The notes under the pieces: generated by a model
Database searches by the model: none
Told to the model about the DNA's origin: nothing
What the model saw: the letters and a program-made list of their open reading frames with translations, nothing else
Shown here: piece after piece, positions 1 to 33,605 of the stretch
Numbering within the stretch: position 1 is the stretch's first letter
Layout of the letters: every line of letters starts with the position of its first letter
Origin: Planctomycetota bacterium
GTDB taxonomy: Bacteria > Planctomycetota > Planctomycetia > JALXBF01
DNA: 33,605 bases
Reading direction: 5' to 3'
NCBI GenBank assembly: GCA_026991575.1
Contig: JALXBF010000184.1
Coordinates: forward strand, 1-33,605
Translations under genes and position numbers: made by a program

Positions 1-2064
1 CGCAGGCGCGACGAACTGCCAACGGACCGGTTCGGACGTGTTCGTCGTGTCCAGATCGATCTTCCAACCATTCTTCGCTCGTTGGACCGACAGGTGCACC
101 TGTCCTAGTTGTCCCAGCGATAGCCGTCGGATGGTGACCGACTGCCAGTGCCGGGGCAACCGGGGAGCGAGTCGCACGCGGCGTCGGGGCAAGTCAGGAC
201 AAAACCCGAGGAATCCGTTGAAGAAGACATTCACCGGCAGGAGTTGGGAAAACATCTGATGCGGCACGGCCTCGGGCAACAGCTCAGCGCGGTCGCCACG
301 CAGCGCCTCTGGCATGTGCCCATTGGCTTCCGGCCGGAACATGAGCCTGCTAGCCGTAGCCCATACCTCGTACGGCCACGCTTCCCAACCGTGTTCAATG
401 GCGACGAGCATGGTTGCAGCAGTCCAGACCGGCCACACCGAGCCCATCTGATAGGAGTCCGGCGCGTAGCCCGGTGCGTCCGGTGGCCACGTGCGCACTC
501 CCCATCCACACCGGTACCTGCCCCGATCGAACCAGCGAAGGGTGGCCTTCAGCGCCACCGCGGGCCATGCCCCCAGCCAGCCGCTGACGAACACCTGAGG
601 GATAGGGCGGTCCACCACCGAGCCGTCTCGCCGAATGGCCCACCGGATTACGGAGCTATCTTTGGCGATGAACCGGCGGTAGACGAATGGTCGGAGCCGC
701 TCCAGTTCGCAGCGCGCCTCTGCGGCCAACCGAGCGTCCGATTGCCATTCGGCCAGCTCGGCCATGGCCGTCAGCGCCGCTAACCACATGCCGTTGGTGC
801 CACTGTCATAGCGGACATCGATTGTCGCTTCTGATGCTCCCCACTGACCCGGCCGAATCTCGAACAAGTTAGTCTCCCGGTTAAGCTGGCGTTGACACCA
901 GCGGAACGCGGCCACCACTGACGGCCACTGGCTCTGGATGAAGGCTCGGTCGCCAGTCGCACGGGCATAGAGCCAATGGCCAACGATGTAGTAGGGACCT
1001 GAGTCGGCGTGCATGTACGCGTAGCGGAATTCGTCGAAGTAGTTTGGCCAGTAGCGCAGCGACTGGGTCACTTCGTGTACCGGTTTGCCGTCAGCCCGCT
1101 GGTATTGCCTGAGCAAGCGGAAAGCGTGCTGTACGGGGCGGTCCAGGCCGAGCATCAGATAAGCGGCTGCAGCGAGCGTGGGTTCGTCGAAGAACCAGGC
1201 ATACCGTGGCCGGGTGGGACTTTGATCGCATGGCCCGTAGCCGGACACGAGGCCCCATCCGAGGTCGGGATTGTGGACCAGGAGGCGTTGGAGGCTGAGG
1301 CCGCTCCAGACCAGCGCCTTCTGAACCCACGGCTCCTGCTCGACGGCGACTTCCGGCAGCGTTTCCAGCTGCCGCGCGATCGCGCGGCGGCGTTGCTGCC
1401 AGAGGTGCGGCAGATGCTGGGGCTCAAGCGTCCGGACCTCGGCGCCGCCCAGCGCTAGCACCGCGGGGTGATCCGGGGCTGGAGGCTGGAGGGTGATCTG
1501 GAGGACGTCGTTGGTCTGCTGCCAGGTCGCTCGGCCCTGCAGGACCCGAGCCACGAGCACGGTGTCCGGCGGGCCGGTCACGCAGTAGCTGGTCTTTGCC
1601 TGTTCGAAACGTAGTGCGTCGCGGGGCGGTAGTGGGCGGTGCATTGGTGCAAGCACGACGCGCAGCGTGATGGTCACCGTGCCGGGGCCGTGGAACTCAA
1701 ACAACGTCGCACATGGCGAGCAGGCAGGCCAGATTCGCAGTGACGGTGTGCCGTCGCTGGCGGTGGCCGGCAGGATGGTCTGGTCCGACGGGCTGGTGTG
1801 AACCTGAAGGGGGAGTTCCTTGCCGTCGGTGGCAGCGGTCGTGATCCTGTAGTGGATCTTCTCGGCCAGCTTATGTGGCCAACGCCATAGTTGCAGGCCG
1901 GACTGTGGCGTGCCCCACATCGCCTGGTGGGGGCAGACCGCCTCAAGGAAGGACCGCGGCAGGTGGGGGGTGACCAAGCAGTATCGATGGCTGCCGTGGT
2001 TGGCGACCGGCCGTGTTGCCGGGAGCCAGCAGCTTAGCGCAGTCAGGAGGAATGGGATGAGCAT
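1..2064 (-). CDS. Glycoside hydrolase with amylo-alpha-1,6-glucosidase/GDE_C-like (alpha/alpha)6 domain, probably exported; 3' end lies beyond the left edge
   Basis: Not in the ORF track because it has no stop in the window. Minus-strand frame reads from ATG at 2064 (RBS AGGA upstream; MLIPFLLTALSCWLPA hydrophobic N-terminus) to position 1. It contains GVRTWPPDAPGYAPDSYQMGSVWP and HMPEAL..AVPHQMFS, resembling the GxRTL..Y.P.SYHNGSVWP region of GDE_C-type enzymes. Confidence 0.75.
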   Translation of the reverse strand, partial: MLIPFLLTALSCWLPATRPVANHGSHRYCLVTPHLPRSFLEAVCPHQAMWGTPQSGLQLWRWPHKLAEKIHYRITTAATDGKELPLQVHTSPSDQTILPATASDGTPSLRIWPACSPCATLFEFHGPGTVTITLRVVLAPMHRPLPPRDALRFEQAKTSYCVTGPPDTVLVARVLQGRATWQQTNDVLQITLQPPAPDHPAVLALGGAEVRTLEPQHLPHLWQQRRRAIARQLETLPEVAVEQEPWVQKALVWSGLSLQRLLVHNPDLGWGLVSGYGPCDQSPTRPRYAWFFDEPTLAAAAYLMLGLDRPVQHAFRLLRQYQRADGKPVHEVTQSLRYWPNYFDEFRYAYMHADSGPYYIVGHWLYARATGDRAFIQSQWPSVVAAFRWCQRQLNRETNLFEIRPGQWGASEATIDVRYDSGTNGMWLAALTAMAELAEWQSDARLAAEARCELERLRPFVYRRFIAKDSSVIRWAIRRDGSVVDRPIPQVFVSGWLGAWPAVALKATLRWFDRGRYRCGWGVRTWPPDAPGYAPDSYQMGSVWPVWTAATMLVAIEHGWEAWPYEVWATASRLMFRPEANGHMPEALRGDRAELLPEAVPHQMFSQLLPVNVFFNGFLGFCPDLPRRRVRLAPRLPRHWQSVTIRRLSLGQLGQVHLSVQRAKNGWKIDLDTTNTSEPVRWQFVAPA

Positions 2065-2088
2065 GCGGTCTGTTCCTGAGGGCGCAGC

Positions 2089-2113
2089 AAAAAGGCGGCC
2101 CACAGGCCGCCTT
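2089..2113 (-). terminator. Rho-independent terminator after csrA
   Basis: Minus strand reads AAGGCGGCC-TGTG-GGCCGCCTT-TTT: GC stem, 4-nt loop and U-tract, ~24 nt after the csrA stop. Confidence 0.8.
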
Positions 2114-2136
2114 GCAGTGGCTGTTTGCTGGTGGTG

Positions 2137-2424
2137 TCAGTTGTCGGGGGAGTCGTCCGAGGCGGTCTGATCGCTGTCGGCTTGAGCCTCGGGGCCGGCT
2201 TCGGACGATGCCGCTTCAGCAGGCTGAGGCTGTTCCTCTTTCCTCCCGGGAATCTCGACCGGCTTGCCGTAGATCGCCTCGTAGACCTCTTCGCGGTGGA
2301 CAGGGATGTCGCGGGGGGCCGTGATGCCGAGCCGCACCTTGTCACCGCGGATATCAACGACCGTGATCTTGATGTTGTCGTTGATGACGATCGATTCGTT
2401 CCGTTTCCGTGAGAGCACTAACAT
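2137..2424 (-). CDS. csrA: Carbon storage regulator CsrA/RsmA with acidic C-terminal extension
   Basis: [48 protein letters not shown] is the CsrA signature; RBS GAGGA upstream. Confidence 0.97.
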
Positions 2425-2859
2425 GGCTGGCTCGTCCTCAACCTCGTGTGATGTACTTCCTCATGCTGCGCCTCAGGCGCACACGCACGGCGTTCTGGTC
2501 AGGTCGAAACACTGAGAGCATCCAGACCGTGACACGTCCGTGGGTGGGCCTCCGCACCCCTCACCGCCAGGTCCTTCCTCAGCGACGAACAGCAACTACG
2601 TACCGTGGCGGTGTCGGGCGTGGCATCCGTTTCCTGCCGTGCTGTTCGTCGGATTGCTTTCTGAAGTTTGATTCCGTCAGGAACCAGCCAAAATCTATCT
2701 GGTGCTGTTGTGCCCTCCGACGGTCTCGCCCAGGTGGGCCTCAGGCAACGCGGCTTCCCGCGCGACGCCAGCCGTCGCAGCGCCCTCAAACTCTCGGCAA
2801 CGTGGAGGTGCCGTAAGGGCGGAGCCTGTCGCAGGCTCAGGGCGTAACAACTCATTGAA

Positions 2860-2888
2860 ACTTTAACCGCCCGCCACCCTCCTGTCAA
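2860..2888 (-). promoter_or_regulatory. Sigma-70-type promoter facing csrA
   Basis: Minus strand has TTGACA (2888-2883), a 17-nt spacer and TAAAGT (2865-2860); predicted start near 2853. Confidence 0.7.
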
Positions 2889-3129
2889 GCGGTTGGAACG
2901 CGGTTTGCACCGCGCCGCTCGCTACCAGCTGCAGGAGTGGTCGCGAGCGAACAGACGGTACGGACCACAATTCCTTCCCTAGTCTCTCCGCTGCCCAACC
3001 AGTGACACTTCTGCCTGCGGCTGGCCGCCCGTCCACCCGGAACTCACGATCCGGCAATCCGTTCTAACCGCCAGCCCGTAAAACGCCACGCGCACCGCGA
3101 TGGTGCCGGTACAATCAAGGAGTCGATAT

Positions 3130-3203
3130 GCCCCGGTAGCTCAGCTGGACAGAGCGGCGGTTTCCTAAACCGCAGGTCGCAGGTTCGAGTCCTGCCCGGG
3201 GTG
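3130..3203 (+). tRNA. tRNA-Arg (anticodon CCT); CCA not encoded
   Basis: Cloverleaf: acceptor GCCCCGG/CCGGGGT, D arm GCTC..GAGC, anticodon stem GCGGT/ACCGC with CCT at 3164-3166, T arm GCAGG-TTCGAGT-CCTGC. A TACAAT -10-like box lies at 3110-3115. Confidence 0.97.
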
Positions 3204-3420
3204 CTTCGGCAGCGGGCCAGGGCACGCATGTGCACTGGCACGCCGGCGAGAGACGGTGTGGCGGCACTGAGGGGGGCGAGACCAACCGATGTCTTGGTAG
3301 CCTTCTCGACGTCCATCCGGGAAAGAGGGGCTCGCACCGACCGGCACACTGAGCCAGCCCATCGCATGGCATGATCGTTCAGGGAGCAGGGACACACTGT
3401 CCAGGCGGCTAACGGCGAAC

Positions 3421-4311
3421 CTACTTCCACGCGACCACTCCGTGCGCGCGGCCGTCGACACGGATCCGCCGGAATCCGGCCTCCTGCAGGCGTCGAACCA
3501 CGCCGCGGACAACACGGCGGCCATGCTGGCTGTGTGGATCGCCTGTGTAGTGGAACAGTCGGCCGCCGCGCCTCAGTACCCTGAACAGCTCGCGGTAGAA
3601 CCTCTCGCCGTATAGCTCACCGGCAAGTTCCACACTCGGGGGATCGTGCATGATCCGCTCAAAGGACTCGTCCGGCACGCTGCTGATCCATTCGGCGACA
3701 TCGCCGACTACCTGTTCGATCCTCGGGTCGTGGAACAGCTCAAGGCTCCAGGGGTTCAGCGCCGCCAGTTCCAGGACCGTTGGGTCTAACTCAACCGTTA
3801 TCACCTTCTCTGCGTGCCGGGCCGCCCGGATCGCGCTGTAGCCCAGCCCGGTGCACGTGTCCAGAACTGTTCCGCGGATCGGCCGCAGCGTGCGCAGCTT
3901 CGCTGCCGTGTCTGCCCATGGTTCGATGTTCTTGATCCGATGCATCGGAAAGCCGGCAAGCAGGAGGGTGGGGGCTCCGGAGGTTGCCATCAGGCTGCAG
4001 TAGCGGCCAAGCGCTTCGGAGTATGCGGCAATCGCCTGGAGCTGTCGGCCGTCCCACGTGAAGCAGCCGTGCTCTGAGCGGCCAGCCTCCGCGATCACGG
4101 ACCACGGAACCAATGCCGCAGTTCGCAATCGCTCGATTCCCGCTGCCACCGCGCGGGCGGGCTCGGCGGTGCGGTTCAGGTCGAAGCTGGTTGTGAACTC
4201 GACGCCGTCACGACCGCGGTGCCCAAGCCAGTGGCGCGCGGTTGGTCCGGAGAGCCAGAGTCTGGCCAAGACGAGGGGCAAGAGCGAGTCTGGATAGGGC
4301 ACGCTCTTCAT
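3421..4311 (-). CDS. Class I SAM-dependent methyltransferase (resembles the 'predicted archaeal methyltransferase' COG2521 group)
   Basis: Motifs VLDTCTGLGYSAI, NPWS, IMHDPP, GELYGERFY and RVLRRGGRLFHYTGDP. Start moved to ATG 4311, which overlaps the upstream stop (ATGA). Confidence 0.85.
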   Translation of the reverse strand: MKSVPYPDSLLPLVLARLWLSGPTARHWLGHRGRDGVEFTTSFDLNRTAEPARAVAAGIERLRTAALVPWSVIAEAGRSEHGCFTWDGRQLQAIAAYSEALGRYCSLMATSGAPTLLLAGFPMHRIKNIEPWADTAAKLRTLRPIRGTVLDTCTGLGYSAIRAARHAEKVITVELDPTVLELAALNPWSLELFHDPRIEQVVGDVAEWISSVPDESFERIMHDPPSVELAGELYGERFYRELFRVLRRGGRLFHYTGDPHSQHGRRVVRGVVRRLQEAGFRRIRVDGRAHGVVAWK

Positions 4312-5357
4312 GCCGTTCGACGGATCGCGGTGTTGGCAGCTTCCAGCAGCGCCAGCGCAGCGGCAGTTACCCGCTCTACGGTGATCGTAGCGTGGCAACT
4401 GAGATGGCTACATTGCTTGCGATAGCTTGCCACGCACGGCACCGTTGCTTGCACGGGCCTTACCGGAGCTCCCCTCGGCAGCGCGCGACGCGGTGACGTG
4501 CAGGTGAAGAGCACCACGGTTGGGCAGCCGGCTGCTGCCGCCAGGTGTGTCGGACCCGAATCATTTCCGATGAACAGCCTGGCGCGACGCACGAGCTCGG
4601 TCAGCGCCAGCAAGTCGGTTTGGCCCGTCAGATCCACGAGCGGCTTGGCCCCTGTGGCAGCCCGGATGCGTTCTGCCAGGGGGACATCCGACGCTGAGCC
4701 AACCAGAACAAACGGACCCACCCCGCGGTGTGCCAGACGGTCGATCAGCCCGGCGTACTGTTCAGGTGGCCACCGCTTTGTCGGCCAGCGGGCCCCGGGG
4801 GCAACCACCACCGGGGCGGTGCCGAGCCGCTCTAGCAGAGTCTCAGCCCAGGCGGTTGCTCTGGCTTCCGTCGGCAACGGGAACCGCGGGGAGCTCACCG
4901 GGCAGCCTGTGACGCGACGGGCTACGGCCAGGTAGCGGTCGACGGCGTGGGGAGTGGTCTTCGAAATCGGCACCACCTCGTTGTAGGCGAGCCGGGCTGC
5001 TTCGCGAGCGTCCGACATGCCGACGCGCAGGGCGGCCCCACTCAGGAGAGTGAACCACGCGCTACGTGCCAGTCCCTGCAGGTCGATGGCCAACTCGGCG
5101 CGAAAGGCGGCCAGTTCACGGGCCAGCCGCGTCTGATCGACCACCAGCGACCAGCTTCCGCCGGGATGTCTCCGGTAGGGAAACACGTGATCAAGTAGCG
5201 GGTGAGCCGTGAGGAAATCGGCATAGGCATCGGCTGCCAGCCAGCCGATCTGCGCCGATGGGAACGCGTCGCGAAGAGCCGCGAGGACCGGCAGGGCCTG
5301 GACAATGTCGCCCAGGGAGCTTGGCTTGATGATCAAGATACGCCGGGGTGATCTCAT
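4308..5357 (-). CDS. Glycosyltransferase family 9, LPS heptosyltransferase (WaaC/WaaF-like)
   Basis: RILIIKPSSLGDIVQALP, IDLQGLARS, PGARWPTKRWP and FIGNDSGPTHLAAA are GT9 hallmarks. Confidence 0.93.
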   Translation of the reverse strand: MRSPRRILIIKPSSLGDIVQALPVLAALRDAFPSAQIGWLAADAYADFLTAHPLLDHVFPYRRHPGGSWSLVVDQTRLARELAAFRAELAIDLQGLARSAWFTLLSGAALRVGMSDAREAARLAYNEVVPISKTTPHAVDRYLAVARRVTGCPVSSPRFPLPTEARATAWAETLLERLGTAPVVVAPGARWPTKRWPPEQYAGLIDRLAHRGVGPFVLVGSASDVPLAERIRAATGAKPLVDLTGQTDLLALTELVRRARLFIGNDSGPTHLAAAAGCPTVVLFTCTSPRRALPRGAPVRPVQATVPCVASYRKQCSHLSCHATITVERVTAAALALLEAANTAIRRTA

Positions 5358-6106
5358 GCAGCCTGCTCCCGGCGGATTCGACCCGCGAGTAGCTGCTCGG
5401 CTCGCTGAAGATCCCGTTCGGTGTCGACCCCCAGCGTGTCGGAAGGAGCATCGAGCAGTCGGATTGCCACGCCGTGTTCGAGCAGACGGAGTTGCTCGAG
5501 CTTTTCGATCTGTTCAAGCCGACCCGGGGGGAGTCGATGGAAGAGCGCGAGGGCTTCAAAGCGGTACGCGTAGAAACCGAGATGCTTGAACCACACCCCG
5601 TCTGCTTCGCCATCCCGATCGTGCGGAATCGGCGCCCGCGAGAAGTAGAGCGCTCGACCATAGCGATCGGTGACCACTTTGACGACATTCGGATCGGCTG
5701 CCTCGTCACGGCTCAACGGATAGCGCAGCGTGGTAACCTGCTCGCTCGAGCCGTGCAACAGGGGCTGGAGCATGCGGGTGATGTGTTCGGCCGTTACCAG
5801 CGGTTCGTCCCCCTGAACATTGACGACGATCTCGGGCTGGTAGCGGCGGGCGAGCTCCCAGGCCCGGTCCGTGCCCGAGCGATGCTCCGGGCTGGTCAGT
5901 TCCGCAGGCACGTCGTACGCCGCGCACGCTGCACGCACCTCGTCGCTGTCCGTGGCAACCAGGACCGAGTCGAACAGCTCGCAGCGGCAAACTGCCCGGT
6001 AAACCCATACGACCAACGGCACGCCCAGCAGGGGCCGGAGCACCTTGCGCGGCAATCGCCGGCTTGCCAGACGGGCCGGAATGACGCCTAGTACCCTGAG
6101 AGCCAT
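5354..6106 (-). CDS. kdsB: 3-deoxy-manno-octulosonate cytidylyltransferase (CMP-Kdo synthetase)
   Basis: Motifs IPARLASRRLPRKVL, SGTDR, VNVQGDEP, ALYFSRAPIP, EKLEQLR and GVDT. Start placed at ATG 6106 after RBS AGGAG. Confidence 0.96.
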   Translation of the reverse strand: MALRVLGVIPARLASRRLPRKVLRPLLGVPLVVWVYRAVCRCELFDSVLVATDSDEVRAACAAYDVPAELTSPEHRSGTDRAWELARRYQPEIVVNVQGDEPLVTAEHITRMLQPLLHGSSEQVTTLRYPLSRDEAADPNVVKVVTDRYGRALYFSRAPIPHDRDGEADGVWFKHLGFYAYRFEALALFHRLPPGRLEQIEKLEQLRLLEHGVAIRLLDAPSDTLGVDTERDLQRAEQLLAGRIRREQAA

Positions 6107-6353
6107 CGACCTTCTCCTGAAACGGGCACCTTCCACCGCTACGACCTACCAAACCGCCCGCCTGGGTACAACGCCAGTCGGCTGCCCGGTGCCAGTGGCG
6201 CCTCTCATCGGCCGGTCGCCTTCACGCCCGATCGTCTTTGATCGGCCGATTCGCGTGATTCAGACCGGTCACACGAGCGGCCATGCGTCTTGGTAGCAGC
6301 GTGGGCCGGCCGAGCAGGCCGGTGGCGGTCGGAGCTGCGCCCAGAAAGCACAG

Positions 6354-6380
6354 ACCCCACAGCAGCCCGTGCTGTGGGGT
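6354..6380 (-). terminator. Perfect 11-bp hairpin downstream of apt; possible terminator
   Basis: ACCCCACAGCA-GCCCG-TGCTGTGGGGT; only a weak U-tract follows on the minus strand. Confidence 0.4.
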
Positions 6381-6413
6381 GTGTCACAGAAGTTGGTGGG
6401 GGCTCAGTAAGGG

Positions 6414-6956
6414 CTACTCGTGGAGCGTTAGCACGGAGTGGATCTCGTATGGCTTGAGCCGGTTGCGGCCGTGGAGGTACGCGAGCTCCAATAGGAACAC
6501 GCATGCTACGATCTGGCCACCGGCCTGTTCCACGAGCCGGCAGCATGCTTCCATGGTCCCGCCCGTGGCCAGGACGTCGTCGACCAGCAGGATGCGGTGG
6601 CCGGCAACGATGGCATCGCGGTGCATTTCGACGGTGTTGGTGCCGTACTCAAGCTCGTAGCTGTAGGAGTGCGTCTCGTACGGCAGCTTGCCCGGTTTGC
6701 GGATCGGCACGAAGCCGGCGCGTAGCTCTAGTGCCAGCGGGGCGGCGAAGACGAAGCCGCGTGCCTCGGCCGCTGCGACCAGATCGATCGGGCGATCGCG
6801 ATAAGGCTCGGCCATGTACCGCACGGCTGCCCGGAACGCGTCCGGTGACGCCAGCAGGGGCGTAATGTCCCGAAACAGGATTCCCGGTTTCGGAAAGTCG
6901 GGCACGTCGCGGATCAGTGTCCTAAGGTCCTCACGGGATAGAAGCTTCTGTTCCAT
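6414..6956 (-). CDS. apt: Adenine phosphoribosyltransferase
   Basis: IRDVPDFPKPGILFRDITPLL, EARGF, RKPGKLP, LEYG and PRPP motif LLVDDVLATGGT. Start at 6956 is inferred from typical length. Confidence 0.96.
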   Translation of the reverse strand: MEQKLLSREDLRTLIRDVPDFPKPGILFRDITPLLASPDAFRAAVRYMAEPYRDRPIDLVAAAEARGFVFAAPLALELRAGFVPIRKPGKLPYETHSYSYELEYGTNTVEMHRDAIVAGHRILLVDDVLATGGTMEACCRLVEQAGGQIVACVFLLELAYLHGRNRLKPYEIHSVLTLHE

Positions 6957-7146
6957 GGGCCGCTTCATCGAGCGCATGGCTGCCAGGTACCACGGGAAGT
7001 TCGGGGTGAAGACCTCGGTGAAGCCTCTCCCATGAGGACACTTATACCGAACTTTCGTCTTTTTTGCCAGCATGGTCTTCCTCCGCAGAGCCTCCGGGAC
7101 CTCCGTGACGTGGGTTACATCCTGAGTGGAAACGGGGTGTGACTGG

Positions 7147-8025
7147 TTAGTCGTTGTCGACCAGGCCAAGCTTGCGCGCAATCTTTTGCAGCGCTTCGTG
7201 TTCGATCTGGCGCACACGCTCGCGGGTCAGACCGAGCATCTGGCCGATCTCTTTCAACGTGCGTGGTTCTTCGTTGCCCAGCCCGTAGCGCATGCGGATG
7301 ATGGCAGCTTCGCGCTCGTCAAGCTGATCCAGCAGCGCCAGGGCCTTTTCGAGCACGTCTGCTTCGGCCAGCAGCTCATCGGGGCTGCGGGATCGTTCGT
7401 CGGTGAGTACCTCGCCGAGCGTGAAGCCATCGTCTTCGGTCTGCTCGCTCTGCGAGATCGCATCATAGACTTCCATGGCACGGCGGACGATTTCGAGCTT
7501 CTTCTTCGAGATGCCCAGGTGGCGTGCGATCTCTTCCTGCGTGGGCGTCCGATGCAGCGCCTCGGCCAGTTCGGCCTCGGCCCGTCGCCACTTGCTGAGC
7601 AGCTCCACCATGTACGCAGGAATCCGGATCGATTTCGCCGAGTTGATCAGCGCGCGTTTGATCGACTGGCGGATCCAGTAGCTGGCGTACGTCGAGAAGC
7701 GGGTGTTCATGTCCGGGTCGAACCCCTCGACGGCACGCAACAGCCCGAGGTTGCCCTCCTCGATCAGATCCTGCAGGGGCAACCCCTTGCCGGCGTAGTT
7801 CCGTGCGATGTTGACTACCAGCCGGAGATTGGCTCGGATCATGCGGTCGCGCGCCTCCGGATCACCCTGCGCAATTCGGCGCGCGAGTTCCTTTTCTTCG
7901 TCGGCACTTAACAAGGGGGTTTCGTTGATCTCACGGAGATACGCCTCTAGCGGACCACGCGGCCCGCGCCGCCGACGCCTCCGCCGCCGACGCGAACCCC
8001 GCTTCGTTGCTCGAACGCTGGGCAT
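7147..8025 (-). CDS. RNA polymerase sigma-70 family factor (RpoD/RpoS-like, lacking region 1.1)
   Basis: Region 1.2 YLREINETPLLSADEE, region 2 ANLRLVVNIAR..DLIEEGNLGLLRAVEGFDP..RFSTYASYWIRQSI, region 4 TLKEIGQMLGLTRERVRQIE. Start at ATG 8025 (GAGG upstream) is inferred. Confidence 0.95.
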   Translation of the reverse strand: MPSVRATKRGSRRRRRRRRRGPRGPLEAYLREINETPLLSADEEKELARRIAQGDPEARDRMIRANLRLVVNIARNYAGKGLPLQDLIEEGNLGLLRAVEGFDPDMNTRFSTYASYWIRQSIKRALINSAKSIRIPAYMVELLSKWRRAEAELAEALHRTPTQEEIARHLGISKKKLEIVRRAMEVYDAISQSEQTEDDGFTLGEVLTDERSRSPDELLAEADVLEKALALLDQLDEREAAIIRMRYGLGNEEPRTLKEIGQMLGLTRERVRQIEHEALQKIARKLGLVDND

Positions 8026-8289
8026 AGCGGCCTCTGCACTACTCCAGGTTGCACCGACAACGCCTGACCAGAGGGCGCATGCCTGTCTGCTCCTCCGTGC
8101 CCCATGCACCCGGCCCGGACGATCCTGCTCCGAAGCCGAAGCGAGCTACCGGCCCGCTTCTGTGCCTTCTATCGGCGGCTGCACGGTCCGGGCAGCTTGG
8201 TAATCAGGGCAAAAGACGTCAGAAACTGGCAAGTGTGCAGCCTGAGAGAACTGGGCAGGCTGAGTGGGATACGCCGCATGACGCATCGC

Positions 8290-9249
8290 TCAACGGCGTA
8301 CCACCAGATACAGCCCGCACACCAGCAGGGCGCAGCCACTGAGCAAACCGGAAGTCAACGGTTCGTCTAGCAAGAGATGACCAAGCACGATGCCCATCAC
8401 CGGCGTCGTCAGCCCGAAGACCGATAGGACCGTCGCCGCATACCGCCGCAAAAGCCACATCCACAGCACAAACCCCCCGGCCGATACCACGAACGCCTGG
8501 TATGCCAGGCCCACCAACGCGGACACCGGCAACGGCCCAGCGGGCAGCTCCTCCAGCGCGACACTCACCACTGCAAAGCACGGCACCGACAGGGCCAAGT
8601 TCCAGAACAGATACGGAAGCGGCCGGACCCAGCGAAGGCAGAGCTTCTGATAGACGATGTACGCTCCCAGGAACAGGCCGCTGCCCAGCACGACCAGATC
8701 GCCAACCATCAAACCCGAGGTCACCGCTGCCGAGTCCTTCAGCACAATGGCCACGCCCACCACCGCCAGCACGGCCCCCACCAGGGCCCTCAGCGGCAGT
8801 CGCTCCCCAAGCACGACCATCCCCAGCGGCGCCACGACCAGGGGATGAACATTGATCAGCGTCGTGGCCCGCCCAGCAGCGGTCCAGGAGGTACCCAGCG
8901 TAAATGAGCCGATCTGGGCGAAGTTGAACAGCCCGCCCAACAGCAGCAACGGCCAGTAGCGTCGTGGGACAGCTAGCCGATCCCCCTCGTAACGACACGC
9001 AAGCCAGATCAGCGGCAACGCCAGCGCGAATCGCAGCCCTGCACAGGCAAACGCAGGCAATGGCGGCACGGTGAACTTGATCGCCACACTATTGCCTGCC
9101 CAGAGCAGGCAGCAGAACAGCGATACGGCAATGCCCAACGCGTCGATCGGCCGTGAGGCCGAGGCAGGCGAACGTTGCCCCGGCTGCCGGGTACGATCGA
9201 TGACAATCGACACGCCAGTCTTGGGAGAGCCAACGATGTTCTTGCCCAC
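8290..9249 (-). CDS. EamA/DMT family transporter
   Basis: About 10 hydrophobic segments in two repeats, with LLWAGNSVAIK, GLRFALA, LGERL and LLDEPLT..G motifs. Start uncertain. Confidence 0.9.
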   Translation of the reverse strand: MGKNIVGSPKTGVSIVIDRTRQPGQRSPASASRPIDALGIAVSLFCCLLWAGNSVAIKFTVPPLPAFACAGLRFALALPLIWLACRYEGDRLAVPRRYWPLLLLGGLFNFAQIGSFTLGTSWTAAGRATTLINVHPLVVAPLGMVVLGERLPLRALVGAVLAVVGVAIVLKDSAAVTSGLMVGDLVVLGSGLFLGAYIVYQKLCLRWVRPLPYLFWNLALSVPCFAVVSVALEELPAGPLPVSALVGLAYQAFVVSAGGFVLWMWLLRRYAATVLSVFGLTTPVMGIVLGHLLLDEPLTSGLLSGCALLVCGLYLVVRR

Positions 9250-9288
9250 GGGAAGGAACCTTTGAGGCGGCGACGGCCGGCCTGCGTG

Positions 9289-10116
9289 TTAGGGGGACGA
9301 AAACGGCGCGAATGTCCGGGCCATCGTGACCAGTGCCGTGACGATCAGAAACCAGCCAAAGAACCGCTGGAGCGATCGGGTGCTGAGCCGGTGTGACAGG
9401 CGGCTGCCCATCTGCGCGCCGCAGAACACGGCAACGGCCGCCCACACCAGGTGCATGCCCCATCGCAAGTGGCCCACCGAGATATGGCCCACCAGCCCAG
9501 ACATTGCCGTCATGCCGACCATCAACGCGCTTGATCCAACGGCAATCCGCATGGGCACGCGAAACAGTAGCACCATGGCCGGCAGCTTCAGGATGCCGCC
9601 ACCCAACCCCACCATGCTGGTCGCGAAACCGATCGCGAACATGATCGGCGTAGTGACCAGCAGATTCAGGCAGTAGGTTTCGTCGGCACGACGCCGCACC
9701 CAGTGCCACGGCCTGCCGACGGCATCTGGCGCCGGCGCCGGCCTGGCCGGCCGCAGCTCCAGCCGGCTCATCGTCAGCCCAGCCACGACCAGAAGCCCGC
9801 ACAAGACCAGGACCAGCGCGATACCCGGCAGTACCCGTGCCACAAACGCCGCCCCCAGAGCCCCCACCAACGTCGGCGCTTCCAGGACGGCGCACATCGC
9901 CCAGTCGGTGTGCTGGGCACGATGAAAGACCAGCGTCGCCGACAGCGACGTGACCACGATAAGCAGCAGGCTGGTCGCAGCAGCGACGTGCGGGTCAATG
10001 CCCAGCCAGAGCTGGACAGGCGTGTACAGCGAACCCCCGCCCTGTCCAAAAACCGATGCCACCGCAGCAGCAAAAAACAGGGCGACGGGCAGAAGCAACG
10101 TCACCATCGAGTCCAT
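9289..10116 (-). CDS. Sulfite exporter TauE/SafE family protein
   Basis: Two repeats GQGGGSLYTP and GLGGGILKLP, AAATSL / AVGSS, and C-terminal GSRLSHRLS..LQRFF; hydrophobic throughout. Start (10116 or 10107) inferred. Confidence 0.9.
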   Translation of the reverse strand: MDSMVTLLLPVALFFAAAVASVFGQGGGSLYTPVQLWLGIDPHVAAATSLLLIVVTSLSATLVFHRAQHTDWAMCAVLEAPTLVGALGAAFVARVLPGIALVLVLCGLLVVAGLTMSRLELRPARPAPAPDAVGRPWHWVRRRADETYCLNLLVTTPIMFAIGFATSMVGLGGGILKLPAMVLLFRVPMRIAVGSSALMVGMTAMSGLVGHISVGHLRWGMHLVWAAVAVFCGAQMGSRLSHRLSTRSLQRFFGWFLIVTALVTMARTFAPFSSP

Positions 10117-10964
10117 CTCGACCGTACCGAACACGCAGCGAAGAGGATCACTTAGTGTACGGATCCCGGCCAGAAAGGACACGAACCCGCTGACAAGCGC
10201 ACGGTTCGCCGACAAGTTACCCTCTGCAGAGCTACCCCCTGCCGTCTCCCGAAGAACCCTTCAGCGAACCGCCCGTGCCGGCGGTTCCCTATTCCCAGAC
10301 GCTGACCGGCAACGGTGTGCGCGCAGTACGGAAAACACCTGCTCTGCCGTATCGCGCTGGCGGCAATCGCTGCCGTGGAACCCAGGTTAGCTCCTCGATG
10401 ACCCGTGGCTCGTACACTCACAGACCGAAATCCAGATCCACACCCCACGGGCAATCTCTTCGCCCACGGTTGGGATGCATGGCGTGCTGTCCTCAGGAAC
10501 CTCGTCGCGGCACTTGAAGACAACGACCCGGAGCTCCTCACTACGACAGCGACACGTAGTGCCTGTGCCCGAACCGTCCTGCACCACCGGGCGCGACAAC
10601 CGCTGTTCGACGCTGGCCTTGGCCATGACGCCTCCTCCGCTCCCGCACGGAGCGCTGACTGGCAAAAAAGCTGTCCCCAGTCTAGCACGTTTCCACGCCG
10701 GTTTCCAGGCGGTGTACGCGTGATTGTGAGGCGATTGCGATGTCCGCAAGCTGTTGACTGATCGGGTCTGTGCGTCGATTCCGAGGAGGCTTTCCCCGCA
10801 GAAGCGCTGTCTCAGTGGCGTTCTGAGCCCATGTCTGCGGGGCCGGAACAAGAAGTTCGAATTCTCGACCAAGGAGGGCTTGCAGCGGAGATAGATTGCG
10901 GTGCAGACGATCTTGGAGGGGCCTCCCTCGCCTTGAGAAAGCCGCTGACATCCGGAGAGGCGCA

Positions 10965-11330
10965 ATGGCCTGGAGCATGACGCGTCGGCTGTTTGCCCGG
11001 GCGACGTTGGAGGATAGTCCCACGATCCCAAGGATCCGCAAGCTTCTGGAAGGCAACTCCGACGAGCGGTTGCTGGCATCGTTAGCGAAAGGTCGTGGTT
11101 GTGGCCGAAATGATGTGCCCGTGCGGGTGACGTAGCGGATCCTGGTTCTGACTGCGGCATTGCGACACCAAAGCATTGAACGGTGCCTGCGGGAGTTGCG
11201 GCGGAACGAGTCACTGGGGAAAGTGGTGGGTATTGAGTCGGAAGAGGCAGTGCCACGGAAGTGGAACCTGTCGCGGCTATTAGAGCGGCTGGGCCAGGAG
11301 CCGTACCTGGATGAGTTGGTGCTGGTGTAG
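10965..11330 (+). pseudogene. Truncated transposase N-terminal fragment (InsH_N/DUF772-like, IS5/IS1182-type)
   Basis: After RBS GGAGAGG the frame reads MAWSMTRRLFARATLEDSPT..LLASLAKGRGCGRNDVPVRVT*RILVLTAALRHQSIERCLRELRRNESLGKVVGIESEEAVPRKWNLSRLLERLGQEP. It has the GR.D.P and VP..W..SR pattern of these domains, an internal TAG at 11133-11135, a stop at 11328-11330 and no DDE domain. Confidence 0.75.
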
Positions 11331-11354
11331 GGGGTGGCGACTCGGTCCGGCCCC

Positions 11355-12173
11355 GTGCCCGATGGCTTGTGGGCAGGCGGCGATCGAGGTTGCACTGGCC
11401 TGTTGCGGCGTCGCCGGGGGAGCAGAGAGGCCGTAGCGTGTGGCGGGCCGACGGGGAGCACGGGGGCCATGCTCGGCGCAAGAGATCGCGAGTGGTCTCC
11501 CCTCGCTGGGGAAGCAGGGGCTCACGGGCTGTGTTTGCCAAGCGGATGGGGTGGCAGATTCACCCTGCGGGAGCGCGCGGCGGTCGCGTTCCGAGGGACC
11601 GTCGTAGGGTGGGCGCCGTGGCCCTGTGCACTCGCCCGCACGCCGGGGGGGCGAATCCATCTGCGAGATGGAGCACGGGACAACTCCCACCCGAAACCCT
11701 GCCGAGGGGGATTGCCGCATGAACCTGTCAGCTTGCTTCGACGGGCGGGAGGGGGGCTTTGTGCCCCCCTCCCGCTCTGTTGATGGGTAGCGCGGGCCGT
11801 ACGAGCTTTGTTTTTTTCCGCCCCATGAAAGATCCCCCGACGCCGCGGACGCTGTGCGCGGCGTCGGCGAGGTGGCTGTGCGCTGCCGCCGGGCCGACAG
11901 CGAAATGTCTTTGCGCACACCGCCCGCCCGAGGAAAGTCGACCAGCCGGGCCGCGGGCGGGTCGATCCCGCCCGCGGGTCGGGTGGTGGGATCTGCCGAG
12001 GGCGGTGGTGAGGTCCCACGCTGGTGTGGGTCGTTGAGCCTGGAGGCAGCCCACACGGAAGGTCAGCCGGTCCTTATCTAGTAAGACCGCCGACCGCAGA
12101 GCCGGATGCAGGAAGTCCGCGTGGCCGGTTCGGAAGGAGCCGACCTCGGGTAACCGGGGCTTGCTACCCCTGT
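11355..12173 (+). ncRNA. ORF-less group II intron-like structured RNA, possibly degenerate; 5' boundary approximate
   Basis: Domain V-like GAGCCGGATGCAGGAAGTCCGCGTGGCCGGTTC (12099-12131, AGC triad) followed by a domain VI-like hairpin ending GCTACCCCTGT (candidate branch A 12166). Several perfect GC hairpins lie upstream; no RT ORF or YADD motif. Confidence 0.7.
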
Positions 12174-12480
12174 GTGTCTGAAGTGGCTTGCTCGATCAGT
12201 TCGTTTCCCGCTTCGCCTGTCACCAGCGTCATGTGGGGTATACCCGGAGGGCACACGCGAGTCGATGAGGCGACCGGACGCCGGAGCCCCACCCCCTGCA
12301 CCCCTGGGTCGTACACGTGCTGGAACCCCCCTGCACGTAGTCACTGCGAGCACGGCTGTCGGCCTGAGGAGTTCCTGTTCCAGCGATACGCTGGGCGCCA
12401 GAACGCCGGTCAAGCAGTCGGGGACGACGATAGGCCAATCGCGCAGACAGAGAGCGGCGGGTATGACAGTGAGCACGGGG

Positions 12481-13824
12481 TCACGCCCCGAAGTACTCGC
12501 GCACCTGCTCAATCAGCGCGTGTGCCTGTTGCTCGTTGCGTGACTCGGCGATGACCCGCACAATCGGTTCCGTGTTGCTGCCCCGCACATGAAGCCACCA
12601 GTCGGCTGTTTCCAGCCGAAGGCCGTCGGAGCGGTTCACGGCTGCGTCCGGAAAGCGATCGGGCAGTTCATTGAGCACGCGGTCTAGGGCGCCGCGTTCA
12701 AGCGGAAATGCAGACTTGACCATCGACCACTGAGGCAGAGCACCGGCGAGTTCGGAAAGTTTCTTGCCGGAGGCTGCCAGAGCGTCCAGTACGAGCGCCA
12801 TGCCCGTGAAGCTGTCCCGAATCCATACCACGTCACCGTGGATGACGCCACCGTTACCTTCTCCCGCCAGCCTTGCACCAACCTGGAGCGCCATTTCAAC
12901 GACGTTAGCTTCACCCACGGGGGAGCGGTACACGGTGGCCCCGTGCCGTCGGGCTGCTTCCTCGACGACGCGGGATGTGGACAGGTTGATCACGAACGGT
13001 CCAGGGCTGCGGCTGAAGACGTGCTCGGCCACGATCGCCAACGTGTACTCTTCGCGGAGCACCGAGCCGCGCTCGTCGATGAGCACGAGCCGGTCCGCGT
13101 CGGGATCCTGGGCGAAGCCGACATCGATGTTCGCTTCCCGCGCCAGCGCCGCGGTTTCGGTAAGGTGTTCGGGAAGCGGCTCGGGAGGGTGACGGAAAGC
13201 GCCCGTAGGTTCTACACCTACCGGCACGACGTCGCATCCCAGCGCTTCCAAGAGACGTTGCCCGAGCGGGCCGCCGGCCCCGTGGTTGGCATCAAGCAGC
13301 ACGCGAAATCGCCGCCTTCGTATGGCGTCGATGTCCACCAACCGCAGCACCCGGTCGAGGTGCTGCTGGTATGGATCGTCGATCGTCGTTGCGCGGTGCA
13401 CGTGTTGCCAGCTGACCGGGGTGAGGCGGCCGTCGCGGAACAGACTGGCGATCTTCTCGCCTTCAATTGCCGGCAGCGCGCGGCCGGACGGGTGGAACAG
13501 CTTGATCCCGTTCCACGCGGGCGGGTTGTGGCTGGCGGTGACCAGCAGGCCGCCGGCGGCTCCCTGTGCCTGAATGAGCACGCCGCAGGTCGGTGTCGGG
13601 ATGCAGCCGGCCAACAGCGGTTTGCAGCCAGCCTCCAGCAGACCACTGATCGCCGCATGATACAGCATCTCGCCGTGCGATCGGCTGTCTCGGCCGACAA
13701 CGATCGGTTGGCCATGGCGTGTGCTGCCGTATGCAAGCGCATACCGGTGCGCGACGGCGGCGGTGAGGCTCTCGCCGACCACGCCGCGCAGGCCAGAGAC
13801 ACTGATGATCAGACTGTGCGACAT
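12481..13824 (-). CDS. glmM: Phosphoglucosamine mutase / phosphomannomutase
   Basis: SVSGLRG start, phosphoserine loop TASHNP, metal loop DPDADR, GEGNGG and VRGSNTEP. Exact substrate is inferred. Confidence 0.8.
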   Translation of the reverse strand: MSHSLIISVSGLRGVVGESLTAAVAHRYALAYGSTRHGQPIVVGRDSRSHGEMLYHAAISGLLEAGCKPLLAGCIPTPTCGVLIQAQGAAGGLLVTASHNPPAWNGIKLFHPSGRALPAIEGEKIASLFRDGRLTPVSWQHVHRATTIDDPYQQHLDRVLRLVDIDAIRRRRFRVLLDANHGAGGPLGQRLLEALGCDVVPVGVEPTGAFRHPPEPLPEHLTETAALAREANIDVGFAQDPDADRLVLIDERGSVLREEYTLAIVAEHVFSRSPGPFVINLSTSRVVEEAARRHGATVYRSPVGEANVVEMALQVGARLAGEGNGGVIHGDVVWIRDSFTGMALVLDALAASGKKLSELAGALPQWSMVKSAFPLERGALDRVLNELPDRFPDAAVNRSDGLRLETADWWLHVRGSNTEPIVRVIAESRNEQQAHALIEQVREYFGA

Positions 13825-14006
13825 TCCGTTGGGCTCCCGCTGCGAATGATCACGTCAGGCATCCCCGAGCCCTACTGCACCTATGGTACCAGCGGTCAGC
13901 GGTTGCCCAGGTCAACGTCAGGTGCCCGGGGGGCCGGGGATATGATTCGGAAAGACCGGGAGCAGGCCGTTGTTTCCGCGTACTTCGATTCAGCAGGGGG
14001 ACGCCG

Positions 14007-15833
14007 ATGCAAGGTGAACAGGCGATTGATGCGGCACGTCAAGCTCTTGACGAAGCCGTTGCACGTGGAGAGTTAAGCACGGCGGCGCGCGAGCGGATCG
14101 AGCAGTGGCTGACCGATCCGGAGTACGTCCGGTACCGCGACGCTGTGCTTGAGCACATCGAACGAAAACAGTTCCGCCTGCTCGATGACCTGTTCTGGAC
14201 CGTGATGCCGTTCGGCACCGGCGGTCGGCGAGGTCGCATGTATCCAATCGGCACGAATGCGATGAACGACCGGACCGTGGGCGAGTCGGCTCAAGGACTC
14301 GCCGACTACTTGCGAGAAACCTACGGACGTGGTGCAACGCTCACCGCTGTCATCGCGCATGACACACGGCACAACTCACGTCAGTTTGCCGAGTACACTG
14401 CCGCCGTACTGGCGGCCAACGGCATCCGTGCCTTTCTCTTTCCTGAGCACCGTGCGACTCCTGAGCTATCCTTCGCCGTGCGCTACCTCGGGGCGAGCAC
14501 CGGAGTGGTGATCTCGGCATCGCACAATCCACCCTCTGACAACGGGTTCAAGTGCTACTGGAGGGGGGGCTCGCAGGTGGTGCCGCCGCATGACCGAGGG
14601 ATCCTAGAAAAGGTCGGTGCCGTCCGCGCGGTGCGCGACATGCCCCTGGAGGACGCCGCGGCGCGTGGACTGGTGGAGGTGTTGACCGAGCAAGTCGACC
14701 GCGCGTACGTGGATGCTGTGGTCGCCCAGGCGGTCTCCGACGCTCGCGACGTGCGGATTGCCTACAGCCCACTGCACGGTGTCGGCCTCACAAACGTGCT
14801 GCCCGTGCTGAAGAAAGCCGGCTTCTCGGATGTCCATTTGGTCGAGCGTCAATGCACGCCAGACGGGAACTTTCCTGCGGTTGCAAACAACATCCCGAAT
14901 CCCGAAGTGGACGCGGCGATGGCCGACGTGATAGCCCTGGCTCAGGAGGTCGATGCCGACATTGCGTTGGCCAGCGACCCGGATGCCGACCGGATCGGCG
15001 TCGCCGTGCGGGCGGAGAATGGCCAGTGGTGTCGACTGAGCGGTAACCAGGTTGCCGCGCTGCTGACGTGGCATGTGCTTGATTCGCTCGCGCACTCGGG
15101 CCGGGTGCACGACGGCTACGTTGTCAAGACCTACGTGACGACCGACATGATGGCCGCTATCGCGGACAGCTACCGCGTGCGGGTCGTGGGTGACCTGCCG
15201 GTAGGCTTCAAGTGGATTGCTCAGACGATCGACCGCGAGCCAGGCGAGTTTCTGTTTGCGGCCGAAGAGTCGCTGGGTTACTTGCGGGGCACGTATGCGC
15301 GGGACAAAGATGGGGCTGTAGGAGCGCTGCTGGTGGCCGAAGCGGCCGCCTGTGCCAAGCGGCGCGGGCTAAATCTGACCCAGGTGCTGGACGAACTGTA
15401 CATGCGTTACGGCTACTTCCACGAGGCGGCCGATAGCCGAACGCTGCCGGGGCGAGAGGGTGTCGCGAGAATGCAGGAGCTGATGGCTCGTTTCCGGTCC
15501 GACCCGCCCGAACGCCTCGGACCGTTCAGCGTACGGCGTTTGTGGGACTTCCGCGCGCACGAGGTGCGCGACCTGCAGAGCGGCGTGCGGCAGTCGGTGG
15601 AACGGCCGGATGCGGACATGGTTGCCCTGGAGCTGGACCGCCCCGGCTGGCGTGTTGTCGTCCGGCCGTCCGGCACCGAACCAAAGGTCAAGTTCTACTT
15701 CTTCGGCAACGTGTCGGCTGAGGAGGTGGCTGCCGCAGGCGGGCCCGCTCGGGCACGTCAGCGGTGTCGGGCTGAGATGGCCGAGCTGCAGACTGCCCTC
15801 GGGCGCTTCATCGACAGCGTCGTCGGCAGCTAA
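14007..15833 (+). CDS. Phospho-sugar mutase (phosphoglucomutase/phosphomannomutase, long PgcA-like type)
   Basis: Motifs FGTGGRRG, SASHNP, YSPLHGVG, DPDADR, GFKWI, EESLGY and RPSGTEPKVKFY. Confidence 0.93.
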   Translation: MQGEQAIDAARQALDEAVARGELSTAARERIEQWLTDPEYVRYRDAVLEHIERKQFRLLDDLFWTVMPFGTGGRRGRMYPIGTNAMNDRTVGESAQGLADYLRETYGRGATLTAVIAHDTRHNSRQFAEYTAAVLAANGIRAFLFPEHRATPELSFAVRYLGASTGVVISASHNPPSDNGFKCYWRGGSQVVPPHDRGILEKVGAVRAVRDMPLEDAAARGLVEVLTEQVDRAYVDAVVAQAVSDARDVRIAYSPLHGVGLTNVLPVLKKAGFSDVHLVERQCTPDGNFPAVANNIPNPEVDAAMADVIALAQEVDADIALASDPDADRIGVAVRAENGQWCRLSGNQVAALLTWHVLDSLAHSGRVHDGYVVKTYVTTDMMAAIADSYRVRVVGDLPVGFKWIAQTIDREPGEFLFAAEESLGYLRGTYARDKDGAVGALLVAEAAACAKRRGLNLTQVLDELYMRYGYFHEAADSRTLPGREGVARMQELMARFRSDPPERLGPFSVRRLWDFRAHEVRDLQSGVRQSVERPDADMVALELDRPGWRVVVRPSGTEPKVKFYFFGNVSAEEVAAAGGPARARQRCRAEMAELQTALGRFIDSVVGS

Positions 15834-15929
15834 CAGTCACGGTGCGGATTAGAACCGTTGCCCGGCTCGGTCCCGGAGGATACCTCCTGGCTGGCCGACA
15901 CAGCGAGTCCTCGTTGAGGGAAGACCGGC

Positions 15930-17111
15930 ATGCAGCCTTACGAGCACGGACCGTTCGAGGAACGCGAGCCGATGCGGCGTGAGCCGCCGGAGCTCAGGCG
16001 TCAGCGATGGGCCATGCTGATCCTTGCGCTGCTGGCTCTGGTGCTGGCCTGGCGCGTCATCGCCCCGTTCTTCTGGCCAGGCTCGTTGCATAACCCGGCG
16101 GCAGCGCCACGCGCGGTGACACCCCGAGGCGATCTGGCTGAAGATGAGAAGACGGCGATCGAGATCTTCCAGCGCGCAGCACCGTCGGTCGTGCATATCA
16201 CCACCGGCGTGCCCACCGCGGGCCCGTTTGAAGGGGTGCTGCAGGGCACGGGCTCTGGAGTCGTCTGGGACAAGGACGGCTACGTCGTGACCAACTACCA
16301 CGTGATCAAGGAGGTGGCCGAGAGCGGTACCGGGCGCACACGCGTGCGGTTCATCGACGGTACCGAATACCCGGCGGCAATCGTCGGCTATGACCCGGAG
16401 GTCGACTTGGCTGTGTTGAAAGTGGGGGTCCCGCCGGAGAAACTTGTTCCCATTCCGATCGGTACCAGCCACGACCTGCAGGTCGGACAGAAAGCGTATG
16501 CCATTGGCAACCCGTTCGGACTGGATCACACGCTGACCGTGGGCGTGGTCAGCGCGCTGGGACGAGCAGTGCGGTCGCCGTCGGGCACATACATGCAGAA
16601 CCTGATCCAGACCGACGCCGCAATCAATCCGGGTAATTCGGGGGGGCCCTTGCTGGATAGCGCCGGCCGCATGATCGGCATCAACACGGCAATTATCAGC
16701 CCTTCAGGTGCTTATGCCGGTATCGGGTTTGCCATTCCCGTGGACACGGTCAACCGGGTGGTGCCCGAGCTGATCCGGCACGGGCGTCGCGTCCGCGCCG
16801 GATTGGGGGTCATCGTGATGCCCGAGCGGATAGCGGCCCGTTTCGGCGTCGAACGTGGTGTGATGATCCGCGAAGTTGTGCCCGGCAGCGCAGCCGATCG
16901 CGCAGGGCTGCGCGGGCTGGCCATCGGTCCTCATGGCGAGAGCCTGTTGGGCGACATCATCATCGCGGTTGATGACATCGAGGTGAATAGCTTTGACGAT
17001 CTCCGTGCAGCCCTCAGCCAGTACAACGTCGGCGACACCGTGACGCTGACCATCATTCGCGAGGGCCGGGAGATGAAGGTCGAGGTGACGCTTCAGCCAC
17101 TGGTTCCCTAG
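15930..17111 (+). CDS. HtrA/DegS-like trypsin serine protease with one PDZ domain and an N-terminal membrane anchor
   Basis: Catalytic motifs VTNYHVI, DLAVLKV and QTDAAINPGNSGGPL; C-terminal PDZ (PGSAADRAGLR..GDIIIAVD). Confidence 0.95.
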   Translation: MQPYEHGPFEEREPMRREPPELRRQRWAMLILALLALVLAWRVIAPFFWPGSLHNPAAAPRAVTPRGDLAEDEKTAIEIFQRAAPSVVHITTGVPTAGPFEGVLQGTGSGVVWDKDGYVVTNYHVIKEVAESGTGRTRVRFIDGTEYPAAIVGYDPEVDLAVLKVGVPPEKLVPIPIGTSHDLQVGQKAYAIGNPFGLDHTLTVGVVSALGRAVRSPSGTYMQNLIQTDAAINPGNSGGPLLDSAGRMIGINTAIISPSGAYAGIGFAIPVDTVNRVVPELIRHGRRVRAGLGVIVMPERIAARFGVERGVMIREVVPGSAADRAGLRGLAIGPHGESLLGDIIIAVDDIEVNSFDDLRAALSQYNVGDTVTLTIIREGREMKVEVTLQPLVP

Positions 17112-17808
17112 CGACCGCCTGCTGAAGCCACAACCGATACCGCTCCGGATCACGCTCGGCCAATTGCACCGGGATCGAAAGCGACAGCATCGCCTCATGG
17201 AGCCGGCGTCTCGCAAGCGGTTGCGCGAACGGCCGAATCGCCAACAAGAGGCGGTGCTGCGCAGGTTGCTCCAACCGAAATGCAGCCGACGCCTGGTGCG
17301 TCACATAGCTGCGGCCACGGTAGACCGCATCCGTGTACCGCCACACGACAACGACGCGGAAGGGAAAGGCGGTCGTTCTCAGCGGACTGAGGAACCGTCC
17401 TTCGCCATAAGCGACCGCCAGTGTCCGGCCCCTGTACACGTACCGCCACCTGCCGCGGTTGCCTAAGGTGTCTGAGGCGTGGAACCAGCCGTCCGGGCCG
17501 GCCGTGACCCGAGTGTTGCTGTAGCCGACGACGTGCCACAGCCGCGCCACCAGGTCGGGACGGAACAGGAGGAACTCGTACGTGTCGAGCGACCCGCGAA
17601 ACGTATCGCTGAGTGGCGGCACGACCAGGCTTGGCTGGCTCAGCACGGCAGCGACCCGGTCGCGATAGCCTTCCTGAACCTCCTCAATCCACTGGGATCC
17701 CGTCCCAGAGGACGACCGGGTTGCGGCCTGGGGGGGAAGCTGGCCAAGCAGCGTGGGGGTGATGCCGGCAGCCAGCACCATGGCTGCGGCGGCGGAGACA
17801 CGGATCAT
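17053..17808 (-). CDS. Hypothetical exported protein
   Basis: Signal-peptide-like start MIRVSAAAAMVLAAG after GGAG; globular-looking body; 3' end overlaps the protease 3' end by 59 nt. Confidence 0.65.
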   Translation of the reverse strand: MIRVSAAAAMVLAAGITPTLLGQLPPQAATRSSSGTGSQWIEEVQEGYRDRVAAVLSQPSLVVPPLSDTFRGSLDTYEFLLFRPDLVARLWHVVGYSNTRVTAGPDGWFHASDTLGNRGRWRYVYRGRTLAVAYGEGRFLSPLRTTAFPFRVVVVWRYTDAVYRGRSYVTHQASAAFRLEQPAQHRLLLAIRPFAQPLARRRLHEAMLSLSIPVQLAERDPERYRLWLQQAVAREPVAEASPRPSSPGPRE

Positions 17809-18110
17809 CGGACCGCTCCGTGCAGGTTCTGGCCGAAAGGCTGGCATCGGTTGCATCGGCTGGACAGGCTCGGGGGCGCAAGCTACGTCGGTGCATCCAG
17901 TGGCCTCACAGCTGATCTAACCGCTACGGTTGGTCTTGCCCGCACGAGGCGAAAGCTCGATAATCGCGGCCGCTTGGTGGACGGTCTGCCGCAGGCCCGC
18001 GGGGGCATCCCGTTACGCTTGTCGGTCCGCGCCTGGCGCGGTGGTGACACGAGCCAGGAGGGGCGGGTGGTGCATCTGTCAGAGCTGGCCCTACTTTGAG
18101 GAAGGAATCC

Positions 18111-19325
18111 ATGGCAGGAAGAAGGATGGGCAGGAAGCTGGCTTTCGCCGTAGGCTTGGCCATCTGTGCGGTGCTCGCCGGCACCGCGGCCTACTGGGTC
18201 GTCGGCCGACACGCGGACGTACCATTGCCGGAGAGCAGCACACGCACGATTGAGCAGTTGGAGGCACCCGACCCGTTCAGCTTCTTACCTGAGCAGGTTG
18301 CCAACGATATTCAGGCCGATCTGGGCAGACTGCTCAATCCGAACGAGGCTGCCAAGGCGATCGTGAGCCTGCGGCAGCGGATCGTCGAGCTCAACCGGAT
18401 GAAGACGCCGTACACGCACGCTGTTGTGGTCGTCACGATCGATGGCATTGCACGGCGGTTTGCCCAGCTTGACAAGCGAACCCGTCTGGCTTGCTTCTAC
18501 CTGCTCAGCGAGGCGTTCTCATGGTTTGAAGTGAACGAGGCGCCCACGTGGCCGCGGCTGCTGGCGCCGGCGGAGGAGATCGTGCGCGAACAGCTTGCGA
18601 CGACGGCAAACGAGAACCGGGTGCAGGCGCTGAACTTTGTGCGGGTGTACTGGGAGTGGTTGCCGGCCGCAGAGGCACTTAGCCCGTCCCAGCGCCAGCT
18701 CATCGCCGAGTGGAAGGCTTCCTTACACGAGGCAGCCACGGAACTGCTGCACGCGCCGGAGGCAGAGGTCCGTGAGGCGGCCGTGCGCGCCGTGGCAGCG
18801 GCCCCGATAGACGAGGCCGCCCGGGACGCGCTCGAAGGGCTCGAAGACCCCGAACCGAGCGTCCGCCGCGCGACGCTGCTGGCCTTGGCCGAAAGGCCGC
18901 AGGTACTGCCAAGCGAGCGAGTGTTGCCACTGCTGAATGATGCCGATTACGACGTGCGCACGACGGCACGCCTGGTGCTGACCTGTCGGGGGGTCAGTCA
19001 GGAGGCCATTTCGCTGGCGGCGATGGCGTTCCATCCGATGGCGCTGACACGCATTCAGGCCGTTCGGCATATTGCGATGAGCGACGCGGTGGACCGGGTC
19101 GTATGGCTCGGCTACCTGCTGAGAGACGACGATCCGGAAGTGCGGGCCGAGGCGGCTCGGGCACTGGCTTTCGTCGGCACGCCGGCAGCACTGGCGAAGC
19201 TGCGCGAGGTGGCAGAAACAGGCAAGGATCAACAGCTCAAGGCGCTGGCTCAGGACCTGCTGGCGCAGGTCACCGGTAAACCGGAAGGTGCCGTCCGCCA
19301 AGCGAGCCACGAAGCGGCGCGTTAG
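18111..19325 (+). CDS. HEAT-repeat protein with N-terminal transmembrane helix
   Basis: Repeats LLHAPEAEVREAAVRAV, LEDPEPSVRRATLLAL, LLNDADYDVRTTA and LLRDDDPEVRAEAARAL; RBS AAGGA before ATG 18111. Confidence 0.88.
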   Translation: MAGRRMGRKLAFAVGLAICAVLAGTAAYWVVGRHADVPLPESSTRTIEQLEAPDPFSFLPEQVANDIQADLGRLLNPNEAAKAIVSLRQRIVELNRMKTPYTHAVVVVTIDGIARRFAQLDKRTRLACFYLLSEAFSWFEVNEAPTWPRLLAPAEEIVREQLATTANENRVQALNFVRVYWEWLPAAEALSPSQRQLIAEWKASLHEAATELLHAPEAEVREAAVRAVAAAPIDEAARDALEGLEDPEPSVRRATLLALAERPQVLPSERVLPLLNDADYDVRTTARLVLTCRGVSQEAISLAAMAFHPMALTRIQAVRHIAMSDAVDRVVWLGYLLRDDDPEVRAEAARALAFVGTPAALAKLREVAETGKDQQLKALAQDLLAQVTGKPEGAVRQASHEAAR

Positions 19326-19499
19326 GACGGCGCCTGCCGCGCAGCACGCAGGCTGCTCCCCGCCCGTGCCGTTCCCGGCGTACACCGCTTGAAGTCCGCG
19401 CGCGGATTTGGCATAACTAGATCAGCTCACGGGCTTGCCGGGTCGTTGAGCCTGGGGCGACGACCGGCCGGGGTCTCGGTCCTTGAAAGGGGTGCAGCC

Positions 19500-19874
19500 A
19501 TGTTCTTCCTGTTCTTCCGCCGCAAGTATCAGAACCTCGTCGCTGTCATGTACGAAGGGCCCGGGCGACTGCGGCTGAATGCCAACCGCAAGGCGGGACG
19601 CGACCTGGAACGCGCCAAGCGGGGCGCGATGGTTTACGAGGGGACCGTTTGCTGGTTCATCATGGACGATTCGGGTCAGTGCCTGGAGCGGGGCGAGGGC
19701 CCGGCGGCCGCACACTTCAGCCGGGAAGAACTCGCGGCGATGCTGCGCCAGTTGCCGCAGCACTCGGCCATGATCGCAGTCATCCGCGAACTGCTCCAGT
19801 ACAACCAGGATAAAGCGTCCAAGATCCTCACCTGGACTCAGCCCGGGCAGAGGGGCTCTGCCGTTCAGGCTTAG
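19500..19874 (+). CDS. Hypothetical protein (124 aa)
   Basis: RBS AAAGGGG before ATG 19500; normal protein-like composition (MFFLFFRRKYQNLVAVMYEGPG...). Confidence 0.7.
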   Translation: MFFLFFRRKYQNLVAVMYEGPGRLRLNANRKAGRDLERAKRGAMVYEGTVCWFIMDDSGQCLERGEGPAAAHFSREELAAMLRQLPQHSAMIAVIRELLQYNQDKASKILTWTQPGQRGSAVQA

Positions 19875-19999
19875 GCCCGAAGCGGTTCGCAACGCGGCCA
19901 GCGACGAGCGTCTGTTTCCCGGCCGGCGGAGCAGCGCGGGACCATCCGCCTGACGGTAGCCTGTGCGTCGAAACACTTCCTCGTGCCCGAACCGCCGGT

Positions 20000-20263
20000 T
20001 CAACGGTTGAGTCGTTGCACCAGCTTGGCCAGCGCCTCCACATCACGGCGGTCAACAATGTGGCGCACCGTTACCTCCGGGACCTGGATCCGCACGAGCA
20101 GGCGCTCGATATTCCTCCAGACCTGATTGGCCTTCTTGCCTTCGGCCAGGTAGGCATCGCTGACCAGTTCGGCCAGCCTTGTGCGCGTGATCGCGTCGAG
20201 GTTCTCGTAATAGCGCCGGATAACCTCAAGCTGGTAGCGCGTGTATTCGCGTTCTTCTGCCAC
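20000..20263 (-). CDS. Small helical hypothetical protein (87 aa)
   Basis: GTG start 1 nt after the upstream stop; sequence YTRYQLEVIRRYYENLDAI..RLAELVSDAYLAEGKK resembles a conserved planctomycete-type hypothetical family (from recollection). Confidence 0.75.
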   Translation of the reverse strand: MAEEREYTRYQLEVIRRYYENLDAITRTRLAELVSDAYLAEGKKANQVWRNIERLLVRIQVPEVTVRHIVDRRDVEALAKLVQRLNR

Positions 20264-20264
20264 G

Positions 20265-21254
20265 CTAGTTCCCTGGTGTCGAGTCGCTGGTTCGTTCGGC
20301 GACCGCTTCCTGAGGCACCATCTCCGAGCGAGCCGAATCCTCCCGGAACGCACCGCGCACGGAATCTTCCGGCTCCTGACGCTTCACGGGTTCCGGGGCG
20401 CGGGCCGAGCTGCTGCCCATCAGTCTCAACAGGCCGTACCACAGCATTTGCCAGAAGCGGACGATCTCGTCTCGGGCACGTTTCAACGCGCGCATCACAC
20501 TGCGGACTGCCCGGTCCTGGAACCGCTCATACGGATCCCAGCGGCCGATGTCTCGGTAGTAGTGCTCGATTGTGCGCACGTCGGCTTTGGTCGTTTCGTC
20601 TGCCGCCTGCCGGTACTGCTCGTGCAAGAAGCCGATTGCTTCCCGGTAGGCTCTGGCCGGTTCGGGAACGCGAAGGAAGATCTCCTCCAGGGCAGCCAGC
20701 AGCGGGTGTTCTTGGAGCCGATGCGGACCTCGGGAAAGCCGCTCTTGAAGCAGATGTTCCATTCGGGAGCGGATGAGCACGTCCTCGCGGTAGCGGCGGA
20801 CGCCGTAGACGACGATCAATGGCAAGAACAGCAGGCCCGCCACGTGGGTTGGCACGATGATGAAGAGCACGACCTGGATGAAGAAGGCCGTCAACAGATT
20901 GCGGCCCACATGCGCACGGTGCTTCATCAGACCGCTGCGGATCACGCCACGCACCGCCTCCAGCGCCCATTCCTGGCCCATGCCCTCCGGCACGACAATC
21001 GTCAGCTCTTCGTCCTCGTCCATGGACACCACCAGCCGGGACAGGCGGATCTGTTCGTGGCCGTGGACGAGGTAGTCATACTCCCGCTTGGCAAAGGCCA
21101 ACGTTGCTTGCAACCCGTCCCAAAGGCGGACCAGGAGATTGCCCGGCTTGCTGTCGGAGCGGTGCCCGCGGCGGCGGCGCGGCCGATGTGCACGCTCCAG
21201 GCAGTAGCGGTAGCGCGGGTCCAGCGGATGGTGTGGCAGGAGATAGATCCTCAT
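20265..21254 (-). CDS. Hypothetical membrane protein with two adjacent TM helices
   Basis: 329-aa ORF between co-oriented genes; hydrophobic hairpin LLTAFFIQVVLFIIVPTHVAGLLFLPLIVVYGV. Confidence 0.75.
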   Translation of the reverse strand: MRIYLLPHHPLDPRYRYCLERAHRPRRRRGHRSDSKPGNLLVRLWDGLQATLAFAKREYDYLVHGHEQIRLSRLVVSMDEDEELTIVVPEGMGQEWALEAVRGVIRSGLMKHRAHVGRNLLTAFFIQVVLFIIVPTHVAGLLFLPLIVVYGVRRYREDVLIRSRMEHLLQERLSRGPHRLQEHPLLAALEEIFLRVPEPARAYREAIGFLHEQYRQAADETTKADVRTIEHYYRDIGRWDPYERFQDRAVRSVMRALKRARDEIVRFWQMLWYGLLRLMGSSSARAPEPVKRQEPEDSVRGAFREDSARSEMVPQEAVAERTSDSTPGN

Positions 21255-21279
21255 GGCTTTCGTCCCGCGCGAGCCCGAC

Positions 21280-22476
21280 TCACGATCTGCCCAGGGTGGT
21301 ACTTAACAGCAAGACCACGGCAGCAATCACTGCCCCGCTAGTATAGGGTAGATTGTGCGCGGGATTGACGGCGTAGAGCAAGTTCCCCACCACCGGTCCG
21401 AGAATGCGGGCCATGGCCGACGCAGACTGGCCGATGCCCAAGACCGTGCCCTGCACCTGCTCACTGCTTCGCCGCGACATGAGTGCCTGCAGCGACGGCG
21501 GCAAAGCTGCATAACCGGTCACCGTCAGCACCGTTGGCACAATCAGGTACAGCCACTTGCCGGTCGACGCGGCCGCGGCCAGACCAGTCAGCCCGACAAT
21601 CAGCAGAACGCATCCAATGGCGATCATCGGCAACTCGTGGATCCTCCTTACCAGCGGTCGGACGATCACGCCCTGGGCGACCGCTAGCGTAAAGCCGACG
21701 GCTGCAAACAGCAGAAACAGCTCGCGGTAGCCAACCCCAAAGACATCCTTCACATACCGCGACAGCGTCGTTTCGAAGTTGGCAAACGCCAGCGTCACCA
21801 AGAACGAGCAGAGCACCAGCCACCGGACGCTCCGGGCCACCTGGCTGCTCCAGAGCACGGACCAGGCGAACCGTTCACGCGCAACGGTGGCTGCCGTCTG
21901 TCGTCGCTGCGGCGGTTCGGGCAACCACGCCAGACCAATCAGAAACGCAAAGCCGGACAACAAGGATGCGGCCAGCCCGGGGCCGACCGGCAAGTGGCCG
22001 GAGCGGACCCATCCGACCGTACCGGCACCTACCAGTGGTCCGAACGTGAAACCAAGGCCGAAGGCCATGCCAAGCAGTGCCATCCGTCCGGCACGAGCCT
22101 CCGGTTCGGTCACGTCTGCGATATAGGCCTGGGCCGTTGGAATGGTGGCACCGGCCACGCCGCCGCCAATGCGTGCCAGAAACATCAAGGTAAGACTGGC
22201 CTCGTGGCTGGCCAGCGCAAAGACGCCGTAGAAGATGCACGACGACGCCAGCCCCATCAGCAGGATGGGCCGGCGTCCGATCCGGTCCGATAGCCTGCCC
22301 CAGACCGGCGCGAACAGGAACTGCATGAACGAGAACGATGCCAGAAGCAGGCCGATGGCCAAATCCGACGCCTGCAACTGGTCCGCGTACACCGGCAACA
22401 GCGGAATGACAATCCCGAAGCCAAGCAGGTCGATGAAAACGGTGAGGAACAAAACCACCAGGGCGCGTCGAGACAT
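21280..22476 (-). CDS. MFS transporter, TetA/DHA1-like
   Basis: Motif A GRLSDRIGRRP, plus TVFIDLLGFGIVIPLLP, AYIAD and GLGFTFGPLVG; 12 hydrophobic segments. Confidence 0.94.
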   Translation of the reverse strand: MSRRALVVLFLTVFIDLLGFGIVIPLLPVYADQLQASDLAIGLLLASFSFMQFLFAPVWGRLSDRIGRRPILLMGLASSCIFYGVFALASHEASLTLMFLARIGGGVAGATIPTAQAYIADVTEPEARAGRMALLGMAFGLGFTFGPLVGAGTVGWVRSGHLPVGPGLAASLLSGFAFLIGLAWLPEPPQRRQTAATVARERFAWSVLWSSQVARSVRWLVLCSFLVTLAFANFETTLSRYVKDVFGVGYRELFLLFAAVGFTLAVAQGVIVRPLVRRIHELPMIAIGCVLLIVGLTGLAAAASTGKWLYLIVPTVLTVTGYAALPPSLQALMSRRSSEQVQGTVLGIGQSASAMARILGPVVGNLLYAVNPAHNLPYTSGAVIAAVVLLLSTTLGRS

Positions 22477-22527
22477 CGGTCCGGTCGCTTCTCCTACGTA
22501 GGGTTTGCGTGACCTTGCGCATGAGCT

Positions 22528-24480
22528 TCAATTGTTCCGCTCGATCCGTACTTCGGCACCGCATGCCCGGTACAACGCCGCCGTGGTCGCGAACGCTTCC
22601 GGCCGATCGGTCACAATCGTCAGTGGTCGCGGGGCAAGCATGCCCAGCGCTTCGGGCACGTCGACGATCCGGAGCACATTCAACAGCTGTGGCCCCTGGC
22701 GGTGAGAGGTTGTCGGGTTGACGACTCGTACGCGTTCCAGTTCCGGCACCAGCAGCGCGGCATAGGCCGACAGCACTCCGTTCGCCCCGCTGCCCGCAAT
22801 GGACCAGCGCGTCACTGCCTCCGGGTGCCGCAGGACGTGATCGGCGACGCGAACAACATCGAGCAAGCGGGTGCCGTCCACCGTTCGCCCCAGCAGGACC
22901 ATTGAGCGACGTACGAAGTAGGGGGCGGGATCTTGCCAGGCCAGCGGTCCGACGCCCCGGGGCACGACGACCAGAAGTGCGGAACCGTCGGCCGTCAGCC
23001 CGCTGACCCAGGCGGGGTATCGCTCTGGAGCGGTCGCCAGGGACTCGTCCGCAATCACGATCCAGCCATGGTTGCTGTCACGCGGGGGCGTATAGCGGAC
23101 GAGCACATGGATGCCCGGCTCGGTCTGGAAAGCTCCTTCGTACGGCTCCGTTCCCAACACTAATGCTGCCGGCGGGCTGTCCGTCCGCACCGGATCGCGG
23201 AAAACAAGCCGCTTCAAGTCTGCGAGCTTCCGGGCACGCCACACCGCGTAGCCGGAAGGATCCGTGGGCAAACGCTCGGACGGTAACCGAATGAACAATT
23301 CATCGATCCTTGTATTGATCTGATCCGCGGGCAGTTCCTCCGGGAACACCCGCAGCAGTTTGCCTTCGATCTTGGGCAGATCGCCTTCCCGGACCGGCTC
23401 GTTGGAGCCTTTCAGGTGCCGGTTGATCCAGCGGTAGGCCATGAGCCGCAACTCGGGCTGGTCACGGTGCGGCCCGGGTACGGTGCCAACGTCGAAGAGT
23501 TCTTCGGGCTTGTCGGTGTAGAGGCGGTAGAGGCGTTCGAGCCGCTGCCGGATCCGTTCATTACCGTCCATTGGAAAGATGCGGTCACGGCCTGAGTTCA
23601 GAAAGAGCATCGGGCGTGGCACGATGAGGGCGGCGATGTAGGTCCAGGGCCAGCGATAGGTGTTGACCAGGAACATGCAATCGCAGTGGCCATTGATGAC
23701 GCGGTTGGCCACGTAGTCTTCCAGGTCGCTCATGCCGCTGACCGGGACCGCCACCTTCAGTCGCTCATCCGCAGCTGCGATCCAGAACGTCGCGGCACCG
23801 CCGCCGGATCGCCCGGTGACCGCGATCCGGTCCGGATCCACGTCGGGGCGGGAGACGAGGTAATCGACTGCCCGAATGCCGTTCCAACATTCGACGCCTG
23901 CCGGCGTGTAGCCCAGCGAGTGCCACCACCATCGGTTGTAGCGGTAGGTGCCGTGGTGGATGCCAGCGATCTCGCCAAGTTGGAGCGTGTCGAGCATCAG
24001 ACAGATGTAGCCATGCTTGGCGAACCAGATGCCGTGGTGTTGGTAAGCCGTCTTGTTACCGTCGCGCCCGCGCCCGGCGTGGCCACACAGGTAGAGCACT
24101 GCGGGCAGGCGCCCTTCGACGTTGCGTGGCCGGTATAGGTTGGCGGTCACGTAGAGCCGGGGCATGCTCTGAAAGTGGATCTTCTCGACGACGAAGTCGT
24201 CGAACTCCAATGTCCCTGTGACGGTTGCCTTTAGCGGGGTGCGGGGCGGCAAGGGCCAGAGCCCGAGCATCTCGAGGTACTGCCGCTTAAGCAGAGGGCG
24301 GATCGCTTCCCAGTCGGCCCGGGACCGTACGTTCTCCAGGAAGCGGCCATCCAGACGGCGGGCCTCGGCGGCCAGGTAGCGGTAGATCGCGCTGTCGTCC
24401 GGCGGCTGCGGTCCGCTCTGGCCGAAAAGCACCGCGGGGCTAAACAGGAGCAGAGCGAAGGCCAGTCGATGGCGGCTCAT
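22528..24480 (-). CDS. Secreted alpha/beta hydrolase (acetyl xylan esterase / dienelactone hydrolase-like)
   Basis: Signal peptide MSRHRLAFALLLFSPAVLFG; LYLCGH; DYLVSRPDVDPDRIAVTGRSGGG nucleophile elbow; second degenerate hydrolase domain at the C-terminus. Confidence 0.88.
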   Translation of the reverse strand: MSRHRLAFALLLFSPAVLFGQSGPQPPDDSAIYRYLAAEARRLDGRFLENVRSRADWEAIRPLLKRQYLEMLGLWPLPPRTPLKATVTGTLEFDDFVVEKIHFQSMPRLYVTANLYRPRNVEGRLPAVLYLCGHAGRGRDGNKTAYQHHGIWFAKHGYICLMLDTLQLGEIAGIHHGTYRYNRWWWHSLGYTPAGVECWNGIRAVDYLVSRPDVDPDRIAVTGRSGGGAATFWIAAADERLKVAVPVSGMSDLEDYVANRVINGHCDCMFLVNTYRWPWTYIAALIVPRPMLFLNSGRDRIFPMDGNERIRQRLERLYRLYTDKPEELFDVGTVPGPHRDQPELRLMAYRWINRHLKGSNEPVREGDLPKIEGKLLRVFPEELPADQINTRIDELFIRLPSERLPTDPSGYAVWRARKLADLKRLVFRDPVRTDSPPAALVLGTEPYEGAFQTEPGIHVLVRYTPPRDSNHGWIVIADESLATAPERYPAWVSGLTADGSALLVVVPRGVGPLAWQDPAPYFVRRSMVLLGRTVDGTRLLDVVRVADHVLRHPEAVTRWSIAGSGANGVLSAYAALLVPELERVRVVNPTTSHRQGPQLLNVLRIVDVPEALGMLAPRPLTIVTDRPEAFATTAALYRACGAEVRIERNN

Positions 24481-24628
24481 GGTGTTCTTCCCACGTTCGA
24501 TGCTGCGTGCACGGCTTGGTGTGCGTCTGGACTCTGTCGGCGGGCCGGGCCGCATGGGCCGCGGGGGTCAGATAGAATACCACGAAGCGTAGACTCCAGG
24601 GCGCAGAACCACCAGGAGGAGGCGTGCG

Positions 24629-24868
24629 ATGAAGGTCAAGATCGTCTTCTGCTCGGTCTGAAACTACGAACCGCGAGCCGTCAGTTTGACGGAAAAGATT
24701 CTGACGACCTTCAAACGGCAGGTCGAAGAGCTGACGCTGGTTCCCAGTGACGGTGGTCGATTCGAGATCTATGTGAATGGCGACCAGATTTACTCCAAGC
24801 TGGAGACCGGCGAGTTCCCGGACGAGGACAGCATCATCGAGCAGCTTCAGGCGAAGCTGCCGGCTTGA
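24629..24868 (+). CDS. Rdx family (SelW/SelT/SelH-like) selenoprotein, 79 aa, CxxU motif
   Basis: RBS AGGAGGAGG then ATG 24629: MKVKIVFCSV-TGA(24659-24661)-NYEPRAVSLTEKIL..LVPSDGGRFEIYVNGDQIYSKLETGEFPDE. The C-x-x-U and GGxFEI..GxFP motifs are typical of Rdx proteins. Confidence 0.95.
24678..24692 (+). promoter_or_regulatory. Putative bacterial SECIS hairpin for the Rdx selenoprotein
   Basis: CCGTCA-GTT-TGACGG perfect stem; the G-initial loop begins 22 nt after the UGA. Confidence 0.7.
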
Positions 24869-24894
24869 GCTCTGGCGTACCAGCGCGCAATCGG

Positions 24895-24941
24895 GCCGAC
24901 CAGCGAAGCGCCCCCGGGAGGCTTCGCCGGTCGGCTTTTTT
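24895..24941 (+). terminator. Rho-independent terminator between the Rdx gene and selD
   Basis: GCCGACCAGCGAAGC...GCTTCGCCGGTCGGC (15-bp stem, one mismatch) followed by TTTTTT. Confidence 0.8.
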
Positions 24942-24997
24942 GTTTCCGCTAGTTCTGGGCAACAACCGGGCTGTTCCGGCATCATGGAGCCGTACCG

Positions 24998-26053
24998 ATG
25001 AGCACCGGTCGTGCTGCAAGACTGACCAACTACGCAAGCTGCGCGGGGTGAGCGGGGAAGTTGCCCGCGGAGGGCACCGCACAGGTTGTGCGGCAGCTAC
25101 CGAAGTTTGACGATCCTAACCTGATTGTCGGCGCCGAGCATTTCAGCGACGCCGGGGTCTACCGGCTCCGGCCTGACCTGGCCATCGTGCAATCGGTCGA
25201 CTTCTTCCCACCGCTGGTGGACGACCCGTTCGTGTTCGGGCAGATTGCTGCGGCCAATTCGATGAGCGATGTTTACGCCTGTGGGGCCCAGCCGCGCACG
25301 GTGCTGAACATCGTCGGCTTTCCGGACACCGAGCTGGAGCTGGCGGTCCTGGAGCAGATCCTGGCCGGGGGGGCCGAGCGGGTCCGTGAGGCTGGCGCGG
25401 TCGTAGTCGGTGGTCACAGCGTGCGGGACAGTGAAGTCAAGTACGGTCTGGCTGTGACCGGCACGGTGCATCCGGACGAGATCTTCACAAACGACGCGGC
25501 TCGACCGGGCGACGTCCTCTACCTGACGAAGCCGCTGGGGACGGGTTTTGTCACCACGGCGAACAAGAAGGGGGCCTGTCCGCCGGAGCTGCTGGATGCT
25601 GCATGCCGCAGCATGATTACGCTGAACGCGGCGGCCAGCCACGCCGCACGGGAGGCGTCGGTGTCGGCCGTGACGGACGTTACCGGCTTTGGGCTCATCG
25701 GACATGCGCTCGAGTTGGCGATGGCCAGCAATGTGACCGTTGTGCTGCGGCTCAACCAGGTTCCTTACTTCGACGGCGTTCTTGACCTGGTCCGGGCTGG
25801 TTTTCGGAACCGGGCCGTCAAGGGGAACCGTGCCTGGGCGGCGCCGCACGCGGAGTTTCAGTGTGAGCCGGACGATCCGTTGCTTGATCTGATCTGTGAC
25901 CCGCAGACCTCCGGTGGTCTGCTGATCAGCGTGCCGCAGCAGCGGGCGGCGCGGTTTGAGCAGGCCGCGCAGCAGGCTGGCGTTGCAACGGTTGCCCGCA
26001 TCGGGCACGTCGAACCGTTCGCCGAAAAATACCTGGTGATCACCGCAAGCTGA
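24998..26053 (+). CDS. selD: Selenide, water dikinase (selenophosphate synthetase), Sec-containing form
   Basis: ATG 24998 after GGAG: MSTGRAARLTNYASCAG-TGA(25049-25051)-AGKLP. The UGA sits at the catalytic Cys/Sec site (LT...G[C/U]xxK). Also DAGVY, VDFF, AANSMSDVYA, GGHS, TDVTGFGLIGH and DPQTSGGLL. Confidence 0.97.
25052..25080 (+). promoter_or_regulatory. Putative SECIS for selD
   Basis: Lower stem GCGG/CCGC, upper stem TGCCC/GGGCA, G-initial loop GCGGA starting 15 nt after the UGA. An alternative fold (GCGGG/CCCGC) is also possible. Confidence 0.6.
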
Positions 26054-26178
26054 ATCGGCCTGCCGCCAAACGCTTCTGCCGCGGCGGCCGCTGCCGGGCG
26101 CGGCAGAAGCACGCAGTGTCCGTCAGACCCGCTGCCGGCGCATCGGTGCTCGATGGCGCAGCGAAGGGCTTTGAGCCG

Positions 26179-28158
26179 ATGTCAGGCGAACAGCGAAGGT
26201 ATTACATCCTGGGCACGGCCGGCCACATTGATCATGGCAAGACCAGCCTCGTGCGCGCGATGACCGGCATCGACACGGACCGGCTGCCCGAGGAGAAGAA
26301 ACGCGGCATCACGATCGACATCGGCTTCGCGCGGCTGGACTTGGGCGATGTGCGGCTCGGTGTCGTGGATGTGCCCGGCCATGAGCGCTTCATCAAGAAC
26401 ATGGTGGCAGGAGCCAGCGGCGTGGACCTGGTGCTGCTGGTCGTTGCCGCCGACGATTCCGTCATGCCCCAAACGCGCGAGCACCTCGAGATCCTGCAGC
26501 TGCTTGGTGTGCGCCACGGTGCCATCGCCCTGACGAAGATCGACCTTGTCGACCGCGACTGGCTCGAGCTCGTCGAGGAAGACGTGCGCAGCCTGGTGGA
26601 AGGTACCTTCCTGGCGGACGCTCCCATCGTGCGCACCTCGGCAGAGACCGGAGAGGGAATCGAGCAACTGAAGGAAACGCTCCGAGCGGTCTGCCACCGC
26701 GTCAGTCGAGAGCGTCGTGACGAGTTCTTCCGCATGGCCGTGGACCGGTCGTTTGCGGTGCAGGGCTACGGCACGGTGGTGACCGGGTCGGTCTGGTCAG
26801 GAGTGCTCCGCGTGGGCGAAGAGGTTGAGTGGCTACCGGCCCAGAAGCGACTGCGCGTACGGAGCCTGCAGAACCACGAGGAGCCGGTGGAGGTGGTGCG
26901 CCGCGGTCAGCGCGCAGCCGTGAACCTGGGCGGTGTGCATCACACCGAGATCCAGCGCGGCCACGAGATCGCAACGCCCGGTCTGCTGCGGCCGTCTCAC
27001 CTGATCAGCGTCGAACTGCGCGTTCTCCGCTCCAGTCCGCTGCCGGTGAAACATCGCCGCCGTGTGCGGTTGCACGTGGGCACGGCAGAGACCATAGCGG
27101 TCGTTTCGCTGCTGGATGCGAACGAATTGCGTCCGGGCGAGGTCGGATTGGCTCAGCTTTTCACCAGCGACCCGGTCGCCGTCAGTTGGGGTCAACCGTT
27201 CGTGGTGCGGGCCGAGAGTCCGCTGGTGACGCTGGGCGGTGGCCGGATCCTGCAGCCGGTGGCCAGGCGAATCAGCCGGAGGCACACGGAGCGGCTCGAG
27301 CGGCTCGAAATGCTACGCAGCGCGGACGTGACCGAGCGGGCTGATGCCGCACTGTGGTTCTACCGGTTCGATCCGTGGACGCCGCTGGATCTGGCGCGCG
27401 ACACGGGTGCGAGTCGATCGGAACTGGACAGTGTGCTCGGCGAGCTGCGCGGTCGAGGCATTCTGCAGGAGCTTCCGCTCCGCCAGCGTAGGACCGTGCT
27501 CGTTCACCGCGACGTGCTCGCTGCCCTGCAACAGCGCCTGCTGCGGGCGGTGGAGGAACTGCATCGTTCGGCGCCGCTGCGGCTCTACCACCCGGCTCAC
27601 CAGGTGCTCAGCCTCGTGCAGGGAGTGGCAGAGGAAGCGGTGCTTCAGGCACTGTTGGAGCGGCTGCTGAAGCAGGGGGAACTCGTCGGCTCGCCGTCCG
27701 CTCTGGCTCGCCGCGGCCACACGCCGAAACTGACCCAGGCCGAGACAAGACTGAAGGAAAGCTTGGTCCAGGAGATCACCGCCAACCGGTTTACACCCCC
27801 TGATCTTGGCGCGCTGGTACGCGCCAGCGGGGCAAAGGAGGAAACGGTGCGCCAGCTTCTGGAGTTGGCCGCAGCCGAGGGGGCGCTGGTGGCGGTCTCC
27901 GAGACGATCTACCTGGCTAGCACCGTGGCCGAGCAGCTGCGCGCCGCGGTCCGCGAAGCACTGGAACGGAAACCTGAAGGCATGACGGTCGCCGAAATCC
28001 GCGACCTGTTGGGAGTCAGCCGCAAGTACGCCGTGCCTTACTGCGAATACCTGGATCGTATCGGACTGACGGAGCGGCGTGGCGATCTCCGTGTGCTCGC
28101 GTCGCCGACAGCAGCCGGGGCAGCCAGCGCAGAAGGGGCTTCGGAGTCGAGCGGCTGA
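26179..28158 (+). CDS. selB: Selenocysteine-specific elongation factor
   Basis: [40 protein letters not shown] and C-terminal winged helix [25 protein letters not shown]. Start at ATG 26179 inferred. Confidence 0.97.
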
Positions 28159-29573
28159 TGGACAAACAGGACCAAATCCAACAACTGCTGCGGGCCCTGC
28201 CTTCGGTCGACCGACTGTTGGAGCATCCGAAGGTCCGAGCTCTGCAGGGGGAGCTGGCCCGAGGACTGTTGGTCCGGGCAGTACGGCGCGCGCTGGATCA
28301 GGCTCGCTCTTTGCTACGCGGCGGCGGCGGGGCCTCTGGCGCGGATATCGATGCGCTGCTAGAACGGCTCCTGGATCTGGAGCTTGCTGCCGCGACGCGT
28401 CATCGCCTACGTCCCGTCATCAACGCCACCGGTATCCTACTGCACACCGGTCTGGGCCGCGCTCCACTGGCCGAGAGCGTCGCACGCCACGTCTACGAAG
28501 CAGCCCACAACTACGTCTGCCTGGAGATTGACCTCGACAGCGGCCGCCGCGGCAAGCGTACGGCTCTGGTGCGCGATCTCCTCTGTGAGCTGACCGGGGC
28601 CGAAGCCGCGACGGTGGTGAACAACAACGCAGCGGCGACGGTGATCGTCCTCGCTGCCCTGGCAGCCAACAGGGAGGTCGTCGTCTCGCGCGGGGAGTTG
28701 ATTGAAATCGGCGGCAGCTTCCGGCTACCAGAAATCATGGCCGTCTCTGGCGCCGTGCTTCGCGAGGTCGGTACCACCAATAAGACCCGGCTCGCCGATT
28801 ACGAACGGGCCATCGGCGAACGGACCGCAGCACTGATGAAGGTGCACACGTCCAACTACCGCGTGGTCGGGTTTAGCGAAGCGGTGCCGATCGAGGAGCT
28901 GGTCCGGCTCGGCCGGCGATACGGTCTGCCCGTGATCGACGACATCGGCTCCGGCGCGCTGGTGGACCTGGCTGCCATTGGCCTGGCAGGTGAGCCGGTG
29001 GCGGGACGGTCAGTGAGGGCGGGGGCTGACGTGGTGCTGTTCAGTGGTGACAAGCTCCTGGGGGGGCCTCAGGCGGGCATCATCGTCGGTCGCGCGGCGG
29101 TGATCGAACAGATCGAGCGGCACCCACTAGCGCGCGCGTTCCGCGTCGATAAGCTGACACTCGCTGCGCTGGAGGCCACGCTTCGGCTGTACCTGGACCC
29201 GGACACGGCCTGGCAGCAGGTGCCGGTGCTTGCCATGGCCGCCGCGCCGGAGGCGGTGGTGCGGGCCCGCGCCGAACGGCTCCGAACACAACTGGCCGAG
29301 CTGCCCGGGGTAAACGAGCTACTGATGCGACCAGACCAGGCTTATGTTGGTGGCGGTTCGCTGCCGATGCAGGCGATCAAGACCTGGGTTGTGGGCGTGC
29401 GGTCGACCGGACTCAGCGAGCAAGAGCTGGCCCGCCGCCTACGCACCGGCGACCCGGCGGTTGTGCCGCGTGTGCAAGATGGCCTGGTGCTGTTCGATGC
29501 CCGTACGGTGCGTGACGATCAGGTAGCGTCGGTTGTCCGGGCCGTGGCGGCGGCGCTGGCATCGGACGGTTAA
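28158..29573 (+). CDS. selA: L-seryl-tRNA(Sec) selenium transferase
   Basis: VINATGILLHTGLGRAPL, VNNNAAA, SRGELIEIGGSFRLP, EVGTTNKT and PLP motif FSGDKLLGGPQAG; start overlaps the selB stop (TGATG). Confidence 0.98.
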   Translation: MDKQDQIQQLLRALPSVDRLLEHPKVRALQGELARGLLVRAVRRALDQARSLLRGGGGASGADIDALLERLLDLELAAATRHRLRPVINATGILLHTGLGRAPLAESVARHVYEAAHNYVCLEIDLDSGRRGKRTALVRDLLCELTGAEAATVVNNNAAATVIVLAALAANREVVVSRGELIEIGGSFRLPEIMAVSGAVLREVGTTNKTRLADYERAIGERTAALMKVHTSNYRVVGFSEAVPIEELVRLGRRYGLPVIDDIGSGALVDLAAIGLAGEPVAGRSVRAGADVVLFSGDKLLGGPQAGIIVGRAAVIEQIERHPLARAFRVDKLTLAALEATLRLYLDPDTAWQQVPVLAMAAAPEAVVRARAERLRTQLAELPGVNELLMRPDQAYVGGGSLPMQAIKTWVVGVRSTGLSEQELARRLRTGDPAVVPRVQDGLVLFDARTVRDDQVASVVRAVAAALASDG

Positions 29574-29694
29574 CCGGCCTTTGGGCGGAGTGCCCGGCAT
29601 ATGGCGTTCGCGGTGCCTAACAGGTCGGTCTTCGCGGCCGGTGGGCCGAGCCGGCGGTGGACCACCGATAGAATCAATGAGTTGGCGGCGTATC

Positions 29695-29791
29695 GGGAGT
29701 GTCTGCACGCCTGGTGGCGGCCCCGGGCTTCAAACCCGGTGCGAGGTCTGGCGAGCAGGCCTCGGGTGGGTTCGATTCCCATACACTCCCG
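29695..29791 (+). tRNA. selC: tRNA-Sec (anticodon TCA)
   Basis: 8-bp acceptor GGGAGTGT/ACACTCCC, TGGT D-loop, anticodon loop CTTCAAA (TCA at 29730-29732), long variable arm CGAGGTCTG/CAGGCCTCG, T arm GTGGG-TTCGATT-CCCAT; 97 nt, CCA not encoded. Confidence 0.97.
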
Positions 29792-29880
29792 TTGTTTCCT
29801 TTCCGGTGACCACCGCGCACCATGCATCCAGGCGCCAGTGCGCGCCGCGGCGGTGCCAGTAGCGGGCTGGAGTTGGGACG

Positions 29881-31818
29881 GTGGCGGACCACGAACCGTC
29901 GGATCGACAACCAAGAGGCGGCCGGCGAAGCGTCCTGGACCTGTTGGGCCATTACTGGCGCAGATTCGCCAGCCTGCCCTTTGTCCGCTACCTGCTGCCC
30001 GGCCCGGTCTACACCCGACTAATACTGCTGAGCCCCCTGGTCGGCCTGGTCGCGGCGTTTGTGGCCGCGGCGTTCTATCTGGGCCTGGCCCAGATGACCA
30101 CCTTCTGCATGCAGGACCTCATGGGCTACGTGCCGCCGCCGGCACGGGGTGAGGAGCCGGACCGTCCGGCCGACCAGTTCCAGCTGCCGAGGCGGAAGCT
30201 GGCCGTGTTGCTGGTGCCGGCGGTTGGTGGTTTACTGTGCGGCCTGATCGTCTGGCGGTTCGCGCCCGAAGCAGAGGGGCACGGCACGGACGCGGTCATC
30301 CGCGCGTTTCATCGGGAAGGGGGCCACATCCGGCCACGGGTGCCGCTGATCAAAGGGATCGCCTCGATCATCACGATCGGCACAGGTGGATCAGCCGGGC
30401 GCGAAGGGCCGATTGCACAGATCGCTGCCGGTGTCGGCTCTACGCTGGCCAGTTGGCTTAGGCTCAGCGAGCGGGAGCGACGCGGCTTGCTCATGTGCGG
30501 TGCCGGTGCCGGCATCGGCGCCATTTTCCATTCGCCTCTAGGCGGAGCGCTCTTTGCAGCGGAGGTGCTCTACAGCACGGCGGCCGTGGAGCATGAGTTG
30601 ATTGTGCCGGCGACCATTGCATCGGTCGTCGCCTACTCGCTCTACCCATTGTCGCACGGCGCAATCTTCGCCGTGCCGGAGAATCTGCGATATGGTTCGC
30701 CTCGGGAGCTGATCGCGTACACGCTCTTCGCTGCTTTCCTGACCCTGTGGGGCTGGGTGTACGTGCGGGTCTTCTACGCCGGGCGGGACCACGTGTTTCG
30801 CCGATTGCCGGTGCCGTTCTGGGTCAAGACCACGCTCGGCGCGCTGGGCTTGGGACTGGTGGCGCTGGTGTTCCCCCATGTGCTCGGTGGTGGTTACGGC
30901 TGGATCCAGCAGGCTCTCGACGGGAAACTTTCTATCCAGCTGATGCTCATGCTGGCCGTGGCCAAGATCATCGCCACGACGACGACCATTTCCAGCGGCG
31001 GCAGTGGTGGCGTCTTTGCGCCATCGCTGTTCATCGGAGCGATGCTAGGCGGCGCGTTCGGCAAGTTCATGCATGCGATCGCACCCGATCTGGCGCCTCA
31101 GCCTGCGGCGTTTGTGCTGGTGGGCATGAGCGGTTTTTTTGCCGGCGTCGCCAAGGTGCCGCTGACCGTGATGATCATGGTCTGCGAAATGACTGGCTCC
31201 TACGACCTGATCGTGCCGCTGATGCTGGTCAACGTGATCACCGCTTCGTTCTCACGCCGCTGGCAGCTCTACGAAGAGCAGGTACCCGTGCCGGCCGACA
31301 GCCCGGCTCACGCCGGCGAAGTGGTCGTGGACGTGCTGGAGCGGTTGCGGGTCGCGGACGTGTACGACCCGAAGCGACCAGTGGACCTCGTGCCCGCTTC
31401 GGCCACGCTCCACGACGTCCTCGAACTCGTTGCCCACTCGAACAACACCTACTTCCCGGTCGTGGATCGCGACGGCAACCTGATCGGGATCTTCTCGCTC
31501 CGCGATCTTCGCTCGGCACTTCTTGGCGTCGACAGCCGCGATGCGATCCGCGCCATCGACGTGGCCACCTTCCCCGTGCTGACGGTTTCGCCGTCGGATG
31601 ACCTGGGCAAAGCGTTGAAGATCCTGACGGCCAAGAACATCGAGGAGATTCCAGTAGTAGAACAGGATGACCAGGGACACAAGCGGGTGAAAGGTTTCCT
31701 GTCACGCCGAGCCATCATCAACGCCTACCGCCAGGCCGTAGGCCAGTGGCGGCGGCAACACCAGAGTGTCCGGGGAACCCGACAGCCGGTGACCCGCGAA
31801 GAGGAAGAGCACCCCTGA
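29881..31818 (+). CDS. ClC family chloride channel / H+/Cl- antiporter with C-terminal CBS pair
   Basis: Motifs GHGTD, GGSAGREGP and GGVFAPSLFIG; CBS domains FPVVDRDGNLIGIFS and IPVVE..GFLSRRAII. Confidence 0.95.
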   Translation: MADHEPSDRQPRGGRRSVLDLLGHYWRRFASLPFVRYLLPGPVYTRLILLSPLVGLVAAFVAAAFYLGLAQMTTFCMQDLMGYVPPPARGEEPDRPADQFQLPRRKLAVLLVPAVGGLLCGLIVWRFAPEAEGHGTDAVIRAFHREGGHIRPRVPLIKGIASIITIGTGGSAGREGPIAQIAAGVGSTLASWLRLSERERRGLLMCGAGAGIGAIFHSPLGGALFAAEVLYSTAAVEHELIVPATIASVVAYSLYPLSHGAIFAVPENLRYGSPRELIAYTLFAAFLTLWGWVYVRVFYAGRDHVFRRLPVPFWVKTTLGALGLGLVALVFPHVLGGGYGWIQQALDGKLSIQLMLMLAVAKIIATTTTISSGGSGGVFAPSLFIGAMLGGAFGKFMHAIAPDLAPQPAAFVLVGMSGFFAGVAKVPLTVMIMVCEMTGSYDLIVPLMLVNVITASFSRRWQLYEEQVPVPADSPAHAGEVVVDVLERLRVADVYDPKRPVDLVPASATLHDVLELVAHSNNTYFPVVDRDGNLIGIFSLRDLRSALLGVDSRDAIRAIDVATFPVLTVSPSDDLGKALKILTAKNIEEIPVVEQDDQGHKRVKGFLSRRAIINAYRQAVGQWRRQHQSVRGTRQPVTREEEEHP

Positions 31819-31875
31819 ACCACGTTTCGGACCATACCCTGAAACGGCCGAAGCGACACCGAAGTGGCACAGCCG

Positions 31876-33605
31876 ATGCCAATTCTGGCGACCGACCAAG
31901 AACGTTTGCAGCGTCAGCAGCAACAAGCGTTGGTAACGGCAGCACCGACCGGTAGCTGGCGACGGAGTCTGTTGCTGGTGTTGGTCGCCCTGCTGGCCTC
32001 GGTCCCGTTCGTCCGCAAGCCACTGCACATCGACGATCCTGCTGACCTGCAATACGTGCGTCAGATACTAAACGAACCGCTCGATCCGTACGGCTTCGAG
32101 TTTGACTGGGGCGAGGGGCCACGGCCAGCGATTCGCAACTATCATCCCCCTTTGAAGTTCTACTACCACGCCGCGGTGCTGGCAGTCGTGTTCCGCGGGC
32201 AGGATCCGTTCCGTTCTGATTGGCTTGAAGAGGTGCTGCACCTGAGCTACTTGCCGTTTGTCTGGTTGATCGTCGTTTCTGTCTATAGGCTCTGCGGTCA
32301 CTTCGAAGTGCCTGCATGGTCGGTGCTGTTGTTCTGGCTGTTTGGGCCCGGATTCCTGCCTGGCCAGAATGCCATGCTCGATGTGCCGGCGCTGGCCCTT
32401 GGGCTAACCGCCGCGGCGCTGCTGAGTGGCTACTGGGCGGATCGGAGGTTGCGCCGCGCGCTGGCTGCGGGCGTTGTGCTGGCAGCTGGTTTGCTGACGA
32501 AGTACTCGGTAGCCATCGTCTGGATCGTAGCGGCCTATTGGCTCTGGCTGGAGCGTGCCGAGTGGCGTGCTGTGCTGGCAGTGTTGCTGCCGGGGGTGGC
32601 GGCCGTTGCACTGTGGGCGGTGGTGTCGCAGCTGGCCTATGGCACGGCGCATCCGTTGATGGTGCTGCGTGGCGTGCCGGGCCAGGTCGGCGCGCAGTCG
32701 CCTGGTCTGAACAACCTGATCGACTCGGTCGTCTTCCTCGGCGGTGCCGTGCCCGCTGTGGTCGTGCTGTTAGCGCTTCGGGGAGGGCGGCTGACACTTG
32801 TGCTGCTAGGCGCGATTCCCGCCGCGCTGGGATTGTTCACCGTGCGACGTCCGGAGCTGAACATCGTGGGCAACGTGCGCGACCTGGCCCGTGAGAACCT
32901 GGTCTGGTGGTTCGTGCTTGCCGTTGCCGGGGCCGCGCTGGTGTTCGTCGTCGGCGTGACCGTGTTACGCGCGTGGCGCAATGGCGCGATCACGCGGCGA
33001 CGGCTAGTGTTGGCTGTGTGGTTTGCGGTTAGCCTGGTACTCGGCTCCGCAGCGGCACCGTTTGTCGCCATGAGGCGGGTGCTGGACACGGCACTGGTGG
33101 GCAGCATGCTCGTTTTCGCGGAGGTGCCGGTTGCGGGCAACGGGCTGGCACGCCGCTGGGTGGAGCTGTTTGTTGTGCCCGTGACACTGCTGCTGAATGC
33201 CTTTTTGGGGTACACGGCAGCCATTTCTGACTATGAGCTTGCGGCAGTCTACCCGAAGTATGCCGCGATCATGGCGCGGGATCAGCGCAAGTTCACCAAC
33301 AAAGCGTGGTGCTATGGCTATTGGGGTTGGATGTTTTATGCTGAGCGTAACGGGCTGAAACGCTACGTGCCGGGCCGCGAGGAACCGGCCGACGGCGATA
33401 TGTTTGTCTGGTTGGATGTGGTTGCCAAGCCAGCGGTTATCCCGGACTCGCTGCGTTCCCGCCTGCGCGACCTCTTCAAGGAGTACCAATGGGGCAATGC
33501 CCCGCTGAGGATGATGAGCAAACAGGCCGGTGCCGGCTACTACAGCAATGTCTGGGGGCCGCTTCCGTACGCCTGGTCTCAGGTGCCGGTCGAAACACTG
33601 AAGGC
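31876..33605 (+). CDS. GT-C fold membrane glycosyltransferase (ArnT/PMT-like); runs off the right edge
   Basis: Not in the ORF track because it has no stop in the window. Frame reads from ATG 31876 (or GTG 31864) to the end, with PLHIDDP acidic motif after the first TM, YHPPL, MLDVPALAL, GLLTKYS and many TM helices. Confidence 0.82.
   Translation, partial: MPILATDQERLQRQQQQALVTAAPTGSWRRSLLLVLVALLASVPFVRKPLHIDDPADLQYVRQILNEPLDPYGFEFDWGEGPRPAIRNYHPPLKFYYHAAVLAVVFRGQDPFRSDWLEEVLHLSYLPFVWLIVVSVYRLCGHFEVPAWSVLLFWLFGPGFLPGQNAMLDVPALALGLTAAALLSGYWADRRLRRALAAGVVLAAGLLTKYSVAIVWIVAAYWLWLERAEWRAVLAVLLPGVAAVALWAVVSQLAYGTAHPLMVLRGVPGQVGAQSPGLNNLIDSVVFLGGAVPAVVVLLALRGGRLTLVLLGAIPAALGLFTVRRPELNIVGNVRDLARENLVWWFVLAVAGAALVFVVGVTVLRAWRNGAITRRRLVLAVWFAVSLVLGSAAAPFVAMRRVLDTALVGSMLVFAEVPVAGNGLARRWVELFVVPVTLLLNAFLGYTAAISDYELAAVYPKYAAIMARDQRKFTNKAWCYGYWGWMFYAERNGLKRYVPGREEPADGDMFVWLDVVAKPAVIPDSLRSRLRDLFKEYQWGNAPLRMMSKQAGAGYYSNVWGPLPYAWSQVPVETLK

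Follow-up and report, generated by a model that had tools for sequence, protein, structure and literature searches.

In a 33,605-nt contig of a Planctomycetota bacterium (JALXBF010000184.1; this whole stretch is called the window here), positions 11355-12173 drew attention as a possible ORF-less group II intron with intact peripheral helices and a divergent catalytic domain V. We find that these roughly 820 nt are instead a dead composite, in which part of a disrupted transposase gene and several hairpin repeats are followed by the worn tail of a group II intron. With a probability that we put at about 80%, the wider segment 10724-12230 is a dead copy of an intron-derived family of mini-elements, lacking its 5' end and fused to the relic of an insertion sequence (IS). 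This reading is built on homologies, recurrent junctions, copy numbers and decay that are observed directly in the genome, and on a mobility mechanism that we propose from them.

Results

A mosaic of repeats in an intergenic region

Repeated DNA extends in the window from 10724 to 12225. Its copy number changes stepwise along the sequence, and we used these steps to set the borders of the modules listed below, in which A2 in full is 11331-11694. Other contigs of the assembly are denoted by C and a number.

10724-11330 (+): A1, 5' part of an IS of the DUF772 plus DDE_Tnp_1 type; transposase gene broken, DDE domain absent
11331-11494 (+): A2a, decayed transposase gene continued, then the junction with the next repeat; 10 copies of A2 aligned
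11495-11694 (+): A2b, repeat module adjoining B in 10 strong copies; contains a 7-bp hairpin, 11656-11672
11695-11775 (+): B, left arm plus hairpin H1 (11745-11775, 13 bp)
11774/11775 (+): putative intron insertion site, unoccupied, ...CCCG followed by CTCTGTTGATGG...
11776-11944 (+): U, the 46-nt mini-element spacer in enlarged form, with hairpin H2 (11837-11867); equals the 3' exon of young intron copies
11945-12006 (+): D, palindromic module with hairpin H3 (11951-11977)
12007-12096 (+): E, first part, what is left of the last stretch of the IEP reading frame and of domain IV on its 3' side; stem 12024-12030/12050-12056
12097-12173 (+): E, second part, group II intron domains V and VI, decayed
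12174-12230 (+): F, short repeat 3' of the intron end in the window and in C65; 7 matches

The stretch first singled out thus consists of repeats (the transposase 5' part, A2b, B, U and D, and the last 167 nt of the intron) that are restricted to their own genome among the genomes searched. Window positions 11340-12480 have 98 matches in this genome (4.96 Mb in 191 contigs). When matches over at least 60% of a module are counted, there are 9 for A1, 7 for A2, 44 for B, 19 for U, 34 for D, 12 for E and 7 for F, figures that include the window copy and in which palindromes are partly counted on both strands. The join of the intron end to F is seen in C65 as well, where C65:100769-100879 corresponds by blastn to window 12111-12225. 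Genome-wide, the modules and intron pieces group into 72 islands, many of them at contig ends.

The mosaic lies between a TauE/SafE gene (9289-10215, -) and a gene for a PGM/PMM-type mutase (12481-13824, -). This mutase gene, which encodes 447 aa, is adjacent to and divergent from a second one of the same family (14007-15833, +; 608 aa). Elsewhere in the window, positions 26116-29790 hold selB (680 aa; GTP_EFTU and SelB domains), selA (471 aa) and tRNA-Sec (29695-29790, 73.3 bits) in a row, which makes a complete selenocysteine-insertion cluster.

The 3' end descends from a group II intron

The preliminary description noted a domain V-like 33-mer at 12099-12131, followed by a hairpin resembling domain VI. 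The Rfam model RF00029 (Intron_gpII) does match 12097-12173 (+) over its full length (model positions 1-77), but with 21.3 bits, below the gathering score of 40; its E-value is 0.018 in a 141-nt search of 12060-12200 alone. Rfam at gathering thresholds finds tRNA-Sec and one tRNA alone in the whole window and no intron family, and at E ≤ 10 over 1.9 kb it again finds no intron family, with two chance-level matches that both fall on the 13-bp hairpin. The D1D4 models give no match in the same 1.9 kb at E ≤ 10 and, across seven loci of the family, nothing in the mini-elements described below. Because the same models reach just 24.3 bits on the intact intron of contig C19, they are uninformative in this lineage.

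Comparison within the genome is decisive. By blastn, window 12027-12171 is 76% identical to C19:15572-15712 (E 2e-20), and window 12010-12171 is 81% identical to C177:86-248 (E 4e-36). Both are 3' ends of introns of the same genome that pass RF00029, and the group II descent of the 3' end of the flagged stretch is thereby confirmed. The individual features also hold up. Domain V keeps its AGC triad, and its deviations are as first described: the bulge reads GT for AC, two pairs are mismatched (11 of 13 pairs are kept relative to C19) and the element ends in GT. The same GT end is found in C48, a copy 95% identical to the intact intron. The domain V loop reads GAAGT in the window instead of GAGAA. 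The hairpin with a GTAA loop and A 12166 aligns to the branch-point region of RF00029, and upstream, the 7-bp stem 12024-12030/12050-12056 is present as GTGTGGG/CCCACAC in the window and as CATGGG/CCCATG in C19, so that pairing survives changes on both sides.

Domain V is normally the best conserved part of a group II intron. In the window, 24 of its 33 bases (73%) are identical to those of C19, against 76% across module E, and since domain V is thus no better preserved than the module around it, we conclude that it has drifted freely. The suggestion that a selected scaffold had been kept while the catalytic core changed finds no support in this comparison, in which the core and the whole module diverge at the same rate. 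Domain V has two broken pairs and has lost the AC bulge, the intron 5' end is absent, and the copy is most likely dead, as had been considered.

One intact parent and many derivatives

We looked for further copies and for a parent intron encoding a reverse transcriptase (RT), and found both. In a genome scan with RF00029 that scored 150 of 347 candidates, at least four places pass: C48:6026-6102 (54.6 bits), C19:15642-15714 (47.2), C177:174-250 (43.1) and C93:3616-3692 (41.7). All four are copies of module E by blastn. The genome contains 21 copies of domains V-VI, most of them decayed. The window element is a relic, as one of the outcomes initially envisaged would have it, but not a single-copy one.

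The parent lies on contig C19. Positions 13745-15714 form a complete 1970-nt intron, the only intact copy of the family, which starts with GTGCGCG and ends with canonical domains V and VI. Its reading frame encodes a 464-aa RT/maturase with RVT_1 and GIIM domains and no HNH domain, which by arithmetic leaves about 730 nt for the non-coding part. Pfam searches detected no intron-encoded RT/maturase within the window. Among solved structures, in a set that spans classes other than D, E and F, the C19 protein best matches two IIC RTs (6ar1, 233.9 bits; 7uim, 211.3), ahead of 6me0 (156.5) and LtrA (134.4). We infer from the protein and from insertion behind hairpins that the parent intron is probably class C-like, a term used in place of class C because its hairpins have no T tails. 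Another young copy, C48:5450-6102, is an ORF-less deletion derivative of the C19 intron, 95% identical to it over 540 nt.

Three observations concern other retroelement sequences in the assembly. A second RT-like frame at C96:33459-34658 shares 30% identity with the C19 IEP across some 400 aa, with no GIIM match reported, and may belong to another retroelement or intron family. The ORF-less intron copies at C173:27635-28433, C143:44448-44987 and C157:11845-12391 are nearly identical to one another, and in all three domain V contains a C/A mismatch and a GC bulge; they were duplicated recently despite this damaged core. At C146:13040-13335 (-), the intron's first 108 nt are represented by their 3' end, which faces its own reverse complement across a 5-nt loop, beside an inverted B. 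This inverted duplication resembles what snap-back synthesis or template switching would produce.

The left third is an IS relic and an unrelated repeat

The 5' portion of the mosaic has a different source. By tblastn, A1 aligns with 75% identity to two segments, aa 12-46 and 56-198, of the 537-aa transposase encoded on C16. It is interrupted by an in-frame TAG at 11133-11135, and the match stops at aa 198 of 537. Pfam detects DUF772 in the window fragment and DUF772 plus DDE_Tnp_1 in the full copy, in which the DDE domain occupies aa 265-493. In the sister copies on C117 and C153 the transposase match extends to aa 253-256, about 115-125 nt into A2. The whole A1-A2-B arrangement is common to C117, C118, C153 and C154, with 77-82% identity. 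The C16 gene itself (C16:72821-74431) is the sole full-length DUF772 plus DDE_Tnp_1 transposase; at least eight other copies keep its first 600 nt, five of them with the A2-B continuation.

An nhmmer profile of A2b finds 10 strong genomic copies and one weak one, and the module stands without the IS part on C63, on C117 (in a second copy) and on C19. We also considered A2 as diverged intron domains I-III and rejected this: its Smith-Waterman score of 22 equals the shuffle mean (22.3), and the A2b profile finds no intron body.

These findings do not fit a single ORF-less intron of 820 nt. The window contains none of the I5, Im1 and Im2 modules, that is, no GTGCG start or first 108 nt and no domains I-III, and the left third is an IS relic followed by A2b. 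The absence of a credible ORF was noted correctly, in that ORFs across the stretch have no Pfam matches and the reading frames are unlike among sister copies.

The helices are palindromic repeat units

All the perfect stems that had suggested a structured RNA are present in the sequence. They are the 13-bp stem 11745-11757/11763-11775 (H1), the 11-bp stem 11837-11847/11857-11867 (H2), which can be extended to 14 nt at 93%, the 11-bp stem 11951-11961/11967-11977 (H3) and a hairpin of 7 bp with a 3-nt loop at 11656-11672. The 819 nt fold with -459.7 kcal/mol, compared with -421.5 ± 7.4 kcal/mol for 20 shuffled sequences (z = -5.1), and none of the 20 shuffles is as good, so the structure of the stretch exceeds chance. 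The helices are real, but comparison with sister copies shows that the first 100 nt or so of the stretch (11355 to about 11450) derive from a decayed transposase gene and are not RNA scaffold. Nor are the helices the intact periphery of one intron; they are palindromic repeat units with 19 to 44 genomic copies, many of them outside introns.

Alignments of these copies, which are related so that their independence is overstated by the figures, show stems more conserved than the sequence around them. For H1 (38 non-overlapping copies), 444 of 494 cells are paired and column identity is 0.89 in the stem and 0.75 outside it. The corresponding values are 224 of 242, 0.95 and 0.77 for H2 (22 copies) and 464 of 496, 0.93 and 0.81 for H3 (31 copies). 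A few pairs change on both sides in H1 (3 of 13) and H3 (2 of 16), and none do in H2 (0 of 11). The conservation of the hairpins fits DNA targets or repeat units and singles out no one RNA architecture.

H1 is a putative homing hairpin

The positions of intron 5' ends suggest what such a target would be. Of 20 such ends, 12 have a hairpin with 8 bp or more that stops no further than 12 nt from the GTGCG start, and in six of these it ends exactly at the junction. The 5' junctions read ...CCCG/GTGCGCGT, and the hairpins there, together with the preceding 50 nt, are module B. A clear hairpin is missing at the other eight 5' ends. The two youngest copies are among these, with no hairpin at C48 and one that is smaller and of a different kind at C19. 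The 3' junctions of C48 and C19 continue with CTCTGTTGATGG, and the downstream sequence is that of the window from 11775 onward, or module U (C48:6103-6215 corresponds to window 11775-11883, and C19:15715-15844 to window 11775-11901). Because both junction halves are contiguous in the window, 11774/11775 reads as an unoccupied site. We conclude that H1 (11745-11775) is the predicted homing hairpin of the intron family, empty in the window, the site being pieced together from separate 5' and 3' junctions. No locus or contig preserves a B-U site with the 5' and the 3' flank of a single intron, which we attribute to contigs breaking at these repeats.

Two other kinds of target were considered and set aside. 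H1 in the window is followed directly by CTCTGTTGATGG, with no T run, and within 10200-12500 no terminator-like sites (and no promoter-like ones) are predicted, which speaks against an intrinsic terminator made of a stem and a T run. An attC site would call for an integron integrase, which is absent from the genome; the best match to TIGR02249 reaches 88 bits against a cut-off of 265, and the matches are Xer-like recombinases only.

Mini-elements share the B-U-D-E arrangement

Three short elements of 411-465 nt, C139:1078-1542, C167:330-752 and C149:1981-1571, begin with GTGCG-like letters next to a hairpin and extend to the intron 3' end. Each is made up of the first 108-110 nt of the intron, B, a 46-nt spacer, D and domains V-VI. 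The window aligns with all three from B through the intron end, and its U module is the mini-element spacer plus two insertions, one of which bears H2. The D-E junction of the window recurs in C139 (11945-12169 versus C139:1314-1540, 81%). Similarly, about 12 loci with unlike flanking sequence have the intron's first 108-110 nt joined to B in one and the same way, each with a GTGCG-like start and mostly behind a hairpin. This argues for a single origin of the composite, followed by its spread through insertions next to hairpins. In the window, A2b takes the place of the missing 108 nt.

The mini-elements are followed by the reverse complement of the B left arm, and insertion behind an H1 on the opposite strand would give this arrangement. 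In C86, C109 and C179, D is central in long inverted repeats of the form B-U-D-rc(spacer)-rc(B). The outer boundaries of the B-U-D repeat vary between copies and by eye bear no likeness to IS ends. Minimum free energy folds of the three mini-elements, which are decayed copies, have no recognisable six-domain layout, and every mini-element domain V looked at is damaged.

Two further origins were examined for these arrangements. A circularly permuted intron (compare PMC8637638) would place domains V-VI before domain I, and the module order in the islands does not follow this pattern. A weak tblastn match (E 0.007) that hinted at a decayed RT frame in U-D was absent when the search was repeated.

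The repeats look lineage-specific

Among the 30 relatives searched, A2, B, U and D have no match; the domain V/VI part is matched in two of these genomes, and a third has a single weak match inside U-D. With one genome per species, the 19-letter motif 3' of H1 gave 11 single matches in unrelated taxa, where about nine are expected by chance under uniform composition, and no multi-copy match. The repeats therefore look specific to this lineage. In titles and abstracts on group II introns in REP elements and in Planctomycetes, we found no description of such a system.

Discussion

A proposed history of the locus

Read from the left, the segment begins with the stop-interrupted, truncated 5' part of a DDE-type IS, passes through A2b and continues as B-U-D-E, collinear from B with the mini-elements. 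We propose that a group II intron, of which the sole intact, RT-encoding copy is the one on C19, gave rise to the mini-elements and to the longer ORF-less copies, and that this family inserts directly 3' of the GC-rich DNA hairpin H1. Since H1 is part of module B, new copies would insert into older ones, and islands would build up. Their spread would have occurred by retrohoming, with the C19 protein probably acting in trans. The window copy has lost the intron 5' end, its domain V has drifted neutrally and its H1 site reads as empty. Judged from its sequence, this copy most likely does nothing.

A more specific version of this history holds that the elements of 411-465 nt (C139, C149 and C167, with longer forms on C16 and C26 and in the window) were themselves retromobile mini group II introns that carry their own homing hairpin, the window being a decayed, 5'-less member. 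We regard this version as tentative and would not bet on it.

Alternative explanations

A possible but somewhat unlikely alternative is that module E, as an intron fragment truncated at its 5' end, has no common origin with the neighbouring B-U-D, which would be an independent repeat of REP or MITE type and just the target of the intron. Copies truncated at the 5' end are the expected product of incomplete reverse transcription in retrohoming, many copies of B, U and D are without an intron piece (for example C33:58412-58711, C27:53743-54042, C127 and C109), and D forms the centre of long inverted repeats. However, the recurrence of the D-E junction in C139 and of the junction between the first 108-110 nt of the intron and B at about 12 loci fits a composite that spread as a unit. 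The 97.8%-complete assembly also has no match to a RAYT-type transposase (Y1_Tnp, PF01797), and neither a terminal inverted repeat nor a target duplication is established. A different concern is the assembly itself, in which two or three islands of this metagenome-assembled genome could have been joined through shared hairpin sequence. The 191 contigs, the many islands at contig ends and the order of sister copies, which run B-spacer-D-rc(U) rather than B-U-D-E, are all compatible with such a chimera. Contigs of one DNA read set (X1) tile 10400-11792 and 11948-12800 exactly, but among those listed none spans 11793-11947 or about 11274-11291, so the module order is not independently bridged there. 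Against a chimera, X1 reads cover all 30 depth bins, with a depth of 31 in bin 11858-11938 compared with 34-38 in the single-copy flanks, and the copies differ by about 20%, so that they share few long words. We consider a chimera improbable.

The two readings closest to the preliminary description fare worse. That 11355-12173 is one complete, ORF-less, non-autonomous group II intron, still spliceable or mobile with a maturase in trans, would agree with the correct placement of its domain V/VI homology, with the availability of an IEP and with the existence of ORF-less derivatives such as C48. It is nevertheless very improbable given a left part that is transposase-derived and then the intron-unrelated A2b, the missing GTGCG start and first 108 nt, the missing Im1 and Im2, the lack of a D1D4 match, and a domain V with two broken pairs and no AC bulge. 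Even harder to credit is an intron-derived structured RNA with a new, non-catalytic function, whose scaffold is selected while the core is free to change. Stems that are better conserved than their surroundings (0.89-0.95 versus 0.75-0.81), the double changes in H1 (3 of 13) and H3 (2 of 16) and the fold z-score of -5.1 could be taken as signs of such selection, but a role as DNA targets explains the conservation of the hairpins equally well. Moreover, the hairpins belong to a DNA repeat that is scattered over the genome in either orientation and in varied surroundings, and they do not make up one RNA architecture. Their modules were not found in the 30 relatives searched, nor as multi-copy matches with one genome per species, and no promoter- or terminator-like site is predicted in 10200-12500. 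Weighing these alternatives, we favor a dead member of the mini-element family joined to an IS relic.

Comparison with known systems

Class C introns have a non-coding part smaller than the roughly 730 nt of the parent on C19. In several respects the parent resembles the IIC introns found after DNA stem-loops (B.h.I1, GsI-IIC, O.i.I1 and an E. rectale IIC intron): its IEP has RVT_1 and GIIM domains and no endonuclease domain, and its family inserts directly 3' of a GC-rich inverted repeat, as described for IIC introns in PMC1702495 and PMC4424553. Terminator motifs and attC sites are given as the insertion sites of class C introns (PMC4424553), to which PMC1702495 adds "or other inverted repeats". 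In contrast to those introns, the hairpins used by the parent family are not intrinsic terminators and belong to a genome-specific repeat, and the window copy is without domains I-IV and scores below the cut-off of the domain V/VI model.

ORF-less group II introns, of which Thermosynechococcus provides an example, are a parallel for the derivatives. In bacteria they are rare and depend on a related IEP in trans, as stated in PMC4424553. The genome studied here likewise combines one IEP copy (C19) with ORF-less derivatives (C48; C173, C143 and C157; the mini-elements), but most of these miss large parts of domains I-III, carry hairpin modules and are heavily decayed.

Fragmentary group II introns have been surveyed in bacterial genomes, and module E resembles them in keeping domains V and VI, in having lost the intron 5' end and in decaying neutrally. 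Unlike a one-off truncation, it is joined to repeats at a junction that recurs in C139, which marks it as a member of a derived family. The B, U and D modules, for their part, are reminiscent of REP and BIME mosaics, being short GC-rich palindromes with conserved stems, of which dozens are present in either orientation and combined into intergenic mosaics. They differ from these in that no RAYT (Y1 transposase) was found in the assembly, in the greater length of the units and in their physical linkage to the ends of group II introns.

Implications

For annotation, this locus is instructive in two ways. Perfect helices near a domain V look-alike may be mere dispersed palindromes, and a covariance-model score below threshold leaves descent undecided; here it was the genome's own intact copies that decided it. 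If the mini-elements moved as RNA, they would help to define the smallest bacterial group II RNAs that can be mobilised in trans. If they were retromobile, each insertion would have supplied a new landing pad, which would explain 72 nested islands in one planctomycete. The decay at the locus itself is nothing unusual. What the genome offers is a compact example of interplay, in which a group II intron that seeks hairpins, the ORF-less derivatives of this intron and a hairpin repeat specific to the lineage feed on each other.
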